DNA from: a phage | Length of the DNA: 64,000 bases | Strand: one strand, 5' to 3' | Sequence record: PZ452595.1 | In this document: positions 1-64,000 of the stretch, in pieces | Position numbering within the stretch: position 1 is the first letter of the stretch | Layout of the letters: every line of letters starts with the position of its first letter | Program-made: the position numbers and the translations under genes | The notes under the pieces: model-generated | What the model was told of the DNA's origin: nothing | What the model saw: the letters and a program-made list of their open reading frames with translations, nothing else | Databases searched by the model: none

Positions 1-32
1 AATATATTAAAGCATATTAAAGAGGATTAAAA

Positions 33-2012
33 ATGACTTTATTATCTCCGGGCATTGAGCTCAAAGAAACTACGGTTCAAAGCACCGTGGTTAATAACTC
101 TACTGGTACAGCAGCTTTGGCCGGTAAATTCCAGTGGGGTCCTGCTTTTCAGATTAAACAGGTTACAAATGAAGTAGATTTAGTTAATACTTTTGGTCAA
201 CCAACCGCTGAAACTGCTGACTATTTTATGTCTGCGATGAATTTCTTGCAGTACGGAAATGACTTACGAGTAGTTCGTGCTGTTGATAGAGATACCGCTA
301 AAAACTCATCACCAATTGCTGGTAATATTGAATACACAATTTCTACCCCAGGTAGTAACTATGCGGTTGGAGATAAAATCACGGTCAAATATGTTTCAGA
401 TGATATTGAAACTGAAGGTAAAATTACTGAAGTAGACGCAGATGGAAAAATTAAGAAAATTAATATTCCTACTGCAAAAATTATCGCTAAAGCTAAAGAA
501 GTCGGTGAATATCCAGAATTAGGTTCTAACTGGACTGCGGAAATTTCTTCGTCTTCCTCTGGTTTAGCTGCAGTAATAACTCTTGGAAAAATTATTACTG
601 ATTCTGGTATTTTATTAGCTGAAATTGAAAATGCTGAAGCTGCTATGACAGCGGTTGACTTTCAAGCAAATCTCGAAAAATACGGAATTCCAGGAGTAGT
701 AGCTCTTTATCCAGGCGAATTAGGCGATAAAATTGAAATTGAAATCGTATCTAAAGCTGACTATGCAAAAGGAGCTTCTGCATTACTCCCAATTTATCCG
801 GGCGGTGGTACTCGCGCATCTACTGCTAAAGCAGTGTTTGGATATGGACCACAAACTGATTCGCAGTACGCTATTATAGTTCGTCGTAATGATGCTATTG
901 TTCAAAGCGTTGTTCTTTCGACTAAGCGTGGTGAAAAAGATATTTACGATAGTAACATCTATATCGATGACTTTTTCGCAAAAGGCGGCTCAGAATATAT
1001 TTTTGCAACTGCACAAAACTGGCCAGAAGGCTTCTCTGGAATTTTAACTCTGTCTGGTGGATTATCATCAAATGCTGAAGTAACAGCAGGAGATTTGATG
1101 GAAGCTTGGGACTTCTTTGCTGACCGTGAATCTGTTGACGTTCAACTGTTTATTGCGGGTTCTTGTGCCGGTGAATCTTTAGAAACAGCATCTACTGTCC
1201 AAAAACACGTCGTTTCAATTGGGGATGCTCGCCAAGATTGCTTAGTATTGTGCTCACCGCCGCGTGAAACTGTAGTTGGAATTCCTGTAACTCGTGCTGT
1301 TGATAACTTAGTCAATTGGAGAACTGCAGCAGGTTCATACACTGATAATAACTTTAATATCAGTTCAACCTATGCAGCAATTGATGGTAACTATAAGTAT
1401 CAGTATGACAAATATAATGATGTGAATCGTTGGGTTCCATTAGCAGCTGATATTGCTGGTTTATGCGCAAGAACTGATAACGTATCTCAGACTTGGATGT
1501 CTCCAGCTGGTTATAATCGTGGTCAGATTCTTAACGTTATTAAACTGGCTATTGAAACTCGCCAGGCTCAGCGCGACCGTTTATACCAAGAAGCTATCAA
1601 CCCAGTAACTGGTACAGGTGGTGATGGTTACGTATTGTATGGTGATAAAACAGCTACTTCTGTTCCTTCTCCATTTGATCGTATTAACGTTCGTCGTCTG
1701 TTTAATATGTTGAAAACTAATATCGGACGTAGTTCAAAATATCGTTTGTTCGAATTAAACAACGCGTTTACTCGTTCATCATTCCGCACAGAAACTGCCC
1801 AGTACTTGCAGGGAATTAAAGCTCTCGGTGGAATTTATGAATATCGTGTAGTTTGCGATACAACAAATAATACTCCGTCAGTAATTGATAGAAATGAGTT
1901 TGTTGCAACATTCTACATCCAACCGGCTAGAAGCATTAACTACATTACCTTAAACTTCGTAGCAACTGCTACTGGTGCAGATTTCGATGAGTTAACTGGT
2001 CTTGCAGGTTAA
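33..2012 (+). CDS. 18: Tail sheath protein gp18
   Basis: 659 aa ORF, same length as T4 gp18; N-terminus and position upstream of gene 19 match. Confidence 0.95.
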   Translation: MTLLSPGIELKETTVQSTVVNNSTGTAALAGKFQWGPAFQIKQVTNEVDLVNTFGQPTAETADYFMSAMNFLQYGNDLRVVRAVDRDTAKNSSPIAGNIEYTISTPGSNYAVGDKITVKYVSDDIETEGKITEVDADGKIKKINIPTAKIIAKAKEVGEYPELGSNWTAEISSSSSGLAAVITLGKIITDSGILLAEIENAEAAMTAVDFQANLEKYGIPGVVALYPGELGDKIEIEIVSKADYAKGASALLPIYPGGGTRASTAKAVFGYGPQTDSQYAIIVRRNDAIVQSVVLSTKRGEKDIYDSNIYIDDFFAKGGSEYIFATAQNWPEGFSGILTLSGGLSSNAEVTAGDLMEAWDFFADRESVDVQLFIAGSCAGESLETASTVQKHVVSIGDARQDCLVLCSPPRETVVGIPVTRAVDNLVNWRTAAGSYTDNNFNISSTYAAIDGNYKYQYDKYNDVNRWVPLAADIAGLCARTDNVSQTWMSPAGYNRGQILNVIKLAIETRQAQRDRLYQEAINPVTGTGGDGYVLYGDKTATSVPSPFDRINVRRLFNMLKTNIGRSSKYRLFELNNAFTRSSFRTETAQYLQGIKALGGIYEYRVVCDTTNNTPSVIDRNEFVATFYIQPARSINYITLNFVATATGADFDELTGLAG

Positions 2013-2028
2013 TACGGTGCATTCTAAA

Positions 2029-2046
2029 GGCCTGTTTCGGCAGGCC
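2029..2046 (+). terminator. Hairpin after gene 18 (ggcctg-tttcgg-caggcc)
   Basis: Perfect 6-bp inverted repeat directly after the gene 18 stop; may attenuate rather than terminate. Confidence 0.4.
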
Positions 2047-2047
2047 A

Positions 2048-2055
2048 TATAAATA
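2048..2055 (+). promoter_or_regulatory. T4 late promoter motif TATAAATA
   Basis: Exact TATAAATA about 75 nt upstream of the gene 19 ATG. Confidence 0.5.
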
Positions 2056-2106
2056 CACTATATCCTTAATTCTTTAATTCTATATGCCCTAGGTTAAACA
2101 TAGGGA

Positions 2107-2114
2107 TATAAATA
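2107..2114 (+). promoter_or_regulatory. T4 late promoter motif TATAAATA (P19)
   Basis: Exact TATAAATA 15 nt upstream of the gene 19 ATG, followed by SD AGAGG. Confidence 0.6.
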
Positions 2115-2128
2115 CTACAGAGGCTAAT

Positions 2129-2620
2129 ATGTTTGTAGATGATGTAACACGAGCGTTTGAATCTGGTGATTTTGCTCGACCTAACTTATTCCAAGTAGAA
2201 ATTTCTTATCTTGGACAAAATTTTACGTTTCAATGTAAAGCCACTGCTTTACCAGCTGGTATTGTAGAAAAAATTCCAGTCGGATTTATGAACCGTAAAA
2301 TTAACGTAGCAGGCGATCGTACATTCGATGACTGGACTGTTACAGTAATGAACGATGAAGCTCATGATGCTCGCCAGAAGTTCGTTGATTGGCAAAGCAT
2401 TGCTGCGGGGCAAGGAAACGAAATTACTGGTGGAAAACCTGCAGAGTATAAAAAGAGCGCTATCGTTCGTCAATATGCTCGTGACGCTAAAACAGTAACA
2501 AAAGAAATTGAAATTAAAGGTCTGTGGCCTACTAATGTGGGTGAACTTCAATTGGATTGGGATTCAAACAATGAAATCCAAACATTTGAAGTAACTCTTG
2601 CTCTCGATTATTGGGAATAA
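2129..2620 (+). CDS. 19: Tail tube protein gp19
   Basis: 163 aa, same length and position as T4 gp19. Confidence 0.95.
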   Translation: MFVDDVTRAFESGDFARPNLFQVEISYLGQNFTFQCKATALPAGIVEKIPVGFMNRKINVAGDRTFDDWTVTVMNDEAHDARQKFVDWQSIAAGQGNEITGGKPAEYKKSAIVRQYARDAKTVTKEIEIKGLWPTNVGELQLDWDSNNEIQTFEVTLALDYWE

Positions 2621-2626
2621 AATGAA

Positions 2627-2642
2627 TGGGGAGAAATCCCCA
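2627..2642 (+). terminator. Hairpin after gene 19 (tGGGGagaaatCCCCa)
   Basis: GC stem directly after the gene 19 stop. Confidence 0.45.
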
Positions 2643-2652
2643 TCCTGCTTAA

Positions 2653-4277
<1,625 letters not shown>

Positions 4278-4278
<1 letters not shown>

Positions 4279-4523
4279 TGGAAGGTTTAATTGAAGCTAT
4301 TAAATCAAACGACCTCGTAGCCGCTCGTAAATTATTTGCTGAAGCCATGGCTGCAAGAACGATTGATTTAATTAAAGAAGAAAAAATCGCTATCGCTCGT
4401 AATTTCTTAATCGAAGGTGAAGAACCTGAAGACGAGGATGAAGATGAAGATGATGACGAAGATAGCGATGATAAAGACGACAAAAAAGACAAAGACTCTG
4501 ACGAAGACGAGGATGATGAATAA
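4278..4523 (+). CDS. 67: Prohead core protein gp67 with acidic C-terminal tail
   Basis: About 80 aa between genes 20 and 68; C-terminus is a D/E-rich run. Confidence 0.8.
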
Positions 4524-4948
4524 TGCTTCTGATCCCTGAAACTCATGAATTAGTTCTCGAGAATGTCGAAGCACTTATTCCTGAAGCACAGGGTCGCTTT
4601 GACGAATTGTCTTCTGCTTTAAATAAAGACGATATAAATACAATTGTCGAGAATATGCTTGATGATGAAACTGATTTAGCGGTTGCATTAGCTTCTATTA
4701 ATGAAAATATGCCGTTAAATGAATTCATCGTTAAACATGTTTCCGCCCGTGGTGAAATTACTCGCACTAAAGACCGCAAAACGCGTGAACGTAATGCATT
4801 TCAAACCACTGGGCTGTCTAAAGCAAAACGTAGACAAATTGCTCGTAAAGCTACCAAAACGAAGATTGCCAATCCAGCAGGTCAATCTCGTGCTCAGCGT
4901 AAGCGTAAAAAAGCTCTTAAACGCCGTAAAGCATTAGGATTAAGCTAA
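4523..4948 (+). CDS. 68: Prohead core protein gp68 with basic C-terminal tail
   Basis: 141 aa between genes 67 and 21; lysine/arginine-rich C-terminus. Confidence 0.8.
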
Positions 4949-5586
4949 TGAATGAACCCCAATTACTAATTGAAACTTGGGGTCAACCTGGCGAAATTAT
5001 TGATGGCGTACCAATGCTTGAATCTCATGATGGAAAAGACTTAGGTTTAAAACCGGGTTTATACATCGAAGGAATATTCATGCAAGCGGAAGTTGTCAAT
5101 AGAAATAAACGTCTTTATCCAAAACGTATATTAGAAAAAGCGGTAAAAGACTATATTAATGAGCAAGTTTTAACTAAACAAGCTCTCGGAGAATTAAATC
5201 ATCCTCCACGCGCTAATGTTGACCCAATGCAAGCCGCTATCATTATAGAAGATATGTGGTGGAAAGGAAATGACGTATACGGACGAGCTCGTGTTATTGA
5301 AGGTGACCATGGTCCTGGAGATAAATTAGCAGCTAATATTCGTGCCGGATGGATTCCAGGAGTTTCTTCTCGTGGATTAGGTTCATTGACTGACACAAAT
5401 AAAGGTTATCGTATCGTAAACGAAGGATTCAAATTAACTGTAGGTGTTGATGCAGTATGGGGTCCAAGTGCTCCAGATGCATGGGTAACTCCTAAGGAAA
5501 TTACCGAATCACAGACGGCGGAAGCCGATACAAGTGCCGATGACGCCTATATGGCTCTCGCAGAGGCCATGAAAAAAGCGTTATAA
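4948..5586 (+). CDS. 21: Prohead core scaffold protein and protease gp21
   Basis: 212 aa, same length and position as T4 gp21. Confidence 0.9.
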   Translation: MNEPQLLIETWGQPGEIIDGVPMLESHDGKDLGLKPGLYIEGIFMQAEVVNRNKRLYPKRILEKAVKDYINEQVLTKQALGELNHPPRANVDPMQAAIIIEDMWWKGNDVYGRARVIEGDHGPGDKLAANIRAGWIPGVSSRGLGSLTDTNKGYRIVNEGFKLTVGVDAVWGPSAPDAWVTPKEITESQTAEADTSADDAYMALAEAMKKAL

Positions 5587-5616
5587 ATATTATTATCTAA
5601 ACAACAGGACTACAAA

Positions 5617-6426
5617 ATGCTTAAAGAACAACTGATTGCCGAAGCGCAGAAAATTGATGCTTCCGTTGCTCTTGATAGTATTTTCGAATCAGTTAATATT
5701 TCTCCGGAAGCAAAAGAAACTTTCGGCACTGTATTCGAAGCTACCGTCAAGCAGCACGCCGTTAAATTAGCTGAATCTCATATCGCTAAAATTGCTGAAA
5801 AAGCAGAAGAAGAAGTAGAAAAAAATAAAGAAGAAGCCGAAGAAAAAGCTGAGAAGAAAATCGCTGAGCAAGCTTCTAAATTCATTGACCATCTTGCAAA
5901 AGAATGGCTCGCTGAAAATAAATTAGCAGTTGATAAAGGCATCAAAGCCGAACTGTTTGAATCCATGCTTGGTGGATTAAAAGAGCTCTTTGTTGAACAC
6001 AACGTTGTTGTTCCAGAAGAATCAGTTGATGTTGTAGCTGAAATGGAAGAAGAGCTGCAAGAACATAAAGAAGAATCAGCTCGTCTGTTCGAAGAACTCA
6101 ATAAGCGTGACGCATATATCAATTATGTGCAGCGTGAAGTGGCATTGAGCGAAAGTACTAAAGATCTGACTGAGTCTCAAAAAGAAAAAGTCTCTGCTCT
6201 GGTCGAAGGTATGGATTATTCAGATGCATTCTCAAGTAAATTGAGTGCAATCGTAGAAATGGTGAAGAAATCTAATAAAGATGAAAGCACTATTACTGAG
6301 AGTATAAATACTCCTGATACTGAAGCAGCCGGACTGAATTTCGTCACTGAAGCTGTAGAAGATAAAGCTGCACAAGGTGCAGAAGATATTGTAAGTGTAT
6401 ATGCGAAAGTCGCATCTCGTTTCTAA
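5617..6426 (+). CDS. 22: Prohead core scaffold protein gp22
   Basis: 269 aa, E/K-rich coiled-coil-like sequence upstream of gene 23. Confidence 0.9.
   Translation: MLKEQLIAEAQKIDASVALDSIFESVNISPEAKETFGTVFEATVKQHAVKLAESHIAKIAEKAEEEVEKNKEEAEEKAEKKIAEQASKFIDHLAKEWLAENKLAVDKGIKAELFESMLGGLKELFVEHNVVVPEESVDVVAEMEEELQEHKEESARLFEELNKRDAYINYVQREVALSESTKDLTESQKEKVSALVEGMDYSDAFSSKLSAIVEMVKKSNKDESTITESINTPDTEAAGLNFVTEAVEDKAAQGAEDIVSVYAKVASRF
6303..6310 (+). promoter_or_regulatory. T4 late promoter motif TATAAATA inside the 3' part of gene 22 (P23)
   Basis: Exact TATAAATA about 135 nt upstream of the gene 23 ATG. Confidence 0.5.
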
Positions 6427-6444
6427 TTTTAAAGGTTAACACAA

Positions 6445-8010
6445 ATGACTATCAAAACTAAAGCTGAACTTTTGAACAAATGGAAGCCATTACTGGAAGG
6501 TGAAGGTTTACCGGAAATTGCTAATAGCAAACAAGCGATTATCGCTAAAATCTTTGAAAACCAGGAAAAAGATTTCCAGACAGCTCCGGAATATAAAGAC
6601 GAAAAAATTGCTCAGGCATTCGGTTCTTTCTTAACAGAAGCTGAAATCGGTGGTGACCACGGTTACAATGCTACCAACATCGCTGCAGGTCAGACTTCTG
6701 GCGCAGTAACTCAGATTGGCCCAGCTGTTATGGGTATGGTACGTCGTGCTATTCCTAACCTGATTGCTTTCGATATTTGTGGTGTTCAGCCGATGAACAG
6801 CCCGACTGGCCAGGTATTCGCATTGCGTGCAGTATATGGTAAAGACCCAGTGGCTGCCGGTGCTAAAGAAGCATTCCACCCAATGTATGGTCCAGATGCA
6901 ATGTTCTCTGGTCAGGGTGCTGCTAAGAAATTCCCAGCTCTGGCTGCTAGCACACAAACCGTTGTAGGTGATATCTATACTCACTTCTTCCAGGAAACTG
7001 GTACTGTGTATCTGCAAGCTTCCGCTGTAGTAACAATCGATTCTGGTGCGACTGATGCTGCTAAATTAGATGCTGAAATTAAGAAACAAATGGAAGCTGG
7101 TGCACTGGTAGAAATCGCTGAAGGTATGGCTACTTCTATCGCTGAACTCCAGGAAGGTTTCAACGGTTCTACCGATAACCCATGGAATGAAATGGGCTTC
7201 CGTATCGATAAACAAGTTATCGAAGCTAAATCTCGTCAGCTGAAAGCTGCTTACTCTATCGAATTAGCACAAGACCTCCGCGCTGTTCACGGTATGGATG
7301 CTGATGCTGAACTGTCTGGTATTCTGGCTACAGAAATTATGCTGGAAATCAACCGTGAAGTTGTTGATTGGATTAACTACTCAGCACAGGTTGGTAAATC
7401 TGGTATGACCCTGACTCCGGGTTCTAAAGCTGGTGTATTTGACTTCCAGGACCCAATCGATATTCGTGGTGCTCGCTGGGCAGGTGAATCCTTTAAAGCT
7501 CTGTTGTTCCAGATTGACAAAGAAGCAGTTGAAATTGCTCGTCAGACTGGTCGCGGCGAAGGTAACTTCATTATCGCTTCCCGTAACGTAGTTAACGTTT
7601 TGGCTTCAGTTGATACCGGCATTTCTTATGCTGCACAGGGTCTGGCTACCGGCTTCAACACTGATACTACCAAGTCAGTATTTGCTGGTGTTCTGGGTGG
7701 TAAATACCGTGTATATATCGACCAGTATGCTAAACAGGATTATTTCACTGTAGGTTATAAAGGTCCGAACGAAATGGATGCTGGTATTTACTATGCTCCA
7801 TATGTAGCTCTGACTCCGCTGCGTGGTTCCGATCCGAAGAACTTCCAACCGGTAATGGGATTCAAAACTCGTTACGGTATCGGTATCAACCCATTTGCAG
7901 AATCCGCTGCTCAGGCTCCGGCTTCTCGCATCCAGAGCGGTATGCCTTCTATTCTGAACAGCCTTGGTAAAAACGCTTACTTCCGCCGTGTATATGTTAA
8001 AGGTATCTAA
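6445..8010 (+). CDS. 23: Major capsid protein gp23
   Basis: 521 aa, same length as T4 gp23; characteristic sequence and codon usage of a highly expressed gene. Confidence 0.97.
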   Translation: MTIKTKAELLNKWKPLLEGEGLPEIANSKQAIIAKIFENQEKDFQTAPEYKDEKIAQAFGSFLTEAEIGGDHGYNATNIAAGQTSGAVTQIGPAVMGMVRRAIPNLIAFDICGVQPMNSPTGQVFALRAVYGKDPVAAGAKEAFHPMYGPDAMFSGQGAAKKFPALAASTQTVVGDIYTHFFQETGTVYLQASAVVTIDSGATDAAKLDAEIKKQMEAGALVEIAEGMATSIAELQEGFNGSTDNPWNEMGFRIDKQVIEAKSRQLKAAYSIELAQDLRAVHGMDADAELSGILATEIMLEINREVVDWINYSAQVGKSGMTLTPGSKAGVFDFQDPIDIRGARWAGESFKALLFQIDKEAVEIARQTGRGEGNFIIASRNVVNVLASVDTGISYAAQGLATGFNTDTTKSVFAGVLGGKYRVYIDQYAKQDYFTVGYKGPNEMDAGIYYAPYVALTPLRGSDPKNFQPVMGFKTRYGIGINPFAESAAQAPASRIQSGMPSILNSLGKNAYFRRVYVKGI

Positions 8011-8024
8011 TCTTTGACGATTTA

Positions 8025-8042
8025 AGGGACCTTCGGGTCCCT
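8025..8042 (+). terminator. Rho-independent terminator after gene 23 (GGGACC-UUCG-GGUCCC)
   Basis: Perfect GC stem with UUCG tetraloop, followed by a T-rich tract. Confidence 0.7.
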
Positions 8043-8058
8043 TTAGTTGTTTTTATGG

Positions 8059-8066
8059 TATAAATA
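8059..8066 (+). promoter_or_regulatory. T4 late promoter motif TATAAATA (P24)
   Basis: Exact TATAAATA about 28 nt upstream of the gene 24 ATG. Confidence 0.6.
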
Positions 8067-8093
8067 AATCATATAAACCAAAAGGAAAGCGCA

Positions 8094-9377
8094 ATGGCTA
8101 AAATCAACGAACTTCTGCGCGAGTCAACCACAACGAATAGCAACTCAATCGGTCGCCCAAATCTCGTTGCTTTGACTCGCGCTACCACTAAATTAATATA
8201 TTCTGACATTGTAGCAACGCAAAGAACTAATCAACCTGTTGCTGCTTTTTATGGTATCAAATACCTTAACCCAGACAACGAATTTACATTTAAAACTGGT
8301 GCTACTTACGCTGGCGAAGCTGGATATGTAGACCGAGAACAAATCACAGAATTAACAGAAGAGTCTAAATTAACTCTCAATAAAGGCGATTTATTCAAAT
8401 ATAATAACATCGTTTATAAAGTATTAGAAGATACTCCATTCGCTGATATTGAAGAAAGCGACTTAGAGTTAGCTCTTCAGATTGCAATTGTTCTTTTAAA
8501 GGTTCGTCTATTTTCTGACGCAGCGTCAACAAGCAAATTTGAAAGCTCTGATAGCGAAATTGCGGATGCTAGATTTCAGATTAATAAATGGCAAACCGCG
8601 GTTAAATCTCGTAAACTTAAAACTGGTATCACAGTTGAATTAGCGCAAGATTTAGAAGCAAATGGATTCGATGCTCCTAATTTCTTGGAAGATTTGCTTG
8701 CAACTGAAATGGCAGATGAAATCAATAAAGACATTCTGCAGTCTTTGATTACAGTGTCAAAACGCTATAAAGTTACAGGAATTACTGATAGTGGATTCAT
8801 CGATTTGAGTTATGCATCTGCTCCTGAAGCTGGTCGTTCATTATACCGAATGGTATGTGAAATGGTTTCGCATATCCAAAAAGAATCAACTTATACAGCA
8901 ACGTTCTGTGTTGCTTCAGCTCGTGCCGCTGCGATTCTTGCTGCATCAGGTTGGTTAAAACATAAACCAGAAGATGATAAATATCTTTCACAAAATGCCT
9001 ATGGGTTCTTAGCTAATGGTTTACCGCTTTATTGCGATACTAACAGCCCATTAGATTATGTAATCGTTGGCGTAGTAGAAAATATCGGTGAAAAAGAAAT
9101 TGTTGGATCAATTTTCTATGCTCCGTATACAGAAGGTCTCGACTTAGATGACCCTGAACATGTAGGTGCATTTAAAGTTGTGGTTGATCCAGAAAGCTTA
9201 CAACCGTCTATCGGTTTATTAGTTAGATATGCTTTATCTGCAAATCCTTACACCGTAGCAAAAGATGAAAAAGAAGCAAGAATAATTGACGGTGGAGACA
9301 TGGATAAAATGGCGGGTCGTTCAGATTTGTCTGTTTTATTAGGTGTTAAATTACCAAAAATTATTATTGATGAATAA
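8094..9377 (+). CDS. 24: Head vertex protein gp24
   Basis: 427 aa, same length as T4 gp24; directly follows gene 23 with no intervening gene. Confidence 0.93.
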   Translation: MAKINELLRESTTTNSNSIGRPNLVALTRATTKLIYSDIVATQRTNQPVAAFYGIKYLNPDNEFTFKTGATYAGEAGYVDREQITELTEESKLTLNKGDLFKYNNIVYKVLEDTPFADIEESDLELALQIAIVLLKVRLFSDAASTSKFESSDSEIADARFQINKWQTAVKSRKLKTGITVELAQDLEANGFDAPNFLEDLLATEMADEINKDILQSLITVSKRYKVTGITDSGFIDLSYASAPEAGRSLYRMVCEMVSHIQKESTYTATFCVASARAAAILAASGWLKHKPEDDKYLSQNAYGFLANGLPLYCDTNSPLDYVIVGVVENIGEKEIVGSIFYAPYTEGLDLDDPEHVGAFKVVVDPESLQPSIGLLVRYALSANPYTVAKDEKEARIIDGGDMDKMAGRSDLSVLLGVKLPKIIIDE

Positions 9378-9380
9378 AGC

Positions 9381-9402
9381 AAAGGGACCGAAAGGTCCCT
9401 TT
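9381..9402. terminator. Bidirectional terminator hairpin between genes 24 and rnlB (GGGACC-GAAA-GGUCCC)
   Basis: GC stem with GNRA loop, flanked by A-run and T-run, between convergent genes. Confidence 0.7.
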
Positions 9403-9406
9403 TTAT

Positions 9407-10411
9407 TTAGCTCACCAACTCAATCCAAGCTGGACGAAGTACATCTTGTACCATTTTAACTAATTCCTTTTTAATCAAAGAAGGATTATCTGCTTGAGTT
9501 AGAGTAATACCTTCACGAGAAGTTTCTTCCAAAATATCTTGAACAGTTAGCCCCATCACCTTTCCAAAATCTTTAGGACCAATTTCGCCAATTTTAGAAA
9601 TAACGTTATTTACTCGGTTCAGTGTAACGTAACAAGCTAAAATTCCCACCAATTTGTTATCAGCTTCTGATAGCTCAACTTTAGCTTTAATAGGCTTATC
9701 AGACTTTTTCTTTTCACTAAATTTGGAATTCTTGCATTTAATTGCTACACGATTTCCATTACGAAGCCAAGAAGGATAACAAGGTTTCAATACATATCCT
9801 TCAGCGGTAAATACTTCGCCTTTTGCTTCGGCATTCCAAACGCATTTATTTGCATCAACTAATCCAGCATGGTCTACTGTAAAATTATAATCTTGGACGA
9901 CAGAATCTAAATCATTTGGCAATTTAATAAGCTCTTCAAATTTACCGCGACCTAAAAGTGGAGCCATTTTAAATTTAAATGTATTGCAGAATGATTCCAT
10001 CATATAATCGTCGACATAAGTCACATCACCACTTTCTGTAGTGACAATAATGTCAAATACATAAAAATCTTTATCGCCATAATCGACATTCTTCTGAATG
10101 CCAGGTCCAGCGAATTCGCCAAAGACTTGATAAGATACAACTGCTGAAGTTTCCATAATATCTTGTACTGCTTTAATGGAATCAGCGTAATTCTTTAGAA
10201 TAATTTCATACCCAAAGAAATCTTCAGCAGGAAGAATCGGTCCAGTACGTTTAGCGCAAGTTACTTTATCACGCTCAATAATCAATGAGAAATTTGTGCC
10301 GTGAATCTTTTCACGAGCTACCCATTCGCCGCCAGTCAATCCCAAGATGTAAAGTTTTTCAATAAATTTAGAGTTGTAATGATTTTCAAGACTGCTATAC
10401 TTTTTAAACAT
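9407..10411 (-). CDS. rnlB: RNA ligase 2
   Basis: 334 aa, same length as T4 Rnl2; contains the KxHGxN nucleotidyltransferase motif (EKIHGTNFS). Confidence 0.9.
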
Positions 10412-10420
10412 AATTAATCC

Positions 10421-10699
10421 TCAAAATGTAATTTCTAACCAATCACCATCACGCTGATCACTATTGACTTTAAAGCTAAATCCTTCTTTTCTCAGCCAAT
10501 CACCAATTTCTTCAGTAATCAATTTATCACGAGCAATACAATAATAACTAAAATGTGTTTTACCTTGTTCAGCTGCTTTATTAGCAAGTTCTGAAAAATC
10601 TTTAATAAAACACTCTAGCTTAAACTGTTTACTTTTAAATGCTTTTTCGCGTAATTGATTAGCAAAAGATTCATTTTCATAAAGATCATACTGTTCCAT
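10421..10699 (-). CDS. Hypothetical protein (position of T4 24.2)
   Basis: 92 aa ORF with tight spacing to rnlB; function unknown. Confidence 0.55.
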   Translation of the reverse strand: MEQYDLYENESFANQLREKAFKSKQFKLECFIKDFSELANKAAEQGKTHFSYYCIARDKLITEEIGDWLRKEGFSFKVNSDQRDGDWLEITF

Positions 10700-10901
10700 T
10701 TTTCACCTTTTTATTGATATGTCTTTTTCTATAGACAACTTTTTCTCGAGTTTCAAATTTATTCTTAGCAGTCATAGCTCGAGCCCATAATACAGCCACT
10801 TCTTTTGCCTGTAAGTTTAATTCACGAGCAATTTCAATGAATGACTTTCCAGACTCATGAAGAGTAAACACCACAACCTCAGTTCTCATAATCAATCTCA
10901 T
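10686..10901 (-). CDS. Hypothetical small protein with helix-turn-helix-like segment (position of T4 24.3)
   Basis: 71 aa ORF; segment SFIEIARELNLQAKEVAVLWARA looks HTH-like; start could be an internal Met. Confidence 0.5.
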   Translation of the reverse strand: MRLIMRTEVVVFTLHESGKSFIEIARELNLQAKEVAVLWARAMTAKNKFETREKVVYRKRHINKKVKNGTV

Positions 10902-10969
10902 GTTATCGAGTTGGTGCCATTATATACATCATTTTCTGATTGTGTTTTGTGTGCTTTCAAAATGAAGAA

Positions 10970-10985
10970 AGGGGCCGAAGCCCCT
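10970..10985 (-). terminator. Terminator hairpin after hoc (aggggc-UUCG-gcccct on the - strand)
   Basis: Perfect stem and tetraloop just after the hoc stop; the same 16-mer recurs at 31487..31502. Confidence 0.6.
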
Positions 10986-10990
10986 TATGA

Positions 10991-12121
10991 TTATGGATAG
11001 GTATAGATGATACCAGTTTCTAAAGCAGTTTTATGAATGATGTATCCATTACGCGATTCTTGGACATCAACTTCTGGATAGTCTTTCATCATCTTCTGAA
11101 GAGTGTAACGATGCAGGTAGTATTTACTATCTGGATCTTCAGTTTTCCAATCTTTACCTTCTTCAGTCATTTTTTGAATTTCATCCATAACCCACCAACC
11201 GCACCAGATGTAAGCTGAAGTACGATGTGGAAGAGGATGAACATAAGGTAATTCACCTTCTGGTTCTGGAGCAACTTTATCAGTTACCTGAACTTGACCC
11301 GTCGTTTTAACTGTTTTACTATCATAATCAGTTGCAGTAACAACTACAGTAACTTCAATAGTTTGACTTCCAATAGATGAGGTATCAACTGTATATACAT
11401 TAGTTGACCCTTCTACAGGAGAAGAATCTTTCTTCCATGAATACTCAATTTGCGCTTCTTCTGGAGCATCAGTGACATTAGCGGTAAATGTAGCTGAAGC
11501 ATCTTGCTGAACGTTAATAGAAGGAGGAGTCAATGTAACCTGTGGATTCATTGTCTTCTTATTAACTGTTAATGATACTTCATTAGAAGTAACTTCCTTT
11601 TCATTGTAATTTTCTGCTGTTACTTGGGCTACGCATTTAATTCTTTTTACTCCACTTGTAGTTGGAGTATAGCTAAATGTAGAGTTAGTTTCTCCACCAA
11701 CTTGAGAATCATCTACATACCATTTATATGTAGCAGACGCTCCATCAGGTTGAGAAGCTAAGGCAGCAGTAAATTGAACTGGGGTTCCAATTACTCCAAC
11801 AGCGGGACTATTGGGAGTTACTGCCAATGTAGTTGTCTGAGTTTTGTTTTTGACTGTGATAGTTGTAGTAGCTTCTGCTGTTTCAGCTTCAGATTCTGGA
11901 ACTGTATTTGTTGCAACAACTTTAATAGTCTTTTGACCAGCAGGACCTTTTAATACATAATCAAAAGTTGCTTCAGACCCATCTTGTGGAGCATTATCTA
12001 CACTCCAAGCATAAGTAATAGTTCCACCTCCAGTTTCACCACTGGGTGCAGCAGTAAACTGCTTGGTTTCATCAATAACCCCTGTCGGTGTTTTAGGAGT
12101 TATATCAACTGTAAAAGCCAT
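10991..12121 (-). CDS. hoc: Highly immunogenic outer capsid protein Hoc
   Basis: 376 aa, same length as T4 Hoc; T/S/V-rich sequence typical of tandem Ig-like domains. Confidence 0.85.
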   Translation of the reverse strand: MAFTVDITPKTPTGVIDETKQFTAAPSGETGGGTITYAWSVDNAPQDGSEATFDYVLKGPAGQKTIKVVATNTVPESEAETAEATTTITVKNKTQTTTLAVTPNSPAVGVIGTPVQFTAALASQPDGASATYKWYVDDSQVGGETNSTFSYTPTTSGVKRIKCVAQVTAENYNEKEVTSNEVSLTVNKKTMNPQVTLTPPSINVQQDASATFTANVTDAPEEAQIEYSWKKDSSPVEGSTNVYTVDTSSIGSQTIEVTVVVTATDYDSKTVKTTGQVQVTDKVAPEPEGELPYVHPLPHRTSAYIWCGWWVMDEIQKMTEEGKDWKTEDPDSKYYLHRYTLQKMMKDYPEVDVQESRNGYIIHKTALETGIIYTYP

Positions 12122-12130
12122 AAGTTATCC

Positions 12131-12811
12131 TTATTTTAATGTTACGAAAGAAGAATTGCGTGTTTCACGAATTAAAACTGATCCGTCGCGATTAATGTAA
12201 TAAATTAAGCTAAACAAAGTTTGGTGTGCTGACGCGTGTTCAAAACTAGTTGGATGAGATTTCCAATCAGGAGTTTCAGCGATCCATTGATAAATCCACC
12301 AAGGAACCGTACAGAATCCTGGATTTTTCCCCAATAATTGAAGATTCGGGCTAAAGTTTTCCGGAAGAGTAAATACAGACGGCTTTTCAGATTCAATAAT
12401 CTTATCTACAGCTTGTTCAAACTTTTCTTCAACAAAAGGAGTGTCTTCAATCAAAACATCAGTATTTTCAGGAATTTTATCCGTTTCTACCACTTCAATT
12501 TTAATATCAGATTTAACTGGAGAATCAATCAGAAGTGCTGCTTCTGGATTAACTTCTTCATCGTCATATTTTAATCCCTCTGCAGCATCAGCAGCATCAA
12601 TTAAGTCTTTAATAGATAACCCATCAGTCTCTGGCATAGGTTCACTAGCGAGCTTCTGGAGGGCTTCTTCAATATCAACAACGATATTATCAAAAGATTT
12701 ATTCTTTTTGACCTTTATACCAAATTGCTCAGCATATTCAGCTAATTTAGCTTTAGCTTCTTTATTATCATCAAGAGCCTTTAACTCTGCAATATAATCT
12801 TTATCTATCAT
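12131..12811 (-). CDS. inh: Inh, inhibitor of prohead protease
   Basis: 226 aa in the T4 inh position between hoc and uvsW. Confidence 0.65.
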   Translation of the reverse strand: MIDKDYIAELKALDDNKEAKAKLAEYAEQFGIKVKKNKSFDNIVVDIEEALQKLASEPMPETDGLSIKDLIDAADAAEGLKYDDEEVNPEAALLIDSPVKSDIKIEVVETDKIPENTDVLIEDTPFVEEKFEQAVDKIIESEKPSVFTLPENFSPNLQLLGKNPGFCTVPWWIYQWIAETPDWKSHPTSFEHASAHQTLFSLIYYINRDGSVLIRETRNSSFVTLK

Positions 12812-12824
12812 AATATTTCCTCAG

Positions 12825-12832
12825 TATAAATA
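12825..12832 (+). promoter_or_regulatory. T4 late promoter motif TATAAATA (PuvsW)
   Basis: Exact TATAAATA 30 nt upstream of the uvsW ATG. Confidence 0.55.
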
Positions 12833-12861
12833 TAGATATATTTATTACATGGTATTTAGAC

Positions 12862-14373
12862 ATGACTGACATTAAAGTACATTTTTATGATTTTAGTCAC
12901 GTGAGAATTGATTGTGAAGAAAGTACATTTCATGAACTCCGTGATTTCTTTAGCTTCGAAGCTGATGGGTATCGTTTTAATCCGAAATACAAATATGGCC
13001 ACTGGGATGGACGAATCCGTCTTTTAGATTATAATCGTCTTCTTCCATTCGGCTTAGTCGGGCAAATTAAAAAGTTCTGTGATAACTTTGGCTATAAAGC
13101 CTGGATTGACCCACAAATTAACGAAAAAGAAGAATTATCAAGAAAAGATTTTGATGAATGGCTTTCTAAATTAGAAATCTATTCAGGAAATAAAAGAATT
13201 GAACCACATTGGTATCAAAAAGATGCAGTGTTCGAAGGATTAGTTAATCGTCGTAGAATTCTTAATCTTCCAACATCCGCCGGTAAATCTTTAATTCAAG
13301 CTTTGCTTGCGCGATATTATTTGGAAAATTATGAAGGTAAAATTCTTATCATTGTTCCAACAACTGCTTTGACAACTCAGATGGCTGATGACTTTGTTGA
13401 CTATCGTTTATTCAGTCATGCAATGATAAAGAAAATTGGTGGCGGAGCATCAAAAGATGATAAATATAAAAATGATGCACCAGTCGTTGTTGGTACATGG
13501 CAAACTGTAGTTAAACAACCAAAAGAATGGTTCTCACAGTTTGGAATGATGATGAATGATGAATGTCATCTTGCTACAGGAAAAAGTATTTCATCTATCA
13601 TATCAGGTTTAAATAACTGCATGTTCAAATTTGGTTTATCTGGTTCATTACGTGATGGCAAAGCCAATATCATGCAGTATGTTGGAATGTTTGGTGAAAT
13701 ATTTAAGCCAGTAACGACTTCTAAATTAATGGAAGATGGACAAGTAACTGAGCTAAAAATTAATAGTATTTTTCTTCGCTATCCAGATGAGTTCACTACT
13801 AAATTAAAGGGAAAAACTTACCAAGAAGAAATAAAAATTATTACTGGGCTCAGTAAAAGAAATAAATGGATCGCTAAATTAGCTATTAAGCTTGCGCAAA
13901 AAGATGAAAACGCTTTTGTCATGTTTAAACATGTATCGCACGGTAAAGCTATTTTCGATTTAATTAAAAATGAATACGATAAAGTTTATTACGTATCAGG
14001 GGAAGTTGATACTGAAACCCGCAATATAATGAAAACCTTAGCTGAAAATGGTAAAGGAATAATTATAGTAGCTAGTTATGGTGTATTTTCTACTGGTATT
14101 TCAGTTAAAAATCTGCACCACGTTGTTTTAGCACACGGTGTTAAATCAAAAATCATTGTATTACAAACAATCGGTCGTGTATTACGTAAGCATGGTTCTA
14201 AGACAATAGCAACAGTCTGGGACCTCATAGATGATTGTGGTGTTAAGCCAAAATCTGCTAATACGAAAAAGAAATATGTTCATTTGAACTATCTTTTAAA
14301 ACACGGCATTGATCGTATTCAGCGCTACGCAGATGAAAAATTTAATTACGTAATGAAAACAGTTAATTTATAA
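12862..14373 (+). CDS. uvsW: UvsW recombination/repair helicase
   Basis: 503 aa with SF2 helicase motifs (Walker A PTSAGKS, DECH box); N-terminus matches T4 UvsW as recalled. Confidence 0.93.
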   Translation: MTDIKVHFYDFSHVRIDCEESTFHELRDFFSFEADGYRFNPKYKYGHWDGRIRLLDYNRLLPFGLVGQIKKFCDNFGYKAWIDPQINEKEELSRKDFDEWLSKLEIYSGNKRIEPHWYQKDAVFEGLVNRRRILNLPTSAGKSLIQALLARYYLENYEGKILIIVPTTALTTQMADDFVDYRLFSHAMIKKIGGGASKDDKYKNDAPVVVGTWQTVVKQPKEWFSQFGMMMNDECHLATGKSISSIISGLNNCMFKFGLSGSLRDGKANIMQYVGMFGEIFKPVTTSKLMEDGQVTELKINSIFLRYPDEFTTKLKGKTYQEEIKIITGLSKRNKWIAKLAIKLAQKDENAFVMFKHVSHGKAIFDLIKNEYDKVYYVSGEVDTETRNIMKTLAENGKGIIIVASYGVFSTGISVKNLHHVVLAHGVKSKIIVLQTIGRVLRKHGSKTIATVWDLIDDCGVKPKSANTKKKYVHLNYLLKHGIDRIQRYADEKFNYVMKTVNL

Positions 14374-14386
14374 GGGCTTCGGCCCT
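14373..14386 (+). other. Short hairpin (GGGC-UUCG-GCCC) overlapping the uvsW stop
   Basis: Short stem with UUCG tetraloop between uvsW and uvsW.1; possible attenuator. Confidence 0.35.
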
Positions 14387-14398
14387 TTGGAGAAAAAG

Positions 14399-14629
14399 AT
14401 GTTACTAGAATTTAAACAATTTCTTTATGAAGCTTCTATTGATGAATTTATGGGTAAAATTGCCTCTTGCCAAACGATAGAAGGTTTAGAAGAACTTGAA
14501 GCTTATTATAAGAAAAGAGTTAAAGAAACTGAATTAAAAGATACTGATGACATCTCAGTCAGAGATGCTTTGGCAGGAAAAAGAGCTGAATTAGAAGATT
14601 CAGACGATGAAGTAGAAGAAAGCTTTTAA
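14399..14629 (+). CDS. uvsW.1: UvsW.1 small acidic protein
   Basis: Track ORF starts at TTG 14387; ATG at 14399 with SD GGAG gives 76 aa. Confidence 0.75.
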   Translation: MLLEFKQFLYEASIDEFMGKIASCQTIEGLEELEAYYKKRVKETELKDTDDISVRDALAGKRAELEDSDDEVEESF

Positions 14630-14684
14630 ATTAAAAAAGGCCCAACCAAAAAGGAAGGGCCAAAACTATAGACTAAAGGTCACA

Positions 14685-14852
14685 CTATAGCAAAAGTTGT
14701 GTTTCATTTAATTGTTCTTCCGAACTTTCTGAAACTGGTAGTTCTTTAATGTAATTATAGCAAGGCCCAGGATGTACAGGACCTTTGTCTGTTTCAACAA
14801 CCAATGCAGAATCGATTGGAGTTTTACAGACAACACAAATCTTATCTGACAT
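14685..14852 (-). CDS. Small CxxC-containing protein (position of T4 uvsY.-2)
   Basis: Hand-translated 55 aa ORF MSDKICVVCKTPIDSALVVETDKGPVHPGPCYNY..., below the track length cut-off. Confidence 0.45.
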   Translation of the reverse strand: MSDKICVVCKTPIDSALVVETDKGPVHPGPCYNYIKELPVSESSEEQLNETQLLL

Positions 14853-14880
14853 GATTGTCTCCTCTGAATTATATATCTAT

Positions 14881-14973
14881 TTATAACCCCATCTTAAAGC
14901 GCATTTCTTGTACACGCTTTAAACATGCTTCCATTTCTGCTAAAAGTCTAAATACTTCTTTATAATTTGTCAT
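14881..14973 (-). CDS. Possible 30 aa micro-ORF
   Basis: Hand-translated MTNYKEVFRLLAEMEACLKRVQEMRFKMGL, packed between neighbouring ORFs; weak support. Confidence 0.25.
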   Translation of the reverse strand: MTNYKEVFRLLAEMEACLKRVQEMRFKMGL

Positions 14974-14975
14974 AT

Positions 14976-15203
14976 TTACCCCATATCTCTCATATGCATA
15001 TCAATGCCCATATCTTTAGAATAAAAATATTCATCAAGATATCCGGCAAATTTTCCTTTAATATAAAGGACATCTTCACCACACGGGTGGTCGGCCAGGA
15101 TACGAATATCCTGACGCTTAAGATTATGCTTTTTCATTAAGAATTGAATCTCAGTTTCAAATTCTTCTTCATAATTAAAAGCATCATCAATGTTATATCT
15201 CAT
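14976..15203 (-). CDS. Hypothetical protein (position of T4 uvsY.-1)
   Basis: 75 aa ORF immediately downstream of uvsY on the - strand. Confidence 0.6.
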   Translation of the reverse strand: MRYNIDDAFNYEEEFETEIQFLMKKHNLKRQDIRILADHPCGEDVLYIKGKFAGYLDEYFYSKDMGIDMHMRDMG

Positions 15204-15616
15204 TATTTTCCAGCCTCAAATGCCCGCATGTCTTGAATATGCTTAATAGCAAATCCTCGTGATTTGATAGCATCAAGAGCTCCGCTACAGAAATCTAATA
15301 AAATTCCCCAATATTGTAATGAAGTATCAACCTTTAAAACATCCTTATCAGCTGATAGAACTGTTTTCATTTCTGATTTCTCGTAACGATCCATACTAAA
15401 TTCATCACCATCTCCTCGTCCCGAGTAGTAGTCTAATTTAGCTTTAAGAGCAACTTTTTTCTGTGCATCAATTCTAAGCATTTCCTTTTTAATACTTGAA
15501 TGCTTATTAAGCCATTTACTATATAACATCACATTATTAGCTGCTTCATACTGTAATTTAGTCGAATCTATAAACACATCTTTCTTCAATTCTTCTTGAA
15601 GATCTTCTAATCTCAT
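15203..15616 (-). CDS. uvsY: UvsY recombination mediator protein
   Basis: 137 aa, same length as T4 UvsY; preceded by a MotA-type promoter. Confidence 0.9.
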   Translation of the reverse strand: MRLEDLQEELKKDVFIDSTKLQYEAANNVMLYSKWLNKHSSIKKEMLRIDAQKKVALKAKLDYYSGRGDGDEFSMDRYEKSEMKTVLSADKDVLKVDTSLQYWGILLDFCSGALDAIKSRGFAIKHIQDMRAFEAGK

Positions 15617-15656
15617 ATTGTTCTCTATTCAATTGTTATTGGATGGACTTAGATTC

Positions 15657-15682
15657 ATTATACCACGTTTTAACGTGAAGCA
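15657..15682 (-). promoter_or_regulatory. MotA-dependent middle promoter PuvsY
   Basis: On the - strand: MotA box TGCTTCA (plus 15676..15682), 13-bp spacer, -10 TATAAT (plus 15657..15662), about 40 nt upstream of the uvsY ATG. Confidence 0.65.
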
Positions 15683-16081
15683 TTATACTCTATTACTAGA
15701 AGCCAGTTGCAGTTTTATCTGCTCAATATCATCAGGGTTATCGATGACCGAAAAGCGTATTTCTACTATCAGAGTATAATCATCATAAACGGGTATTACA
15801 TTAACTGCTAATTTATCAATACGTGGATCATAGTTTCTTACTGCGCTTTCGATGTTACGCTCAACCGTATCAGCAGTAAGAGGAGTCATATTTTCAAAAA
15901 GCTGATCTGATAAATCACATCCAAATTCAGGGTCAAACGGTCTTGAACCTTTTCTTGTTGTAATAATTCCCAAAAGACTGTTTTTAATTGACCTTAATCC
16001 AAGTGATCTGGAAACGTCTTTGTTCCAATCCATTTTCATTTCCGGGTCAATGTCAGAATAAAGCTTATTAATATTTGACAT
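15683..16081 (-). CDS. 25: Baseplate wedge subunit gp25
   Basis: 132 aa, same length as T4 gp25. Confidence 0.9.
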   Translation of the reverse strand: MSNINKLYSDIDPEMKMDWNKDVSRSLGLRSIKNSLLGIITTRKGSRPFDPEFGCDLSDQLFENMTPLTADTVERNIESAVRNYDPRIDKLAVNVIPVYDDYTLIVEIRFSVIDNPDDIEQIKLQLASSNRV

Positions 16082-16707
16082 TATAGTAACTCAAAGAACT
16101 CTTTGAGGCCTCTTATTACGTGAGCATGGGTTTTTCCACACTCTGGACACTTAATTGGAACAGCCAAATAAACAGTAGGCTTTAAAAGCATATCTTTTAT
16201 AGCTACAATATCTGACTCTGTGATGATAGAATATAAATCTTCCAGTTCTTTTTCATTTAAGTCTTCAACTGGAATACTTTCACCGTTAGCATGAATCGTT
16301 TCTATGCATGATACTATCATGTGGGCTATATTTTTATCATCAAAAATTTTAGGGTATCGGAATTTAATTTTAATGTCACCCAGTGTATACCAGAGGTCTT
16401 CTGGTGCATCTATTTGTGTATGTAATAGATTTATATGGGTTGGTATTTCAGTTCCACAGGTGCACTTCCAGGAGTTTTCGTGATTAACTTCTCCAAGAGA
16501 ATGTGCCCATAAATGAATCAACAATAGTTCTGATTCTTGGCGGTTTAAATCTTTTGCATTTGTGCAGTCTTTGATTAGCTTTTTAACAATTACTTCTACG
16601 GAACCATTATTTTTGGCAGTAATAAGTTCTAGATATTCTTTAAGCGTGAATGCGCGACAATTGATTATTTTAGAACCAACTCTCACATCAAAATTGTATT
16701 CATACAT
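16081..16707 (-). CDS. 26: Baseplate hub subunit gp26
   Basis: 208 aa in the T4 gene 26 position. Confidence 0.85.
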
Positions 16708-16729
16708 ATTTTAGCTCCTTTATTTATCA

Positions 16730-16741
16730 TATTTATAAATA
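16730..16741. promoter_or_regulatory. Overlapping divergent late promoters (TATTTATAAATA) for genes 26 and 51
   Basis: TATAAATA on + at 16734..16741 and its reverse complement on - at 16730..16737, in a 51-bp divergent intergenic region with SDs on both sides. Confidence 0.55.
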
Positions 16742-16758
16742 GAATAAAAGGAGCATCT

Positions 16759-17508
16759 ATGGCAAACATTATTCGTTGTAAATTACCAGATGGTGTTCAT
16801 CGTTTTAAACCATTTACGGTAGAAGATTATCGAGATTTTTTGTTAGTTCGAAACGATATAGAACATCGGTCACCACAAGAACAAAAAGAAATAATTACTG
16901 ATTTAATTGATGATTATTTTGGAGACTATCCGAAGACTTGGCAACCATTTATATTTTTGCAGGTATTTGTAGGGTCAATAGGTAAAACTAAAGTACCGGT
17001 CACATTTGTATGTCCAAAATGTAAAAAAGAAAAGACAGTTCCATTTGAAATATATCAAAAAGAATTAAAGGAACCTGTTTTTGATGTAGCTAATGTTAAA
17101 ATTAAATTAAAGTTTCCTTCTGAGTTTTATGAAAATAAAGCAAAGATGATTACTGAAAATATTCATTCTGTTCAAGTAGATGAAATATGGTATGATTGGA
17201 AGGAAATTAGCGAGTCCAGTCAAATAGAACTAGTTGACGCCATCGAGATAGAAACATTAGAAAAAATTCTCGATGCAATGAATCCTATTAATTTAACTCT
17301 ACATATGTCATGCTGTAATAAGTACATTAAAAAATACACTGATATAGTAAACGTGTTTAAGCTATTAGTTAACCCAGATGAGATATTTACTTTTTATCAA
17401 ATTAATCACACACTCGTAAAAAGTAATTATAGCTTAAATTCAATAATGAAAATGATTCCTGCCGAGCGCGGATTCGTATTAAAACTGATTGAGAAGGATA
17501 AACAATAA
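16759..17508 (+). CDS. 51: Baseplate hub assembly catalyst gp51
   Basis: 249 aa in the T4 gene 51 position. Confidence 0.85.
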
Positions 17509-18683
17509 TGAGTATGTTGCAACGCCCCGGATATCCAAATCTCAGCGTTAAATTATTTGATAGCTACGACGCTTGGAGTAATAATAGATTTGTTGAATTA
17601 GCTGCTACTATTACTACATTAACTATGCGGGATTCTCTTTATGGCCGAAATGAAGGAATGCTGCAGTTTTATGATTCTAAAAACATCCATACAAAAATGG
17701 ATGGAAATGAAATAATTCAGATTTCTGTAGCTAATGCAAATGATATTAATAATGTTAAAACACGAATTTATGGATGTAAGCATTTTTCCGTGTCAGTAGA
17801 TTCAAAAGGTGATAACATCATTGCTATTGAATTGGGAACTATTCATTCTATAGAAAATCTTAAATTTGGTAGACCATTTTTCCCTGATGCAGGTGAATCT
17901 ATAAAAGAAATGCTTGGCGTCATTTATCAGGATCGCACATTATTAACTCCAGCAATAAATGCTATAAATGCTTATGTTCCTGATATTCCGTGGACTAGCA
18001 CATTTGAAAACTATTTGTCATATGTAAGAGAAGTTGCTCTAGCTGTAGGAAGCGACAAATTTGTATTTGTGTGGCAAGACATCATGGGAGTTAACATGAT
18101 GGACTATGATATGATGATAAATCAAGAACCATATCCAATGATTGTTGGTGAGCCATCTTTAATAGGTCAATTTGTCCAAGAATTAAAATACCCATTAGCA
18201 TATGATTTTGTTTGGTTGACTAAATCGAATCCTCACAAACGTGACCCAATGAAAAATGCTACTATCTATGCTCATTCATTTTTAGATTCTTCACTGCCAA
18301 TGATTACTACAGGAAAGGGCGAAAACTCTATTGTAGTGTCAAGGTCAGGTGCTTATTCTGAAATGACTTATAGGAATGGATATGAAGAAGCTATTCGTCT
18401 TCAAACTATGGCACAATATGACGGCTATGCTAAATGTTCTACTGTTGGTAATTTTAACTTGACTCCTGGTGTTAAAATTATTTTTAATGATAGTAAAAAC
18501 CAATTTAAAACAGAATTTTACGTTGATGAAGTTATCCATGAATTATCCAATAATAATTCAGTAACTCATCTATATATGTTCACTAATGCAACGAAACTGG
18601 AAACAATAGACCCAGTTAAGGTTAAAAATGAATTTAAATCTGATACTACCACTGAAGAAAGTAGTTCTTCCAATAAGCAATAA
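17508..18683 (+). CDS. 27: Baseplate hub subunit gp27
   Basis: 391 aa, same length as T4 gp27. Confidence 0.9.
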
Positions 18684-19161
18684 AGAAGTTTCTATTCCTA
18701 AAATGGGTCTTAAACATTATAACATTTTAAAAGATGTTAAAGGCCCTGATGAAAATTTAAAACTTCTTATTGATTCTATTTGTCCGAATTTATCACCGGC
18801 AGAAGTTGATTTCGTTTCTATTCATTTATTGGAATTTAATGGAAAGATTAAATCTCGTAAAGAAATAGATGGCTATACTTATGACATTAATGATGTCTAT
18901 GTATGCCAAAGATTAGAATTTCAATACCAAGGAAATACATTTTATTTTAGACCTCCTGGAAAATTTGAACAATTTTTAACGGTGAGCGATATGTTATCTA
19001 AATGCTTGCTTAAGGTCAACGATGAAGTTAAAGAAATTAATTTTCTTGAGATGCCAGCATTCGTTTTAAAATGGGCAAATGATATTTTTACAACTTTAGC
19101 AATTCCTGGCCCTAATGGTCCAATAACTGGAATTGGCAATATTATTGGATTATTTGAATGA
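18628..19161 (+). CDS. 28: Baseplate hub distal subunit gp28
   Basis: 177 aa; overlaps the 3' end of gene 27 in another frame. Confidence 0.8.
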
Positions 19162-20930
19162 AAAAGCCACAAGAAATGCAAACGATGCGTAGAAAAGTTA
19201 TTTCAGATAATAAACCAACACAGGAAGCGGCTAAATCCGCTTCTAACACTTTATCTGGACTTAATGATATATCTACGAAATTGGATGATGCTCAAGCTGC
19301 TTCTGAATTAATAGCTCAAACTGTCGAAGAAAAATCGAATGAAATAATTGGAGCAATTGACAGCGTAGAAAGCGCAGTGAGTGATACTACTGCCGGTTCT
19401 GAGTTAATTGCTGAAACTGTCGAAATTGGCAACAATATTAATAAAGAAATCGGTGAATCACTCGGAAGTAAATTAGATAAATTAACAAGTTTACTAGAGC
19501 AAAAAATTCAGACAGCTGGAATTCAACAGACTGGAACTAGTTTAGCCACGGTTGAAAGCGCTATTCCTGTTAAAGTCGTTGAGGATGATACTGCCGAATC
19601 TGTGGGTCCTTTATTACCGACTCCTGAAGCAGTTAATAATGATCCTGACGCTGATTTTTTCCCTACCCCTCAGCCAGTTGAGCCAAAGCAAGAATCACCA
19701 GAAGAAAAACAGAAAAAAGAAGCATTTAACTTAAAATTATCTCAAGCTTTAGATAAATTAACAAAGACAGTTGATTTTGGATTTAAGAAATCCATTTCAA
19801 TTAGTGATAAAATATCAAGCATGTTATTTAAGTACACCGTCAGTGCTGCTATTGAAGCTGCTAAAATGACTGCAATGATATTGGCTGTTGTTGTTGGAAT
19901 AGACCTGTTGATGGTTCATTTTAAATACTGGTCAGATAAATTTTCAAAAGCCTGGGATTTATATGGTACTAACTTTAATAAATTCTCTACCGAAACCGGA
20001 ACATGGGGTCCTTTATTACAGAGCATCTTTGGTTCTATTGATAAAATTAGACAACTTTGGGAAGAGGGAGATTGGGGTGGATTGACAACAGCTATCGTAG
20101 AAGGACTTGGAAGTGTTCTTTTTAATTTAGGTGAACTTATTCAATTAGGTATGGCTAAATTATCTGCAGCAATTCTTCGAGTCATTCCTGGTATGAAGGA
20201 TACTGCTGATGAAGTAGAAGGAAGAGCATTAGAAAATTTCCAAAATTCTACTGGAGCATCTCTCAATAAAGAAGACCAGGAAAAAGTTGCAAATTATCAA
20301 GATAAACGAATGAATGGAGACCTTGGTCCGATAGCAAAAGGATTAGATAAAATTGCTAATTGGAAAACTCGTGCATCTAATTGGATTCGTGGGGTTGATA
20401 ATAAAGAAGCACTAACTACCGACGAAGAGCGTGCGGCAGAAGAAGAAAAATTAAAGCAACTTTCACCGGAAGAAAGAAAAAATGCTTTAATGAAGGCTAA
20501 TGAAGCTCGTGCTGCGATGATTCGTTTTGAAAAATATGCCGATTCAGCTGATATGAGTAAAGACTCAACGGTTAAATCAGTTGAAGCTGCCTATGAAGAC
20601 CTTAAAAAACGGATGGATGACCCGGATTTAAATAATTCACCGGCAGTTAAAAAAGAACTTGCTGCTAGATTTTCTAAAATTGATGCTACTTATCAAGAGC
20701 TCAAGAAAAATCAGCCTAATGCCAAACCTGAAACTTCTGCTAAATCACCAGAAGCGAAACAAGTCCAGGTGATTGAAAAGAACAAAGCACAACAAGCTCC
20801 TGTTCAACAAGCATCTCCTTCGATCAATAATACTAATAATGTTATTAAGAAAAATACTGTCGTTCATAATATGACACCCGTAACGAGCACGACTGCTCCT
20901 GGTGTATTTGATGCGACTGGAGTTAATTAA
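19158..20930 (+). CDS. 29: Baseplate hub subunit and tail length determinator gp29
   Basis: 590 aa, same length as T4 gp29. Confidence 0.9.
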   Translation: MKKPQEMQTMRRKVISDNKPTQEAAKSASNTLSGLNDISTKLDDAQAASELIAQTVEEKSNEIIGAIDSVESAVSDTTAGSELIAETVEIGNNINKEIGESLGSKLDKLTSLLEQKIQTAGIQQTGTSLATVESAIPVKVVEDDTAESVGPLLPTPEAVNNDPDADFFPTPQPVEPKQESPEEKQKKEAFNLKLSQALDKLTKTVDFGFKKSISISDKISSMLFKYTVSAAIEAAKMTAMILAVVVGIDLLMVHFKYWSDKFSKAWDLYGTNFNKFSTETGTWGPLLQSIFGSIDKIRQLWEEGDWGGLTTAIVEGLGSVLFNLGELIQLGMAKLSAAILRVIPGMKDTADEVEGRALENFQNSTGASLNKEDQEKVANYQDKRMNGDLGPIAKGLDKIANWKTRASNWIRGVDNKEALTTDEERAAEEEKLKQLSPEERKNALMKANEARAAMIRFEKYADSADMSKDSTVKSVEAAYEDLKKRMDDPDLNNSPAVKKELAARFSKIDATYQELKKNQPNAKPETSAKSPEAKQVQVIEKNKAQQAPVQQASPSINNTNNVIKKNTVVHNMTPVTSTTAPGVFDATGVN

Positions 20931-20938
20931 GGAATAAT

Positions 20939-22033
20939 ATGGCAATTGTTAAAGAAATAACTGCTGATTTAATTAAAAAGTCCGGTGAGAAAATTTCAGC
21001 CGGACAGAGTACTAAATCAGAAGTAGGAACTAAAACATACACTGCCCAGTTTCCAACTGGGCGTGCTAGTGGTAATGACACTACAGGGGACTTCCAGGTA
21101 ACAGATCTATATAAGAATGGATTATTATTTACTGCATACAATATGTCATCTAGGGATTCTGGAAGTCTTAGATCGATGAGATCTAACTACTCTTCTTCAT
21201 CTTCGAGTATTTTACGTACAGCTAGAAACACTATTAGTAGTACAGTATCAAAACTATCAAATGGATTAATATCAAATAATAATTCAGGAACAATAAGTAA
21301 ATCTCCTATCGCAAACATTCTTTTACCGAGATCTAAATCTGATGTTGATACATCATCACATAGATTTAATGATGTTCAAGAAAGCCTTATCAGTAGAGGC
21401 GGAGGTACTGCTACTGGTGTGCTAAGTAATATTGCTTCAACCACAGTATTTGGGGCGCTGGAAAGTATAACACAAGGTATAATGGCTGATAATAATGAAC
21501 AGATTTATACGACAGCCAGAAGTATGTATGGTGGTGCTGAAAATAGAACTAAAGTGTTTACATGGGATTTGACTCCACGTTCAACAGAAGATTTAATGGC
21601 TATTATTAATATCTATCAATATTTTAACTATTTTTCTTATGGTGAAACGGGTAAATCTCAATATGCTGCTGAAATAAAGGGGTATTTAGATGATTGGTAT
21701 CGTTCTACGTTAATTGAACCTTTATCTCCGGAAGACGCAGCTAAAAATAAAACACTATTTGAGAAAATGACATCGAGTTTAACTAACGTTCTAGTAGTTT
21801 CAAACCCGACAGTTTGGATGGTGAAAAACTTTGGTGCAACATCTAAGTTTGATGGAAAAACGGAAATATTTGGTCCATGCCAAATACAGAGCATCAGATT
21901 TGATAAAACACCTAATGGTAACTTTAACGGATTAGCTATTGCTCCAAACCTCCCTAGTACATTTACTCTCGAGATTACTATGAGAGAAATTATCACGTTA
22001 AACCGTGCTTCTTTATATGCGGGGACTTTTTAA
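20939..22033 (+). CDS. 48: Baseplate tail tube cap gp48
   Basis: 364 aa, same length as T4 gp48. Confidence 0.9.
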   Translation: MAIVKEITADLIKKSGEKISAGQSTKSEVGTKTYTAQFPTGRASGNDTTGDFQVTDLYKNGLLFTAYNMSSRDSGSLRSMRSNYSSSSSSILRTARNTISSTVSKLSNGLISNNNSGTISKSPIANILLPRSKSDVDTSSHRFNDVQESLISRGGGTATGVLSNIASTTVFGALESITQGIMADNNEQIYTTARSMYGGAENRTKVFTWDLTPRSTEDLMAIINIYQYFNYFSYGETGKSQYAAEIKGYLDDWYRSTLIEPLSPEDAAKNKTLFEKMTSSLTNVLVVSNPTVWMVKNFGATSKFDGKTEIFGPCQIQSIRFDKTPNGNFNGLAIAPNLPSTFTLEITMREIITLNRASLYAGTF

Positions 22034-22998
22034 TGTATTCTTTAGAGGAATTTAATAATCAAGCAATAAACGCAGATTTCCAACGTAATAATATGTTTAG
22101 CTGCGTTTTTGCAACAACTCCATCAACTAAAAGCTCTTCGTTGATAAGTTCAATTAGCAACTTTTCTTATAATAACTTGGGCCTAAATTCAGATTGGTTA
22201 GGATTAACCCAAGGTGATATTAATCAGGGAATTACCACACTAATTACTGCTGGCACACAAAAACTGATAAGAAAATCAGGGGTTAGTAAATATCTTATTG
22301 GTGCCATGAGTCAACGTACAGTTCAAAGTTTATTAGGCTCATTCACAGTTGGTACATATTTAATTGACTTCTTTAACATGGCATATAACTCATCTGGATT
22401 GATGATATACTCTGTAAAAATGCCAGAGAATAGATTATCCTATGAAACTGACTGGAACTATAATTCTCCTAATATTCGTATAACTGGGAGAGAATTAGAC
22501 CCTTTGGTTATTTCATTTAGAATGGATTCAGAAGCTTGTAACTATCGTGCAATGCAAGACTGGGTTAACTCTGTTCAAGACCCAGTAACTGGATTGCGTG
22601 CTTTGCCACAAGATGTCGAGGCAGATATTCAGGTTAATCTTCATTCTCGTAATGGATTGCCTCATACTGCGGTGATGTTCACCGGATGCATTCCAATATC
22701 AGTTAGCGCTCCTGAGTTATCATATGATGGAGATAACCAAATAACTACATTTGATGTTACTTTTGCGTACAGAGTGATGCAGGCTGGAGCAGTTGATAGG
22801 CAAGCTGCGCTTGAATGGCTTGAATCTGCTGCTATAAATGGTATTCAAAGCGTTCTTGGAAATAGCGGAGGTGTTACTGGACTATCTAATTCGCTTTCAC
22901 GACTTAGTAGATTAGGAGGAACTGCAGGAAGCATTTCAAACATTAATACTATGACAGGAATTGTCAATTCGCAGAGTAAAATATTAGGAGCAATATAA
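22033..22998 (+). CDS. 54: Baseplate tail tube initiator gp54
   Basis: 321 aa in the T4 gene 54 position. Confidence 0.9.
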   Translation: MYSLEEFNNQAINADFQRNNMFSCVFATTPSTKSSSLISSISNFSYNNLGLNSDWLGLTQGDINQGITTLITAGTQKLIRKSGVSKYLIGAMSQRTVQSLLGSFTVGTYLIDFFNMAYNSSGLMIYSVKMPENRLSYETDWNYNSPNIRITGRELDPLVISFRMDSEACNYRAMQDWVNSVQDPVTGLRALPQDVEADIQVNLHSRNGLPHTAVMFTGCIPISVSAPELSYDGDNQITTFDVTFAYRVMQAGAVDRQAALEWLESAAINGIQSVLGNSGGVTGLSNSLSRLSRLGGTAGSISNINTMTGIVNSQSKILGAI

Positions 22999-23002
22999 CA
23001 AT

Positions 23003-23020
23003 GGGGGCCTTTCGGTCCCC
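23003..23020. terminator. Bidirectional terminator hairpin after gene 54
   Basis: GGGGGCC-TTTC-GGTCCCC stem-loop followed by a T-run, between convergent genes. Confidence 0.6.
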
Positions 23021-23026
23021 ATATTT

Positions 23027-23317
23027 TTATTTACGGAATGAAATGAAAGCAGAAACTGAAGCAACTAAACTGTCTTCAATATAAACTTCAATTTTTACAG
23101 GAGCTTCTGACTCAAATTTACCTGTTACTACACCCTGAAAAATACTTTCAGTCTGTTCTGGCTTTGAAAAATTTTCAGAAGGAAAAATTCCGAACTTTTT
23201 ATCTGTTCCAAAAATTTTAATAAATTCATCGTAAACTGCTTCATTAAAAGCATTATCAGCAGGAATAACGCCTTCAACTACAAGTTCTTGACCTAAAAAG
23301 CGCAAAGAAGATTTCAT
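23027..23317 (-). CDS. Hypothetical protein downstream of alt
   Basis: 96 aa ORF preceded by the conserved early promoter/SD cassette. Confidence 0.6.
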   Translation of the reverse strand: MKSSLRFLGQELVVEGVIPADNAFNEAVYDEFIKIFGTDKKFGIFPSENFSKPEQTESIFQGVVTGKFESEAPVKIEVYIEDSLVASVSAFISFRK

Positions 23318-23324
23318 TTTGTGT

Positions 23325-23378
23325 TCCTCATGTTATGTCAGTAAGACTACTATAACACAACACGAGGGACTTGTAAAC
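23325..23378 (-). promoter_or_regulatory. Early promoter plus 5' UTR cassette, copy 1
   Basis: On the - strand: GTTTAC, 18-bp spacer, TGn-TATAGT, then GAGGA SD before the ATG; 54-bp near-identical copy at 39187..39240. Confidence 0.5.
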
Positions 23379-25435
23379 TACATTTTGAACTTTTTAGACA
23401 TTCCGTTGATGTTAACCAAAGAAGCCAAGATTTGAGAAACTTCGTTTTCCTCTTCTTTTGATTCTTCTACAAGGAATTGATTAAATCCAGCCATTGGACG
23501 AACTTCACCAGTTTCCATTAGATGGTCGCCATCATATACTGATTCTTCTAATTGTTCAGAAGGAGGAACGATTGTACCTTCGATTAGATACTTGTTATAA
23601 GCAGTTTCTTTCATAAAGTACGTACTTACTTTATTAATCTTCAGTAAAATTCCACGAGGTAGAATAACTTCAGCTTCTGATGGAAATCCTGATAAATGAC
23701 CTGGAACGATAACTTTGATTCGCTCAGCTCCTTTAATTACCATACCCACGCTAGTTTCAGCATCTTCATTAGCATATGTAGAATGACTACCCATATGCAT
23801 CAAATCTTCTGCATCAACAGAACCTTCTCCTTCGCCAGAAAATACCGCACCGGAATCATCTAAGGCCATATAGTTTTTACCATGCTCACCGAAGATATTT
23901 GGTTTAAGCGATGTGGATACGAAGTTCTTGAAATAGAACATTTTATTTTCAATATTATGACGTAAAGTTTTAAAGGTAACTTCTTGTCCACGATAAAGAG
24001 TAGTTCCTGGAGGAAGAACTGAACCTTTAGCGAATGCAGAATCCAACGTCTCGATGTGCTTAATAGCTCGTTCCATATATTCTTCACGGGTAGAATCTGG
24101 TTTACCCAAAAGGAACGAGTTCATTTCAACATATGAATCTGCACAATAATCTTCAATTACATCAGATTCAGCTTGAGTTAATCCTTTTGGAGTTACTTCG
24201 GTGCTTGCGTATTCATATGCCTGAGCAGCAGATTCATTAATCAATTTATAAATGCCATTCATGACAAATTGAATAATAGCTGTCTTTTCATCTGGCGTAG
24301 CTTTAGAACCTTTAACCAAATCATTGATAATTTTCTTAATAACATCAAAGCTATTAGAAATATTAATATCAGCAAGATCGCTTAAAATTTTATCAGTTTT
24401 ATAATCAAAGAATTCTTTATTCTTTAAATATTCTTGAGAACCTTGATATGTTATATCGCTCTGCAACTTGATAGATGGATCACGTAAACGCGCATGGGCT
24501 AATGCAATATGATTTCGGAAACTTTCTAGTTCATAATCGCTAGATTTAAAACGAGAAGCACTTCTCATACCACCGATAGCTCCTTTGCTGAAGTTTGAAC
24601 CAATCTGAATAACGCCAGAGTTCATTGGTCCTTCTGCTTTATATACCGGAACTTTAGATTCAAACTCTTGATATTTCTTAGCAGCGAAGCTATCACCCTG
24701 AAGTGAAGCATCGACAGTAGAATATTGAGCTTGTGCTGCTAATCGACGACTAATTTTAGTTTTTTGAATAACAGCTTGATCCGTGCGCTTATCATTTTCT
24801 AAAGCAATAGAAGCAGCAACAGCAACAGCTTTAGGAACAGCATTACCTGTTTTAACATCTACATAAACATCACCGACCTTTGATTCAACTTTTGTGAATA
24901 ACTCAGTTGAAATAGGAGGTACACCTGGAATGTCTTCTAAATTGGCATTTTTACGGTAAACCATAATATATGCGTACTTTTTATCATAGTCCCAGATTTC
25001 CTTTAAAAGAACATATCGACCTGCTCCTTTAGTACGTACTAAACGGTCAGCAATAACTTGCATTTGACGAGCTGCGCCATTTGTTTTACTCTTTAGTACG
25101 CGGAATAAGCATGCGTCAATTTTATACTGCTTCATTGTTTGAAGAGCAGTATCAAAAACAGCATTAATGACGCCAATTGGATTTCCACCCAAGTTTCTAA
25201 GCTTAACCAGCGATAATTTCTCGTTGACGCCTATCATTACGATATGCATCATTTTATCGCCTGGCTTAACGTTTTTATTTGTATCACCGCCAGAGGTGTA
25301 TGTACAAAATCTAAATCCAGGAAGCACACTTTCTTCGCCGGCTTGAATAGCAAAAATTTGTGGTATTTTATGCTTAGGATTTAAGTTAACAACCGGCGCC
25401 GAAGCGCCGTCAAATAATTCTGTAATAAGTTCCAT
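23378..25435 (-). CDS. alt: Alt-family ADP-ribosyltransferase, paralog 1
   Basis: 685 aa (T4 Alt is about 682 aa); C-terminal region carries ART-type R, STS and ExE motifs (YRGQ, FVSTSL, EAEVILPRG). Confidence 0.85.
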   Translation of the reverse strand: MELITELFDGASAPVVNLNPKHKIPQIFAIQAGEESVLPGFRFCTYTSGGDTNKNVKPGDKMMHIVMIGVNEKLSLVKLRNLGGNPIGVINAVFDTALQTMKQYKIDACLFRVLKSKTNGAARQMQVIADRLVRTKGAGRYVLLKEIWDYDKKYAYIMVYRKNANLEDIPGVPPISTELFTKVESKVGDVYVDVKTGNAVPKAVAVAASIALENDKRTDQAVIQKTKISRRLAAQAQYSTVDASLQGDSFAAKKYQEFESKVPVYKAEGPMNSGVIQIGSNFSKGAIGGMRSASRFKSSDYELESFRNHIALAHARLRDPSIKLQSDITYQGSQEYLKNKEFFDYKTDKILSDLADINISNSFDVIKKIINDLVKGSKATPDEKTAIIQFVMNGIYKLINESAAQAYEYASTEVTPKGLTQAESDVIEDYCADSYVEMNSFLLGKPDSTREEYMERAIKHIETLDSAFAKGSVLPPGTTLYRGQEVTFKTLRHNIENKMFYFKNFVSTSLKPNIFGEHGKNYMALDDSGAVFSGEGEGSVDAEDLMHMGSHSTYANEDAETSVGMVIKGAERIKVIVPGHLSGFPSEAEVILPRGILLKINKVSTYFMKETAYNKYLIEGTIVPPSEQLEESVYDGDHLMETGEVRPMAGFNQFLVEESKEEENEVSQILASLVNINGMSKKFKM

Positions 25436-25438
25436 GAT

Positions 25439-27535
25439 TTATCCTTGAACGAACTTGTAAGGCATGTTTGTAATATCTATGCAAGACGCAATAATTCCAA
25501 GAGATGATTCTACTTTCTGTTTAACATTTGATGAAACAAATGATGCAAAGTCAACTCTGTCTTCTATTTCAATATCACCTGTCATTGTAACTACTTCGCC
25601 GGTTTCCATTAGACGGTCACCGTCATAAATTACCGATTCGGTGAGTTCTTCCGTGGTCATAACTTCAGCTTGAATGAGTTTTGTATTATTAGATGTTGTT
25701 CCGTCATTATTAGAAGCATCGGTTATTTTATTAACTTTGACCATCAATCCGCGCGGTAGAATAACTTCAGCTTCTGTTGCTATTCCGAGACTTCCTGGAT
25801 ATACAACATTAACTTTATGTGCGCCGTCAATTGCCCATCCTATTTGAACTTTAACGTATTCAGGATTTTCTTTATACGCTCTTATTTCGTTTGGATTAAT
25901 AGTTATTCCTTCTTCATTTTTATCAACTGTTAATTCATTGCGAGCTTCTGGTTCTAAAAGACCAATACCAGCATGTGTAATTCCAAAACGTCCAAAAATG
26001 ATAGGAGTTAAAGAAGTAGATACAAAATTTCTGAAATAGAACACTTTATTTTTAACTAGCGCTTCGTATATAGGAGCAGTCATACTTTGAGCACGATAAA
26101 CTGTAATGCCTTCCGGTATACGGTCACCATTTTCAAAAGCTGAATCTAAATTATTTATAGCAGATTCAATTTCTTTTTCACTCATTACATCATATCGTTC
26201 TGGATTGTAACGACCTAAAAGAAGATTATTAATATCTGTATATCCTGAGCCACAATATTCTCTAATGCCGCGCTTTTGTGATGGAGTATATTTAGAACCA
26301 TCACGGGCAATAGTAATATCAATCATTGGGCCTGCACCAATTCCAGAAAAACTATAAATCATTCGTTTGAGGAATTTAGTTTTTGCCGCATTCCAGGCAT
26401 TTTTAGTTATTTCTCCCCAGACTTCATCTGACTGCCCTTTACGAGTTTTATTATGTTTATCAAGCCAATTATCTTTGTATTCTTCAAAGAATTTATTAAC
26501 AGCTGCTGCGTATTTCTCTAAACATTTTATTGAAGTAGTTGGTTCATTTTTGATTGCGTTAAAAATTACATCTTTAATTTTTTCTGAAACTTCATCAACC
26601 TCACTTTTTGAAAAGAATTTATAGTCATAGTGAAGTTCATTCGCAGTTCCTTCGGCAATAATTTTTGCTGCCTTAGTTTTAGAAGCTAATGAATTAATTC
26701 CAAGCTTCATTTCTTCTGCTTCGGGAATTAAAGGAGCGGTAGCAGGTTTATTGAAATTAGCTGCGGTAGATTCATACTTCTGGAATAATTCACTTTCAAA
26801 TCTAGAAGACTCTAACGATTGACTTTGTGCAATTGCTCTACGGGAAATTTTAACTTTAACGATTACAGCTTGGTCAGAACGTTTATCGTTTTCTTGTGCA
26901 ATAGATGCTGCAATTGCCTCATTTTTAGTTACTTGAGCCCCAGTATCTTTATTGATATAAACATCACCGACCTTCGATTCAACTTTAGTAAAGAGCTCGG
27001 TACTAATTTCCGGAACTCCTGGAATGTCTTCTAGTGATACATTTTTGCGATGTATAAGAATATATGCATACTTTTTATCATAATCCCAGAGTTCCTTAAG
27101 AAGGACGTATCTGCCACCTGAACGACTACGGATAAGTCTATCAGCAATAACTTGAATTTGTCGAGCTTGACCAGCGGTTTTAGACTTAAGAATACGAAGC
27201 ATACAGGCATCAATTTTATACTGACGCATTGTTTGCATCGCAACAGTAAAAACTGAATTGATATAATTAATTGGGCTTGGACCAAGACCTTTTAATTTAG
27301 CAATTGAACCTTTAGCAGTTAATGTAAAAGGAACAATATGCATCATTTTATCGCCCATTTTTAAATCGCGATTAGTATCACCTCCAGATGTATAGGTACA
27401 TAAACGAAAGCCTGGTTGTTCAATTGCATCATCAACGTGAACTGAAAAAATTTGCGGTATTTTCTTCTTTGGATTTAAGTTTGTAATCGGAAGAGTAGTA
27501 TCTTCGTCAAATAATTCTGTAATGAGTTCCATCAT
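25439..27535 (-). CDS. Alt-family ADP-ribosyltransferase, paralog 2
   Basis: 698 aa; N-terminal 230 aa roughly 60-65% identical to paralog 1 by eye; same R, STS and ExE motifs (YRAQ, FVSTSL, EAEVILPRG). Confidence 0.85.
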   Translation of the reverse strand: MMELITELFDEDTTLPITNLNPKKKIPQIFSVHVDDAIEQPGFRLCTYTSGGDTNRDLKMGDKMMHIVPFTLTAKGSIAKLKGLGPSPINYINSVFTVAMQTMRQYKIDACMLRILKSKTAGQARQIQVIADRLIRSRSGGRYVLLKELWDYDKKYAYILIHRKNVSLEDIPGVPEISTELFTKVESKVGDVYINKDTGAQVTKNEAIAASIAQENDKRSDQAVIVKVKISRRAIAQSQSLESSRFESELFQKYESTAANFNKPATAPLIPEAEEMKLGINSLASKTKAAKIIAEGTANELHYDYKFFSKSEVDEVSEKIKDVIFNAIKNEPTTSIKCLEKYAAAVNKFFEEYKDNWLDKHNKTRKGQSDEVWGEITKNAWNAAKTKFLKRMIYSFSGIGAGPMIDITIARDGSKYTPSQKRGIREYCGSGYTDINNLLLGRYNPERYDVMSEKEIESAINNLDSAFENGDRIPEGITVYRAQSMTAPIYEALVKNKVFYFRNFVSTSLTPIIFGRFGITHAGIGLLEPEARNELTVDKNEEGITINPNEIRAYKENPEYVKVQIGWAIDGAHKVNVVYPGSLGIATEAEVILPRGLMVKVNKITDASNNDGTTSNNTKLIQAEVMTTEELTESVIYDGDRLMETGEVVTMTGDIEIEDRVDFASFVSSNVKQKVESSLGIIASCIDITNMPYKFVQG

Positions 27536-27555
27536 ATCCTCTCTAGTGTTTATTC

Positions 27556-27563
27556 TATTTATA
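27556..27563 (-). promoter_or_regulatory. T4 late promoter motif TATAAATA upstream of the alt pair
   Basis: Reverse complement of TATAAATA about 20 nt upstream of the paralog 2 ATG. Confidence 0.55.
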
Positions 27564-27566
27564 AAA

Positions 27567-27588
27567 TTAAAGGCCCGAAGGCCTTTAA
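27567..27588 (-). terminator. Terminator hairpin (AAAGGCC-UUCG-GGCCUUU on the - strand)
   Basis: 9-bp stem overlapping the stop of the 62 aa ORF, upstream of the alt pair. Confidence 0.6.
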
Positions 27589-27773
27589 TAATCTATCGGT
27601 AAGAGAGTACGATATATTTCAAACTTTGGACCTTTTTCATAAGCATCAAAAGTTTCTGTGAATTTATTATAAGCATATGCATCAATAAATTCAATCATGA
27701 TTTGTGATACAGAAGTAGAAACATCTCCGCCTTCTTTTTGAGCCACAACAATTGTTTCTAAGTAAGCTTTCAT
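27585..27773 (-). CDS. Hypothetical protein
   Basis: 62 aa ORF overlapping the gene 30 stop by 4 nt. Confidence 0.5.
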   Translation of the reverse strand: MKAYLETIVVAQKEGGDVSTSVSQIMIEFIDAYAYNKFTETFDAYEKGPKFEIYRTLLPIDY

Positions 27774-29233
27774 AAACCAGTTACCTCATGAAAATCGCCA
27801 AATACATCTTCGAATGTATTAGCTTTAGTTTTATCTTCACGTAAACGAATCGCAATCGGAAGAAATAATTTAACGTAATCAGTGCGGCCATCGGATTTTA
27901 ACCAACCGTTGCATTCGCACTCTAGAATTTTTCCAATATAATAATTTTGGTTTTCCATAATGCGAGTACGGTCAAGTTCATGCGATTTTACACCGGCTTT
28001 ATCTTTTAAGCCTGAACCAGCATTTACTTTAATTTTTCCACACTCTGACTCAAGAATAAATCCACCTGCTTTAGTAGGGTCTTTACGGTGAGGATAAATT
28101 CCTACAATTTTTAAATCAACATCAATTACTTCTTTAAATTTATAGAGATTTTTTGAACGAGCATTTTCCCATAATCCATCAATATTTTTGAGAATAATAC
28201 CTTCAAGACCTTGGTCAATATACTTTTTATAAATTACCTTAGCTTCATCTAGGTTATTTACTACCTGGTTTTCAATTAAAATTACTTTATCATAGCCTGA
28301 TGTCATTTGTTCTAGTTTAGAAAAACGTACATCATATTTCAAACGAAATGCTGGAAGACCGTATATTTCTACTAATGGAACATAATCCCAGACCTGAAAC
28401 TTCATGCACCGTGCTTCTTTTTCTGAAATAGTTCCCTTTAAAGATTTATTGGCGATTCCATTAGAAGCAGTACGTGATTCAGCTACTTCTGTGAAGTCTT
28501 TAGCTTTACTGTTTTCAGGATGAGCATCAAAAAGAAAATCTAGGCCTTCTGGCTCCTTTTTAACTTGCTCATGGTATACCAATTCGCCATCAATCAACAC
28601 ACCTTCTGGATGAATCTGGCGGGCTTCAGCGGTCATTTTGATTAACTCTTCTTTAAGAAGATCTAATCCTAGATACTCATTACCGGCTCGTGATAAAAGA
28701 CGAACATCATCTAATTCATCACCTCTGACTTCAGCAAAGCACCGAGCTCCATCAGCTTTTAACTGGGCAAAAGCTGGAAATTTGATATTCTTATTAATGC
28801 CTTTTTCATCATAAGAACTTGCAAGCATTTGAGGTTGTTCAGGAATTAAACCTGGCCAAACTTTGTTTGCAATAGATACTGAAGCACCACATTCAAGGTC
28901 TCGCATCATCACTCGACGCAAAACTTCAACATCATCTTTTTTACCGTCAGTAATATAACCTACTAATTCCTCAATTGCTGCATTTCCAGTCAATTTCCGA
29001 GTAGCTAATGTAAATTCAATGAAGTCAAGCATATCGGTAAGAGTCAACATTCCAAAACTCTGGGTAGCAATACCAGGTTTAGGCCATTTCTTGATATAAT
29101 ACTGTAACCCACGAGAATAAGTCAGACGATATACCCGTTTAAGCAATTCATTATCTTTATTCTTTTCAAGAATTGCTTGTTTTTGTTTAGTTGAACCAAT
29201 AGATGCTATTTCATTCAGAATTTTAAGAATCAT
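27770..29233 (-). CDS. 30: ATP-dependent DNA ligase gp30
   Basis: 487 aa, same length as T4 DNA ligase; KxDG adenylation motif (AQLKADGARC). Confidence 0.97.
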   Translation of the reverse strand: MILKILNEIASIGSTKQKQAILEKNKDNELLKRVYRLTYSRGLQYYIKKWPKPGIATQSFGMLTLTDMLDFIEFTLATRKLTGNAAIEELVGYITDGKKDDVEVLRRVMMRDLECGASVSIANKVWPGLIPEQPQMLASSYDEKGINKNIKFPAFAQLKADGARCFAEVRGDELDDVRLLSRAGNEYLGLDLLKEELIKMTAEARQIHPEGVLIDGELVYHEQVKKEPEGLDFLFDAHPENSKAKDFTEVAESRTASNGIANKSLKGTISEKEARCMKFQVWDYVPLVEIYGLPAFRLKYDVRFSKLEQMTSGYDKVILIENQVVNNLDEAKVIYKKYIDQGLEGIILKNIDGLWENARSKNLYKFKEVIDVDLKIVGIYPHRKDPTKAGGFILESECGKIKVNAGSGLKDKAGVKSHELDRTRIMENQNYYIGKILECECNGWLKSDGRTDYVKLFLPIAIRLREDKTKANTFEDVFGDFHEVTGL

Positions 29234-29499
29234 TGTTCATCCTTCAGAGTTTGATTTACAGTTCTATTATAAATCAATTCATCATTAAGCTCAGTCAAAG
29301 ATCTATGATATGTAGTTCTAACTTTATTTCCTTGCATCCAGTGCTTGACGTAAATGAAACCTTGCTCTACGCATTTTTTAAAAATTCGTTCGTCTTTTTG
29401 AGCTCGGAATTCTGGATTGCATCTAAAAAATTGATTTACGTGACCGTAATCACGTGTAGTATTACCTTCATTTTCATAAATAGTATGAACGACAAACAT
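29230..29499 (-). CDS. Hypothetical protein (position of T4 30.1)
   Basis: 89 aa ORF with 4-nt overlap coupling to neighbours. Confidence 0.6.
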   Translation of the reverse strand: MFVVHTIYENEGNTTRDYGHVNQFFRCNPEFRAQKDERIFKKCVEQGFIYVKHWMQGNKVRTTYHRSLTELNDELIYNRTVNQTLKDEQ

Positions 29500-30335
29500 T
29501 AGAATGCTCCTTGGAAAATATTATCACCACAAGTAGGTCTATTATACAAATACTCTATGCCACCGGGTTTAATATAGTTCCATGTCTGAAACGGATGCGT
29601 CTGATATGGATGATATAGATTATAAGGATTAAATCCAGGAGTTCTCCAGGTAGTGTTCCAAGGAAAAGAATCGTTTTTAATCATCTTTTCAATTACATCT
29701 TTTATAGCTTTTTCACTATCAAAGCTTTCTTTATTTTCCTTTGGTGAAAAAAGCTTATTCTCTACATCGTTCCATGTATAAACTCGCTGAGCAGTTTTTG
29801 GAATATTGTCACGCTCTCCTCGAGCCATCCAATAAACAGGAACATTTAATATTTCACTCGCGTGATCGCAGTGGTGAGCGAGATCGTCAATATAACAAAT
29901 TACGTTATATTTCTCTTTTGCCTTTTTGAACAACTCTTCTTTTGAAGAATCATGACCACACATCATTACTTCTGAGAAGGCACCAGGAAAAAGAGCATTC
30001 AAATTAAATTGACGATTCAGCAGAGCGTCAATAGAATCACCCAGTGCTGTAACAGCTACAAAATTATAATCTTCTTTTAATTTGTTAATTACACACAGAG
30101 CATCTTTATATGGAGACAAGTAACGAATAAAATCCGAACGATTGTATTTTTCAATTAACTTGACGCCAAGTTCTTCATCACAATTAAAAAGTTTACCTGG
30201 AGAAATAAATTTCTCATCTTGGATCATTTTTAAAATATGTTCCAACGGAAGGTTATATTTCTGGGCAAAATAAGGAAGGCCTGATTGCCAGCTTAAACAT
30301 ACTCCATCAATATCAGTTAAAATAGTAGGCTTCAT
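29499..30335 (-). CDS. HAD-like hydrolase (position of T4 30.2)
   Basis: 278 aa; N-terminal DxDGV motif (LTDIDGVCL) typical of HAD-superfamily phosphatases/nucleotidases. Confidence 0.6.
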   Translation of the reverse strand: MKPTILTDIDGVCLSWQSGLPYFAQKYNLPLEHILKMIQDEKFISPGKLFNCDEELGVKLIEKYNRSDFIRYLSPYKDALCVINKLKEDYNFVAVTALGDSIDALLNRQFNLNALFPGAFSEVMMCGHDSSKEELFKKAKEKYNVICYIDDLAHHCDHASEILNVPVYWMARGERDNIPKTAQRVYTWNDVENKLFSPKENKESFDSEKAIKDVIEKMIKNDSFPWNTTWRTPGFNPYNLYHPYQTHPFQTWNYIKPGGIEYLYNRPTCGDNIFQGAF

Positions 30336-30796
30336 AGAGAGTCTCTTAATAGGTTTAACACATCAATAAATTCAGCTTCGGTTAGTATTGTATCATCTTT
30401 TGTTAGACCACTAGCCATGCTGTGCTTCAAAACTTTTCCTTTCGAGGCTTGTAATGCATCGCGAAAGCCCCTATTTTGGATCGCTGCTTCAAAATATGCA
30501 TTTGTGTATAATTCTTTCCACGCTGGGGAGTATCTTGAAAATGGAACTCCAAGCCAGAAGAGGGTCCCACGGTCCTGAGCTCTAGCATAAGACCTTCCAG
30601 CTTGTTGGGCGGCAAGCCCAGATAACCCAAATATACGACGTTGTTGTTCAACGTTTTTCACCTTGCATCCTTGGAGGAATCCTTCAAGACCTCCAAATTG
30701 AATACCATCCATAACGAAAGGCCAATGGGCGAAATTACTTAATGCGCATGATGGCCACCTAAAATTGCTTCTAATCTCTAACTCAGACATTTTCAA
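30332..30796 (-). CDS. NADAR-like (YbiA/DUF1768-like) protein (position of T4 30.3)
   Basis: 154 aa; N-terminal LSNFAHWPFVMDGIQF resembles the NADAR signature (SNFxxxP...DG); recalled similarity, not searched. Confidence 0.5.
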   Translation of the reverse strand: MKMSELEIRSNFRWPSCALSNFAHWPFVMDGIQFGGLEGFLQGCKVKNVEQQRRIFGLSGLAAQQAGRSYARAQDRGTLFWLGVPFSRYSPAWKELYTNAYFEAAIQNRGFRDALQASKGKVLKHSMASGLTKDDTILTEAEFIDVLNLLRDSL

Positions 30797-30989
30797 TGCT
30801 TATAATTTCAACATCAGCCCAATGACCATAGCAAGGAAGACGAAATTCAACTGGCCAGTTAGGGTCCTTTTCTAATATAATAGACTCAACTTGTGGTTCT
30901 TCGTGTTCATCAGTATACGGATTTTTATCTGTTACTTTATATGTGACCTTAATGTACTGAATTCCAAAAATCTTATTAATTATATTCAT
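30783..30989 (-). CDS. Hypothetical protein
   Basis: 68 aa ORF in the 30.x early cluster. Confidence 0.5.
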   Translation of the reverse strand: MNIINKIFGIQYIKVTYKVTDKNPYTDEHEEPQVESIILEKDPNWPVEFRLPCYGHWADVEIISIENV

Positions 30990-31183
30990 ACTAATTCCTT
31001 TAATCCGTAGATAGGAGATAATTCATCGCCCATATGAAGGTCTTCATTTCCATCTACCCAAGAAACAATATAAGCCTCTTTTACTTGAACATCTCCCAAT
31101 TTAAATGCGGGTAAAACCTTAGAAATTAATCCAGGTATACCAACTCCCTTTAATTCAACGGTTTGACCTAAAAAGAATTTCAT
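30986..31183 (-). CDS. Hypothetical protein
   Basis: 65 aa ORF in the 30.x early cluster. Confidence 0.5.
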   Translation of the reverse strand: MKFFLGQTVELKGVGIPGLISKVLPAFKLGDVQVKEAYIVSWVDGNEDLHMGDELSPIYGLKELV

Positions 31184-31470
31184 TAGAACCTCATCTGAAA
31201 CCCATGTGATTTAACATTACCGCCATTAATATCAGAACTATTAATTTCGCGTGCAATTGAGGGATCAATGTCAATTTCACGATTGAGTTTAGCGATAGCT
31301 AGAGTATCACGCCCATTTACAGTACGAAACTCTAAAGGGCAGACTGCATTAACATAGTTTTTAATCGATTCACTGGTAGGTTGCAAATGAGCAGGAAGGT
31401 CTTTAGGCGCCTTAGAGAAAACCACTTCACAGAAATTTTTGCGGGTATCAAAATAAGTAGTCATAAACAT
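31183..31470 (-). CDS. Hypothetical protein
   Basis: Track ORF 31183..31521 runs through a terminator hairpin; the ATG at 31470 with SD GAGGAAA gives 95 aa. Confidence 0.55.
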   Translation of the reverse strand: MFMTTYFDTRKNFCEVVFSKAPKDLPAHLQPTSESIKNYVNAVCPLEFRTVNGRDTLAIAKLNREIDIDPSIAREINSSDINGGNVKSHGFQMRF

Positions 31471-31486
31471 AGTATTTTCCTCAGTA

Positions 31487-31502
31487 AGGGGCCGAAGCCC
31501 CT
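31487..31502 (-). terminator. Terminator hairpin (aggggc-UUCG-gcccct), identical to the hoc terminator
   Basis: Same 16-mer as 10970..10985, just after the stop of the upstream ORF. Confidence 0.55.
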
Positions 31503-31510
31503 GTTTTATT

Positions 31511-31876
31511 TTAAATATCAAATTCGTTAAGAACTACATCAAAGATTGCTTCAAGATGCTCAGGTTTAGCTCTGTTACTCAAAATATGACGAATCCAAGT
31601 TTTAACCAGAAGCTTACGATTGACGCCATTCCAGCAAGGATGAGTCCCTAAATCACGTTGACGAAAATCATCATCTAATGCGATTTTAAAAGAAGAACCT
31701 TCTTTCGTGATTGAAACCGTGATGCCATTTTCAAATCGCATATAAACGTAGTTAGGAGTCATATACTGTTCAATTTCGCATACTGATCCATTTTGATGTT
31801 TCCAAAGGCAGATAGTATCAATAGAACCTGCAATACCGTTAGAAACATATTTACGTTCAAAGTTGATGTAGTTCAT
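31511..31876 (-). CDS. Hypothetical protein
   Basis: 121 aa ORF. Confidence 0.6.
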   Translation of the reverse strand: MNYINFERKYVSNGIAGSIDTICLWKHQNGSVCEIEQYMTPNYVYMRFENGITVSITKEGSSFKIALDDDFRQRDLGTHPCWNGVNRKLLVKTWIRHILSNRAKPEHLEAIFDVVLNEFDI

Positions 31877-31944
31877 TTTTATTCTCCGAGATGTTTAATT
31901 GCGGTACAGATATATAATATCATATCTTGTACCAAAGTAAACAA

Positions 31945-32277
31945 TTATTTTACTACTTTCCAATGCTTCATGTCAAGTTTACCAACTTTTTTCATCTTCT
32001 CAATTAAGCGTTCGGCATGTTGGCGAGCTGTAACATAATACCATTCACCTAATTCATTTTGTTCAATTTTTCCAACGATTACTGTATTCAATTCATAAAT
32101 CCAACCAGTAAAGAAATTATGAACTTGGATTGTAAAGGTGAAATCTGTTCCCATACCTTCTGTTGTTTCTACTTCAATAATATCACCTTCAACTGCCATT
32201 AAGAACCACATAGTTTCATCATATTTACCATTGAAGCATTTAGTTTTAACTGTAGCGTTCAGATTAATCGTTTTCAT
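31945..32277 (-). CDS. Hypothetical protein
   Basis: 110 aa ORF with putative early promoter upstream. Confidence 0.6.
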   Translation of the reverse strand: MKTINLNATVKTKCFNGKYDETMWFLMAVEGDIIEVETTEGMGTDFTFTIQVHNFFTGWIYELNTVIVGKIEQNELGEWYYVTARQHAERLIEKMKKVGKLDMKHWKVVK

Positions 32278-32304
32278 TTTATTCTCCTTTGTTTGTGTAA
32301 GATA

Positions 32305-32334
32305 ATACTATCACAAAGGAACCGTACTGTAAAC
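32305..32334 (-). promoter_or_regulatory. Putative sigma70-type early promoter
   Basis: On the - strand: GTTTAC (plus 32329..32334), 18-bp spacer, TGA-TAGTAT (plus 32305..32310); same architecture as the duplicated cassette. Confidence 0.4.
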
Positions 32335-32363
32335 AACTTTGTGCAATCTTTGGAAAATAAAAA

Positions 32364-32383
32364 AGGACTCCCGAAGGAGTCCT
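32364..32383 (-). terminator. Strong Rho-independent terminator (AGGACUCC-UUCG-GGAGUCCU then U-run on the - strand)
   Basis: Perfect 8-bp GC-rich stem, tetraloop and T-tract just after the stop at 32388. Confidence 0.75.
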
Positions 32384-32387
32384 CAAC

Positions 32388-32564
32388 TTATGCTTTCTGC
32401 TTACCAAAACGAGAAGCATCATCTCGAAGAACCGCACGTGCTCGGCGCATGATCTTCTCAACAGTTTGATTGATACGAGAGTTCGACCCACGCTTGTAAC
32501 CAGCGCGTTTAGAATCACCAACTTTCTTTTCAACTGCTTTCTTTGCTTTAGCTTGTTTTGCCAT
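32388..32564 (-). CDS. Small basic protein
   Basis: Track ORF 32388..32606; ATG at 32564 gives 58 aa (MAKQAKAKKAVEKK...), lysine/arginine-rich. Confidence 0.5.
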   Translation of the reverse strand: MAKQAKAKKAVEKKVGDSKRAGYKRGSNSRINQTVEKIMRRARAVLRDDASRFGKQKA

Positions 32565-32852
32565 TATAAATTCTCTTTTAAATGAAAATGCAGGACTTAT
32601 TGGCATTGCCTGCGCAAGCCCTCAAGGGGAACATAGGTTTTGAATATTTACCGACAGGATAACCATAAACCTCGTCAACATACCACCAAGACTTACACAG
32701 ATAACACTTTTCTGACGCATGATAGTAACATTCAAGAGGTACACCATAAAACTGCCGGGGTCTTAAAACTATAATGATTCGCAAATCATTAATCAGACAG
32801 TTCGATGGCTCCTCGATTTTAGCTCACACTAAGGCAGTGAATCTCCAATAAA

Positions 32853-33101
32853 TTACTTCAGTGTTACCACAAAGTGACGAACTGCTTTTCGTGCAGCAGA
32901 AGCCAAAGGCTTAGCATATTTAAGTTCATCTTTTTCCTGAAGCTCAGCAGCTAATGCAGTTTGAGCAGGATTCAGATGTTTGAAATAACGCAGGATTTCA
33001 AGAGCTTCGGCTTCAACATCAATAGATGCGCCATAGTTTTCGTGACCATTATTCCATGCGTTTCGTTGCAGTTCAAGAGCGTGTTGTAATTGTTTAATCA
33101 T
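32853..33101 (-). CDS. rIII: rIII lysis inhibition accessory protein
   Basis: 82 aa, same length and position as T4 rIII. Confidence 0.8.
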   Translation of the reverse strand: MIKQLQHALELQRNAWNNGHENYGASIDVEAEALEILRYFKHLNPAQTALAAELQEKDELKYAKPLASAARKAVRHFVVTLK

Positions 33102-33240
33102 TTAAAAATTCTCGTTAGAGATTAAAACTCGGTAGTCACGTTCTTCTGAATTTCATCTTCTTTCGACAGATCTCTCAGTTGTAGACTACCACATAGAATT
33201 GTTCGGTTAACTTATTATTCCGACACCCAATTCATATTAT

Positions 33241-33248
33241 TATTTATA
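33241..33248 (-). promoter_or_regulatory. T4 late promoter motif TATAAATA upstream of rIII
   Basis: Reverse complement of TATAAATA in the gene 31-rIII intergenic region. Confidence 0.35.
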
Positions 33249-33584
33249 TCACTTATAAAGACACGGAATAGCTTTATAGTGACAGGTAACGAATTTTTGT
33301 TTAATTTCTTTTGGCTGCTTAAGACCCAGAGCTACAAAAGGATGCGGAACATTTCGAATTTGACCAACTGGAAGAGAAGTCAAATCACCAACTTCGCAGA
33401 AACCTTCAGGAACATCAGGACCGACAGAGTGAACTACACACAGTTCAGGAACTTCACCTTGGACACGTTTACCGATAATAAGTCCTGATTCTGTAACTTC
33501 TTCATCACCCGCCTGTGCGGGTTCAGAAACTAAAATAACATATTCACCGACAGCACGAATTGGTAGCTGTTGTACTTCAGACAT
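33249..33584 (-). CDS. 31: Head assembly co-chaperonin gp31 (GroES-like)
   Basis: 111 aa, same length as T4 gp31. Confidence 0.93.
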
Positions 33585-33614
33585 TGTTTTTCCTTTTTGT
33601 TAACAGATGAATTA

Positions 33615-33639
33615 ATAATAACAAATAATTCTTAAAGCA
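33615..33639 (-). promoter_or_regulatory. Putative MotA-dependent middle promoter for gene 31
   Basis: On the - strand: exact MotA box TGCTTTA (plus 33633..33639), 12-bp spacer, -10 TATTAT, then SD AAGGAAA before the gene 31 ATG. Confidence 0.5.
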
Positions 33640-33640
33640 T

Positions 33641-33949
33641 TTATTTACCAATAAATTGAAGCAAATGCTCAACTTTCATACCATTAACGGAAATCAATTT
33701 GTCAATAGAAAAACCTCGCCATGCACCAAGCTCAACATCAAATACTGGAATCATATCAGTAGATTCTTTCCGAGTAGATTCAGTTAATTTACCAGTTTGC
33801 ATGGTTGGCATAAAGTCTGCGTCACGAGTACCTTTCATAGTACGAATAGTACCATCAGACTTTTCAAAAACTACGTTTGAAACACCCATGGACAATTTAG
33901 TTTTCAAAATTTCACGAATTGCTACTTTCTGCTCAGTTGTCAGTTTCAT
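33641..33949 (-). CDS. Hypothetical protein (position of T4 31.1)
   Basis: 102 aa ORF. Confidence 0.6.
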   Translation of the reverse strand: MKLTTEQKVAIREILKTKLSMGVSNVVFEKSDGTIRTMKGTRDADFMPTMQTGKLTESTRKESTDMIPVFDVELGAWRGFSIDKLISVNGMKVEHLLQFIGK

Positions 33950-34189
33950 TTATTTACCTATCACAGTTTTAATATGAGTTGTTCCACGTTCTTTAAGGGT
34001 GGAAAGTAATTTTTGGCATTTTTCTAAATCAGATTTCCAACTATATGGTCTATCAATACTAGTCCAATCAGTTTTATAATACTGTTTCCATTTAGAGAAA
34101 AAATATTTCTTATACTCTACAGCAAATGAGATGTTCTCATTAGAATAAGAACTAATTGCTGTGAGCTTTACCAAACGAAATTTCATCAT
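33950..34189 (-). CDS. Hypothetical protein (position of T4 31.2)
   Basis: 79 aa ORF. Confidence 0.55.
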   Translation of the reverse strand: MMKFRLVKLTAISSYSNENISFAVEYKKYFFSKWKQYYKTDWTSIDRPYSWKSDLEKCQKLLSTLKERGTTHIKTVIGK

Positions 34190-34767
34190 TCACCACAGAA
34201 TTCGTTGATATTTTCCCAGTTTAACTTATTCAAGTTTTTCTTAGGAACATTAAACACTTCAATACCTGCATTTCGCAAAATATCATCCCAACCAGGTTTA
34301 TTTTTGTCGTATGTTTCGCAATAAACTAGTTTTTTAATTCCAGATTGAGCTATCGCTTTTGCGCAATCCGGACATGGAGAAAGTGTTACATACATAGTAG
34401 CACCTTCAATAGAAGAACCATTTCGTGCAGCAAACAAAATTGCATTTAGTTCAGCATGAATTTCATTTTTAGATGACCATTCCGAGTGAGCGCTGCGGTG
34501 TTCTTTCGCCAAGACAAAACGATCAGTTGAACCAAATGATACACATTCAGGCTTATGACCTTGAATGATAGTATGTTTAGGCTTATTCAATAACCAACCT
34601 TGCTCAGCAGCATAATCACAACAGTTCACACCCCCTGCGGGTGAACCATTATACCCAGTAGAAATAATACGCCCATTCTTTTCAATTACTGCTCCTACCT
34701 TCCAGGAGCAACATTTTGATTCCTGCGATACTAAATATGCAATTTGAAGTACTGTACTCGCTTTCAT
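34186..34767 (-). CDS. cd: dCMP deaminase
   Basis: 193 aa, same length as T4 Cd; zinc-deaminase motifs HAE and PCxxC (IHAELNA, SPCPDCAKAI). Confidence 0.93.
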   Translation of the reverse strand: MKASTVLQIAYLVSQESKCCSWKVGAVIEKNGRIISTGYNGSPAGGVNCCDYAAEQGWLLNKPKHTIIQGHKPECVSFGSTDRFVLAKEHRSAHSEWSSKNEIHAELNAILFAARNGSSIEGATMYVTLSPCPDCAKAIAQSGIKKLVYCETYDKNKPGWDDILRNAGIEVFNVPKKNLNKLNWENINEFCGE

Positions 34768-35102
34768 TTCATAATCACCAGATAAGCAGATTTAGCAGTT
34801 TCAACACGATAAATTTCGTGACGAAGTTTAGTTATACTTTTAATAACAGAACTAATTATATTCTGCCCATCTTTAAAGCGGTTTTTCTTATCAATAAAAA
34901 CTGCGCCAACCATCTTTTTGTGAAGCTCAACTGGATACTTCGTCACAATAATAGCATCATACACAGAAGGATGAATACTATTCACCAGAGTATCATTCAT
35001 TAAAGTTATTCTAATGAACTGTGCTGTTTCAGAATCAAGCGCTCTATGATCGCCAGTATCATTTTCAAGACAATTATCAATTATATCAGTTAAATTCATC
35101 AT
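34764..35102 (-). CDS. Hypothetical protein (cd.1 position)
   Basis: 112 aa ORF. Confidence 0.55.
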   Translation of the reverse strand: MMNLTDIIDNCLENDTGDHRALDSETAQFIRITLMNDTLVNSIHPSVYDAIIVTKYPVELHKKMVGAVFIDKKNRFKDGQNIISSVIKSITKLRHEIYRVETAKSAYLVIMK

Positions 35103-35338
35103 AGTACGCCATACACCCTTTGTGCTTCAACTAATCCATCAAAATCCAGTTTAAGATGCGATATTTGATCGCCATCACCTGGATTTACAATTACTAATAC
35201 TGAACGAGGAGTTTCGGTAATAACACGAACCGATGTTTCAGGAAATCGTTCAGAAACCTTATTTACCAATTCCTGTGCAAATAGCTTAACTTTTTCTTGG
35301 AATTCTTTAACAGTAATTGGTTTTTCACTTAGCAGCAT
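35099..35338 (-). CDS. Hypothetical protein (cd.2 position)
   Basis: 79 aa ORF. Confidence 0.55.
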   Translation of the reverse strand: MLLSEKPITVKEFQEKVKLFAQELVNKVSERFPETSVRVITETPRSVLVIVNPGDGDQISHLKLDFDGLVEAQRVYGVL

Positions 35339-35859
35339 GTTGATCCCAGCTCCTTACTTTCAACGTTTTTAACTAATTTGACAGAAACTAATTCAGCATC
35401 TTGAGTAATCATTACCGGACCTTCTTCATACTCTTCAAGATATTCTAGAGCTTTCTTTTTAGCTTCTTCCTTCGTATCAGTTTGAGCATAGATATAAAAC
35501 ATACAACCAGTAATACCTACTACTTTCCACTTAATTTCTTTATCAGCTTTAATTTCAAATTTACTGACAGAATCATCTTTTTGAACTTCTTCGAAAAAAG
35601 AATATTCTAACATATAAGCAATTGAAAATAACGGGCTAACTTTATAGGATTCGCCCATTACATCAACAGCTTTATACCAGCAGTCATCAATTTCGCGTTT
35701 AATGCTAATAACATTTTTCGCAGGATCTATTTTTACTTTAAATGAATTTTCCCCAATAAACTGGGCAATTCGTTTATTAGCCCCGCAAGTTTCATTAAAA
35801 ATATCTTTATATCCAGTTTTAAAGCGATAAACCTTATCTTCTTCAAACCATTCGCTCAT
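35329..35859 (-). CDS. Hypothetical protein (cd.3 position)
   Basis: 176 aa ORF. Confidence 0.6.
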   Translation of the reverse strand: MSEWFEEDKVYRFKTGYKDIFNETCGANKRIAQFIGENSFKVKIDPAKNVISIKREIDDCWYKAVDVMGESYKVSPLFSIAYMLEYSFFEEVQKDDSVSKFEIKADKEIKWKVVGITGCMFYIYAQTDTKEEAKKKALEYLEEYEEGPVMITQDAELVSVKLVKNVESKELGSTCC

Positions 35860-35921
35860 TTCAATTTCCTCATTTGTTTTGGTAGAGCTATAATATCACA
35901 ACTCTACCGTAAAGTAAACCA

Positions 35922-36197
35922 TTAAATCGCTTTGAATTCCGCAGTTTGAGATTCAAAGCGAATGTCGCCTTTGATAACTAGCTCAGCATCAAGACCAAAT
36001 ACGACAATGATATGCGCGGAACCTGGATACAGTGTAATGGCAATAGAATCCACCTGGTCTGGAAGCAAAGTGTTCAATACATGAGTCACTTGAGCATGGA
36101 TTCGAAGCTCAGCTGCGTTATCAAGTTTTTCAAACATATTATTAGCGATAATTTGGCTAAACACTACTTCTACGATTTTAGAGTAAGTCGGAAACAT
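35922..36197 (-). CDS. Hypothetical protein (cd.4 position)
   Basis: 91 aa ORF. Confidence 0.55.
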   Translation of the reverse strand: MFPTYSKIVEVVFSQIIANNMFEKLDNAAELRIHAQVTHVLNTLLPDQVDSIAITLYPGSAHIIVVFGLDAELVIKGDIRFESQTAEFKAI

Positions 36198-36199
36198 AT

Positions 36200-36400
36200 T
36201 TACCTCACATAATTTTCTTCAAGCCAATCAATAACATCCAACGCATTATCAAAAGTTGAACCATCTACTCTGTCTTCTGTTTCATAATCAAGAACATCTA
36301 GGCCTACTCTTCCGTCAACAATAGGCCATAGACAAAATAGATATTTCTTTTCTTTTTCAATTTTATCACAAAGACGATAAATCTTTTCTAGGTTATTCAT
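36200..36400 (-). CDS. Hypothetical protein (cd.5 position)
   Basis: 66 aa ORF. Confidence 0.5.
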   Translation of the reverse strand: MNNLEKIYRLCDKIEKEKKYLFCLWPIVDGRVGLDVLDYETEDRVDGSTFDNALDVIDWLEENYVR

Positions 36401-36589
36401 AAGTTTTCCATGGTAAAGGCAGTTTAGTTTTCTTTACTACTAGTTCAACATCAGGATTCTTTTCTCTTAATTTAAGACATTCCTCCCATGCTCTATTTTC
36501 ACTAGTAAATACACAAAATTGCCCATTACTAGTACCAACTAAACCGCTATTTACAATAACAATAGCCCAAGTTTCATGATGCCAAGCCA

Positions 36590-36590
<1 letters not shown>
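36393..36590 (-). CDS. Hypothetical protein downstream of pseT
   Basis: Track ORF 36393..36620; the ATG at 36590 forms a TAATG overlap with the pseT stop, giving 65 aa. Confidence 0.45.
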
Positions 36591-37808
<1,218 letters not shown>

Positions 37809-37812
<4 letters not shown>

Positions 37813-38039
37813 TTATTTTTCTCAACCAATGATTGAATATAATCATGCAGGTCTTTAGATGCTTTACCCCACTTATTTTGATATTCATTTTTGAGATTAG
37901 CACGTGATTGAGCTAATAAAACATCATTAGTTGGAGGTAAAGATTCTAACCGCTGAATCTGGCGTCCATAAATCATTGCAGCCATCTCGGATTCATAAAT
38001 CAATCCTTTGAGATGTTCAAATTGATGCCATGAAATCAT
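37809..38039 (-). CDS. Hypothetical protein (pseT.2 position)
   Basis: 76 aa ORF. Confidence 0.55.
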
Positions 38040-38335
38040 TTACATTTATCCTCTTTTAACTCTTGGCGATAATAACATATCATAGTTTTCTGGTCATGTA
38101 CATATCGTTTTACATCATTAAGCCAAATACGAAATTCCTGGGAATCTTCAAATTGCATACCGACCCAAGCTTTACCATCAATAACTTTAACTTGCCAAGA
38201 TAGTTTAGCTTCGTCATATGACTTTATTTGTACAGGCCAATTAGGATGAACTGTTTCTTTCTTTACTTCTAGAGGCTTTGTCGAACAACCAACTAGAAGA
38301 CCAATAGATAATATTACTGCTGATAGTTTAATCAT
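38036..38335 (-). CDS. Putative lipoprotein (pseT.3 position)
   Basis: 99 aa; N-terminal signal peptide with lipobox LVGC (MIKLSAVILSIGLLVGCS). Confidence 0.6.
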   Translation of the reverse strand: MIKLSAVILSIGLLVGCSTKPLEVKKETVHPNWPVQIKSYDEAKLSWQVKVIDGKAWVGMQFEDSQEFRIWLNDVKRYVHDQKTMICYYRQELKEDKCK

Positions 38336-38685
38336 TTAGAAAGGTCCTGGATGTCTTCTGCGAACTTGTTGAAGGAGTTGTTAATTTGTTTTTCAACCAA
38401 TCCTGGCTTATGAGCCACCACATCCGCCTTCTTTGCGTCTTTGCGCAGTTTTTCATTTTCACGCTCAATAGCAGCAATTGCCTCACGATTTTTATTATTC
38501 ATCGCATCAATATAATTATACTGAATTCGCAAATTATTTAATGCTAAAGCGTTTTCATTGGCTGTTTTTGTAATTTCAGTAACTGATGTTTCTAATCTTT
38601 CTACCTTATTTTTTAAAATAATAGATGTTCCGCCAAATGCTATTACAAGTAATAGCAATCCAGCTGTAAAATTACTTACATGCAT
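38332..38685 (-). CDS. Putative single-pass membrane protein with coiled-coil
   Basis: 117 aa; hydrophobic N-terminal helix (GLLLLVIAFGGTSIIL) then charged coiled-coil-like region. Confidence 0.55.
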   Translation of the reverse strand: MHVSNFTAGLLLLVIAFGGTSIILKNKVERLETSVTEITKTANENALALNNLRIQYNYIDAMNNKNREAIAAIERENEKLRKDAKKADVVAHKPGLVEKQINNSFNKFAEDIQDLSK

Positions 38686-39182
38686 AAAGTTTTAATAACC
38701 TCTATAATATCGTCTTGAGAAAGACCGTTAATTAAAATATGATGTTCAGCTGGAGATTTAGAAATTTTAAAGCATGCCTCAACATCTTCTGCCATATCCG
38801 ATGCACTACGATTTGGATTACTAATACCAAGGCGGTGTTTTCCCGTCAAAGGATTAACGATGATATAGCATTTGCAGCTATTGATATGAACATTGGGTTG
38901 AGTCTGATTAATGAACACTTCACAATCATACTTAGCGAGTTGATTTTCTAAAAAGACTTTCATCTCTTCAACCGCATCAGGAAGCATATCACGGGCTTGC
39001 TCAAGACGACGATTTCGATATTCTTTAATGGTCGTTTTCCGCTTGACTTGTTTAGCTAAATCTTTCTTAAGATCAGTGATATATCCAACTCGACGATTTC
39101 CTTTGAATACAGAAATCCCATCTGTAGTATCACCGTATGCTTCAACGACCATTTCAGTAGTAATAAGCTGCAAATCCATCAT
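38676..39182 (-). CDS. alc: Alc, inhibitor of host transcription
   Basis: About 167 aa, same length and position as T4 Alc; preceded by the early promoter cassette. Confidence 0.85.
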   Translation of the reverse strand: MMDLQLITTEMVVEAYGDTTDGISVFKGNRRVGYITDLKKDLAKQVKRKTTIKEYRNRRLEQARDMLPDAVEEMKVFLENQLAKYDCEVFINQTQPNVHINSCKCYIIVNPLTGKHRLGISNPNRSASDMAEDVEACFKISKSPAEHHILINGLSQDDIIEVIKTLCM

Positions 39183-39186
39183 AAAG

Positions 39187-39240
39187 TCCTCATGTTATGT
39201 TAGTAAGACTACTATAACACAACACGAGGGACTTGTAAAC
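39187..39240 (-). promoter_or_regulatory. Early promoter plus 5' UTR cassette, copy 2
   Basis: Near-identical 54-bp copy (1 mismatch) of 23325..23378, ending in GAGGA SD before the alc ATG. Confidence 0.5.
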
Positions 39241-39243
39241 AGC

Positions 39244-40831
<1,588 letters not shown>

Positions 40832-40838
40832 AATAAAA

Positions 40839-40852
40839 TGGGCCTTGCGGCC
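40839..40852 (-). other. Hairpin (GGGCC-GCAA-GGCCC on the - strand) in the denA leader
   Basis: GC stem between an upstream GGAG and the AUUUUAUU-AUG start of denA; terminator and/or translational structure. Confidence 0.45.
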
Positions 40853-40858
40853 CACTCC

Positions 40859-42037
40859 TTAAAAGTATTTTTTAAAACTCATCATAACTTTATCATCAAC
40901 ATCATTATCAATCTGTGCAACAAGGTAAGATGACAGTTCTACTTCTTGTGGCGCGGATTGAACATTATCAGAATTAAGATATTCACGAATCCAAGGATAC
41001 GGATGTTTAACCGGAGCATCGGTAATTGGGCATGGAAGACCACACTGTTTCATACGAGATACAGTTAAGTAATCAATAAAGCTCCACATGCTATTTGTAT
41101 TTAATCCAGGAACATCGCCGTCTTTAAATAAATGAACTGCCCAATCTTTTTCTTGGCGGTTAACTTCCATGAAAATATCAACTGCTTCTTGTTCACACTC
41201 TTGAGCAATTTTAACCCATTCATCGCCATCAGTGCCAAGTTGAAGTTGACGAATAATATATTGAGTGCCTTTAAGGTGAAGCTGCTCATCACGTGCAATG
41301 AACTTCATAATCTTGGCATTACCTTCCATGATTTCCATGTTTTTATGGAAGTTAAAGGTACATGCGAAAGATACATAAAAACGAATAGCTTCCAATGCGT
41401 TGATTACATGCAAACAGAGGTAAAGAGATTTCATTAGCTCACGCTTCCAATATGTCTCATGCTCAATAGCATCTTCAATAACGTCTTCGTCTGCATTAAT
41501 TTCTTTTTGGTATTCGATATCAGCTTTAGCGTTTTCCCAATAACGAGTTTTAATCAGAACATCATCATAATAACGTCCAATGGATTCAGCACGTTTCATA
41601 ATAGCTTCATCTAATACAATTTCATCAAATACCTTCGATGGATCAGTATAAAGATTTCGCATGATATGTGTATATGAACGGCTGTGAATAGTTTCACTAA
41701 AAGTCCACGTAGCAACCCATGTATCAAGGCTTGGGTCTGAAATTAATGACATAAGTACAGCAGACGGCGCACGACCCTGAATGCTATCCAAAAGTGATTG
41801 ATACTTCAGATTATTAGTAAAAATATTTTGCTGATACTGAGGAAGCTTATTAAACTGTGCAGCATCCATCATCAAGTTTACTTCTTCAGGACGCCAGAAA
41901 AATGATAATTGCTTTTCGGTTAAATCTTCAAAAACTTTATGACGTTGAATATCATAACGCGCAATACCAAGACCTGAACCAAAAAACATAGGTTCTTTTA
42001 AAACATCAACTGGATTTGTATTAAAAACTGTGCTCAT
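40859..42037 (-). CDS. nrdB: Ribonucleotide reductase small subunit, uninterrupted
   Basis: 392 aa continuous ORF with the diiron/tyrosyl-radical family sequence; no intron-sized interruption. Confidence 0.93.
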   Translation of the reverse strand: MSTVFNTNPVDVLKEPMFFGSGLGIARYDIQRHKVFEDLTEKQLSFFWRPEEVNLMMDAAQFNKLPQYQQNIFTNNLKYQSLLDSIQGRAPSAVLMSLISDPSLDTWVATWTFSETIHSRSYTHIMRNLYTDPSKVFDEIVLDEAIMKRAESIGRYYDDVLIKTRYWENAKADIEYQKEINADEDVIEDAIEHETYWKRELMKSLYLCLHVINALEAIRFYVSFACTFNFHKNMEIMEGNAKIMKFIARDEQLHLKGTQYIIRQLQLGTDGDEWVKIAQECEQEAVDIFMEVNRQEKDWAVHLFKDGDVPGLNTNSMWSFIDYLTVSRMKQCGLPCPITDAPVKHPYPWIREYLNSDNVQSAPQEVELSSYLVAQIDNDVDDKVMMSFKKYF

Positions 42038-42063
42038 AAATTTTCCGCTTAGTTAATAGATAG

Positions 42064-42081
42064 TGACTCGTCCATGAGTCA
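42064..42081 (-). other. Hairpin in the nrdA-nrdB intercistronic region
   Basis: tgactc-gtccat-gagtca inverted repeat in a 51-bp intergenic spacer. Confidence 0.35.
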
Positions 42082-42088
42082 AATTATA

Positions 42089-44353
42089 TCATAATTTACA
42101 GGATGAACAATCTTCAGCTTTTGGAGTTTCTATTTCATAATCATCAGTACCAGAACCATCACGGGTATTATGATAATAGAAATTTTTTCCGCCAAAATAC
42201 CAAAAATACAAAAGGTCATCAATCATTATTGACATTGGAACCTTGCCTTTAGGGAAGATTTGGGGGTCATAATATGTATTCGCTGAAGCTGATTGACACA
42301 CCCATTTCAGCATAATAGCTACCTGCGTAAGATAAGGTTTATTACCTTTCTTAGCTAATTTCCATGTATAATCATAGAGGTCTATGTTATGCTCAATATT
42401 GGGCACGACTTGATTAAAGGAGCCCTCTTTTGATTCTTTAACAGAGACTGGTCCACGTGGAGGCTCGATACCGTTTGTACTGTTAGAAACTTGGGAAGAT
42501 GACTCACATGGCATAAGTGCTGATAATGTGCTATTACGGATGCCAAAGAGCTTAAGGTCTTCCCGCAGCGACGACCAGTCACAAACGTATTTTGGAGCTG
42601 CGATTTGGTCAATCTTTTTATTGTACCAGTCGATAGGTAATTCGCCTCGAGACCAACGAGTGTCTGAATAATATTCGCAAGGTCCTTTTTCTTTGGCGAG
42701 CTTAATGGATGCTTTAATGAGTCCATACTGTAATCTCTCAAATAGTTCATGTGTTAAATCGTTAGCATCTTCATAAGAAGCAAAGTTACTTGCCAGCCAA
42801 GCTGCATAGTTAGTAACACCTACACCGAGGTTACGACGCTTTTTAGCTTTTTCTGCTTCAGGAACTGGATATCCTTGGTAATCCAAAAGATTATCAAGAG
42901 CGCGAACTTGAACTTCTGCCAATTCATTAATTTTATCTTGGTCTTGCCAGTCAAAATTATCTAGTACGAATGCAGAGAGAGTACACAATCCAATTTCAGC
43001 ATCAGGACTATTCACATCATTTGTTGGAATAGCAATTTCACAGCACAAGTTACTCTGACGAATAGGTGCCTTTTCACGAATAAACGGAGTATAGTTATTC
43101 GTATTATCAATGAACTGTACATAAATCCTTGCTGTTCCTGAGCGTTCAGTCATGAGCAATTCAAATAGTTCACGGGCTTTAATACGCTTTTTACGAATAT
43201 TAGGGTCTTTTTCTGCTGCTTCGTATAATTCACGGAAACGGTCTTGGTCTTTAAAATAAGAATAATAAAGCTCGCCACCCATTTCATGCGGACTGAACAA
43301 AGTAATGTAATCGTTCTTTCCAAAACGTTCCATCATCAAATCATTCAGCTGAACACCATAATCCATATGACGAATGCGGTTTTCTTCTACACCTTTGTTA
43401 TTTTTCAAAACGAGAAGATTTTCAACTTCCAAATGCCAAATAGGATAATAAGCAGTAGCAGCGCCGCCACGAATTCCACCCTGTGAGCATGATTTAACAG
43501 CAGTCTGAAAATGTTTCCAAAAAGGAATAACCCCAGTATGGCGTACTTCACCCATGCCAATCTTAGAACCTTCGGCACGAATCATACCAACGTTAATACC
43601 GATTCCAGCTCGTTTGGAAATATATTCAACAATTGAAGCAGAAGCCTTATTGATAGACTTCAGCGAATCTCCTGCCTCAATAACAACGCATGAACTAAAC
43701 TGTCGAGTCGGAGTACGACAACCAGCCATAATAGGAGTTGGCAATGAAATCTGTCGAGTAGATACTGCTTCATAAAAACGAATAACATGTTTTAATCTAT
43801 CAACAGGTTCATCTTGATGCAGTGCCATTCCAATAGTCATAAATGCAAACTGCGGAGTTTCATAAATTTGACCAGTGGTTTTATCTTTAACTAGATATTT
43901 TTCTTTTAATTGCATCGCCCCGGAATAAGTAAATTCCATATCCCGCTCGTGCTTAATTTTTGATTCTAAAAATGTAATTTCTTCTGCTGAATATTTTGAC
44001 AATAATTCAGGGTCATATTTACCTTCATTTACACAGTAAGAAATATGGTCAATAAATGAACGTGGTTCATACTGCCCATAAACATGCTTACGAAGAGCAA
44101 ACATTAAACAGCGTGCAGCTACATATTGATAATCAGGTTCTTCAACCGAAATAGAATTCGCAGCAGCCTTAATGACAATAGTCTGAATGTCATCAGTTGT
44201 CATTCCATCACGGAGATATGATTTAATATTTTCATATAATTCATAAGGATCTACTGATGTTCCCTCAGCTGCCCAAGATAAAACTTTAATAATTTTTTGT
44301 GGGTCAAAGCTCTGAGAAACACCACTACTTTTGATAACATTAATTAATTGCAT
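42089..44353 (-). CDS. nrdA: Ribonucleotide reductase large subunit
   Basis: 754 aa, same length as T4 NrdA; C-terminal cysteine pair (CSSCKL). Confidence 0.95.
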   Translation of the reverse strand: MQLINVIKSSGVSQSFDPQKIIKVLSWAAEGTSVDPYELYENIKSYLRDGMTTDDIQTIVIKAAANSISVEEPDYQYVAARCLMFALRKHVYGQYEPRSFIDHISYCVNEGKYDPELLSKYSAEEITFLESKIKHERDMEFTYSGAMQLKEKYLVKDKTTGQIYETPQFAFMTIGMALHQDEPVDRLKHVIRFYEAVSTRQISLPTPIMAGCRTPTRQFSSCVVIEAGDSLKSINKASASIVEYISKRAGIGINVGMIRAEGSKIGMGEVRHTGVIPFWKHFQTAVKSCSQGGIRGGAATAYYPIWHLEVENLLVLKNNKGVEENRIRHMDYGVQLNDLMMERFGKNDYITLFSPHEMGGELYYSYFKDQDRFRELYEAAEKDPNIRKKRIKARELFELLMTERSGTARIYVQFIDNTNNYTPFIREKAPIRQSNLCCEIAIPTNDVNSPDAEIGLCTLSAFVLDNFDWQDQDKINELAEVQVRALDNLLDYQGYPVPEAEKAKKRRNLGVGVTNYAAWLASNFASYEDANDLTHELFERLQYGLIKASIKLAKEKGPCEYYSDTRWSRGELPIDWYNKKIDQIAAPKYVCDWSSLREDLKLFGIRNSTLSALMPCESSSQVSNSTNGIEPPRGPVSVKESKEGSFNQVVPNIEHNIDLYDYTWKLAKKGNKPYLTQVAIMLKWVCQSASANTYYDPQIFPKGKVPMSIMIDDLLYFWYFGGKNFYYHNTRDGSGTDDYEIETPKAEDCSSCKL

Positions 44354-44670
44354 AAGTCCTCAACTTGAAAATCGTCTTTAAACAATCGGTTAACTATATG
44401 AGCTATTATATCACCATGACACGGCTTTGGTTTACATGTGCATCCTAGCCTCATTCCACGTAAAGGCTCTAAATGTGCTTTAGTTATTTCTCCGGATTTA
44501 ATTCGACGTATAAAATCTTTTTTGAATAATTCAATGGCAGCCTCCCGGCTGCCAGCATCTTTACCGACGTAATTTCCCCAAAATGTACCACGGTGAATAT
44601 TAACATCAAAGTCGGATTTATATTTATTCACTACCCGACATAGACGGCCCGCGCGGTGATAATTCGGCAT
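44344..44670 (-). CDS. Hypothetical Cys/His-containing protein (nrdA.1 position)
   Basis: 108 aa ORF with [11 protein letters not shown] segment. Confidence 0.55.
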
Positions 44671-44899
44671 ATTGTTTTTCCGTTAAAACAGTAATATCAT
44701 AATAACAGTCAGAAGAAATTTTAATGGTGGAAACTTTATTATCAAAATACTCACGGGTCATTTTATGAGTATAATATTTTTTGCCATAAATGATAATAGG
44801 CTGATTTGGTCCTGGAACTTCTAACTCGCTTGGGTTAGGAAGTGTAAAAAGAACAACGTCAGAAGTATCTTTAAATCGTAAAATCATAAATCCTCGCAA
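44624..44899 (-). CDS. Hypothetical protein (nrdA.2 position)
   Basis: 91 aa track ORF; start uncertain, overlaps the previous ORF. Confidence 0.45.
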
Positions 44900-44907
44900 T
44901 AATAAAA

Positions 44908-45767
44908 TTATACCGCCATCTTTCCTTTAATTGGCGGGTGAGATACATAGTCGTTAAGAACAAAATTATGCGGCTTTGCGAATTGACTCAACCAAAATAC
45001 CTGTGATTCTGTGTCCCATTCATCAAATTCATCTGGGAATTTTAATTGTAATTCGCATAAATCCATAGGTTCACGACGCAAAATTTCTTTACATTGTTCT
45101 ACGTGATTCATATAGATATGAGTATTACCGCCAGAAAATATCAAATCTCCCGGAATAAGATTACATATCTTAGCTACAATATGAACTAACGCAGCATATG
45201 ATGCAATATTAAATGGAAGACCGAGGAAAACATCTACTGATCGTTGATACCACTGAAGGTCAAGGTATCCATTACGAACATTAAATTGATAGAACATATG
45301 ACAAGGTGGTAATGCCATCTGCTTGAGTTCAGCTGGATTCCATGCTGAAACAATTTGACGCCTATCATTTGGCAGTTTTTTAATACGATCAATAACTTCT
45401 ATAATTTGGTCTACACCACCAAAATCACGCCACTGTTTTCCATAAATTGGACCAAGTTCACCGCTATGGTATCCTAAATCTTTTGCTTGATTTTCGTAAT
45501 TTTCATCCCAAACTGTTTTGCCTTGGATTAACGAATCATGTTGAATTAATCGCAAATCATTGACATTTGTGCTTCCCGATAAAAACCATATTAGCTCAGC
45601 AATGCAAGCTTTCCAGGCGAGCTTCTTAGTTGTTACTGCAGGAAAACCTTTAGTTAAATCCCAGCGTAATTTAGTACCGAACAAAGCAATTGTTCCTGTG
45701 CCTGTTCGGTCATCGGTTTCGTAGCCATTTTCCAGGATATCTTTAATTAAAAATTGGTATTGTTTCA

Positions 45768-45768
<1 letters not shown>
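44908..45768 (-). CDS. td: Thymidylate synthase, uninterrupted
   Basis: Track start is TTG at 45780; the ATG at 45768 (MKQYQ...) gives 286 aa; continuous ORF with no intron. Confidence 0.93.
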
Positions 45769-46793
<1,025 letters not shown>

Positions 46794-46809
<16 letters not shown>

Positions 46810-47153
46810 TGAAAAGAGCTAGAAGCAAATCCGCTATCTTTAATCATTTTAACTAAAGTTACCATTCCTCTGTTAACTGCTTGTGCGATTTCATCAAAAA
46901 CTTCATCAATATCACCATAAAGATCGCTAAAAAGTTCTAATACGTTCTTCTGAACTTTTAATTTACAGCCAACAAATTCGCCTACAGTAAATTCGTTTCC
47001 GCCAATTCCAGTGTAAAACGTAATTACACCAGTTAATGGTCTTTCACTAGAACATAGGTCGTGTGATAAATTAATATAAGCCGTCCCGGGTGTAGTTTTA
47101 AGTTGGCAACGAATACTTACTCGAGCAATTCCAGCTACACGAATGTCAGACAT
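46794..47153 (-). CDS. Hypothetical protein (frd.2 position)
   Basis: 119 aa ORF. Confidence 0.55.
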
Positions 47154-47163
47154 ATTATTTTCC

Positions 47164-47406
47164 TCAAACAGACTTTTTCACAATTTTCCAATCAGCTTTA
47201 AACTGCTCGACGTCAGAATGGTAAATCCAGAATCCTGCGCTTTCTCCGTCTTCATAAAGAGGACATCCATCGCATTCATCTTCCCATCCCATGTCACGTA
47301 AAAGATGTTCAGCTTTTTCAACAAGCTCAGAATCTTTACCGATGATATTAAAATACCATTTACCTCTAACTTCTGAATCTTTGATGCTCTGGCGTTGTAA
47401 TCTCAT
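47164..47406 (-). CDS. Hypothetical protein (frd.3 position)
   Basis: 80 aa ORF. Confidence 0.55.
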   Translation of the reverse strand: MRLQRQSIKDSEVRGKWYFNIIGKDSELVEKAEHLLRDMGWEDECDGCPLYEDGESAGFWIYHSDVEQFKADWKIVKKSV

Positions 47407-47466
47407 TTTATTCTCCTCAGTAGTTGATAGGGTAATAGTATCACACTACTACCCTGTTGTAAACAA

Positions 47467-47760
47467 TTATTTTTGAATTTTATCGAGCCACTTACCAAGC
47501 TTAATCATTTCTTTAGTAGCCTTTTCCATACTTCTGAACTTAACCAATAGAGGATAGGTATCGACACCCATAACTAAACTGGTTACAAGACTGTGTTCAC
47601 CCACAAGCCATAATGAATACGTTTGAATATCGAGCCCGTAATTTCTGTCTTTATGGACCCGTACACCCATCACTTCAAATTTCTCACTAGCTTTTTCTAC
47701 CGCATCCAGGAAATCATCTTTAGTCATATTAGGCCTTAAAAGTTTTTCGCAAAAGTTCAA
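47467..47760 (-). CDS. Hypothetical protein
   Basis: 97 aa track ORF; start uncertain. Confidence 0.45.
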   Translation of the reverse strand: MNFCEKLLRPNMTKDDFLDAVEKASEKFEVMGVRVHKDRNYGLDIQTYSLWLVGEHSLVTSLVMGVDTYPLLVKFRSMEKATKEMIKLGKWLDKIQK

Positions 47761-48130
47761 TGATTTCGTCTACATTATTTTCGTCAACAATGCAGTGAAT
47801 TTTTGTTACGCCAGAAACCTTGTCTTCGATTTCATCTTCTTCAGAAGTCGGTTCTTTATATTCGCGGAAACAATAAAACTCTTCTTCACGAAGTTCAAAA
47901 TAATCATCACCCATACCATCATCATTATAGATTTCACCATTAGCACAAATGATTTCGGTTACATAATCAAAGCCATCTAAACTTAATATTGATTTAACTT
48001 CAAACCAACCACCATTTTCTTGAATGATGCCGACCATACTAGCATTTGATGAACTAATATCAATGAAAGATTTAATACGATGTGGATTTAACTCGTATTT
48101 TTTGCCGATTTCCATTTTGATTTTCCTCAT
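47729..48130 (-). CDS. Hypothetical acidic protein
   Basis: 133 aa ORF. Confidence 0.5.
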   Translation of the reverse strand: MRKIKMEIGKKYELNPHRIKSFIDISSSNASMVGIIQENGGWFEVKSILSLDGFDYVTEIICANGEIYNDDGMGDDYFELREEEFYCFREYKEPTSEEDEIEDKVSGVTKIHCIVDENNVDEIIELLRKTFKA

Positions 48131-48136
48131 TTTAAT

Positions 48137-48154
48137 AGGGGCTTGATAGCCCCT
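48137..48154 (-). terminator. Hairpin (aggggc-ttgata-gcccct)
   Basis: Inverted repeat between two - strand ORFs. Confidence 0.4.
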
Positions 48155-48160
48155 TGATAA

Positions 48161-48391
48161 TTATTGTTCAATCAGTCCCATGTAAAATTCTGCGTCTTCA
48201 GAATCCATGCCATCACAATATTCATTAGCCATAAAGCGGGTGAGGTCTTCAAGAGGACCTTCAATGACAATAGAAAAATTGCAATAATTGGGATCATCGT
48301 GAATACTTGTGATACTAAGTTCAGGATAACGATTACGAATAATTTCTTCGATATATTCAAAATCAACGATGTCAATATCAACTTTAGCCAT
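48161..48391 (-). CDS. Hypothetical acidic protein
   Basis: Track ORF 48161..48454; internal ATG (MAKVDIDIV...) gives 76 aa. Confidence 0.45.
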
Positions 48392-48494
48392 ATTATTTTC
48401 CTCTTTAATTATCAGCAGTATTGCCGATAGTTTTATAGTACCATGGAAGGACAAGGATGTAAACAGTTTTGCGAAAAATTTTTAAAATAAAAAA

Positions 48495-48513
48495 GGGGAC
48501 CCTAGAGGTCCCC
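48495..48513 (-). terminator. Gene 32 Rho-independent terminator
   Basis: GGGGACC-loop-GGTCCCC followed by a T-run on the - strand, 20 nt after the gene 32 stop. Confidence 0.75.
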
Positions 48514-48535
48514 AATTAATTAGTAATATAATCTA

Positions 48536-49444
48536 TTAAAGGTCATTCAAAAGGTCATCCAGGTCCGTGTCATCAGCACTAGATGAACTGCCAGAGCTTG
48601 AGCTCATAAAATCATCTTCAGTTTTTGTATTGAAGTCATCAACATTGAATGCATCCAAATCATCAGCAACTTTATCAGCTTTCTTAGCAGCAGTTGCAGC
48701 GGCACCGCCCATCACAGCAGTTCCCATAACTTGACCGAATTTAGTGCTCAGTTCTTCAAATGATTTGAATTTATCTTTAGAAGTCATTTCAGAAAGGTCA
48801 ACCATTTGTTCGAACAGTTCTTTCTGGAAAGATTCATCATCAATGTTTGGAATCGCAGATTGATTCAGGAATTTAGATTCATCGTAGTTACTAAATCCAG
48901 AAACCTGTTTAACTTTCAGTACAAAGTTAGCACCTTCCCACGGACAAGTTACATCAACCGGAGTTTCACCCATTTCAACATCAACTGCAATCATTGCATT
49001 GATTTTATCCCAGATTTTCTTACCGAAACGGTATTTAAATACTTTACCTTCATTTTCTGGAGCAGCTGGGTCTTTTACAACAAGAATGTTAGCCCAGTAA
49101 GAAGTTTTACGTTTAACAAGACTGTACTCTTTATTGTCAGTGTTGTACAGATCATTTTTACTGATGTATTGACATACTGGGCAAGAATCGTAATCACCGT
49201 GGGTAGATGAACAGTTTTCAATATACCATTTACCATTTTTCTTGAAACCGTGATTTACAAGAATTGCGAATGGTGCTTGTTCATCATTTTTAGACGGAAG
49301 AAAACGAATTACTGCTTGACCGTTACCCGCATTGTCGAGTTTCAGTTTCCACTCGCCTTTATCTTCAGAAGAAAAACCACCTTTATTTCCAGCCAGTTTA
49401 GCCATTTGCGCAGCGAGTTCAGCAGTAGATTTACGTTTAAACAT
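48536..49444 (-). CDS. 32: Single-stranded DNA-binding protein gp32
   Basis: About 301 aa; N-terminal basic segment, zinc-binding Cys/His region ([14 protein letters not shown]), acidic S/D-rich C-terminus. Confidence 0.95.
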
Positions 49445-49543
49445 TTTTATTTCCTTTTTAATTTAATTAACAGTTGGTGCTATGACGATGTATGACCTCA
49501 TAGCTGGTCAGTAAGATAATTATAATCTATTTATAATAAGCAA
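49445..49543 (-). promoter_or_regulatory. Gene 32 leader with A/U-rich translational operator and late promoter motif
   Basis: Unstructured AUUAAAUUAAAAAGGAAAUAAAA before the AUG; reverse complement of TATAAATA at 49528..49535. Confidence 0.5.
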
Positions 49544-50197
49544 TTAATACTTGCAAGATTTCACAGTTTCAATGAAAACATTTTTAGCTTTCTGTGAATC
49601 AATATTTAAAATTTTTCTATAAGCCTTTAACTTTATAGAATAATTATTCCAGACTAAATTATCAGTCTGTTCATCATGTTTATCAATTATATTTAAAAAC
49701 GAATCAAGCAAGATAAACGTCTCAAACGAAATTATGTTCGATTGCAGAAGTTTAAAAATATAACTTGACTGAACCTTTGGATTATATTCAAAGATTTCTT
49801 TAAAAGCAGAAACTTCAACTTTTTTACTAAAATAGTAAATATTGCGAATATCTTCTTCAAACTTAAATTTAATTTGCTTTAAGCGTCCGATATATTCACG
49901 ATAAAACACAAGTGCATCAGCGTCAGAGATGTCACCAATCCAAGCATCTTGGTTAGCAACCAAATTACTTATAAAGATTAAAGCAAGTTCCTTTAATTTA
50001 TATTTTTCTGATAACTTCTGGAAAAAATACTTATCCCTTCGCTTTTGATAAGCGGCATCAGACACCCGCATGCACCAATTATACTTAATTACATCATACT
50101 TTCCATTCATATGCTGTTTTATCATTAAGTATAATTTATAAACTGATTTACCATCAATGTATCTTTCACCACCAGCAGGCATGCGGAGTTTAATCAT
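49544..50197 (-). CDS. 59: Helicase loader gp59
   Basis: 217 aa, same length as T4 gp59. Confidence 0.93.
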   Translation of the reverse strand: MIKLRMPAGGERYIDGKSVYKLYLMIKQHMNGKYDVIKYNWCMRVSDAAYQKRRDKYFFQKLSEKYKLKELALIFISNLVANQDAWIGDISDADALVFYREYIGRLKQIKFKFEEDIRNIYYFSKKVEVSAFKEIFEYNPKVQSSYIFKLLQSNIISFETFILLDSFLNIIDKHDEQTDNLVWNNYSIKLKAYRKILNIDSQKAKNVFIETVKSCKY

Positions 50198-50532
50198 AGC
50201 AGAAAATCTAATGTATTAGTTTTTTCACAACGAACAACAGAAGGACGTAAAAGATTTTCGTCAATAGCTTCTGACTGAATTTTTTCAATTATACCCGAAG
50301 GAATAAATTTAGCAAATTGAGTTTCAGGAATAGAGTTTTCTTCTAAGAATGCTGTTGTAGCTTCAAGATAACTCATTCCAAACTCTTCTACCATTTTTTC
50401 AATAATAAATCCGTTTTCTTGACGATCAAGAAGCTTTGCTATTTCATCCTTTTCTTTCTTAATTGAAAGTTCTTTTTCTGAAAGACCGGTCTCATCGACC
50501 GGACGAATATCATTTAGAGAAAACTGTGTCAT
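50194..50532 (-). CDS. 33: Late transcription co-activator gp33
   Basis: Track ORF 50194..50541; the ATG at 50532 (MTQFSLNDIRP) gives 112 aa. Confidence 0.85.
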   Translation of the reverse strand: MTQFSLNDIRPVDETGLSEKELSIKKEKDEIAKLLDRQENGFIIEKMVEEFGMSYLEATTAFLEENSIPETQFAKFIPSGIIEKIQSEAIDENLLRPSVVRCEKTNTLDFLL

Positions 50533-50779
50533 AAAGTTCAACTACCTCTTCAGTTTCAGCTTCAAACACATCACGGTTATCTTTATGATACAAAGCTAAT
50601 AGACGATTAAACATCTTACCATCAACGCCAAGTTCATCTTTGGCACGAATTCGAATATCTTTAATCAGTTCATTATAACCGGAAATTTTCAGTTTATGAT
50701 CAGATGCTTCTTTAATAAATTTAGCCAAGTCTTCGCCATGGATAGCTTCATCAAATTCAACCATTTCTTTTTTAGCCAT
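50510..50779 (-). CDS. dsbA: DsbA double-stranded DNA-binding protein
   Basis: 89 aa in the T4 dsbA position. Confidence 0.8.
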   Translation of the reverse strand: MAKKEMVEFDEAIHGEDLAKFIKEASDHKLKISGYNELIKDIRIRAKDELGVDGKMFNRLLALYHKDNRDVFEAETEEVVELYDTVFSK

Positions 50780-50787
50780 TATTCACC

Positions 50788-51705
50788 TCAAAATTCATTA
50801 ATGCTATTAGTTAATTTAGAAAGACCCGCTTTTACAAAATATGAATAAATTTTGCCACGCGGTGGTAATTTATATGAATTATAGTAATTCACAATGTTTG
50901 AAGCAATATTATCAGGAATATAATCAAAATCAATTAGAACTAAATTTTCTTTATAACGATTATATTCAGATTCTGTGAGAAGCACCTTAGCTTGCTCACG
51001 GTCATTAGCAATAGCTTCAACGATTGAAGTTTTCATTGAAGGAGTTCGTTCACCTTCAACTCTGGTAAACCAAAAGTCAGATCGTACTTTAACTGAAGCA
51101 ACGTTATCCTTTTTGTCGCCTTTAAGGATTTTAGTCATACAATCAATTTCAGCAGAACCGCTTTTAATTTTAACCCATTTCTTATGCATCGGAGACCATT
51201 GCTTAACATTTGGATATTTGTGAAGCTGAGTGAAGTCACCATCAGATGAAATGATTAAAATCTTATGTCCTTCTAAAGAGAACTTTTTAACAAGAACAGC
51301 AATGTGGTCATCTGCTTCATACTTATCAATATCCATAACAATGTATGGCATATAAGCTTTTAATTCATCTATAACTTTATGGCTGGATTCAAAATAACCT
51401 TCCCAGTCCCAAGTAGATTCTTCTCGTGCTTTTCCACGGTTTTTCTTATAATAATAGGCGAAATCACGACGCCAATATCCAGATTTCGCGTTATCAATAC
51501 ACAGTACAATTTTAGTGTATCCAAGCGTTTTTGCTTTTTTGACATTAAACTTAATTGAGTTCAATATCAAATGACGAACCATTGATAAATTAATTTTTTC
51601 TTTATCTGGGAAGTTTACAAGAGCAGTTGAAAGCGCAATTTGACTAAAGTCAATAAAGCAAATTCCTTCTTTGTAGTCTTCATCCAGCATCATTTCTAAA
51701 TCCAT
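50788..51705 (-). CDS. rnh: RNase H / 5'-3' exonuclease
   Basis: Track ORF 50788..51720; the ATG at 51705 (MDLEMMLDEDYKEG) gives 305 aa, the T4 RNase H length. Confidence 0.9.
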   Translation of the reverse strand: MDLEMMLDEDYKEGICFIDFSQIALSTALVNFPDKEKINLSMVRHLILNSIKFNVKKAKTLGYTKIVLCIDNAKSGYWRRDFAYYYKKNRGKAREESTWDWEGYFESSHKVIDELKAYMPYIVMDIDKYEADDHIAVLVKKFSLEGHKILIISSDGDFTQLHKYPNVKQWSPMHKKWVKIKSGSAEIDCMTKILKGDKKDNVASVKVRSDFWFTRVEGERTPSMKTSIVEAIANDREQAKVLLTESEYNRYKENLVLIDFDYIPDNIASNIVNYYNSYKLPPRGKIYSYFVKAGLSKLTNSINEF

Positions 51706-51767
51706 ATGAACCTCGTTCAATTAGTGAGATTTCTATTATATACCATCTAAATCTTAAAGTAAACAAG

Positions 51768-51775
51768 TATAAATA
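51768..51775 (+). promoter_or_regulatory. T4 late promoter motif TATAAATA (P34)
   Basis: Exact TATAAATA about 35 nt upstream of the gene 34 ATG. Confidence 0.6.
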
Positions 51776-51809
51776 CTTATTATTGAAAACACAATAGGAG
51801 CCCGGGAGA

Positions 51810-54800
51810 ATGGCCGAGATTAAAAGAAAGTTCAGAGCAGAAGATGGTCTGGACGCAGGTGGTGATAAAATAATCAACGTAGCTTTAGCTGATCGTGCCG
51901 TAGGAACTGATGGCGTTAACGTTGATTACTTAATTCAAGAAAACACAGTTCAACAATATGATCCAACTCGTGGATATTTAAAAGATTTTGTAATCATTTA
52001 TGATAACCGCTTTTGGGCTGCTATAAATGATATTCCAAAACCAGCAGGAGCTTTTAATAGCGTACGATGGAGAGCGTTACGTACTGATGCAAACTGGACA
52101 ACTGTTTCATCAGGACCTTATCAATTAAAATCGGGCGAATCAATTTCAGTTGATACTGCAGCTGGTAATGACATTACATTTACTTTACCATCTTCTCCAA
52201 TTGATGGTGATACCATCGTTCTCCAAGATATTGGAGGAAAACCTGGAGTTAATCAAGTTTTAATTACAGCTCCGGTACAAAGCATTGTAAATTTTAGAGG
52301 TCAGCAAGTACGTTCAGTACTAATGACTCATCCAAAATCACAGATAGTTTTAATTTTTAGTAATCGTCTGTGGCAAATGTATGTCGCTGATTATAGTAGA
52401 GAAGCTGTAGTTGTAACGCCTGCGAGTCTCTATCAAGCGCAATCAAACGATTTTATCGTACGTAGATTTACTTCTGCTGCACCAATTAATGTTAAACTTC
52501 CAAGATTTGCTAATCATGGAGATATTATTAATTTCGTCGATTTAGATAAACTAAATCCACTTTATCATACAATTGTTACTACATACGATGAAACGACTTC
52601 AGTACAAGAAGTTGGAACTCATTCCATTGAAGGCCGTACAACGATTGACGGTTTCTTGATGTTTGATGATAATGAGAAATTGTGGAGATTGTTTGACGGG
52701 GATAGTAAAGCGCGTTTACGCATTATAACGACTAATTCTAATATTCGTCCAAATGAAGAAGTTATGGTATTTGGCGCGAATAATGGAACAACCCAAACAA
52801 TTGAACTTCAGCTTCCAACTAATATTTCTGTTGGTGATACTGTTAAAATTTCCATGAATTACATGAGAAAAGGACAATCAGTTAAAATCAAAGCTGCAGG
52901 TGAAGATAAAATTGCTTCTTCAGTTCAATTGCTGCAATTCCCAAAACGCTCAGAATATCCACCTGAAGCTGAATGGGTAACAGTTCAAGAATTAGTTTTT
53001 AACGGTGAAACTAATTATGTTCCAGTTTTGGAGCTTGCTTATATAGAAGATTCTGATGGAAAATACTGGGTTGTACAACAAAACGTTCCAACTGTAGAAA
53101 GAGTAGATTCTTTAAATGATTCTACTAGAGCAAGATTAGGCGTAATTGCTTTAGCTACACAAGCTCAAGCAAATGCTGATTTAGAAAATTCTCCACAAAA
53201 AGAATTGGCAATTACTCCAGAAACGTTAGCTAATCGTACTGCTACAGAAACTCGTAGAGGTATTGCAAGAATAGCAACTACTGCTCAAGTTAACCAGGAT
53301 ACTACATTCTCTTTTGCTGATGATATTATCATCACTCCTAAAAAGCTAAATGAAAGAACAGCTACTGAAACTCGCAGAGGTGTTGCTGAAATTGCTACGC
53401 AGCAAGAAACTAATGCAGGAACCGATGATACTACAATCATTACTCCTAAAAAGCTTCAAGCTCGTCAAGGTTCTGAGTCATTATCTGGTATTGTAACTTT
53501 TGTATCTACTGCAGGTGCTACTCCAGCTTCTAGCCGTGAATTAAATGGTACGAATGTTTATAATAAAAACACTAATAATTTAGTTGTTTCACCTAAAGCT
53601 TTGGATCAGTATAAAGCTACTCCAACGCAACAAGGCGCAGTAATTTTAGCAGTTGAAAGTGAAGTAATTGCTGGACAGAGTCAAGAAGGATGGGCAAATG
53701 CGGTTGTAACGCCAGAAACGTTACATAAAAAGACATCAACTGATGCAAGAATTGGTTTAATTGAAATTGCTACGCAAAGTGAAGTTAATACAGGAACTGA
53801 TTATACACGTGCAGTCACTCCTAAAACTTTAAATGACCGTAGAGCAACTGAAAGTTTAAGTGGTATAGCTGAAATTGCTACGCAAGTTGAATTCGACGCA
53901 GGCGTCGACGATACTCGTATCTCTACACCATTAAAAATTAAAACCAGATTTAATAGTACTGATCGTACTTCTGTTGTTGCTCTATCTGGATTAGTTGAAT
54001 CAGGAACTCTCTGGGACCATTATACCCTTAATATTCTTGAAGCAAATGAGACACAGCGTGGTACACTTCGTGTAGCTACACAAGTCGAAGCTGCTGCAGG
54101 AACATTAGATAATGTTTTAATAACTCCTAAAAAGCTTTTAGGTACTAAATCTACTGAAGCACAAGAAGGTGTTATTAAAGTTGCAACTCAGTCTGAAACT
54201 GTGACTGGAACATCAGCAAATACTGCTGTATCTCCAAAAAATTTAAAATGGATCGTGCAGAGCGAACCTACCTGGGCAGCTACTACTCTAATAAGAGGTT
54301 TTGTTAAAACTTCATCTGGTTCAATTACGTTTGTTGGTAATGATACAGCTGGTTCAACACAGCCATTAGAATCATATGAGAAAAATGGTTATGCAGTATC
54401 ACCATATGAATTAAACCGTGTATTAGCAAATTATTTGCCATTAAAAGCAAAAGCTGTAGATAGTAATTTATTGGATGGTCTAGATTCATCTCAGTTCATT
54501 CGTAGGGACATTGCGCAGACAGTTAATGGTTCACTAACCTTAACCCAACAAACGAATCTGAGTGCCCCTCTTGTATCATCTAGTACTGCTACGTTTGGTG
54601 GTTCAGTTTCGGCAAATAGTGTACTAACTATTTCTAATACTGGAACAGAAACTCATCTGATTTTTGAGAAAGGACCTCAAACTGGAACTAACCAAGCGCA
54701 GACGGTGACTATTAGAGTGTGGGGTAATCAATTTAGTGGGGAATCAGATACAACACGTTCTACTGTATTTGAAGTTGGTGATGAAACGTCTAATCACTTT

Positions 54801-55679
54801 TATTCTCAGCGTAATAAAGCTGGAAATATAACATTTAATATCAATGGTACAGTAACACCTATAAATGTTAATGCTTCAGGAACATTGAATGCAAATGGTG
54901 TAGCAACATTTGGTAATTCAGTCACTGCAACTGGTGAAATTATTTCTCGAAGCGCAAATGCTTTCCGTGCTATTAACGGAAATTATGGTTTCATTGTTCG
55001 CAATGATGGATCAGTAACGAATTTTATGCTTACTGCATCGGGTGATCAAACTGGCGGATTTAATGGATTGCGTCCTTTAGCTATTAATAATGCATCTGGC
55101 CAAGTAACGATTGGCGAAAGCTTAATTATTGCCAAAGGTGCTACTATAAATTCAGGCGGTTTGACTGTTAACTCGAGAATTCGTTCTCAGGGTACTAAAA
55201 CATCTGATTTATATACACGCGCACCAACATCTGATACTGTAGGATTCTGGTCAATTGATATTAACGATTCAGCCACTTATAATCAGTTCCCGGGTTATTT
55301 TAAAATGGTTGAAAAAACTAATGAAGTGACTGGACTTCCATACTTAGAACGTGGTGAAGAGGTTAAATCTCCTGGTACATTGACTCAGTTTGGTAACACA
55401 CTTGATTCGCTTTACCAAGATTGGATTACTTATCCAACAACTCCAGAAGCGCGTACCACTCGTTGGACGCGTACATGGCAGAAAACTAAAAATTCTTGGT
55501 CAAGTTTTGTTCAGGTATTTGACGGAGGTAACCCTCCTCAGCCATCTGACATCGGTGCTTTACCATCTGATAATGCTATAATGGGTAATCTTACTATTCG
55601 TGATTTCTTACGAATTGGTAATGTTCGCATTATTCCTGACCCAGTGAATAAAACTGTTAAATTTGAATGGGTTGAATAA
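51810..55679 (+). CDS. 34: Long tail fibre proximal subunit gp34
   Basis: 1289 aa, same length as T4 gp34; repeated fibre motifs. Confidence 0.95.
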   Translation: MAEIKRKFRAEDGLDAGGDKIINVALADRAVGTDGVNVDYLIQENTVQQYDPTRGYLKDFVIIYDNRFWAAINDIPKPAGAFNSVRWRALRTDANWTTVSSGPYQLKSGESISVDTAAGNDITFTLPSSPIDGDTIVLQDIGGKPGVNQVLITAPVQSIVNFRGQQVRSVLMTHPKSQIVLIFSNRLWQMYVADYSREAVVVTPASLYQAQSNDFIVRRFTSAAPINVKLPRFANHGDIINFVDLDKLNPLYHTIVTTYDETTSVQEVGTHSIEGRTTIDGFLMFDDNEKLWRLFDGDSKARLRIITTNSNIRPNEEVMVFGANNGTTQTIELQLPTNISVGDTVKISMNYMRKGQSVKIKAAGEDKIASSVQLLQFPKRSEYPPEAEWVTVQELVFNGETNYVPVLELAYIEDSDGKYWVVQQNVPTVERVDSLNDSTRARLGVIALATQAQANADLENSPQKELAITPETLANRTATETRRGIARIATTAQVNQDTTFSFADDIIITPKKLNERTATETRRGVAEIATQQETNAGTDDTTIITPKKLQARQGSESLSGIVTFVSTAGATPASSRELNGTNVYNKNTNNLVVSPKALDQYKATPTQQGAVILAVESEVIAGQSQEGWANAVVTPETLHKKTSTDARIGLIEIATQSEVNTGTDYTRAVTPKTLNDRRATESLSGIAEIATQVEFDAGVDDTRISTPLKIKTRFNSTDRTSVVALSGLVESGTLWDHYTLNILEANETQRGTLRVATQVEAAAGTLDNVLITPKKLLGTKSTEAQEGVIKVATQSETVTGTSANTAVSPKNLKWIVQSEPTWAATTLIRGFVKTSSGSITFVGNDTAGSTQPLESYEKNGYAVSPYELNRVLANYLPLKAKAVDSNLLDGLDSSQFIRRDIAQTVNGSLTLTQQTNLSAPLVSSSTATFGGSVSANSVLTISNTGTETHLIFEKGPQTGTNQAQTVTIRVWGNQFSGESDTTRSTVFEVGDETSNHFYSQRNKAGNITFNINGTVTPINVNASGTLNANGVATFGNSVTATGEIISRSANAFRAINGNYGFIVRNDGSVTNFMLTASGDQTGGFNGLRPLAINNASGQVTIGESLIIAKGATINSGGLTVNSRIRSQGTKTSDLYTRAPTSDTVGFWSIDINDSATYNQFPGYFKMVEKTNEVTGLPYLERGEEVKSPGTLTQFGNTLDSLYQDWITYPTTPEARTTRWTRTWQKTKNSWSSFVQVFDGGNPPQPSDIGALPSDNAIMGNLTIRDFLRIGNVRIIPDPVNKTVKFEWVE

Positions 55680-55687
55680 GAGGTATT

Positions 55688-56803
55688 ATGGAAAAATTTA
55701 TGGCAGAGTTTGGACAAGGATACGTCCAAACGCCATTTTTATCGGAAAGCAATTCAGTAAGATACAAAATAAGTATAGCGGGTTCTTGCCCGCTTTCTAC
55801 CGCAGGACCATATGTTAAATTTCAGGATAATCCTGTAGGAAATCAAACATTTAGCGCAGGTCTTCATTTAAGAGTTTTTGATCCTTCTACAGGAGCATTA
55901 GTTGATAGTAAGTCATATGCTTTTTCTACTTCAAATGATACTACATCAGCTGCTTTTGTTAGTTTCATGAATTCTTTGACAAATAATAGAATTGTTGCTA
56001 TATTAACTAGCGGAAAGGTTAATTTTCCTCCTGAAGTAGTATCTTGGTTAAGAACCGCCGGAACGTCTGCTTTTCCATCTGACTCTATATTGTCAAGATT
56101 TGATGTATCATATGCTGCTTTTTATACTTCTTCTAAAAGAGCTATTGCATTAGAGCATGTTAAATTAAGTAATAGAAAAAGCACAGATGATTATCAAACT
56201 ATTTTAGATGTTGTATTTGACAGTTTAGAAGACGTTGGAGCTACCGGGTTTCCAAGAAGAACATATGAAAGCGTTGAGCAGTTTATGTCAGCGGTTGGTG
56301 GAACTAATAACGAAATTGCACGTCTACCAACTTCATCCGCGATAAGTAAACTTTCTGACTACAATTTAATTCCTGGCGATGTTCTTTATCTTAAAGCACA
56401 ACTATATGCTGATGCCGATTTACTTGCTCTTGGAACTACGAATATATCCATTAGATTTTATAATGAATCGGATGGATATATTTCTTCAACACATGCTGAG
56501 TTTACTGGTCAAGCTGGGTCATGGGAATTAAAGGAAGACTATGTAGTTGTTCCTGAAAATGCGGTAGGATTTACGATATATGCACAAAGAACTGCCCAAG
56601 CAGGTCAAGGAGGCATGAGAAATTTAAGCTTTTCTGAAGTATCAAGAAATGGCGGCATTTCAAAACCTGCTGAATTCGGCGTCAATGGTATTCGTGTTAA
56701 TTATATCTGTGAATCTGCTTCACCTCCGGATATAATGGTACTTCCTACACAAGCATCGTCTAAAACTGGTAAAGTGTTTGGGCAAGAATTTAGAGAAGTT
56801 TAA
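55688..56803 (+). CDS. 35: Long tail fibre hinge connector gp35
   Basis: 371 aa in the T4 gene 35 position. Confidence 0.9.
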   Translation: MEKFMAEFGQGYVQTPFLSESNSVRYKISIAGSCPLSTAGPYVKFQDNPVGNQTFSAGLHLRVFDPSTGALVDSKSYAFSTSNDTTSAAFVSFMNSLTNNRIVAILTSGKVNFPPEVVSWLRTAGTSAFPSDSILSRFDVSYAAFYTSSKRAIALEHVKLSNRKSTDDYQTILDVVFDSLEDVGATGFPRRTYESVEQFMSAVGGTNNEIARLPTSSAISKLSDYNLIPGDVLYLKAQLYADADLLALGTTNISIRFYNESDGYISSTHAEFTGQAGSWELKEDYVVVPENAVGFTIYAQRTAQAGQGGMRNLSFSEVSRNGGISKPAEFGVNGIRVNYICESASPPDIMVLPTQASSKTGKVFGQEFREV

Positions 56804-56808
56804 ATTGA

Positions 56809-56826
56809 GGGAGCCTTCGGGTTCCC
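56809..56826 (+). terminator. Terminator hairpin after gene 35 (GGGAGCC-UUCG-GGUUCCC)
   Basis: Stem with UUCG tetraloop followed by a T-run. Confidence 0.6.
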
Positions 56827-56834
56827 TTTTTCTT

Positions 56835-56842
56835 TATAAATA
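56835..56842 (+). promoter_or_regulatory. T4 late promoter motif TATAAATA (P36)
   Basis: Exact TATAAATA about 24 nt upstream of the gene 36 ATG. Confidence 0.6.
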
Positions 56843-56865
56843 CTATTAAAATAAAGGGGCATACA

Positions 56866-57522
56866 ATGGCTGATTTAAAAGTAGGTTCAACAACCGGAGG
56901 CTCTGTCATTTGGCATCAAGGAAATTTTCCATTGAATCCAGCCGGTGACGATGTACTCTATAAATCATTTAAAATATATTCAGAATATAATAAACCACAA
57001 GCTGCTGATAACGATTTCGTTTCTAAAGCTAATGGCGGTACTTATTTAAATAAAGTAATTTTTAATAAAGGAATGACTGTTCCTGGCGCAGGGTCAGGTG
57101 ATAATGGTATTTTTGCTGGTCCTGGTGATAGTGCCACGTATGATACTACAAATATGGATATTGTTTCGTGGTATGGTATTGGTTTTAAATCATCACAAGG
57201 AACAGCAGGTAGAACTGTAGTAATTAACACACGAAATGGAGATATTAGCTCAAAGGGCGTAATTGAAGCATCACAAATCCGTGTAACTTCGTTATCACCA
57301 GTAAATAATTATGACCTTACGCGGAAAGATTATGTTGATGGAGCAATAAATATTGTTACAGCAAACGCAAACTCTAGGGTATTACGCTCTGGAGACACTA
57401 TGATAGGAAATTTAACTGCGCCAAACCTTTTTTCACAGAATCCTGCATCTCAACCCTCGCATGTTCCACGATTTGACCAAATTGTTATTAAGGATTCTGT
57501 TCAAGATTTCGGCTATTATTAA
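56866..57522 (+). CDS. 36: Long tail fibre distal connector gp36
   Basis: 218 aa in the T4 gene 36 position. Confidence 0.9.
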   Translation: MADLKVGSTTGGSVIWHQGNFPLNPAGDDVLYKSFKIYSEYNKPQAADNDFVSKANGGTYLNKVIFNKGMTVPGAGSGDNGIFAGPGDSATYDTTNMDIVSWYGIGFKSSQGTAGRTVVINTRNGDISSKGVIEASQIRVTSLSPVNNYDLTRKDYVDGAINIVTANANSRVLRSGDTMIGNLTAPNLFSQNPASQPSHVPRFDQIVIKDSVQDFGYY

Positions 57523-57530
57523 GAGGACTT

Positions 57531-60500
57531 ATGGCTACTTTAAAACAAATACAATTTAAAAGAAGCAAAACTGCAGGAGCACGTCCTGCCGCTTCAGTAT
57601 TAGCCGAAGGTGAATTGGCTATAAACTTAAAAGACCGTGTACTTTTTACTAAAGATGACCAAGGAAATATTATTGATCTGGGTTTTGCTAAAGGCGGTAG
57701 TATTGACGGGAATGTTATTCATACAGGCAATTATAACCAAACTGGCGATTATACTTTAAATGGTGTCTTCACTCAGACTGGTAATTTTAATTTAACTGGT
57801 ATTGCTCGAGTAACTCGCGATATTATTGCCGCTGGGCAGATTATGACTGAAGGCGGAGAACTTATTACAAAAAGTTCAGGTACAGCGCATGTTCGTTTTT
57901 TCGATAACAATAGTCGCGAACGCGGAATCATTTATGCCCCGGCTAATGATGGTTTAACTACACAAGTACTTAATATCAGGGTTCAAGACTACGCCGCTGG
58001 TAGCGAAAGCACTTATGCATTTTCAGGCAGTGGACTATTTACTTCACCTGAAGTATCAGCATGGAAATCTATTTCGTCTCCACAAATTCTGACCGACAAA
58101 GTTATTACAAATGGGAAGAAGACGGGAGATTATGACATTTATTCTATGGCAGACAACGTTCCATTGTCTGAAAGCACTACTGCTATTAATCATCTCCGTG
58201 TTATGCGCAATGCTGTAGGCGCTGGTGTATTCCATGAAGTTAAAGATAATGATGGAATAACTTGGTATACTGGAGATGGCTTAGACACTTATCTTTGGTC
58301 GTTTACCTGGACCGGTGGATTGAAAGCAGGCCATTCTATTTCTGTTGGTACTCCTGGTGGCAATAAAGGATACTCTGAATTAGGGACTGCTTCAATTTCT
58401 CTTGGCGATAATGATACCGGGCTAAAATGGCATCAGGACGGATATTTCTATACAGTAAACAACGGAACAAGAACTTTCATCTATGGTCCAGGAGAAACGC
58501 AAAGCCTTAGAAAAATGGTTATGGCTTATTCTCCAGATGGGCTTCTTATGACAACGCCACCGACAGAAAACTATGCTTTGGCTACTGTTGTTACTTACCA
58601 TGATAATAACGCATACGGTGACGGTCAAACTCTTTTAGGATATTATCAAGGCGGTAACTATCATCATTATTTTCGCGGTAAGGGTACTACAAACATTAAT
58701 ACTCACGGCGGTTTGTTAGTTACTCCTGGTAATATTGACGTTATTGGTGGTTCTGTTAATATCGATGGTAGAAATAATGCTTCTACACTGATGTTTAGAG
58801 GTAACACAACTGGTAGTAGTTCAGTTGATAATATGACAATTTCCGTTTGGGGCAATACGTTTACTAATCCTAGTGTAGGTAATCGTAAAAACGTCATGGA
58901 AATTTCTGATGCAACTAGCTGGATGAGTTATATTCAAAGACTTACAACAGGTGAAGTAGAAATGAACGTTAACGGTTCATTTGAATCATCTGGTGTTACT
59001 GCTGGAAATAGAGGAGTTCACACAACGGGCGAAATTTCATCTGGGGCTGTGAATGCGCTTCGTATTTGGAACGCAGATTATGGAGCTATTTTTAGACGTT
59101 CAGAAGGTAGTCTTCATATTATTCCAACTGCTTATGGTGAAGGTAAACATGGTGATATCGGCCCACTTCGCCCGTTTAGTATGGCTTTAGATACCGGTAA
59201 AGTTACTATTCCAGATTTACAATCAAGTTACAATACGTTCGCAGCGAACGGCTATATTAAATTTGTTGGTCATGGAGCGGGTGCCGGCGGTTATGACATT
59301 CAATATGCTCAAGCGGCTCCTATTTTCCAGGAAATTGATGATGATGCTGTAAGCAAATATTATCCTATTGTTAAACAGAAGTTTTTAAATGGTAAAGCCG
59401 TTTGGTCTTTAGGTACTGAAATTAATTCGGGTACATTCGTTATTCATCATCTGAAAGAAGATGGATCACAGGGCCATACATCAAGATTTAATGCTGATGG
59501 TACAGTTAATTTCCCCGATAACGTTCAGGTCGGCGGCGGTGAAGCTACTATTGCTCGCAATGGTAATATTTTCTCAGATATTTGGAAATCGTTTACTTCT
59601 GCGGGAGACACTACAAATATTCGCGATGCGATAGCTACTCGTGTTGCCAAAGAAGGCGATACGATGACCGGTAGGTTGACTTTATCTGCTGGAAATGATG
59701 CCCTTGTTTTAACTGCGGGCGCTGGCGCTTCATCGCACATCCGTAGTGATGTAGGTGGTACAAATAATTGGTATATAGGCAAAGGCGGCGGCGACAATGG
59801 TCTAGGTTTTTACAGTTACATTACACAAGGCGGTGTATACATAACAAATAACGGCGAAATAGCGCTTTCTCCTCAAGGACAAGGAACATTTAATTTTAAT
59901 AGAGACCGCCTTCATATAAACGGTACACAATGGACTGCGCACCAGGGTGGTGGCTGGGGAAACCAATGGAATCAAGAAGCTCCGATATTTATAGATTTTG
60001 GTAATGTTGGTAATGATAGTTATTATCCTATTATTAAAGGAAAATCTGGTATTACTAATGAAGGATACATATCTGGCGTTGATTTTGGTATGCGACGCAT
60101 TACTAATAACTGGGCGCAAGGTATTATTCGTGTAGGTAACCAGGAAAATGGTTCTGATCCACAAGCTATCTATGAATTTCATCACAATGGAGTTCTGTAT
60201 GTTCCTAACATGGTTAAAACTGGAGCAAGATTATCAGCTGGCGGTGGTGACCCGGTGTGGCAAGGCGCATGCGTTGTTATTGGTGATAATGATACTGGAT
60301 TAGTTCATGGTGGTGATGGACGAATTAATATGGTTGCAAATGGAGTTCATATTGCTTCATGGTCTTCATCTTATCATTCTCATCCAGGCCTTTGGGATTC
60401 AAACGGAGCTTTGTGGACAGAAGTTGGCAAAGCAATTATTTCTCATGGTCATTTAGTTCAGGCGAATGACAGCTATTCAACGTTTGTCCGTGATGTTTAT

Positions 60501-60842
60501 GTCCGCTCTGATATTCGTGTTAAAAAAGACCTCGTTAAATTTGAAAATGCTTCTGAAAAGCTTTCTAAAATTAACGGTTACACTTATATGCAGAAACGTG
60601 GAACTGACGAAGAAGGTAATCAGAAATGGGAACCTAACGCCGGTTTAATTGCTCAAGAAGTTCAAGCTATTTTACCAGAATTAGTTGAAGGCGACCCGGA
60701 TGGTGAAGCTTTACTTCGTTTGAACTATAACGGTGTAATTGGTTTAAATACAGCTGCAATCAATGAGCATACTGCAGAAATTGCGGAACTTAAATCAGAA
60801 ATTGAAGAACTTAAAGCATTAGTTAAATCATTGTTAAAATAA
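57531..60842 (+). CDS. 37: Long tail fibre distal subunit gp37 with C-terminal intramolecular-chaperone-like domain
   Basis: 1103 aa; last 120 aa (SDIRVKKDL...YTYMQKRG...coiled-coil end) resemble auto-cleaving fibre chaperone domains. Confidence 0.9.
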
Positions 60843-60846
60843 TAAG

Positions 60847-60862
60847 AGGGGCTTCGGCCCCT
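60847..60862 (+). terminator. Hairpin after gene 37 (GGGGC-UUCG-GCCCC)
   Basis: Stem with UUCG tetraloop between gene 37 and the gene 38 SD. Confidence 0.5.
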
Positions 60863-60873
60863 TGGAGGTTTAT

Positions 60874-61650
60874 ATGGCAGTAACAGGACCGTGGGTAGGA
60901 TCGTCTGCAGTAGTTAATACAGGACAAAATTGGATGGGTGGTGCCGCGCAGAGATTGAGAATGGGAATTCCGTTTTGGATGAGTAATATGATAGGTCGAT
61001 CTGTTGAAATAATTCACACGCTTGGAGCAGACCATAACTTCAATGGTCAATGGTTCCGAGATAGATGTTTTGAGGCAGGTAGTGCACCTATAGTGTTTAA
61101 TATCACTGGAGATTTAGTATCATATTCTAAAGATGTTCCTTTATTCTTCATGTATGGAGATACACCCAATGAATATGTTCAGTTGAATATACACGGCGTA
61201 ACGATGTATGGTCGTGGCGGTAATGGCGGTAGCAATAGTCCTGGCTCAGCTGGAGGTCATTGTATTCAAAACGATATTGGTGGGAGACTAAGAATTAATA
61301 ATGGTGGAGCTATTGCAGGCGGCGGTGGCGGCGGTGGCGGCGGATATTATTCTCCTTTTTCACAAATGAGATTGACCTTTGGCGGCGGCGGTGGGCGTCC
61401 GTTTGGTGCACCTGGCGGATCTATTGATATGCAATCAGGAGCGACTGGCGGTACTATTTCTGCACCTGGCTCAGGATCCGTGAATGGTATCTATAATGGT
61501 GGAAACGGTGGTGAAGTAGGTTCCGCGGGAGGTAGATGCAATATTCGCGGTCAAGGATCTGAATATAATGGCGGCGATGCTGGTTATGCCGTCATAGGGT
61601 CCGCTCCAACGTGGATAAATGTTGGAGCAATATATGGTCCAAGAGTATAA
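60874..61650 (+). CDS. 38: T2-type tail fibre adhesin gp38 with glycine-rich motifs
   Basis: Track start is TTG at 60862; the ATG at 60874 with SD GGAGG gives 258 aa; poly-Gly islands ([37 protein letters not shown]) separated by variable segments. Confidence 0.85.
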
Positions 61651-61680
61651 TTTGAATAAATATCCTTAAAAGGAGGGTCT

Positions 61681-62337
61681 ATGGCAGCACCTAGAATATC
61701 ATTTTCGCCCTCTGATATTCTGTTTGGTGTTCTAGATCGCTTGTTCAAAGATAACGCTACCGGGAAAGTTCTTGCTTCCCGGGTAGCTGTCGTAATTCTT
61801 TTATTTATGATGGCGATTGTTTGGTATAGGGGAGATAGTTTCTTTGAGTACTATAAGCAATCAAAGTATGAAACATACAGTGAAATTATTGAAAAGGAAA
61901 GAAATGCACGCTTTGAATCTGTCGCCCTGGAACAACTCCAGATAGTTCATATATCATCTGAGGCAGACTTTAGTGCGGTGTATTCTTTCCGCCCTAAAAA
62001 CTTAAACTATTTTGTTGATATTATAGCATATGAAGGAAAATTACCTTCAACAATAAGTGAAAAATCACTTGGAGGATATCCTGTTGATAAAACTATGGAT
62101 GAATATGCAGTTCATTTAAATGGACGTCATTATTATTCCAACTCAAAATTTGCTTTTTTACCAACTAAAAAGCCTACTCCCGAAATAAACTACATGTACA
62201 GTTGTCCATATTTTAATTTGGATAATATCTATGCTGGAACGATAACCATGTACTGGTATAGAAATGATCATATAAGTAATGACCGCCTTGAATCAATATG
62301 TGCTCAGGCGGCCAGAATATTAGGAAGGGCTAAATAA
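61681..62337 (+). CDS. t: Holin T
   Basis: 218 aa, same length as T4 holin; one N-terminal TM segment and large periplasmic domain. Confidence 0.93.
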   Translation: MAAPRISFSPSDILFGVLDRLFKDNATGKVLASRVAVVILLFMMAIVWYRGDSFFEYYKQSKYETYSEIIEKERNARFESVALEQLQIVHISSEADFSAVYSFRPKNLNYFVDIIAYEGKLPSTISEKSLGGYPVDKTMDEYAVHLNGRHYYSNSKFAFLPTKKPTPEINYMYSCPYFNLDNIYAGTITMYWYRNDHISNDRLESICAQAARILGRAK

Positions 62338-62610
62338 TTATTTGTTCGTATACATCTCTAGATATCGATATACACCCTCAAAACCCTCGTTGAATTCGTC
62401 GATGAGGGTTTTCTTATCTTCCTGAGTTAATTCAGAAACAATTTTACGGAATGAATTCTGATTTAACTTTCTACCTTCATGCGTTACTCCAATCTCATTC
62501 AGAAATGCAATAAAATTAGCACGATTTTCAACAATATCTTCTCTGGAAAATTTAATCAAAATAGACGCAACAGTAATAATTTCACGAACTGTATCAATGT
62601 TTTTATTCAT
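62338..62610 (-). CDS. asiA: Anti-sigma70 protein AsiA
   Basis: 90 aa, same length as T4 AsiA. Confidence 0.93.
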   Translation of the reverse strand: MNKNIDTVREIITVASILIKFSREDIVENRANFIAFLNEIGVTHEGRKLNQNSFRKIVSELTQEDKKTLIDEFNEGFEGVYRYLEMYTNK

Positions 62611-62622
62611 TAACTATACCAC

Positions 62623-62775
62623 TCAATTAGTTGACTTTGTTATAATATCATCAGACGCTTGATTTGTAAACTGGTCTGTGTTATTTTCTTCAAAAATTTT
62701 TTCTACGAATTCCTTGAACGACTCACGTTCCTGAGCTACATTGTGCTCGATTACCTTTTCAAGATTATGACTCAT
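62623..62775 (-). CDS. Possible 50 aa acidic ORF between asiA and arn
   Basis: Hand-translated MSHNLEKVIEHNVAQERESFKEF...; its ATG overlaps the arn stop as ATGA. Confidence 0.35.
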   Translation of the reverse strand: MSHNLEKVIEHNVAQERESFKEFVEKIFEENNTDQFTNQASDDIITKSTN

Positions 62776-63050
62776 TCGAAATAATCTTCAATTTCGTAAT
62801 CATGGACATAAATCATTATAGTTTTTAATACATCATCAATACTTTTTCCTGGAGCTGGAATTACGTAAAAATATCCTACTTTTGAGAGGTCTTTATAAGT
62901 TCCAATTAAGAAATCGTTATTCTCAAGATGTAGTTCTTCAACTAATTCATTGACAATTGAATGGTATAGATTTGGTAGAAACTTATATAGCTTTTCTAGA
63001 ATATCAATTTTGATTGTGTATTGAACCACGGATTGAGAATCAATAATCAT
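62772..63050 (-). CDS. arn: Arn anti-restriction protein (McrBC inhibitor)
   Basis: 92 aa acidic protein in the T4 arn position. Confidence 0.75.
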   Translation of the reverse strand: MIIDSQSVVQYTIKIDILEKLYKFLPNLYHSIVNELVEELHLENNDFLIGTYKDLSKVGYFYVIPAPGKSIDDVLKTIMIYVHDYEIEDYFE

Positions 63051-63133
63051 AGACCTTCCCCTTATGTTTCTGTTTGCGATTAGATTCTTTAAACGCTTTC
63101 TTCTTATCCTTATGAACAGAAGCTTTATTAAAA

Positions 63134-63352
63134 TTATGTTTTGCGACTAAATTGTTCATAGTGCTGAATTACCTCTCTCAAACATTTGCATGTGAATGAA
63201 AACTTTTTAGCTACACCACATTCAAATATATGTTCTCTTAAATCACATGTATCGGTATATCCCATCTCAACAATAAAATGCCGTATTAGATTTTTATCTT
63301 TATCATTGAGAGAATTAAAATAATCAGATTTTGAATTAATTTCCCTGGCCAA
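63134..63352 (-). CDS. Hypothetical Cys-containing protein (arn.1 position)
   Basis: 72 aa ORF. Confidence 0.5.
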   Translation of the reverse strand: MAREINSKSDYFNSLNDKDKNLIRHFIVEMGYTDTCDLREHIFECGVAKKFSFTCKCLREVIQHYEQFSRKT

Positions 63353-63632
63353 ATTGAATCACCTTCAGTTGACGTTTTAGTTCTTTTATCATCTCTTCGT
63401 TCATTGCAATATAAAGATCGCGTAGAGCAGGTTTTAGCATTCCATTTACCGGAGAACTAAATGGGCATACATAATCTTTTCCTACGAGCTTTTTAGTGAA
63501 TTCCATATCACAGAACTTAAATCCCGGCTCATTGGTATAAATTCCCCAATTGGTTGACATCATTTTATTAGCATATTCCAGTGCCTGGATTTGATTCATA
63601 ATTCCATCAATTTGAAACTTTTTAATATTCAT
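63336..63632 (-). CDS. Hypothetical protein
   Basis: 98 aa ORF. Confidence 0.5.
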   Translation of the reverse strand: MNIKKFQIDGIMNQIQALEYANKMMSTNWGIYTNEPGFKFCDMEFTKKLVGKDYVCPFSSPVNGMLKPALRDLYIAMNEEMIKELKRQLKVIQFGQGN

Positions 63633-64000
63633 TAGTAAAGGTCCTCAGAGTAAAGTTCTTTTTCACTACCACCACGTTCAATACGTACTTGTCCAGCGTA
63701 AGTTGCAATAATCATTGCTTCTTCACGTGTCCAATAATTACTATATTGGTCAATAAACCCTTGGTCATCATCACAAACTTGTTGAGTAACTAATTGAGGT
63801 TTAACTACATCTAAAACTTCTGCCATATCTTTAGAATAATGACGAGCACCTGGAATAATAAGAGTTCGTCCATCTTTTAATTTAAAACGGTTGGCTGCAC
63901 AAACAATTCGTCGTTGATACTTTTGGTTTTCATCCCAATACGCAGTCTGCCAACAGATTTCAGGAACTTCATCTAAAACATTTTGTTCTGTATATTCACC
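63632..64000 (-). CDS. Hypothetical protein, possibly 5'-truncated by the window edge
   Basis: Track lists 63632..63826 (64 aa), but the same frame stays open from the window edge with no stop; true start may lie beyond 64000. Confidence 0.4.

Follow-up and report, generated by a model that had tools for sequence, protein, structure and literature searches.

The 64,000-nt stretch of phage DNA analyzed here (PZ452595.1; hereafter the window) carries a family of short GC-rich hairpins at its gene boundaries. Very probably, these hairpins are the extra-stable tetraloops of T4-type mRNA, i.e. C(UUCG)G loops with a few C(GNRA)G loops among them, and comprise two classes: hairpins followed by a U-tract (class A), which would act as terminators or attenuators, and hairpins without a U-tract (class B), which would serve as intercistronic punctuation. 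The original prediction, made from the sequence of the window, had proposed that a family of extra-stable tetraloops at gene and operon boundaries is under selection. The persistence of the hairpins at orthologous junctions and the covariation of their stems bear this out.

Gene map and hairpin inventory

The phage is T4-like (Tequatrovirus), with RB51 as a near relative. Among Tequatrovirus genomes, RB51 and RB68 gave the best matches to the hoc region (98%), and the stretch from 25 to 49 kb matched many T4-like phages at 95-97%. Gene names were assigned by transferring the RB51 annotation onto the ORF map of the window. Transcription proceeds on the plus strand for genes 18-24, uvsW with uvsW.1, genes 51-54, and genes 34-t, and on the minus strand for rnlB-inh, uvsY.-2 to gene 26, alt.-3 to rnh, and from asiA onward. 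Thus, hoc (10991-12121) and 30.7/30.6 are read from the minus strand and gene 37 (57531-60842) from the plus strand.

The hairpins are listed in Table 1. As in intrinsic terminators, a GC stem-loop directly followed by a U-tract was found for the class A hairpins starting at 8024, 9381, 10969, 23001, 32363, 48495, and 56807, with borderline U-tracts at 27566 and 40835. Class B hairpins (2029, 2626, 14372, 31487, 48137, and 60846) lack the U-tract and abut the next Shine-Dalgarno (SD) sequence or a late promoter. The two hairpins inside coding sequences (25394 and 15094) match neither class, and the assignment of the uvsY.-1 hairpin to the family is doubtful.

Table 1. Hairpins of the window, written 5′ to 3′ in RNA sense, with strand, class, and adjoining sequence
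Hairpin	Position	Strand	Class	Structure	Context
Gene 18	2029..2046	+	B	GGCCUGU-UUCG-GCAGGCC	U.G closing pair; 16 nt past stop; directly followed by late promoter aTATAAATA (TATAAATA)
Gene 19	2626..2643	+	B	AUGGGGA-GAAA-UCCCCAU	GNRA loop; 5 nt past stop
Gene 23	8024..8043	+	A	AAGGGACC-UUCG-GGUCCCUU	Terminator-type; followed by UAGUUGUUUUU, then late promoter TATAAATA for gene 24
Gene 24/rnlB	9381..9402	both	A	AAAGGGACC-GAAA-GGUCCCUUU	Convergent genes 24 (+) and rnlB (-); UUUC on minus strand
hoc (16-mer copy 1)	10969..10986	-	A	AAGGGGC-UUCG-GCCCCUU	4 nt past hoc stop; followed by UCUUCAUUUU
uvsW	14372..14387	+	B	AAGGGC-UUCG-GCCCUU	Overlaps uvsW stop; followed by U-GGAGAAAAAGA-UG, i.e. U-GGAG-AAAAAG-AUG, the uvsW.1 SD and start
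uvsY.-1	15094..15115	-		GUCAGGAUA-UUCG-UAUCCUGGC	Inside coding sequence; A-U closing pair
Gene 54/alt.-3	23001..23022	both	A	AUGGGGGCC-UUUC-GGUCCCCAU	Convergent genes 54 (+) and alt.-3 (-); followed by AUUUUUAUUU
alt.-2	25394..25409	-		CGGCGC-UUCG-GCGCCG	Inside coding sequence; codons 10-14, residues GASAP
alt.1	27566..27589	-	A (borderline)	AUUAAAGGCC-UUCG-GGCCUUUAAU	Overlaps alt.1 stop; followed by late promoter TATAAATA and alt ribosome-binding site
30.7/30.6 (16-mer copy 2)	31487..31502	-	B	AGGGGC-UUCG-GCCCCU	Followed by UACUGAGGAAAAUACUAUG (SD and 30.6 start)
30.9 (ORF at 32388)	32363..32384	-	A	GAGGACUCC-UUCG-GGAGUCCUU	Terminator-type; followed by UUUUAUUUU, then early-promoter-like GTTTAC...TAGTAT
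nrdB/denA	40835..40858	-	A (borderline)	GGAG-UGGGCC-GCAA-GGCCCA-UUUU	SD-like GGAG 5′ of core stem; denA AUG 7-9 nt 3′ of stem
frd.3/frd.2	48137..48154	-	B	AGGGGCU-AUCA-AGCCCCU	Followed by SD GAGGAAAA and start codon
Gene 32	48495..48513	-	A	GGGGACC-UCUAG-GGUCCCC	Terminator; followed by UUUUUUAUUUU (U7 tract), then early-promoter-like GTTTAC
Gene 35	56807..56828	+	A	GAGGGAGCC-UUCG-GGUUCCCUU	Sense G.U pairs; followed by UUUCUU, then late promoter TATAAATA
Gene 37 (16-mer copy 3)	60846..60863	+	B	GAGGGGC-UUCG-GCCCCUU	3 nt past stop; directly followed by GGAGG-UUUAU-AUG of gene 38

All hairpins that the original prediction had named in addition to the 16-mer (after genes 23, 24, 54, 35, 37, uvsW, 30.9, and 32) are present. 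This includes the GC stem of the gene 32 terminator, whose loop can be drawn as the described pentaloop or as a triloop. Hairpins after gene 18, gene 19, alt.1, and nrdB, as well as those within alt.-2 and uvsY.-1, had been overlooked. Of the three loop types described (UUCG, CGAA, and GAAA), UUCG holds for gene 23, gene 35, gene 37, uvsW, and 30.9, and GAAA for gene 24, but CGAA does not occur in the sense strand of any hairpin. The distinction between UUCG and CGAA loops is an artefact of having read the plus strand alone. The GAAA loop ascribed to gene 54 is found on the minus strand only, where it comes with an A-C mismatch; the plus-strand RNA, with the loop UUUC, folds better owing to a G.U pair.

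Three identical copies of a 16-mer

The 16-mer AGGGGCCGAAGCCCCT, reported as an identical pair after hoc and inside the 30.x cluster, was recovered exactly at both sites (10970-10985 and 31487-31502). A third exact copy, in reverse complement and absent from the original prediction, lies after gene 37 (60847-60862), and a copy with two mismatches forms the uvsW hairpin. In 100 dinucleotide-preserving shuffles of the window, the 16-mer had no match. Because hoc and 30.7/30.6 are transcribed from the minus strand and gene 37 from the plus strand, the mRNA sequence of each of the three copies is AGGGGC-UUCG-GCCCCU. The stem AGGGGC also recurs in the frd.3/frd.2 hairpin.

The identity of the three copies is a case of convergence on the commonest stem of the family. 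When the 5-nt stem core next to UUCG was counted in distinct site/stem combinations across T4-like relatives, GGGGC was the most frequent one (15/81 combinations, at 7 of 11 junctions). Finding this core in three of the nine boundary hairpins is therefore unremarkable. The target of such convergence would be a small set of preferred sequences in which the 5′ arm is rich in G, the 3′ arm is rich in C, and the loop is closed by C-G. We also considered a mobile repeat as the cause of the triple identity. This was rejected, as GGGGC is the commonest stem and the flanks of the copies are unrelated, with identity ending at the 16-18 nt of the hairpin itself.

Enrichment and strand specificity

The hexamer CTTCGG occurs 25 times in the window, 12 times in sense and 13 times in antisense orientation, and thus has no strand bias by itself. 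The stems around it do: nine of the 12 sense copies sit in stems of at least 6 bp (6-10 bp; predicted energies -8.8 to -14.9 kcal/mol), whereas none of the 13 antisense copies does, their stems being no longer than 4 bp (hypergeometric p about 1e-4). An energy-based enumeration of hairpins over the whole window (dG <= -8) likewise returned 11 sense UUCG hairpins (dG -8.8 or lower), of which nine lie at gene boundaries, but none with a CGAA loop in sense orientation. The loop is closed by a C-G pair in nine of the 11, the exceptions being U.G at 2029 and A-U at 15094.

In ViennaRNA predictions, the hairpins are the minimum-free-energy structures in their local context (-12.6 kcal/mol for the hoc hairpin). 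Folding z-scores of the short hairpins were modest, ranging from -1.2 to -2.7 in contexts of about 46 nt, while the gene 23 hairpin reached -4.9. Stem G.U pairs at gene 35, gene 54, 30.9, and nrdB correspond to A-C mismatches on the opposite strand. No Rfam family matched any part of the window at or above its gathering score.

The short length of the elements (16-24 nt) and their modest local z-scores would be compatible with chance or compositional matches, i.e. short GC palindromes in an AT-rich genome. Such an origin is practically inconceivable, however, given three exact 16-mers against none in the shuffled windows. Moreover, the window contains 13 UUCG hairpins whose stems reach 6 bp or more, where 100 first-order Markov simulations led to an expectation of 1.3 and a maximum of 6. 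The strand bias, the placement at stop codons, and the conservation with covariation described below also speak against it. Shuffles, Markov simulations, the sense/antisense contrast, and the loop counts among relatives refute it.

Conservation among T4-like relatives

For comparison, about 220 T4-like loci around gp23, ligase, gp35, gp54, NrdA, and holin were taken from IMG/VR, together with T4. For each upstream gene, the stop codon of the orthologue was located by tblastn and the best downstream hairpin was taken; hairpins with a dG of -9 or lower counted as strong. Across 12 unidirectional junctions, a strong hairpin whose start fell within -15 to +30 nt of the stop codon was present in 256 distinct downstream regions, a count that exceeds the number of independent events because the relatives are phylogenetically non-independent. 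These hairpins started at a median of 4 nt past the stop codon, and their loops were UUCG in 141 cases, CGAA in 2, and GNRA in about 27. At convergent junctions, UUCG was found in 0 of 35.

A comparison of hairpin conservation with flanking divergence, as suggested by the original prediction, showed that the hairpins persist and their stems covary, even though the flanking proteins share only 24-60% identity (24% for Hoc). UUCG loops were mounted on many different stems per site. At the hoc site, 36 of 39 distinct regions retained a hairpin, including 17 UUCG hairpins on 13 stems; at gene 23, 44 of 49 did, with 20 UUCG hairpins on 11 stems; and nrdB had 11 stems. In a loop-centered alignment of 27 distinct tetraloop hairpins from the hoc site, seven of eight stem pairs were changed on both sides, 94% of the cells were paired, and the closing C-G pair was invariant (27/27). 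The aligned sequences had been picked because they fold, yet 36 of the 39 distinct regions at this site do so.

UUCG loops were also counted at further junctions: (i) 30.9 (14/19); (ii) gene 35 (11/16, followed by the late promoter TATAAATA in 81%); (iii) alt.1 (7/7); (iv) gene 32, in more distant relatives (13/17); (v) gene 19 (15/26), where the window itself has GAAA; and (vi) nrdB/denA (20/27), with the same order of SD, hairpin, and AUG. At most of the junctions compared, T4 has the hairpins found in the window. It shares those after gene 18, gene 23, hoc, alt.1, and 30.9 as well as the one in uvsY.-1, with identical hairpins in both phages at gene 18, hoc (AAGGGGC-UUCG-GCCCCUU), alt.1, 30.9, and uvsY.-1. 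The hairpin in the alt.-2 coding sequence has a counterpart in alt.-1 of T4. Restricted to one lineage, the uvsW hairpin was found in the window, RB51, and two further relatives (L041 and L100), and is absent from T4 and from more distant relatives. At the uvsW/uvsW.1 junction, two other relatives (L003 and L104) have an HNH ORF.

Loop orientation was variable at the two convergent junctions. The loop of the gene 24/rnlB hairpin is inverted to UUUC in T4, L003, and L041, and that of gene 54/alt.-3 reads GAAA in L100-102 and T4 and UUUC in L099 and L104. Such flips occur between relatives that are more than 98% identical, which suggests template-switch inversion within the hairpin.

These inversions, and several other observations, could be taken to mean that the hairpins, especially the GGGGC...GCCCC copies, act mainly in DNA, as recombination linkers, as mobile cassettes resembling the promoter-early stem-loops (PeSL) of other T4-like phages, or as GGGC/GCCC deletion endpoints (Mosig 1998) that drive modular shuffling. 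PeSL stem-loops, 'generally involving GGGG...CCCC', mediate recombination in RB49 and phi1, and GGGC/GCCC motifs were found in about half of 13 T4 deletions (PMC2839356). In the window, early-promoter-like sequences lie 3′ of the hairpins at 32363 and 48495, and promoter-embedded stem-loops at 35881 and 47429; the uvsW hairpin was gained recently in a single lineage, at a junction that holds an HNH ORF in L003 and L104. We nevertheless regard a main role in DNA as improbable. Loop orientation is tied to transcription (141 UUCG against 2 CGAA in the relatives and, within the window, 11 against 0), the G.U pairs confined to the sense strand argue for selection at the RNA level, the identity of the 16-mer copies stops at the hairpin with GGGGC being simply the commonest stem, and most hairpins flank conserved core genes rather than variable ORFan regions. 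Selection thus appears to act on RNA rather than DNA, because loop orientation follows transcription, G.U pairs form in the sense strand only, and the hairpins start right after stop codons.

Hairpins with and without a U-tract

Both classes of hairpins stay distinct across the T4-like relatives. The fraction of relatives with a U-tract was 0.75-1.0 at gene 23 (80%), hoc, gene 54, 30.9 (100%), gene 32, and gene 35 (100%), but 0-0.15 at gene 18 (9%), gene 19, and 30.7, and 0.33 at gene 37. At the 30.7 site, an SD sequence was found within 12 nt 3′ of the hairpin in nine of nine relatives and a U-tract in none of the nine; at gene 37, the SD sequence was within this distance in 83%.

Roughly half of the hairpins carry a U-tract and resemble ordinary intrinsic terminators. 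Judged by this anatomy, class A hairpins would be factor-independent terminator or attenuator stem-loops that close transcription units. Often, they are fused to the next late (TATAAATA) or early (GTTTAC...TAnnnT) promoter, an arrangement that may constitute terminator-promoter cassettes. In the original prediction, the hairpins had been thought to reflect 'not just termination'; in view of their sequence, this fits class B. The interpretation offered there is supported in part.

It could be argued that all hairpins are intrinsic terminators or attenuators. In this view, UUCG is favored only because it nucleates rapid and stable folding in the wake of RNA polymerase, and the hairpins do nothing further for RNA stability. 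At least seven boundary hairpins indeed have a clear U-tract that is conserved in relatives, in addition to the borderline cases of alt.1 and nrdB, and the stem-loop of an RB49 PeSL cassette equals rrnB T1 as a terminator in vivo (PMC2839356). We consider this explanation rather unlikely, as it leaves aside the six class B hairpins, which lack a U-tract in the window and largely so across relatives. These hairpins lie 0-5 nt from the SD sequence of a promoterless next gene, and one further hairpin is found inside an ORF (alt.-2). Since there is no promoter in between, the gene behind a hairpin without U-tract must be co-transcribed with the preceding one. Class B hairpins, located only a few nucleotides ahead of such co-transcribed genes, are thus probably not efficient intrinsic terminators.

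Possible roles of class B hairpins

Under the preferred reading, class B hairpins would be fast-folding intercistronic RNA punctuation. They may stop 3′ exonucleases once an endonuclease has cut further downstream, form a cap at the 5′ end of the next cistron, or do both, and they may keep the adjacent ribosome-binding site unpaired. In the original prediction, the extra-stable loops had been taken to suggest selection for nuclease-resistant 3′ ends. From the sequence, 3′ protection, 5′ protection, insulation or spacing of the ribosome-binding site, and attenuation and pausing fit equally well.

Protection of RNA ends is plausible, because in T4 cuts by RNase E and RegB are entry sites for RNase II, RNase R, and PNPase (PMC3014915, PMC1702504) and thereby open the way for 3′ exonucleases. 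RNA secondary structure also shields against RegB (PMC3014915, PMC1702504), and the SD region of uvsW.1 (GGAGAAAAAGA) agrees with the RegB/S1 consensus GGAGRAYARAA (consensus from PMC1702504) at 9 of 11 positions. As a general explanation, protection from RegB was rejected, since the 30.6 site is of the poorly cut GGAA type and late transcripts are reported to be resistant (PMC3014915). A 5′ CUUCGG hairpin stabilizes gene 32 mRNA, according to PMC8948821. In the window, the gene 32 leader contains no sense CUUCGG hairpin. A search of the accessible literature for T4 3′-end mapping or Term-seq data yielded nothing usable.

Tentatively, and with the balance of probability somewhat against it, we propose that the conserved UUCG hairpins include a subclass of non-terminator modules, located either behind a stop codon and just ahead of the following ribosome-binding site (30.7/30.6, gene 37/gene 38, uvsW/uvsW.1, and frd.3/frd.2) or between SD and AUG (nrdB/denA, possibly a third split ribosome-binding site after those of genes 38 and 25), which would govern how stable individual mRNA segments are and how the downstream gene is translated. 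If class B hairpins do control segmental mRNA stability or translation, this would account for the way in which T4 adjusts expression along its long polycistronic transcripts, and the hairpins would be compact, portable insulator parts.

Comparison with known systems

Class A hairpins resemble the intrinsic (Rho-independent) terminators of E. coli and its phages, with a GC-rich stem-loop and a U-tract ending transcription units. Class B hairpins differ from these by the missing U-tract and by their position inside polycistronic units; the hairpins begin at a median of 4 nt past the stop codon.

The PeSL cassettes of RB49 and phi1 combine GGGG...CCCC intergenic stem-loops with strong early promoters (Arbiol et al. 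2010, PMC2839356). Elements of the window that resemble them, namely those of 30.9 (32363) and gene 32 (48495) and the stem-loops at 35881 and 47429, have GTTTAC -35-like boxes. None of the three 16-mer copies adjoins a sigma70-like early promoter with an AT-rich upstream region. Moreover, unlike PeSL, many hairpins of the window are paired with late promoters (TATAAATA) or with no promoter.

In T4 genes 38 and 25, a hairpin between the SD sequence and the AUG splits the ribosome-binding site (reviewed in PMC3014915). The nrdB/denA hairpin is similarly placed between the SD-like GGAG/AAGGA and the AUG of denA, no SD-like sequence follows the hairpin, and the layout is conserved. By analogy, denA may possess a split ribosome-binding site. 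Other hairpins of the family differ in that they sit upstream of the SD sequence.

The value of the present analysis as a discovery is small, and its additions are descriptive: (i) read along the mRNA, every loop is UUCG; (ii) the classes with and without a U-tract hold across T4-like phages; (iii) stems covary freely around a fixed loop and C-G closing pair; and (iv) the order of SD, hairpin, and AUG is conserved at nrdB/denA. The abundance of CUUCGG hairpins between T4 genes, observed in 1988, is where the study of the UUCG tetraloop began.

The closest known system is that of the CUUCGG hairpins of T4 mRNA (Tuerk et al. 1988, PNAS 85:1364, as cited in PMC4371310 and PMC8948821). According to PMC8948821, which refers to Tuerk et al. 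1988, the motif (X)2-8CUUCGG(Y)2-8 often occurs between the genes of phages, T4 being particularly rich in it, and PMC1702504 states that intergenic stem-loops and terminators of T4 often carry UUCG. As far as the T4 hairpins are described in these sources, those of the window share with them the phage group, the (X)nC-UUCG-G(Y)n motif, the intergenic location on the coding strand, and the UUCG loop in RNA sense (11 UUCG against 0 CGAA in the window). The T4 hairpins are reported to have an unusually high thermal stability and to block reverse transcriptase; for those of the window, nearest-neighbor energies predict -8.8 to -14.9 kcal/mol. On the basis of these accounts, the hairpins of the window are members of the CUUCGG family of Tuerk et al. 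1988, so that the finding is correct but, because this family was reported for T4 in that year, not new. In comparison with T4, nothing essential differs; the window adds the copy at uvsW/uvsW.1 and, at 30.7/30.6, a UUCG loop where T4 has UUCA.

Loop type and orientation of the intercistronic hairpins

At both convergent junctions (i.e. between genes on facing strands), the orientation of the tetraloop was found to flip among phages that share over 98% identity in the flanking proteins. The g24/rnlB hairpin carries GAAA in the window; T4, L003 and L041 have UUUC there, and L008 has AAAA. At g54/alt.-3, the window, L099 and L104 share a UUUC loop; L100-102 and T4 carry GAAA. Such changes of orientation suggest that loops are inverted via template switching inside the quasi-palindrome. 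Outside convergent junctions, loop flips were rare (CGAA at the minus-strand gene hoc in L053; GCAA vs UUGC, with the stem unchanged). Loop type was also tallied by distinct orthologous regions: UUCG was present in 0 of the 35 convergent-junction hairpins (orthologues of 9381 and 23001), and in 141 of 256 hairpins at unidirectional junctions.

Hairpins and related elements in the window, with T4-like phage loci from IMG/VR (L-numbers) used for comparison
Feature	Position	Strand	Remarks
Hairpin-late-promoter sites	2029-2060, 8044-8075, 27540-27566, 56829-56845		
g24/rnlB convergent-junction hairpin	9381-9402		Relatives include L003, L008, L041; L227 also entered for loop-flip comparison
uvsW/uvsW.1 hairpin	14372-14387		Compared with L003, L104, L017, L107, L108, L122
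g54/alt.-3 convergent-junction hairpin	23001-23022		Relatives include L099-L104; L227 also entered for loop-flip comparison
Hairpin inside alt.-2 ORF	25394-25409	minus	CGGCGC-UUCG-GCGCCG
PeSL-like element	35881-35908	minus	
nrdB/denA hairpin	40835-40858	minus	Loci compared: L125-L161, L227
PeSL-like element	47429-47455	minus	
t hairpin	62380-62412	plus	-18 kcal/mol; 14-bp stem; AUUCG pentaloop

Lineage-specific gain, possible displacement and a probable terminator

The uvsW/uvsW.1 hairpin was gained recently and is specific to one lineage. Farther relatives have no hairpin at this junction, and their stop/SD or stop/start signals overlap (TGAGGAA..., ATGA), while in L003 and L104 an ORF resembling an HNH endonuclease directly follows uvsW in place of the hairpin. 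The SD region 3′ of the hairpin, GGAGAAAAAGA, fits the RegB/S1 consensus GGAGRAYARAA (PMC1702504) at 9 of 11 positions.

The hairpin inside alt.-2 is a perfect, all-GC C(UUCG)G structure; its codons specify the residues GASAP, which belong to the N-terminal propeptide of this Alt paralogue. Its T4 counterpart lies in alt.-1 (at 123409). The alt gene encodes EDTTLP at the equivalent place, without a hairpin. As only 3 nt separate alt and alt.-2, the structure could be an ‘intercistronic’ hairpin shifted into the ORF.

The strongest simple hairpin of the window, probably the terminator of gene t, adjoins that gene downstream and falls within the 3′ part of the asiA reading frame, which converges on t.

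Hairpins combined with expression signals

Several hairpins, those of g18-g19, g23-g24, alt.1-alt and g35-g36, have the T4 late-promoter consensus TATAAATA only a few nucleotides downstream, forming compact cassettes. At alt.1 and g35, this arrangement is kept in relatives (86% and 81%, respectively).

At nrdB/denA, an SD-like AAGGA/GGAG overlapping the nrdB stop codon is followed by the hairpin, a U-rich spacer (7-10 nt) and the denA AUG, and the interval from hairpin to AUG contains no Shine-Dalgarno sequence. The order is kept in about 25 distinct T4-like loci with covarying stems; the loop is GCAA in the window and T4, and UUCG in most relatives. From its arrangement, this layout looks like the ‘split RBS’ shown for T4 genes 38 and 25 (PMC3014915). 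No mention of denA as a split-RBS gene was found in the literature searched.

In the window, the elements at 35881 and 47429 each have a GTTTAC -35-like box immediately 5′ of a 12-bp stem-loop, a -10-like sequence within the stem-loop apex (GATATTAT and GATACTAT), and then an SD and ATG. The T4 record has a misc_feature (133300-133313) at the homologous cd.2/cd.3 promoter, described as ‘inverted complement of previously reported sequence’. Both window elements resemble PeSL, the promoter-early stem-loop cassette of phages RB49 and phi1 (PMC2839356).

What the first reader, a model, noticed from the sequence alone, without database searches (positions are those of the whole stretch)
14685..14973. 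Micro-ORFs in the uvsW.1 to uvsY spacer, one with a CxxC motif
Two ORFs below the track's 60 aa cut-off are tightly packed on the - strand: a 55 aa ORF with CVVC plus a downstream Cys (possible zinc ribbon), and a 30 aa ORF. They are easy to miss in automated annotation.
Basis: seen in the sequence. Interest (0 to 1): 0.3.

Follow-up and report, generated by a model that had tools for sequence, protein, structure and literature searches.

The report
Two real micro-genes beside uvsY
Both tiny reading frames are genuine phage genes: the 55-residue one is the already named T4 gene uvsY.-2, a small zinc-finger protein, and the 30-residue one is a single-helix accessory protein that most genome annotations miss, so the finding is correct but largely ordinary.

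Summary
The window is a T4-type phage, 99.6% identical to RB51/RB68.

**The 55-aa ORF (14685..14852, minus strand)**
- It is T4 gene uvsY.-2, identical in amino acids to T4's and a member of Pfam DUF2685 (119 bits).
- It is annotated in T4 and in most relatives.
- Cys6, Cys9 and Cys31 are invariant. His27 is replaced by Cys in the most divergent homologues.
- The structure model looks like a treble-clef zinc finger rather than a zinc ribbon, followed by an acidic tail with a conserved C-terminal motif.
- It has its own late-promoter octamer, a strong ribosome-binding site and a terminator.
- A published CRISPRi-ART screen scored it "Semi-Fit" in T4.

**The 30-aa ORF (14881..14973, minus strand)**
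- It is absent from T4 and present in 75 phage records. Only 14 of the 59 annotated records I listed mark it.
- It is coding. Between its two alleles dN/dS is 0.08, and 8 of 12 changes fall at third codon positions.
- It belongs to a family of 41 clusters of 29-66 aa proteins. The model is a single helix (pLDDT 96).
- It sits in a variable slot and is exchanged by recombination: it is 100% identical to RB69 inside flanks that are about 89% identical.

The function of both genes is unknown, and the mechanisms proposed here are inferences. Interest is low to moderate.

The parts
14685..14852 (-). uvsY.-2 coding sequence (55 aa): DUF2685 small zinc-finger protein with an acidic C-terminal tail
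   Evidence: ORF listed. Pfam PF10886 match, 119 bits against a cut-off of 25. Amino-acid sequence identical to T4 uvsY.-2. Annotated in RB51, RB18, e11/2 and T4. Ligands Cys6, Cys9, His27 (or Cys) and Cys31 conserved in 31 unique homologues. AlphaFold2 model with core pLDDT 77-85.
14881..14973 (-). orf30 coding sequence (30 aa): single-helix accessory microprotein, member of PHROG 12503
   Evidence: ORF listed. PHROG 12503 match, E = 7.8e-9. Annotated as a hypothetical protein in RB18, e11/2 and ESH35. dN/dS of 0.08 between alleles. 8 of 12 substitutions at codon position 3, and the other two frames contain stop codons. Family of 41 clusters, all 29-66 aa. Modelled as a helix over residues 4-27, pLDDT 95.7.
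14878..14885 (-). T4 late-promoter octamer TATAAATA, overlapping the orf30 stop codon, 25 nt upstream of the uvsY.-2 ATG
   Evidence: Exact pattern match. The same octamer is annotated as a promoter in phage Lutter. An nnTAAATA octamer lies 15-33 nt upstream of the DUF2685 start in 38 of 44 related loci. Promoter activity is inferred, not shown.
14859..14864 (-). Shine-Dalgarno sequence GAGGAG for uvsY.-2, 6 nt before the ATG
   Evidence: Read directly from the sequence. A ribosome-binding site is annotated here in T4 record M77695. An SD core is present in 43 of 44 related loci.
14978..14982 (-). SD-like GGGGT for orf30, lying in the last codons and stop codon of uvsY.-1. The orf30 ATG follows 2 nt after that stop codon, an arrangement typical of translational coupling
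   Evidence: Read directly from the sequence. Identical in KIT03, ESH35 and RB69. Coupling is inferred.
14633..14661 (-). Intrinsic terminator after uvsY.-2: stem GGCCC...GGGCC at 14639..14661, then a run of six U at 14633..14638
   Evidence: RNA fold of -19 kcal/mol, z-score -3.8, with 0 of 200 shuffles folding as well. Annotated as a terminator in e11/2 and in T4 record M77695. The simple terminator scan missed it because its loop is too long for that scan.
14976..15203 (-). uvsY.-1 coding sequence (75 aa): the upstream neighbour in the same transcription unit, listed here for context
   Evidence: ORF listed. PHROG 1541 match, E = 4e-46. Annotated in RB51.
14779..15094 (-). Recombination tract 100% identical to Mosigvirus RB69. 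It covers the 3' half of uvsY.-1, orf30, the late promoter and the 5' part of uvsY.-2
   Evidence: Pairwise alignment of the window against RB69. The tract is identical apart from a 2-nt AT-repeat length difference just downstream of the promoter octamer, while the flanking sequence is about 80-89% identical.

Best explanation
These are two separate, genuine protein-coding genes at the 3' end of the uvsY transcription unit of an RB51-like T4-type phage.

**1. The 55-aa ORF is uvsY.-2.**
- *Shown:* It is a core gene of T4-like phages. It always lies after uvsY and converges on uvsW.1/uvsW.
- *Shown:* It has a conserved four-ligand metal site (Cys6, Cys9, His27 or Cys, Cys31).
- *Shown:* It is net acidic, with 9 Asp/Glu against 4 Lys/Arg, and its extreme C-terminus is conserved (L-x-E-T/V-Q/E-L/M-L/I-x).
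- *Inferred:* It folds as a treble-clef zinc finger followed by a disordered acidic tail.
- *Inferred:* It is transcribed from its own late promoter as well as by read-through from uvsY.
- *Inferred:* It acts through protein-protein contacts rather than by binding nucleic acid. The C-terminal motif would serve as a docking peptide on a phage or host partner during late infection.

**2. The 30-aa ORF (orf30) is an accessory microprotein.**
- *Shown:* It is under purifying selection.
- *Shown:* It belongs to a family of 29-66 aa proteins found mostly in phages of enterobacteria.
- *Shown:* It occupies a variable slot between uvsY and the uvsY.-2 promoter, and it is exchanged between phages by recombination.
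- *Inferred:* It is one amphipathic helix. It is translated by coupling to uvsY.-1. It works by packing against another helix, either as a homo-oligomer or on a target protein, as a dispensable modulator that matters only on some hosts.
For: **Identity of the window and of uvsY.-2**
- The window is 99.6% identical to RB51 and RB68.
- uvsY.-2 is annotated in RB51, RB18, e11/2 and T4.
- Its protein is identical to T4's. It matches Pfam DUF2685 at 119 bits.

**Metal site and fold of uvsY.-2**
- The ligand pattern is conserved, with a His-to-Cys swap in the most divergent homologues.
- The model shows a knuckle, a hairpin at residues 19-26 and a helix at 30-35, with core pLDDT 77-85.
- The top PDB fold neighbours are all zinc modules (LIM, RING, PHD), though none is significant.

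**Genomic setting and expression signals of uvsY.-2**
- Gene order around DUF2685: UvsY lies upstream in 46 of 49 loci, nearly always with UvsW.1 and UvsW convergent downstream.
- The late-promoter octamer is present here and is annotated as a promoter in phage Lutter.
- A similar octamer occurs in 38 of 44 related loci, and an SD core in 43 of 44.
- A terminator follows the gene.

**Published phenotype of uvsY.-2**
- CRISPRi-ART scored T4 uvsY.-2 'Semi-Fit'. Knock-down gave smaller plaques, and the paper states that complementation recovered plating efficiency and plaque size for the complemented genes, uvsY.-2 among them (PMC11879866).

**orf30 is coding**
- Window against KIT03: 8 synonymous and 4 non-synonymous changes, dN/dS 0.08. 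The flanking genes are 98-100% identical.
- 8 of 12 changes fall at codon position 3 (p = 0.019), and the other two frames contain stop codons.
- Relatives have 40-55% amino-acid identity and the motif EVFRLLxEMExCxxRVxxLR. They occur in Jedunavirus, T5-like, jumbo and Pseudotevenvirus phages.
- A library-wide search found 41 clusters, all of small proteins.
- The model is a single helix with pLDDT 95.7.

**orf30 is accessory and mobile**
- It is absent from T4.
- It is present in 75 phage records and in 1 of 44 IMG/VR DUF2685 loci.
- It is 100% identical to RB69 inside flanks of about 89% identity.
Against: - There is no expression or protein evidence for orf30 in any phage. I found no ribosome-profiling or proteomic data.
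- Zinc binding by uvsY.-2 is untested. The fold model is only moderately confident (mean pLDDT 72), and no structural match is significant (best PDB E-value 0.44).
- In the same CRISPRi-ART screen uvsY, uvsW and uvsY.-1 scored 'Not Fit' while uvsY.-2 scored 'Semi-Fit'. This argues against uvsY.-2 simply working inside the UvsY/UvsW recombination pathway that its synteny suggests.
- Most related loci carry AATAAATA rather than the canonical TATAAATA, so late-promoter strength is uncertain.
- The helical hydrophobic moment of orf30 is not significantly above shuffled sequence (0.40 against 0.23 +/- 0.12; 9.8% of shuffles reach it).
- The evidence for purifying selection rests on essentially two alleles.
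Confidence: 0.75

Rival explanations
1. orf30 is not a gene. It is a chance ORF in a non-coding insert whose conserved role is regulatory DNA or RNA, for example carrying the late promoter or a leader for uvsY.-2.
For: - The 3' end of orf30 overlaps the TATAAATA octamer.
- T4 does well without the segment.
- 30-aa ORFs are common in this AT-rich genome.
- Most annotators did not call it.
Against: - The substitution pattern is that of a coding sequence: dN/dS 0.08, with 8 of 12 changes at third positions.
- The same peptide motif recurs at 40-55% identity in unrelated phages that have no uvsY.-2 next to it and quite different DNA.
- In Lw1 and in a metagenomic T4-like phage the homologue lies downstream of DUF2685, not upstream, so it cannot be a leader there.
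- No Rfam family matches the region.
- T4 keeps the promoter without the ORF.
Confidence: 0.07
2. uvsY.-2 is a nucleic-acid-binding zinc ribbon that works directly in UvsY/UvsW recombination-dependent replication or repair, for example by recognising DNA structures at oriF or at recombination intermediates.
For: - DUF2685 lies between uvsY and uvsW.1/uvsW in nearly all of 49 loci (46 with UvsY directly upstream), across very divergent T4-like phages.
- It has a late-promoter-like element, which fits the late, recombination-dependent mode of T4 replication (established T4 biology, from my own knowledge).
- Many small CxxC zinc modules bind nucleic acids.
Against: - The protein is net acidic, 9 Asp/Glu against 4 Lys/Arg, with no basic patch. 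That is unusual for a DNA or RNA binder.
- There is only one CxxC knuckle, and the modelled topology is treble-clef, not ribbon.
- In CRISPRi-ART, knock-down of uvsY, uvsW and uvsY.-1 was 'Not Fit' while uvsY.-2 was 'Semi-Fit', so the phenotypes do not track each other.
Confidence: 0.2
3. orf30 and uvsY.-2 are functional partners, a two-protein module in which the helix binds the zinc finger or its tail.
For: Genes of the orf30 family lie directly next to DUF2685 in three separate T4-like lineages: upstream in Tequatrovirus and RB69, and immediately downstream in Lw1-like phages and in a metagenomic lineage.
Against: - Only 1 of 44 IMG/VR DUF2685 loci has an orf30-family ORF within 2 kb.
- T4 and about 85% of Tequatroviruses lack it.
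- Family members in T5-like, Jedunavirus, jumbo and P2-like contexts have no DUF2685 neighbour.
- The same slot holds other, unrelated micro-ORFs or nothing at all. The adjacency is therefore better explained by a shared insertion hot spot.
Confidence: 0.1

Closest known systems
T4 uvsY.-2 (NP_049797.1; Pfam DUF2685, PF10886; PHROG 1043)
   Same: The 55-aa ORF has an amino-acid sequence identical to the T4 protein. It has the same position, promoter octamer, ribosome-binding site and terminator.
   Different: Nothing differs at the protein level. The only difference is the extra orf30 segment upstream, which T4 lacks.
Treble-clef zinc fingers (LIM half-domains, RING and PHD modules)
   Same: The model has a CxxC knuckle, then a beta-hairpin, then a helix whose first turn supplies the last two ligands (His or Cys, three residues, Cys). 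The top structural neighbours are LIM, RING and PHD modules.
   Different: No structural match is significant (best E-value 0.44). The protein has a single zinc site, is a 55-aa stand-alone protein with an acidic tail, and shows no sequence relation to those families. Metal binding has not been shown.
PHROG 12503; Lw1 gp221, RB18 ORF185 and e11/2 gene 194 (hypothetical proteins)
   Same: orf30 matches the PHROG profile at E = 7.8e-9. It is 100% identical to the proteins annotated in RB18, e11/2 and PP01. It shares the motif EVFRLLxEMExCxxRVxxLR with Lw1 gp221, which lies in the same uvsY-to-uvsW.1 locus.
   Different: No family member has a known function. The family has no Pfam entry and no solved structure. 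Lw1-type members are 45 aa long and lie after DUF2685, not before it.
PeSL mobile regulatory cassettes of T4-type phages (Arbiol et al. 2010, PMC2839356)
   Same: In both cases small non-essential genes are inserted, deleted or replaced between conserved regulatory sequences that act as recombination substrates. Here the right-hand boundary of the variable slot is the conserved late promoter plus SD block.
   Different: A PeSL is a sigma-70-like early promoter plus a stem-loop terminator. The conserved block here is a late-promoter octamer plus a ribosome-binding site, with no stem-loop. I found no PeSL flanking orf30. Mini-circle formation was not tested.
Very small T4 effector peptides such as Stp (26 aa); comparison from my own knowledge, not tested here
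   Same: A stand-alone phage peptide of about 30 residues, dispensable, and variably present among relatives.
   Different: There is no sequence similarity. The target and activity of orf30 are unknown.

Membership tests
DUF2685 / uvsY.-2 (PF10886) | Score against the Pfam model above the gathering cut-off, over the full length | tested here: met
   119 bits against a cut-off of 25. Residues 3-55 match profile positions 1-55.
DUF2685 / uvsY.-2 (PF10886) | Position downstream of uvsY on the same strand, convergent with uvsW.1/uvsW | tested here: met
   Window layout. UvsY lies upstream of DUF2685 in 46 of 49 related loci, nearly always with UvsW.1/UvsW convergent downstream.
Zinc ribbon | Two zinc knuckles (CxxC ... 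CxxC), each on a beta-hairpin turn | tested here: not met
   There is only one CxxC (Cys6, Cys9). The second ligand pair is His27-x3-Cys31 (Cys-x3-Cys in Lw1 and L012), placed at the N-terminus of a helix in the model.
Treble-clef zinc finger | Knuckle, then beta-hairpin, then a helix whose N-terminus supplies the last two ligands | tested here: inconclusive
   The AlphaFold2 model has this topology, with core pLDDT 77-85 and a mean of 72. Foldseek neighbours are LIM, RING and PHD modules, but all have E-values of 0.4 or worse.
Any zinc finger | Stoichiometric binding of a zinc ion | not testable with these tools
   Supported only by ligand conservation and the His-to-Cys swap. It needs metal analysis of purified protein.
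PHROG 12503 (orf30 family) | Significant match to the family profile | tested here: met
   E = 7.8e-9, 36 bits, residues 4-26. A profile built from the family finds 41 clusters at E up to 0.001 among 1.84 billion proteins.
Protein-coding gene (orf30) | Purifying selection on the reading frame, and an intact frame in relatives | tested here: met
   dN/dS 0.08-0.10 between alleles. 8 of 12 changes at codon position 3, with stop codons in the other frames. The frame is intact in all 75 records.
Protein-coding gene (orf30) | Evidence of translation: ribosome footprints or detected peptide | not testable with these tools
   No such data turned up in the literature searches. Only an SD-like GGGGT and a 2-nt gap to the upstream stop codon support it.
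PeSL mobile regulatory cassette | Sigma-70-like early promoter plus a stem-loop terminator flanking the variable gene | tested here: not met
   Promoter-like hits in the region are at or below chance, 4 found against 6.4 expected. The conserved flank is a late-promoter octamer plus SD.

The most novel reading that the evidence does not exclude
The stretch between uvsY and the conserved late promoter of uvsY.-2 is a dedicated exchange slot for micro-genes in T4-like phages. It holds at least three unrelated families of 30-38 aa ORFs, or uvsY.-1, or a Seg-like endonuclease, or nothing. The conserved promoter and ribosome-binding block would serve as the recombination anchor. On this reading the orf30 family, single-helix peptides spread mostly across enterobacterial phages, would be a new class of host-directed or anti-defence microproteins.
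Probability: 0.12. Interest if true: 0.5.

Novelty: already known. Interest (0 to 1): 0.22.

Why it matters
- **Annotation.** orf30 should be added to the RB51, RB68, RB69 and about 45 other genome records. It is a clean example of a 30-codon gene that gene callers drop.
- **uvsY.-2.** This is one of the few T4 genes of unknown function with a measured fitness effect. The ligand pattern, acidic tail and conserved C-terminal motif described here give concrete mutants to test.
- **orf30 family.** It is a small, well-defined family of single-helix proteins shared by unrelated enterobacterial phages. If it turns out to target a host or defence protein, it would add to the short list of characterised phage microproteins.
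- **Overall.** None of this overturns current understanding of T4-type genomes.

Tried and rejected
**Calls that failed on technical grounds**
I repeated it with the 45-aa Lw1 member placed first.
- The search for related loci with the 47-member family alignment failed for lack of a sufficiently conserved stretch.
- One literature search was rejected because a term was too short.

**Searches that found nothing useful**
- Rfam on 13800..16200: no match at E up to 1.
- Solved structures by sequence: nothing for DUF2685. For the orf30 family the only hit is a de novo designed helical heterodimer (E = 1.6e-4), which reflects generic coiled-coil composition rather than homology.
- Pfam on all 47 members of the orf30 family: only scattered sub-threshold coiled-coil hits.
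- Foldseek of the uvsY.-2 model against viral predicted structures: only uncharacterised DUF2685 homologues.
- Literature: no paper mentions DUF2685. No T4 ribosome-profiling study of small ORFs was found.

**Ideas considered and dropped**
- An obligate orf30/uvsY.-2 pair was rejected, because only 1 of 44 DUF2685 loci has an orf30-family ORF.
- The simple terminator scan missed the real terminator because of its 13-nt loop.
- One UniRef entry names orf30 'DNA-binding protein'. It is an isolated label with no support, and every other source calls it hypothetical.
- The sliding clamp as the target of the uvsY.-2 tail was considered from memory of the gp43, gp33 and gp55 tails. I did not pursue it, because the tail lacks their aromatic residues and the idea cannot be tested here.

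Full report
**What the window is**

The region 14300..15700 is 99.6% identical to Tequatrovirus phages RB51, RB68 and JY01. On the minus strand the genes run uvsY (15203..15616), uvsY.-1 (14976..15203), a 30-aa ORF (14881..14973) and a 55-aa ORF (14685..14852). They converge on uvsW.1 and uvsW on the plus strand.

**The 55-aa ORF is uvsY.-2**

- It is annotated as uvsY.-2 in RB51, RB18, e11/2, KIT03, RB69 and T4. It was already 'ORF1', with a ribosome-binding site and a putative terminator, in T4 GenBank record M77695.
- Its protein is identical to T4's. It matches Pfam DUF2685 at 119 bits against a cut-off of 25.
- Across 31 unique homologues, Cys6, Cys9 and Cys31 never change. His27 is replaced by Cys in the two most divergent homologues. 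That kind of ligand swap is expected at a metal site.
- The AlphaFold2 model has mean pLDDT 72, with 77-85 in the core. It shows a CxxC knuckle, a hairpin at residues 19-26 and a helix at 30-35 that starts at the His27/Cys31 pair. Residues 41-55 are disordered. This is treble-clef topology, not a two-knuckle zinc ribbon.
- Foldseek against the PDB gives no significant hit (best E-value 0.44). The top neighbours are LIM, RING and PHD zinc modules.
- Foldseek against viral models returns only uncharacterised DUF2685 proteins from Aeromonas, Morganella and Pseudomonas phages.
- The protein is acidic, with 9 Asp/Glu against 4 Lys/Arg. Its extreme C-terminus (L-N-E-T-Q-L-L-L) is conserved in every homologue. 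I take this as a protein-docking tail rather than a nucleic-acid-binding surface. This is inference.

**Expression signals of uvsY.-2**

- The T4 late-promoter octamer TATAAATA lies at 14878..14885, 25 nt before the ATG. Phage Lutter's record annotates the same octamer as a promoter.
- GAGGAG lies 6 nt before the ATG.
- A GGCCC/GGGCC hairpin followed by six U's comes after the stop codon. It folds at -19 kcal/mol with a z-score of -3.8.
- In 44 DUF2685 loci from IMG/VR, an nnTAAATA octamer lies 15-33 nt upstream of the start in 38. Of these, 13 are TATAAATA and 21 are AATAAATA. An SD core is present in 43.
- The order gp25, UvsY, [variable slot], DUF2685, then convergent UvsW.1 and UvsW holds, in whole or in part, in almost all 49 loci examined; UvsY lies directly upstream of DUF2685 in 46.

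**Published phenotype of uvsY.-2**

The CRISPRi-ART study scored T4 uvsY.-2 'Semi-Fit'. Knock-down gave smaller plaques, and the paper states that complementation recovered plating efficiency and plaque size for the complemented genes, uvsY.-2 among them. The authors describe the gene as of unknown function but important for T4 infection. In the same screen uvsY, uvsY.-1 and uvsW were 'Not Fit' (PMC11879866). This weakens the idea, suggested by synteny, that uvsY.-2 merely assists UvsY or UvsW.

**The 30-aa ORF (orf30) is a real gene**

- T4 lacks it. In T4 only 26 nt separate uvsY.-1 from uvsY.-2.
- A translated search finds orf30 at 87-100% amino-acid identity in 75 phage records. Of the 59 annotated records I listed, 14 mark it and 45 do not. 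RB51, RB68 and RB69 are among those that do not.
- There are two alleles, an RB51 type and a KIT03 type. Window against KIT03: orf30 differs at 12 of 93 nt, with 8 synonymous and 4 non-synonymous changes (dS 0.74, dN 0.057, dN/dS 0.08). Over the same comparison uvsY.-1 is 98.2% identical and uvsY.-2 is 100% identical.
- 8 of the 12 changes fall at third codon positions (p = 0.019), and the other two frames contain stop codons.
- The ATG lies 2 nt after the uvsY.-1 stop codon and is preceded by GGGGT. That fits translational coupling.

**The orf30 family**

- orf30 matches PHROG 12503 at E = 7.8e-9.
- Relatives at 40-55% identity carry the core motif EVFRLLxEMExCxxRVxxLR. They occur in:
  - Klebsiella phage SBP (Jedunavirus);
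  - Yersinia jumbo phage fHe-Yen9-02;
  - T5-like Klebsiella phages;
  - Lw1-like Pseudotevenviruses.
- A profile search of 1.84 billion representative proteins finds 41 clusters. Forty are small stand-alone proteins of 29-66 aa. The single exception is a 521-aa protein matched in 8 short stretches, probably a repeat or compositional hit.
- One borderline member lies beside the repressor gene of a P2-like prophage.
- The family has no Pfam entry and no solved structure.
- The AlphaFold2 model is a single helix over residues 4-27, with pLDDT 95.7.

**orf30 is accessory and mobile**

- Only 1 of 44 IMG/VR DUF2685 loci carries a family member within 2 kb.
- Against RB69, the window is 100% identical from 15094 to 14779. 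That stretch covers the 3' half of uvsY.-1, orf30, the promoter and the 5' part of uvsY.-2. The flanks are about 80-89% identical. The pattern against KIT03 is the reverse. The segment therefore has a history different from its flanks, which indicates recombinational exchange.
- In Lw1 and in a metagenomic T4-like lineage, the homologue sits immediately after DUF2685 rather than before it.

**The variable slot between uvsY and DUF2685**

Across the related loci this slot holds one of the following:

- nothing, with a gap of 13-40 nt;
- uvsY.-1 alone;
- uvsY.-1 plus orf30;
- a 32-35 aa ORF with the motif KMKLLQEFINAAL;
- a 36-38 aa ORF, NISKILDEMVISANRITEIV, which resembles orf30 weakly (13 bits);
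- a 222-aa Seg-like ORF.

The closest described mechanism for this kind of shuffling is the PeSL cassette of Arbiol et al. (PMC2839356). The conserved flank here is a late promoter plus ribosome-binding site, not a PeSL.

**Verdict**

uvsY.-2 is a known, named gene. It is most likely a treble-clef zinc finger rather than a zinc ribbon, and its function is still unknown. orf30 is a genuine, commonly unannotated accessory micro-gene of unknown function. The mechanisms I propose are inferences from sequence, model and context, and they remain untested:

- protein docking through the uvsY.-2 tail;
- helix packing by orf30 onto a partner.

Scientific interest is low to moderate. The practical value lies in annotation and in a set of testable mutants.

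Noticed in passing
window 14779..15094: This 316-nt tract is 100% identical to Mosigvirus RB69, apart from a 2-nt AT-repeat length difference, while the flanking sequence is about 80-89% identical. It looks like a recent recombination tract between phage genera.
   Followed up: partly
L025, L027, L029, L032, L033, L037, L038, L042, L044, L047 (about 1856..1972 in each): In other T4-like phages the slot between uvsY and the DUF2685 promoter holds other 29-38 aa ORFs. There are at least two further families (motifs KMKLLQEFINAAL and NISKILDEMVISANRITEIV). Each ends inside the late-promoter-like octamer.
   Followed up: partly
L026 and L031, 1304..1972: A 222-aa ORF occupies the same slot between uvsY and DUF2685. 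By eye it resembles a Seg-type (GIY-YIG) homing endonuclease. This was not checked against any domain library.
   Followed up: no
window 12811..12862: inh and uvsW are separated by only about 50 nt. T4 carries the homing endonuclease gene segE at this position, and this phage lacks it.
   Followed up: no
window 12862..14629; L004 678..2441: Here uvsW (503 aa) and uvsW.1 (76-80 aa, depending on whether the ATG or TTG start is used) are separate ORFs. The T4 RefSeq record annotates a single 587-aa uvsW and carries a note about sequence discrepancies.
   Followed up: no
window 14666..14690: A second hairpin (stems CUAUAG...CUAUAG) overlaps the uvsY.-2 stop codon, just upstream of the terminator hairpin.
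   Followed up: no
L059, 1794..2165: In one divergent locus the stop-to-stop frame containing DUF2685 is about 124 codons long. PHROG 26998 (126 positions) matches uvsY.-2 only over its C-terminal 53 positions. Some phages may therefore encode a longer protein with DUF2685 as its C-terminal domain.
   Followed up: no
proteins P0002, P0014, P0040, P0043, P0049, P0062 and P0058, P0060, P0069-P0073: Subsets of the orf30 family end in recurrent C-terminal tails: ...GYGEG or ...GFGEG in one group, and ...KKAA, ...KQAA or ...PQAA in another. Their meaning is unknown.
   Followed up: no

Follow-up and report, generated by a model that had tools for sequence, protein, structure and literature searches.

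A 12-bp palindrome as the probable core of a two-way late promoter between the divergent baseplate genes 26 and 51 of a T4-like phage

Scarlato, Storlazzi, Gargano and Cascino (1989, Virology 171:475) reportedly mapped, by experiment, overlapping late promoters from which the base plate gene cluster of phage T4 is transcribed divergently. That report, together with Gruidl et al. (1991), makes the two-way arrangement an already known feature of T4. A T4 late promoter consists of an 8-bp box that precedes the start by roughly one turn of the helix, with no −35 element and nothing conserved further upstream. The box is numbered −13 to −6, and in other T4-like phages position −13 is often A instead of T (Nolan et al. 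2006). The same authors predicted late promoters on both strands of phage RB69, at 118620 (+) and 118672 (−), and we confirmed that these positions correspond to the RB69 26/51 spacer. A further layer of control has been described at the RNA level: a review citing Gruidl et al. (1991, Virology 184:359) states that early and middle transcripts reading through genes 25 and 26 are repressed in translation. A T4 dRNA-seq preprint gives 150 phage start sites (bioRxiv 10.1101/2024.04.04.588121). In prokaryotes more widely, a class of bidirectional promoters has been defined in which divergent starts lie 7–25 bp apart, owing to symmetry of the −10 element (Warman et al.). No promoter features are annotated at 26/51 in the T4 and T4T records, and our literature search for papers on the gene 26/51 promoters found nothing relevant.

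Here we describe the 26/51 locus in a 64,000-nucleotide stretch of phage DNA (sequence record PZ452595.1), the whole of which is called the window below. The window belongs to a Tequatrovirus, and its 26/51 region is 98.9% identical to that of T4 and 99.5% identical to that of Shigella phage Sf22. We propose, with a probability of roughly 0.88, that a 12-bp palindrome in the spacer is a two-way T4 late promoter of the divergent genes 26 and 51, which polymerase carrying gp55 would open in either orientation. We infer the actual start sites, the gp55 dependence, the mutual exclusion and any balancing of expression that go with this proposal. What is new here, on the evidence of aligned sequences, is the comparative invariance of the 12-bp core, an incremental addition to a known T4 feature.

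The palindrome and its two late-promoter boxes

Gene 26 (16081–16707, minus strand) encodes a baseplate hub protein/chaperone of 208 aa, and gene 51 (16759–17508, plus strand) encodes a baseplate hub assembly protein of 249 aa that is a paralogue of gp26; both were identified by ORF, T4 annotation and Pfam PF12322. In both proteins the match to PF12322 (T4_baseplate) begins at residue 1, and their alignment to one another is weak (~20% identity, E 9e-6). Genes 25 and uvsY are the neighbours on one side, and genes 27 and 28 on the other. Because gp26 and gp51 are ancient head-to-head paralogues, the proposed two-way promoter sits on the axis of the pair. An earlier reading of this DNA, made from its letters only (the sequence-only reading), had treated both products as hub components; this does not hold for gp51, which acts in assembly and is not part of the virion. 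T4 records also annotate gp26', the product of an internal in-frame start, within the 3' part of gene 26 (corresponding to 16081–16368 of the window, minus strand).

The spacer between the two genes is 51 bp long (16708–16758) and, together with the start codons, reads CAT-ATTTTAGCTCCTTTATTTATCA-TATTTATAAATA-GAATAAAAGGAGCATCT-ATG on the plus strand, with CAT ending at 16707 and ATG beginning at 16759. Each gene has its own GGAG Shine-Dalgarno sequence, at 16750–16753 (+) for gene 51 and at 16715–16718 for gene 26, where the plus strand reads CTCC. Thus ORF and sequence reading bear out the 51-bp spacer, the divergent orientation and the separate Shine-Dalgarno site of each gene that had been claimed. 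At 16730–16741 the spacer holds the perfect 12-bp palindrome TATTTATAAATA, identical on both strands by direct reading and the putative common core of the two-way late promoter. Between T4 and the window, the spacers differ by a single T, in a T-run outside the palindrome. As an exact match, TATTTATAAATA is unique in the 64-kb window; given the base composition, about 0.07 occurrences would be expected by chance in 64 kb, and 4e-5 to 5e-4 in this spacer.

The palindrome comprises two copies of TATAAATA, the exact late-promoter consensus, each placed at −13 to −6 and neither with a −35 element. The box of P51 occupies 16734–16741 on the plus strand and would drive 51-27-28 and downstream genes, and the box of P26 occupies 16730–16737 on the minus strand and would drive 26-25 and downstream genes. 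The two overlap at 16734–16737, where positions −13 to −10 of one are −10 to −13 of the other. Since TATA is its own reverse complement, the boxes have their first four bases in common. The consensus permits no overlap longer than these 4 bp, as TA and TATA are its only matching suffix/prefix pairs. The two promoters are therefore packed as tightly as their sequence allows. The palindrome, and the 4-bp offset of TATAAATA on the two strands, had already been read correctly.

By the −13 to −6 rule, transcription from P51 is predicted to start at the A at 16747 (+; NC_000866 116467), giving a 12-nt leader (16747–16758), and transcription from P26 at the A at 16724 (−; NC_000866 116444), giving a 17-nt leader that runs from 16724 down to 16708. 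The predicted starts lie 23 bp apart. The segments from box to start are A/T-rich, with GAATA before the start A on the plus strand and TGATA before the start A on the minus strand, and both promoters stand directly ahead of late baseplate genes. Both predicted leaders carry the ribosome-binding site and begin just before it. Genes 26 and 51 had been named as the two targets; the promoters would serve them, but each heads an operon arm (51-27-28 and onward, or 26-25 and onward) and not a single gene.

The window contains 19 copies of TATAAATA, a number that none of 100 dinucleotide shuffles attained (8.6 ± 3 copies per shuffle). One copy, at 6303, is the P23 promoter; the same 8-mer is embedded there in the exact gene 23 oligonucleotide used for gp55 cryo-EM, indicating that the motif search finds genuine late promoters. 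Apart from the two boxes of the palindrome, the other 17 are preceded by 17 different 4-mers, with no conserved upstream bases. The search of the window identified no further exact TATAAATA box ahead of gene 26 or gene 51; weaker candidate boxes are present on the minus strand within gene 26. A near-consensus box, GATAAATA, lies at 16721–16728 (−), 9 bp downstream of the P26 box; it is found in T4 and absent from other genera, and a start from it would land inside the ribosome-binding site of gene 26.

Two one-mismatch relatives of the 12-mer, at 39776–39787 and 56831–56842 (+), both read TCTTTATAAATA. They were rejected as additional two-way promoters, as neither lies between divergent genes: the site at 39776 is antisense within a 386-aa minus-strand ORF, and the site at 56831 is a one-way promoter before a 218-aa plus-strand ORF and after a 371-aa ORF (gp35/gp36-sized). 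The position of the latter would agree with a published late promoter of gene 36. A scan of 14000–19500 for sigma-70 promoters and terminators gave fewer promoter-like sites than shuffles and none in the spacer. The idea that the palindrome is a promoter of the early type was abandoned.

Conservation of the core and rival readings

The comparison covered 26/51 regions of annotated phage genomes (gp51 identity 34–72%) and IMG/VR contigs. From 63 loci we obtained 32 distinct 26/51 spacers, 28 of which contain the exact 12-mer. At least 12 T4-like genera or lineages are represented, including Tequatro-, Mosig-, Karam-, Jiaoda-, Gelderland-, Gapriver-, Winkler-, Teguna-, Lazarus- and Bragavirus. 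The head-to-head order of 26 and 51, with a spacer of 45–70 bp, occurs in Tequatro-, Mosig-, Karam-, Jiaoda-, Gelderland-, Gapriver-, Winkler- and Tegunavirus, and also in Lazarus- (Acinetobacter), Krisch-, Biquarta- and Bragavirus and in Serratia phage 4S. In an alignment anchored on the core, 12 of 12 palindrome columns are invariant, compared with a majority fraction of 0.39–0.50 at the four flanking positions on each side; conservation beyond the core resumes only at the A-rich leader and GGAG. On the gene 51 side, the sixth base past the box, which is the predicted start, is A in 26/28 spacers; on the gene 26 side it is A in 24/28.

The outer four bases on each side of the core are particularly informative. 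Because the other 17 boxes leave their upstream bases unconstrained, the invariance of these outer bases is explained only by a promoter on the opposite strand: P51 alone would leave 16730–16733 free, and P26 alone would leave 16738–16741 free, so that the invariance of both blocks fits two overlapping boxes. Likewise, T is invariant at both −13 positions, each being the partner's −10 A, as two overlapping boxes predict. The earlier proposal of two overlapping gp55-type late promoters for 26 and 51 is therefore well supported, by the double consensus and by the 12 bases invariant in 28/32 spacers.

The exact geometry is not universal, as exceptions in two groups indicate. Krischvirus spacers carry TATTTTATAAATA, in which the minus-strand box is imperfect, and Aeromonas 44RR-like spacers carry a 10-bp palindrome, TATTTAAATA, with one mismatch per strand. 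The Krischvirus sequence is a 13-mer with one extra T (phage KFS-EC, 828–897, the 26/51 spacer). The same 13-mer TATTTTATAAATA stands upstream of gene 34 of RB49 (300–312), where late promoters are predicted on both strands, and it may represent a genus-specific two-way variant. Slopekvirus and Pseudotevenvirus have the tandem order 51, 26, 25 instead of the head-to-head one. In Cronobacter phage Banach and Klebsiella phage Matisse (870–2200), the tandem 51-26-25 directly follows a tail-tube-type gene and a terminator-like hairpin, and no TATAAATA was found in the short gap ahead of gene 51 in these two phages.

Could a single promoter suffice, with the other TATAAATA a by-product of the A/T-rich spacer and the second gene expressed from elsewhere? 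A/T-rich spacers do raise the odds of chance boxes, and there are the weaker minus-strand candidates inside gene 26. However, the blocks 16730–16733 and 16738–16741 are unconstrained in one-way promoters and invariant in the 28 distinct spacers, A is conserved at both predicted starts, and neither gene is preceded by another exact box, all of which makes this reading highly improbable. A very unlikely, if marginally more credible, reading is that a dimeric DNA-binding protein controls the hub genes and has its operator in the palindrome, either in addition to the promoters or in their place, with the A/T-binding DsbA as candidate. Two overlapping consensus boxes account for every invariant base, including the T at −13, which is the −10 A of the partner, and the affinity of DsbA is reported to be micromolar, with no in vitro effect. 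These points stand against a perfect dyad symmetry that is typical of dimer operators, an invariance stricter than in many late promoters, with their frequent A at −13, and a review reporting DsbA sites that overlap two late promoters.

The remaining alternative, which we regard as the least probable and close to negligible, views the symmetry as a relic of an old inverted duplication that produced the paralogues 26 and 51, the palindrome itself not being under selection. The match of both proteins to PF12322 from residue 1 and their weak mutual alignment agree with such a duplication, as does the quasi-palindromic character of the whole spacer (24-nt arms, 71% complementarity), and the tandem pairs of Slopekvirus and Pseudotevenvirus have also been counted in its favour. 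A neutral remnant would decay like its flanks, however, and here 12 bases are invariant next to near-random neighbours; moreover, with proteins only ~20% identical, the age of the 26/51 duplication far exceeds the time over which symmetry in neutral DNA could last.

Occupancy, direction and the inverted ribosome-binding sites

In the gp55 cryo-EM structure, DNA is unwound from −12 to +2, and the non-template bases at −12, −9 and −8 are flipped into gp55 pockets. Applied to the window, these limits give two possible bubbles, at 16735–16748 and 16723–16736, which abut where the two halves of the palindrome join, so that the −12 adenines flipped in each case sit on neighbouring base pairs. According to published footprints, activation lengthens the complex by ~13 bp on its upstream side, where gp45 forms the end and contacts reach about −39.

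Based on these data, we propose the following course of events at the two-way promoter. Polymerase with gp55, together with gp33 and the sliding clamp gp45, would open the site in either orientation. In one orientation, transcription would start at about A16747 and proceed rightward into 51-27-28 and beyond; in the other, it would start at about A16724 and proceed leftward into 26-25 and beyond. An activated complex extending to about −40 would cover the other promoter with its start site and leader; lying over the partner promoter in this way, it should leave room for one polymerase per DNA molecule at a time. Mutual exclusion of the two polymerases can thus be soundly deduced from the published footprints and the cryo-EM bubble. 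The direction would be set by the orientation in which polymerase binds plus the orientation of the tracking clamp, as published biochemistry suggests, and clamp orientation would in turn depend on which strand carries the loading nick or primer end.

The sequence-only reading went further and suggested that competition could couple or balance the expression of 26 and 51, which is plausible. In five two-way promoters of E. coli, competition was negligible at basal activity and was seen only when one direction was strongly activated (Warman et al.), so that a balancing role is not implied by the overlap alone. The idea is also incomplete, because clamp polarity was left out of it. We speculate that the palindrome might act as an orientation switch, in which each direction needs a gp45 clamp of one polarity, occupancy is exclusive, late transcription is split between the two operon arms by the strand that carries clamp-loading sites, and hence by the direction of replication through the locus, and the ratio between the arms is fixed or less noisy; we hold this to be unlikely. 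If it were true, the invariance of 12 bases and the maximal overlap in many genera would reflect selection for exclusivity.

The symmetry extends to the ribosome-binding regions of the two genes, which form an 8-nt perfect inverted repeat, GCTCCTTT and AAAGGAGC. The right arm is AAAGGAGC in the Shine-Dalgarno region of gene 51 (16747–16754, +), and the left arm is AAAGGAGC on the minus strand, in the Shine-Dalgarno region of gene 26 (16714–16721, −), as located by sequence and folding. These 8 nt are 100% complementary, within 24-nt arms that are 71% complementary. When RNA reading through the spacer is folded, the downstream GGAG lies in a stem in either direction (−13.5 and −12.0 kcal/mol, z about −2.3), and for the predicted late leaders the folds show no structure (−0.7 and −1.2 kcal/mol). 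Each ribosome-binding site is thus paired on the read-through RNA and free on the predicted late transcript. In read-through RNA the inverted ribosome-binding sites would pair and hide that of the downstream gene, and transcripts from the internal late promoters, which lack the 5' arm, would be open for translation.

Of 14 loci that were folded, most are predicted to pair in this way, with variable strength. By genus, the hairpin extends from barely past GGAG up to a 13-bp perfect stem that reaches both start codons in Bragavirus; most z-scores are −1 to −3, and those of Bragavirus are about −7 to −8. Part of the hairpin is automatic, because divergent genes carry two inverted GGAG sites. The extended spacer palindrome was accordingly dropped as an independently selected RNA structure, since pairing past GGAG varies and the z-scores are modest. 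The hairpin is a consequence of the symmetry that T4 is reported to exploit, not a separate finding, and this layer is also known, at least for gene 26.

Comparison with known two-way promoters and hairpins

Transcription of the baseplate-hub cluster outward from one common late-promoter site is textbook-level for T4 biology. For a two-way promoter, a phylogenetic footprint could hardly be cleaner than this invariant 12-bp core amid drifting surroundings, and the site would be the gp55 counterpart of the symmetric sigma-70 promoters now under study in bacteria. It could serve as a simple natural test bed for the importance of polymerase competition and for a choice of direction by sliding-clamp polarity.

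The hairpin is reminiscent of those at T4 e, soc, I-TevI, 25 and 26, where the ribosome-binding site is likewise paired on read-through RNA and a late promoter lies in the loop; because of this position, late transcripts lack the 5' arm. The window hairpin differs from the e/soc/I-TevI type in that its 5' arm is antisense to the ribosome-binding site of the opposite gene. One symmetric element could therefore gate both genes; of the two, only gene 26 is reported in the literature covered here.

Other spacers between divergent late genes of T4-like phages show different geometries. In Aeromonas phage Aeh1 (NC_005260, 289–338), gene 4 and the baseplate gene next to it are separated by a spacer with a 14-bp perfect palindrome, TATTTAGCTAAATA, composed of two back-to-back copies of Aeh1's own late box, CTAAATA, and flanked by inverted GGAG sites; late promoters were predicted there on both strands (Nolan et al. 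2006). The Aeh1 boxes abut without overlap, whereas those of the window overlap by 4 bp. The spacer of the other divergent late pair of T4, genes 4 and 53 (2839–2885 of NC_000866 74500–79500), also has TATAAATA on both strands but, unlike 26/51, face to face: the boxes are at 2850–2857 (+) and 2865–2872 (−), their predicted starts at 2863 (+) and 2859 (−) cross, and each box falls within the other's first transcribed bases.

In bacterial bidirectional sigma-70 promoters (Warman et al. 2021; Warman et al. 2026), the −10 element is close to self-complementary and the two binding orientations are mutually exclusive; the window site likewise has reciprocally overlapping −10-type elements on opposite strands, with orientations that would exclude each other. 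It differs in using gp55 and an 8-mer, with predicted starts 23 bp apart where the usual sigma-70 spacing is 18; in its paired key bases, −12A with the partner's −11T, unlike the sigma-70 case; and in activation by an oriented sliding clamp instead of a site-bound activator. Closest of all are the divergent late promoters P26 and P51 of T4, which have the same locus, the same genes and the same sequence (98.9%) as the window, and from which nothing essential differs.

Follow-up and report, generated by a model that had tools for sequence, protein, structure and literature searches.

In the phage DNA analysed here (sequence record PZ452595.1; the whole stretch of 64,000 nucleotides is called the window), alt is directly followed by a second Alt-like gene. 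This gene probably encodes a late-made, head-packaged and injected arginine ADP-ribosyltransferase with its own target-recognition module, a reading drawn from sequence to which we give a probability of about 0.6. The arrangement as such is an ordinary genome feature, as two genes are the majority state in Tequatrovirus and have been annotated already. By its similarities the window belongs to a T2/T6-like Tequatrovirus, in which a normal alt is accompanied by a well-conserved paralog. T4 is the model for injected ADP-ribosyltransferases, yet the second enzyme is missing there via a simple deletion.

An earlier note on this DNA described two adjacent ORFs on the minus strand, of 698 and 685 aa and 3 nt apart, and the ORF listing of the window returns exactly these coordinates (25439..27535 and 23378..25435). 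The upstream ORF opens with ATGATG. The second ATG, at 27532, agrees with the start of T4 Alt (MELITE...) and with the T2, T6 and RB32 annotations, and its spacing from the Shine-Dalgarno sequence is better. The alt gene therefore most likely starts there and encodes 697 rather than 698 aa. The genes and their expression signals are:

27556..27563, minus strand: late promoter motif of the T4 type, TATAAATA, 21 nt ahead of the alt start codon at 27532
27537..27543, minus strand: Shine-Dalgarno sequence GAGAGGA of alt, 1 nt from the ATG at 27535 and 4 nt from the ATG at 27532
25439..27532, minus strand: alt, T2-type allele, 697 aa plus stop (PF03496, 2.2e-37; phrog_802, 4e-272)
25442..25446, minus strand: Shine-Dalgarno sequence AAGGA of the second gene, within the final codons of alt and 6 nt before the ATG of the second gene
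23378..25435, minus strand: second Alt-like gene (alt.-2 in RB32; 'alt2'), 685 aa plus stop

The late promoter motif that had been noticed upstream of the pair is thus present; in the window, TATAAATA occurs 19 times against 8.6 copies expected by chance. A motif scan of the window found none directly upstream of the second gene, so late expression of this gene depends on read-through from alt. At the junction, alt ends with TAA (25441-25439); next come ATC and the ATG of the second gene (25435-25433), so that the gap is 3 nt and the TAA stands between AAGGA and the ATG. This junction is kept in RB32, T2, T6, SH7 and Dhakavirus WG01. Translational coupling of the two genes, as had been claimed, is plausible in view of this compatible layout. 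However, the ribosome-binding site of the second gene is itself a good one, and its start was not found to be masked by any RNA structure more stable than in shuffled sequence (z = +1.07).

The earlier note also implied that the second copy is a novelty, which is not supported: the note itself had named the presence of the pair in reference T-even genomes as a refutation, and T2, T6, RB32, RB33, RB27 and hundreds of other phages carry both genes. Over the whole of a 4.8-kb block, DNA identity to RB33, RB32, T2 and others is 97.1-97.9%, and two Alt-like CDS are annotated there; the same arrangement, at 97-98% DNA identity, is found in T6 and RB27. In RB32 (alt.-2, YP_803136), T2 (YP_010073850) and T6 (BBF63615), the layout is identical: the same gene of 685 aa, with 99% protein identity, follows alt directly, at the same distance of 3 nt and between the same neighbours. 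These counterparts differ by 3-7 amino acids at ~10% synonymous divergence, and every segment of the proteins is 98-100% identical to the T2/T6/RB32 reference pair, with a DNA identity of 97.6-97.9% across the block. The 446 residues specific to the paralog recur with an identity of 95% or more in 402 phage records, where a frequent annotation is "Alt-like RNA polymerase ADP-ribosyltransferase (x2)". Even in the RefSeq record of T4, alt.-1 and alt.-2 are noted as a duplication of alt, and alt duplications in T4-like phages were listed by Nolan et al. 2006 (PMC1524935). With a dN/dS of 0.02-0.05 at a dS of ~0.1, the second gene is under strong purifying selection.

Both proteins consist of four parts, i.e., an N-terminal domain of ~237 residues, a middle part of ~180 residues, an R-S-E core and an acidic C-terminal tail, which are encoded as follows:

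26819-27532, minus strand: alt N-terminal domain
26297-26818, minus strand: alt middle module
25637-26296, minus strand: alt ADP-ribosyltransferase core
26093-26095, 26012-26020 and 25766-25774, minus strand: alt codons for R480, STS and EAE, checked in the sequence
25442-25636, minus strand: alt C-terminal propeptide, after LTE-632
24725-25435, minus strand: second-gene N-terminal domain
24182-24724, minus strand: second-gene own helical middle module
23543-24181, minus strand: second-gene ADP-ribosyltransferase core
23990-23992, 23909-23917 and 23669-23677, minus strand: second-gene codons for R482, STS and EAE
23381-23542, minus strand: second-gene C-terminal propeptide, after LEE-631

Over their full length, the proteins are 42% identical (BLASTP, E = 5e-159), but this identity is unevenly distributed, with 68% in the N-terminal 237 residues, 21% in the middle, 36% in the core and 38% in the C-terminal tail. 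The N-terminal homology had previously been estimated at 60-65% over 230 residues, slightly below the value found here. The middle regions had been called unrelated, with which all three comparisons agree: taken alone, these regions have no detectable similarity by local alignment against shuffles (z = 0.7), BLASTP (E = 45) or profile-profile comparison with hhalign (probability 1.9%).

The core of both proteins is that of a C3/VIP2/Vis-like R-S-E ADP-ribosyltransferase with E-x-E. The motifs are R480, S505-T-S507 and E587-A-E589 in alt, and R482, S507-T-S509 and E587-A-E589 in the second protein. The R, STS and ExE triad reported earlier is therefore present in both, in the expected order and spacing, although at residues 480-590 and not at the very C-terminus. 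Among 23 family members these catalytic residues never vary, and across 63 diverse members their conservation is 90% or higher. Against the PF03496 profile, alt reaches 128.7 bits (2.2e-37) and the second protein 71.9 bits (5.8e-20), both above the curated cut-off of 23.4 bits; both have the ADP-ribosyltransferase fold and fall in the Alt/VIP2/C3 clade, and both genes match phrog_802 over their full length. The phage R-S-E ADP-ribosyltransferases ModA and ModB belong to the same clade as Alt (PMC5512222). The C3-like and binary toxins with PF03496 (Vis, Certhrax, C3bot, VIP2, iota Ia, CDTa) share 14-24% sequence identity, but they are secreted by bacteria and have neither the T-even N-terminal domain nor protease-removed propeptides nor virion delivery. 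A PDB sequence search with both proteins returned no solved Alt structure; alt had only weak matches, to CDTa and iota Ia, and the second protein had none. An NCBIfam run of four proteins gave no family match.

The upstream gene is the positional ortholog of T4 Alt (NP_049811), to which its product is 70% identical overall. The two are alike in the N-terminal domain (237 of 238 residues identical), in the C-terminal tail (92%), and in their cleavage and catalytic motifs. They differ in the middle (32%) and in the catalytic core (64%), with 44% identity over the central 352 residues by tblastn. The window carries a T2-type allele; its middle and core are 98-100% identical to the Alt proteins of T2, T6 and RB32. 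The second gene shares the four-part architecture and all motifs with T4 Alt at 41% identity overall, but the middle modules are without similarity.

The shared N-terminal domain corresponds to Pfam family PF26846 (Tevenvirinae_ADPRT), an assignment precomputed on a 99%-identical cluster representative and on homologs. A profile search found this domain in only 74 of 1.84 billion representative proteins. PF03496 is present in 59 of the 63 long proteins that carry it, the other four being without any Pfam domain, and the domain is thus almost confined to Alt-like proteins. A role as MuF-like general delivery handle for many kinds of effectors is unsupported, given that 59 of the 63 long carriers are ADP-ribosyltransferases. 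A GNAT acetyltransferase fold was set aside as well, since the combination of a clear structural match with a Q/R-x-x-G-x-G/A acetyl-CoA loop was not found. At the DNA level, the two N-terminal domains in the window are evenly ~65% identical and the longest identical tract is 20 nt, which rules out recent gene conversion between them. Clean hybrids do occur in other phages.

In T4 Alt, gp21 cleaves at ITE-6 and LTE-619, which yields a protein of 68.2 kDa (PMC5694885), and the mass recalculated from these sites agrees with the published one. Gp21-type motifs aligned with the mapped T4 sites are found in alt (ITE-6 and LTE-632) and in the second protein (ITE-6 and LEE-631); E6 and E631 are conserved across the Alt family. 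T4 Alt is established as a virion protein that is ejected into the host (PMC9026906). The one virion LC-MS/MS study found for a phage with both genes, SH7, detected only the upstream T4-type Alt, with two peptides (PMC5238451). As just 13 structural proteins were identified in that run, the absence of the second protein is weak evidence. Literature searches on what the second copy does, or whether it is packaged, turned up only annotation-level mentions.

Comparison with other phages points to the history of the locus. The T4 genes alt.-1 and alt.-2 (61 and 67 aa, hypothetical) correspond to the first ~116 codons of the second gene with 94% DNA identity. Their frame is split by a 1-nt deletion in an A-run, and 1.69 kb is gone between 9-bp direct repeats, CTAAAGAGT (25088-25096) and CTAAAAAGT (23389-23397), which border the deleted part:

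23389..25096, minus strand: stretch missing in T4, from BLASTN of the T4 alt.-1/alt.-2 region against the window

The T4-type deletion junction is found in 90 phage records. The PHROG families of alt.-1 and alt.-2 fit the second gene (2e-40 and 1e-37) better than alt (1e-21 and 2e-19), and by these matches alt.-1 and alt.-2 together are a remnant of the second gene.

The converse situation is seen in Yersinia phage PST (YP_009153796) and Escherichia phage ECML-134, which have one hybrid Alt. Its first ~100 residues and its promoter come from alt, whereas it is of the second-gene type from there on (in PST, at 379 of 383 distinguishing positions), the middle and catalytic parts of alt being gone. 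The same single-gene locus is present in a metagenomic contig. Unequal crossing-over between the paralogous N-terminal domains would be expected to yield just such a hybrid. As the PST hybrid has the alt start and promoter, it shows that the middle and catalytic parts of the paralog can be the sole Alt; packaging of the native paralog is not implied.

Dhakavirus WG01 has three tandem Alt genes (ORF201, ORF200 and ORF199) at the same locus between alt.1 and alt.-3, with the tight spacing of the window as well (8 and 3 nt). ORF200 is orthologous to alt (76% identity past residue 240) and ORF199 to the second gene (52%; 49% overall), while the extra upstream copy, ORF201, is more divergent and 631 aa long. 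By this orthology, the second-gene lineage is older than the split between Tequatrovirus and Dhakavirus. Two copies are the common, older state, from which T4 lost the second by deletion, and PST and ECML-134 the first catalytic part through unequal crossing-over.

According to the proposed mechanism, late transcription of both genes would start at the TATAAATA promoter in front of alt, and the second gene would be translated from its own AAGGA, possibly aided by ribosomes terminating 3 nt upstream. Both proteins would enter the prohead core, where gp21 would trim them after ITE-6 and after an L-x-E located ~55-65 residues from the C-terminus. After ejection with the DNA into the next host, each trimmed protein would use NAD+ to ADP-ribosylate host proteins on arginines. 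The differing middle modules and the diverged core loops may give the enzymes at least partly different targets, which is a reasonable reading of sequence divergence only. More tentatively, and at slightly less than even odds, the private helical module of ~180 residues might direct the second injected enzyme to host proteins spared by Alt, e.g., a defence or stress protein. The N-terminal domain would then serve both as packaging handle and as recombination site by which T-even phages swap, stack (1-3 copies) or drop such enzymes. In that case, a standard injected effector of the T-even group would have gone unnoticed through 50 years of work on T4, which happens to be a deletion mutant for it. 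If the targets do differ from those of Alt, the locus would be a small, tractable case of phages diversifying host-takeover or anti-defence enzymes by module exchange. Natural variants are ready material for finding them: phages with both genes (T2, T6), with the first only (T4) and with a second-type hybrid only (PST, ECML-134).

Alternatively, the second protein could be a redundant copy that is packaged, shares its main target with Alt (RNA polymerase alpha Arg265 and the other known Alt substrates) and adds dose or robustness instead of a new target. Both enzymes have the same fold with an arginine-type E-x-E, and Alt is known as promiscuous (PMC5512222). In addition, T4 is viable without the second copy and PST without the first catalytic part, so either enzyme alone suffices for viability. 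Viability says little about redundancy, however, since alt is non-essential in the laboratory (PMC9026906). The middle modules without detectable homology and the catalytic cores with only 36% identity argue against redundancy, and strong purifying selection has held the two lineages separate from before the split of Tequatrovirus and Dhakavirus, which would be unexpected for a plain back-up. On balance, redundancy seems unlikely.

The T4 enzymes ModA and ModB are small (~200 aa), expressed early, not packaged and encoded at another locus than alt; they are not known to have the Alt N-terminal domain, the protease motifs or the acidic C-terminal tail. A late-made second enzyme that is not injected would resemble them in acting within the producing cell, where its targets could be proteins of host or phage or a defence system. 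Its lack of detection in SH7 virions, where the upstream Alt was detected, fits such a role, as does the fact that the literature search found no packaging study of the second protein. The second protein nevertheless keeps the N-terminal domain (68%), ITE-6 and LEE-631, and the acidic C-terminal tail, a combination that makes sense only for a prohead-core protein and is not known from ModA and ModB, so that this role is quite improbable. A decaying relic whose function is gone and which is heading for loss as in T4 would agree with the frameshifted, truncated remnant that is all that T4 and ~90 records hold. The selection data effectively refute it: the ORF is unbroken, 402 records share it at an identity of 95% or more, dN/dS is 0.02-0.046 with a dS of ~0.1, and the catalytic residues are invariant. 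Moreover, the second-gene type is the part retained in the PST and ECML-134 hybrids.

The surroundings of the pair contain further signals:

27569..27586, minus strand: hairpin AAAGGCC-TTCG-GGCCTTT followed by a T-rich run, overlapping the alt.1 stop; read by eye, absent from the consensus scan
23349..23377, minus strand: sigma-70-like promoter TTTACA-17-TATAGT (with TG), a consensus match only
23027..23317, minus strand: alt.-3, 96 aa, DUF5498 (PF17602, 5e-64)
23001..23022, no strand assigned: GC-rich hairpin between converging gene 54 (plus strand) and alt.-3 (minus strand)

The first hairpin is terminator-like and separates the ligase/alt.1 unit from alt, while the GC-rich one is likely a bidirectional terminator closing the alt transcription unit. 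The sigma-70-like promoter lies between the second gene, whose stop it closely follows, and alt.-3. The latter closes the block ahead of the converging baseplate gene 54 and is placed as in T4, T2 and RB32. The order of the locus, from DNA ligase/alt.1 to alt.-3/gene 54, matches that of T4, T2, T6 and RB32.

The two tandem ORFs described in the earlier note, separated by a 3-nt gap, were recovered in the ORF listing of the window:

25439..27535, minus strand: alt, an ORF of 698 aa from the first ATG and 697 aa from the second
23378..25435, minus strand: the downstream gene, 685 aa

The gap consists of ATC, which follows the TAA of alt and precedes the ATG of the downstream gene. The alt ORF opens with ATGATG (window 27530-27535). 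Since the second ATG (27532) agrees with the MELITE start of T4 Alt and with the T2, T6 and RB32 annotations, and GAGAGGA lies 4 nt before it at a better Shine–Dalgarno spacing than for the first ATG, the true length of alt is most likely 697 aa. The annotation of Shigella phage SH7 starts alt at the first ATG, unlike those of T4, T2, T6 and RB32.

Every element of the earlier observation, i.e., ORFs, alignments, motifs and late promoter, was borne out, but the novelty it implied was not. The pair is the one found in T2, T6 and RB32 and was already known, being present and annotated in these and hundreds more genomes; the earlier note had itself named its occurrence in reference T-even genomes as the observation that would count against it. 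T2 and T6 have the same two genes with equal lengths and the same 3-nt gap, and in RB32 they are called alt and alt.-2. Aligned from end to end, the 4.8-kb block shows 97.1–97.9% identity to RB33, RB32, Sf22, T2, RB27 and numerous further phages. In 322 records at least 80% of the block is covered, and many of these annotate two Alt-like ADP-ribosyltransferases; the part that sets the downstream gene apart, 446 residues long, recurs in 402 phage records with an identity of 95% or more. Outside the block, the window matches Tequatroviruses such as AR1 and Sf21 at ~97% identity, so its source is a T-even phage other than T4. Duplications of alt in T4-like phages have been listed before (Nolan et al., 2006; PMC1524935), while no papers on the function of the second enzyme were found in the literature searched.

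In T4, the short ORFs alt.-1 and alt.-2 come after alt; according to the T4 RefSeq note, they duplicate its initial part. When T4 is aligned to the window, they correspond to ~350 nt at the start of the downstream gene (94% identity), and loss of 1 nt from an A-run breaks the reading frame. At a 9-bp direct repeat, CTAAA[A/G]AGT, this remnant passes straight into the final few codons of the downstream gene, and the 1.69 kb between the repeats is deleted in T4:

23389-23397 and 25088-25096: the two 9-bp repeats in the window (T4 counterpart at locus L001, 6034-6460)

The T4-type junction occurs in 90 phage records, RB55, RB59, ACG-C40 and HY03 among them. The two-gene arrangement is thus the common state and the single Alt of T4 a derived one. 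T4, the model phage, is a natural deletion mutant for the downstream gene. In SH7 (KX828711; locus L006, 1-3711), alt is of the T4 type (96% identity to T4 Alt) and the downstream gene is full-length (98%); the T4-type allele and loss of the downstream gene are therefore not linked.

Compared with T4 Alt (L001, 6455-8503), window alt is nearly identical at both ends (237/238 residues in the N-terminal domain, 92% identity in the tail) and divergent in the centre (window 25637-26818), with 32% identity for the middle segment and 64% for the catalytic core. Beyond residue 240 it is 76% identical to WG01_200 of the Dhakavirus WG01, vs. 54% to T4 Alt. Window alt is a mosaic relative to T4 Alt, and the centre of the gene thus comes in distinct alleles, T2-type and T4-type; the T2-type centre is found in about 309 records at an identity of at least 95%. 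Escherichia phage WG01 carries three tandem Alt-like genes of 631, 693 and 707 aa at the same locus (L005, 244-6356), with gaps of 8 nt and 3 nt, and copy number therefore spans 1 to 3 across the Tevenvirinae. As the middle gene, WG01_200, pairs with window alt and the last gene with the window's downstream gene (52%), the duplication is older than the split of Tequatrovirus and Dhakavirus.

Four database proteins, P0003-P0006, are clean single-breakpoint hybrids with an alt-type N-terminus and a downstream-type remainder. Yersinia phage PST, Escherichia phage ECML-134 and a 110-kb metagenomic contig have no Alt gene at the locus other than such a hybrid. Across these hybrids, the alt-type part covers the first 45 to 220 residues:

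L009 1802-3862: hybrid gene of Yersinia phage PST (NC_027404)
L008 4001-6061: another hybrid gene of this kind

Such single hybrids are the expected product of unequal crossing-over between the paralogous N-terminal domains of tandem genes. Together with the loss in T4, they mean that two-gene, first-only and second-type-only phages all exist in nature. The last group shows that, behind the alt promoter, the middle and catalytic modules of the downstream gene are retained as the one Alt enzyme of the phage.

In BLASTP, the two proteins are 42% identical (E = 5e-159). The N-terminal homology noticed from the sequence amounts to 68% identity over 237 residues, and identity is 21% in the middle segment, 36% in the catalytic core and 38% in the C-terminal tail. 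The middle regions had been called unrelated, and indeed no similarity was detectable when these segments of ~175-180 residues were compared alone by alignment (z = 0.7 vs. shuffles), BLASTP (E = 45) or profile-profile hhalign (probability 1.9%). The catalytic triad is complete in both, with R, S-T-S and E-A-E all present; across 23 homologs these R, S-T-S and E-x-E residues do not vary, and in a diverse set of 63 homologs their conservation is at least 90%. Each of the two proteins has a match to Pfam PF03496 (alt 2.2e-37, downstream protein 5.8e-20). Their common N-terminal domain is PF26846, Tevenvirinae_ADPRT, a rare type with 74 matches when 1.84 billion representative proteins were searched by profile; PF03496 is also present in 59/63 long proteins that have this domain. 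Four parts can be told apart in the AlphaFold2 model of the downstream protein (mean pLDDT 74.7):

about residues 12-215: alpha/beta N-terminal domain
about residues 250-470: all-helical region
residues 478-622: beta-rich core
residues 629-685: disordered tail

Every feature tested places the pair both in the Alt/VIP2 clade of R-S-E ADP-ribosyltransferases and in the T-even Alt family, and by every available computational criterion the downstream protein is predicted to be an intact arginine-type (E-x-E) enzyme.

The late promoter motif reported upstream of the pair is present, and a hairpin with a UUCG loop lies before it, where alt.1 ends; the motif scan of the window placed no late promoter directly before the downstream gene:

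27563..27556, minus strand: TATAAATA, upstream of the pair
26152-26159, minus strand: second exact TATAAATA, within alt at about codon 458

The internal copy lies 717 nt upstream of the downstream gene's ATG. With 8.6 copies expected by chance per window, it may be a chance match, or an internal late promoter also serving the downstream gene. The AAGGA ribosome-binding site of the latter sits in the last codons of alt; the junction including AAGGA is conserved in RB32, T2, T6, SH7 and even WG01, and no RNA structure masking it was found.

T4 Alt is a prohead-core protein of which about 40 copies per head are ejected with the DNA (PMC9026906). The gp21 protease cleaves it after ITE-6 and LTE-619, yielding 68.2 kDa (PMC5694885), in exact agreement with the mass calculated from its sequence. 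The predicted sites are ITE-6 and LTE-632 in window alt (calculated mature mass 70.1 kDa) and ITE-6 and LEE-631 in the downstream protein (69.1 kDa). E6 and E631 are conserved across the Alt family, and the C-terminal peptide predicted to be removed is acidic in all three proteins. The layout of promoter and ribosome-binding site, the gp21 motifs and the shared N-terminal domain suggest that both genes would be co-transcribed from the alt late promoter, that translation of the downstream gene is perhaps, though not necessarily, coupled to that of alt, and that its product would be packaged and trimmed like Alt and then injected.

The downstream protein is probably a second ADP-ribosyltransferase that is injected and whose targets differ in part from those of Alt (probability roughly 0.6), a reading that fits both the predicted processing sites and the dissimilar middle segments. 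That it is a redundant copy, as the shared catalytic residues might suggest and the middle segments do not, seems unlikely. Still less probable is an enzyme acting only inside the producing cell; a shallow mass spectrometry run on SH7 virions detected only the upstream protein, by two peptides (PMC5238451), while the gp21 motifs point to packaging. That the window gene is a relic, as the T4 remnant is, is very improbable: when the window, T2, T6 and RB32 are compared, no more than 3-9 amino acids differ at a synonymous divergence of ~0.1, with dN/dS values of 0.020-0.046 (downstream gene) and 0.026-0.055 (alt).

The pair is flanked by two small genes:

27585-27773, minus strand: alt.1, 62 aa, between DNA ligase and alt
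23027-23317, minus strand: alt.-3, 96 aa (DUF5498, PF17602), the gene after the pair
23349-23377: sigma-70-like site TTTACA-17-TATAGT

The alt.1 gene overlaps the DNA ligase stop by 4 nt and matches Pfam PF24647, 'Phage_blade' (7.5e-29). C-terminal extensions of T4 Alt.-3 lead to escape from the CmdTAC defence system (PMC11618068). As the sigma-70-like site lies just upstream of alt.-3, this gene may have its own early promoter.

Follow-up and report, generated by a model that had tools for sequence, protein, structure and literature searches.

The window analysed here is the whole 64,000-nt stretch of phage DNA in record PZ452595.1. By sequence the phage is a Tequatrovirus (T4/RB32-like) nearest to RB32-type phages, to which both of the loci considered below are ~98% identical. 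Each locus carries one copy of a 54-nt cassette set between the end of one gene and the start of the next, and all of these features lie on the minus strand:

23378..25435, minus strand: second alt paralog, 685 aa (alt.-2 in RB32), upstream of copy A
23325..23378, minus strand: cassette copy A, 54 nt, between the stop codon of the second alt paralog and alt.-3
23325..23329, minus strand: Shine-Dalgarno (SD) sequence GAGGA of copy A, 7 nt before the alt.-3 ATG
23027..23317, minus strand: alt.-3, 96 aa, Pfam DUF5498, downstream of copy A
39244..40368, minus strand: rnlA (RNA ligase 1), 374 aa, upstream of copy B
39187..39240, minus strand: cassette copy B, 54 nt, between rnlA and alc
39187..39191, minus strand: SD sequence GAGGA of copy B, 7 nt before the T4-annotated alc ATG
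38676..39179, minus strand: alc, 167 aa from the T4-annotated start, downstream of copy B

The last base of the TAG stop codon of the second alt paralog is also the first base of copy A, and the TAA stop codon of rnlA ends 3 nt before copy B; adjoining the copies in this way, each of these genes is a putative source of read-through RNA. The alc product matches Pfam ALC (E = 2.4e-92), and its ORF can alternatively open at 39182, at an extra upstream ATG that follows the GAGGA of copy B by 4 nt.

Read on the minus strand, window positions 23378-23325 are GTTTACAAGTCCCTCGTGTTGTGTTATAGTAGTCTTACTGACATAACATGAGGA, and positions 39240-39187 differ from this in having A for G at cassette position 40, leaving 53 of 54 bases identical. 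The first-pass annotation had reported this recurrence with its single mismatch, and a search allowing up to three mismatches bears it out, finding no site in the window other than copies A and B and no match in any of 100 shuffles. They form the only near-perfect long-range repeat of the window, with a spacing of 15,862 bp. The shared identity reaches from the G of GTTTAC (5′) to GAGGA (3′), beyond which the flanks are unrelated. Nine early-type GTTTAC cassettes occur on the minus strand of the window; when these are compared over 54 positions in the same register, every pair other than A/B is identical at only 15-37, so that promoter consensus cannot explain the identity of A and B, just as the annotation had argued.

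The elements of the putative promoters, again all on the minus strand, are as follows:

23372..23377, minus strand: copy A -35 hexamer TTTACA (within GTTTACA), 10/12 consensus matches, 17-nt spacer
23349..23357, minus strand: copy A extended -10, TGt-TATAGT, with TG before the second hexamer
23342, minus strand: copy A predicted transcription start (an A, 7 nt after the -10), from sigma-70 geometry
39234..39239, minus strand: copy B -35 hexamer TTTACA, from the promoter scan
39211..39219, minus strand: copy B extended -10, TGt-TATAGT, from the promoter scan
39204, minus strand: copy B predicted transcription start, from sigma-70 geometry

The elements named in the first-pass annotation (GTTTAC, 18 nt, TATAGT, TG before the -10 and a GAGGA SD) are all present in both copies. 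Its spacing follows from taking GTTTAC as the -35; with TTTACA as the -35 there are 17 nt to TATAGT, and both copies then match the sigma-70 consensus at 10 of 12 positions and keep the TG extension. The predicted start falls at cassette position 37, just 3′ of the loop of the hairpin described below. The 25-30 nt upstream of the cassettes lie in coding sequence and are 64-76% AT, the whole window being 63.8%. The promoter elements and their placement support reading both copies as sigma-70 early promoter/leader units placed directly after an upstream stop codon. T4 early promoters, built of UP, -35, TGn and -10 elements, have the GTTTAC -35 and TGn extended -10 in common with the cassettes and likewise stand directly upstream of early genes, as alc and alt.-3 are by their expression (Hinton 2010, PMC2988021). 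The class consensus accounts for no more than the 15-37 positions that other cassette pairs of the window share, as given above; the A/B pair owes its agreement to common descent.

Expression data from T4 fit this reading. In T4 omics both alc and alt.-3 are early as RNA and as protein, and alt, alt.-1 and alt.-2, directly upstream of alt.-3, are middle RNAs (PMC9697503, supplement). T4 middle promoters lie upstream of alc (PnrdB and PI-TevIII) and of alt.-3 (P30 and P30.2) (PMC2988021), which makes read-through RNA plausible at both loci. A terminator scan found no terminator-like site between the upstream genes and the cassettes, and none at either cassette. A literature search turned up no genome-wide mapping of T4 start sites and no earlier account of a hairpin at alc or alt.-3.

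The first-pass annotation suggested a portable unit as one account of the 54 bp, a view that we retain, but it missed the inverted repeat. On folding, the whole cassette is one long inverted repeat, which in read-through RNA is predicted to form a hairpin of ~20 bp, with the promoter spacer and -10 as its left arm and the leader with the SD as its right arm:

23323..23370, minus strand: copy A hairpin, -23.0 kcal/mol, z = -4.4, 4/5 SD bases paired
39184..39234, minus strand: copy B hairpin, -24.4 kcal/mol, z = -6.1, 5/5 SD bases paired

Pairing of the SD to this extent appears in both the minimum-energy and the centroid structures. The helix of copy B runs 3 bp past the repeat (AAG/CUU) and that of copy A does not. 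The leader RNA that would begin at the predicted start is by contrast unstructured, at 0 (copy A) or -0.8 kcal/mol (copy B). A hairpin that joins the spacer to the SD would explain why the unit extends from the -35 to the SD. Scanned in full against Rfam at gathering thresholds, the window matched no family.

Among Tequatrovirus variants the hairpin is always kept, at -17 to -26 kcal/mol and with the SD paired. Two changes, G16A and G40A, convert a G.U to an A-U pair and are each found at both loci, and in one alt.-3 variant three changes to the left arm make the helix with that variant's own flank perfect; T19C, C12A and G29A break stem pairs in some variants. In this genus the sense RNA, with three G.U pairs, is 6-8 kcal/mol more stable than the antisense. 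Across genera the antisense folds as well as the sense (means -21.0 and -19.8 kcal/mol), most of the arm pairing is Watson-Crick, and in only 5 of 18 cases is the sense strand the more stable. The sense RNA is thus clearly favoured in Tequatrovirus only, and since both strands fold alike across genera, folding does not settle which strand or molecule matters.

A search with the 54-mer extended the count of copies, which the first-pass annotation had proposed to look for, from the two in the window to 999 places, spread over 500 records of T4-like coliphage relatives; this comes to essentially two in each genome, and a third copy was sought without success. One site is before alt.-3 and one before alc, and T4 itself has both. 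The number of differences between the two copies of one genome is 0 in an RB32-like contig, 1 in the window phage and in T4T, 4 in contig 2974787500, 5 in KAW1E185 and 6 (of 54) in Killian. Variants are locus-specific and common to orthologues: alt.-3 shows TATAATAAT, and alc shows TACAGT or TAGACTT. Between phages, identity is 92.6-94.4% for orthologous cassettes and 95.7-96.7% for the DNA that flanks them.

These figures do not bear out the suggestion of the first-pass annotation that the repeat reflects recent recombination. Near identity through a recent exchange, or through gene conversion still going on between the two promoters, could draw on the G/A polymorphism at position 40, which is found at alt.-3 in T4T and at alc in the window, and on the presence of G16A at both loci; each of these recurrent changes turns a G.U pair into an A-U pair, which the helix tolerates, and both are therefore accounted for by parallel mutation. 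We consider a recent event very improbable, given a cassette carried by all 500 Tequatrovirus records, copies that differ at 4-6 positions within single genomes of several phages, and variants that mostly follow locus and orthology. The copies have diverged independently, which means that the event was not recent and that they are not being homogenised. Concerted evolution between the copies was considered as a candidate and rejected, the variants being locus-specific.

Other genera give the exchange a direction. Dhakavirus, Gaprivervirus, Mosigvirus, Gelderlandvirus and Karamvirus have an early cassette in this position before alt.-3, of a different type that leaves the SD free and has a small covarying hairpin inside the spacer, with the loop AAGGAA or TGGAA. 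The design found in copies A and B sits at alc in most genera. Because the alt.-3 cassette is of a different type in five other genera, and because the helix is 3 bp longer at alc, the ancestor of Tequatrovirus probably exchanged its alt.-3 cassette for a copy of the alc one. The cassette would accordingly be native to the alc locus, and the one that it displaced older and differently built. The limits of the exchange may have been set by motifs that such cassettes have in common (5′ GTTTACA and 3′ AACATGAGGA), after which the copies would have evolved separately at about the rate of the flanking DNA. In Mosigvirus alc too carries a cassette of the alt.-3-like type, which points to exchanges both ways within the subfamily.

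We examined conservation of the pairing at alc, where an IMG/VR scan with a 30-mer had recovered only 6 loci, in upstream regions gathered from 34 T4-like contigs by protein-guided retrieval of loci. The spacer pairs with the SD region in 25 of the 34 cassettes, by arms of differing sequence (for example TCTCCATTTGGTT/AACCAAATGGAGA, ATCCTCATTTTGTTG/CAACAAAATGAGGAT, CCTCTCATTTT/AAAATGAGAGG and CCTCGTTTGTT/AACAAACGAGG), and SD pairing is absent from the other 9. In a swap test on 18 lineages, cognate arms gave a mean of -15.3 kcal/mol and non-cognate arms -8.4, and the observed cognate mean was reached by 0 of 20,000 permutations. A second measure, the pair count in an unfitted MAFFT alignment, used a structure that we specified and 17 sequences hand-picked for folding as hairpins, unlike the swap test, whose lineages were not picked by hairpin folding; here 74.9% of cells pair, against 64.9 +/- 2.0% when shuffled (0/500). 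In the same alignment both partners vary in 10 of 13 pairs, and every slid control scored lower. RNAalifold on MAFFT alignments of the alc cassettes returned no consensus structure, probably because the registers of the arms differ by 1-3 nt between lineages. By these comparisons the spacer/SD pairing at alc covaries across many T4-like genera.

Cassettes of this general kind have been described in T4-type phages as promoter-early stem-loops, or PeSLs, which are held to be recombination-prone mobile regulatory cassettes and whose stem-loop is taken to terminate or attenuate transcription (Arbiol et al. 2010, PMC2839356; Comeau et al. 2014, PMC4122927). Both copies in the window have the PeSL layout, in which an early, sigma-70-like promoter follows an upstream stop codon, a stable stem-loop overlaps the -10, and an SD and start codon lie on the 3′ side. 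They also resemble PeSLs in a promoter like the TTTACW-N17-TAYWAT of the PST/T4 pair and in belonging to a genome with several related cassettes, whose types differ between loci and genera as if exchanged; PeSLs, which also include a somewhat AT-rich stretch, are swapped from locus to locus through recombination inside the cassette. The portable promoter-leader module put forward in the first-pass annotation fits the PeSL concept (PMC2839356, PMC4122927). Comparison across genera shows that cassette types have moved from one locus to another. There are differences too. The A/B stem is long (~20 bp) and has the SD itself for its 3′ arm, a matter on which the PeSL papers are silent, making no mention of translation (PMC2839356, PMC4122927). 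Furthermore, ~16 kb of a conserved region, essential genes included, separate copies A and B; neither a mini-circle nor an indel joins the two, and they do not bracket ORFans of a hyperplastic region. On sequence and layout, these are two early promoter cassettes of PeSL type, present throughout the genus and probably derived one from the other by an old promoter replacement.

The second likeness is to the T4 genes e, soc, 49 and I-TevI, where long transcripts initiated upstream contain both arms of a hairpin and bury the SD, and transcripts from a promoter inside the 5′ arm are translatable; for e and I-TevI the hairpin has been proven to affect translation (Uzan and Miller 2010, PMC3014915). 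Folded in silico, a long RNA across copy A or B would likewise hold both arms and a paired SD. In the known cases the internal promoter is late (TATAAATA) and translation is delayed, whereas in copies A and B it is an early sigma-70 promoter that is predicted to confine translation to the early period. With the late promoter missing, the resemblance is one of mechanism and not of strict membership.

We propose for alc and alt.-3 a translational gating akin to that of e, soc, 49 and I-TevI. Both copies would be host sigma-70 promoters embedded in an inverted repeat of the PeSL type. Host RNA polymerase, to go by the consensus, would start ~7 nt after TATAGT and make an unstructured leader of ~27 nt in which GAGGA is open, and this short leader would allow alc and alt.-3 to be translated immediately after infection. 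RNA arriving from rnlA or from the alt paralog would include the left arm with its anti-SD-like UCCCUC, and in such read-through RNA, as folding and covariation suggest, the ~20-bp hairpin would bury the SD. Translation would thereby be tied to transcripts from the embedded early promoter. As a single explanation, the combination of PeSL-type early cassettes, gating of the SD by promoter of origin and replacement of the alt.-3 cassette by that of alc seems to us reasonably probable.

A wider claim can be framed from the same model, and we hold it tentatively, at somewhat short of even confidence: that T4-type early-promoter stem-loops in general are promoter-of-origin translation gates and not mainly terminators, conserved at alc and moved whole to alt.-3. 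The spacer would then encode an anti-SD arm, only RNA born at its own promoter would be translatable, and Alc-like proteins would be confined to the immediate-early window although later transcripts cross the gene. Promoter and gate would be one unit, and hence movable whole to another gene, as at alt.-3.

The stem-loop may instead serve as a transcription terminator or attenuator that insulates alc and alt.-3 from upstream transcription, with no part in translation control. The hairpins are stable (-23.0 and -24.4 kcal/mol), and Arbiol et al. report experimental proof of attenuator/terminator activity for an RB49 stem-loop cloned into a reporter (PMC2839356). Neither stem in the window is followed by a U-tract, however, copy A continuing with AACACAAAAUG and copy B with CUUUAUGAUG; the terminator scan reports nothing at either cassette, and insulation leaves unexplained why the SD is the right arm in 25 of 34 lineages. 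We regard this role as unlikely. Much the same standing goes to translational coupling, in which a ribosome ending at the upstream stop codon would melt the base of the helix, where the anti-SD part lies, and read-through RNA would yield Alc or Alt.-3 only while the upstream gene is translated. The geometry suits it, since the distance from the upstream stop to the -35 is 0-5 nt in nearly all genera, with TAGTTTAC a frequent form, and the left arm begins 7-13 nt after the stop, within reach of a terminating ribosome. Such packing may only reflect compact intergenic space, and T4 RnlA is classed as a late protein and Alc as an early one, which tight coupling would not predict.

A role as DNA, whether as a recombination hot spot or as a protein-binding palindrome, or as an RNase III site or 3′ stabiliser of the upstream mRNA, is less probable still. 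It would sit well with strands that fold about equally across genera and with arms that are mostly Watson-Crick. A stem of ~20 bp is near the size of an RNase III substrate. The authors of the PeSL work also speculated on a recombination protein (PMC2839356). The three G.U pairs that favour the Tequatrovirus sense RNA by 6-8 kcal/mol speak against a function of this sort, which moreover gives no reason for an arm to coincide with the SD. The last reading to be weighed concerns a tiny upstream AUG over the SD, noted in the first-pass annotation and indeed present in both copies, where it opens these frames:

23314..23331, minus strand: copy A mini-ORF, ATG AGG AAC ACA AAA TGA, overlapping the SD
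39179..39193, minus strand: copy B mini-ORF, ATG AGG ACT TTA TGA, overlapping the SD

That these are translated and regulate the main gene is hardly credible. Both copies do place the ATG within ATGAGGA and overlap the TGA stop with the main ATG, and alt.-3 of JS98 and PhAPEC2 is arranged alike; the overlap nevertheless follows from the SD-ATG spacing and the A after the ATG, and the frame does not stop at the main ATG in HX01 or at JS98 alc. The AUG is probably incidental, a by-product of the arm sequence, since it has no SD of its own before it and is missing in several genera, which have ACGGAG, ACGAGG or ACGAGAGG at that position.

If the proposed gating is true, the classic T4 principle of a start inside a hairpin reaches early genes, and the PeSL stem-loop acquires a second role beside attenuation. 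Gating would also explain why cassettes move as complete -35-to-SD units, and would give a simple reason for limiting Alc synthesis to the first minutes of infection. Alc aborts transcription on cytosine-containing DNA. For annotation, the pair would be a clean example of promoter replacement from a distant locus that became fixed throughout a phage genus. It does not overturn present views of T4 regulation, and the kind of cassette is already known.

Gene content beside the cassettes varies among related phages, which have one alt, two, or a decayed second alt, and in Gaprivervirus a truncated duplicate of alc; no breakpoint of gene order was mapped to a cassette. No genome joins the alc and alt.-3 cassette loci, a joining that would delete essential genes, 30 and 31 among them. 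The window has two tandem full-length alt paralogs on the minus strand, at 23378-25435 (685 aa) and 25439-27535 (698 aa). T4 retains the second only as the decayed remnants alt.-1 and alt.-2; a single alt is found in KAW1E185, PhAPEC2, VR25, NP4 and AS6, and two in JS98.

In Gaprivervirus VR25 a 77-aa ORF between rnlA and alc (L013:18760-18993) is an N-terminal Alc fragment, matching Pfam ALC residues 3-62 (E = 3e-9) and phrog_17715, and the same fragment ORF is present in L029, L030 and L057. The fragment is fronted by a promoter-like cassette with a GC-rich stem-loop before it, and the full alc by an SD only. As read from these sequences, the Gaprivervirus fragment is a partial tandem duplication at the cassette site. 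A cassette in another setting was seen in Mosigvirus HX01 (L010:2487-2543) and p000v (L011:2505-2562), before a 66-aa ORF (phrog_2183) between denB and ndd. Its 3′ half is 87% identical to the Tequatrovirus alt.-3 copy, including AACACAAAATG after the SD, its 5′ half is different, and its hairpin excludes the SD; it may be a chimera in a third gene context.

Most early-type GTTTAC cassettes of the window have an inverted repeat that straddles the -10, at -12 to -16 kcal/mol. For those at 47464, 35919, 32334 and 31942, and also 48464 (all minus strand), z runs from -1.9 to -4.0. The right arm is again the SD in cassette 32334 (TCCTTTGT/ACAAAGGA) and partly so in 48464, and it ends short of the SD in 47464, 35919 and 31942. 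A weaker repeat, 79% over 39 nt, links 32328-32366 with 48458-48496 and comprises a terminator tail, an A/T-rich stretch and the GTTTACA of cassettes 32334 and 48464, both of which have a PeSL layout with the stem-loop upstream of the promoter.

In a second type of cassette the -35/-10 spacer contains the whole of a small hairpin, with a conserved purine-rich loop (AAGGAA, AGGA or TGGAA) and covarying stems (CCACA/TGTGG, ACACAT/ATGTGT, GCAC/GTGC, ATCC/GGAT and CACC/GGTG). It is found at alt.-3 in all five outgroup genera (L009:20018-20078, L012:32825-32892, L013:33845-33880, L017 and L018) and at alc in Mosigvirus and two other lineages (L042, L056 and L058). Overlap of the stop codon with the -35 as TAGTTTAC occurs at alt.-3 in the window (23378-23380), in L009 and in L012, and at alc in many genera, as seen in many IMG/VR loci.

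Elsewhere in the window, nrdB (40859-42037, minus strand) is a single uninterrupted ORF of 392 aa, which marks this as a phage without the nrdB intron; in T4T nrdB is annotated as two joined pieces (an intron with I-TevIII). Between the convergent ends of gene 54 and alt.-3 lies a GC-rich stem-loop (23001-23022, plus strand), ATGGGGGCC TTTC GGTCCCCAT and then a T-run, where related records annotate a terminator on both strands.
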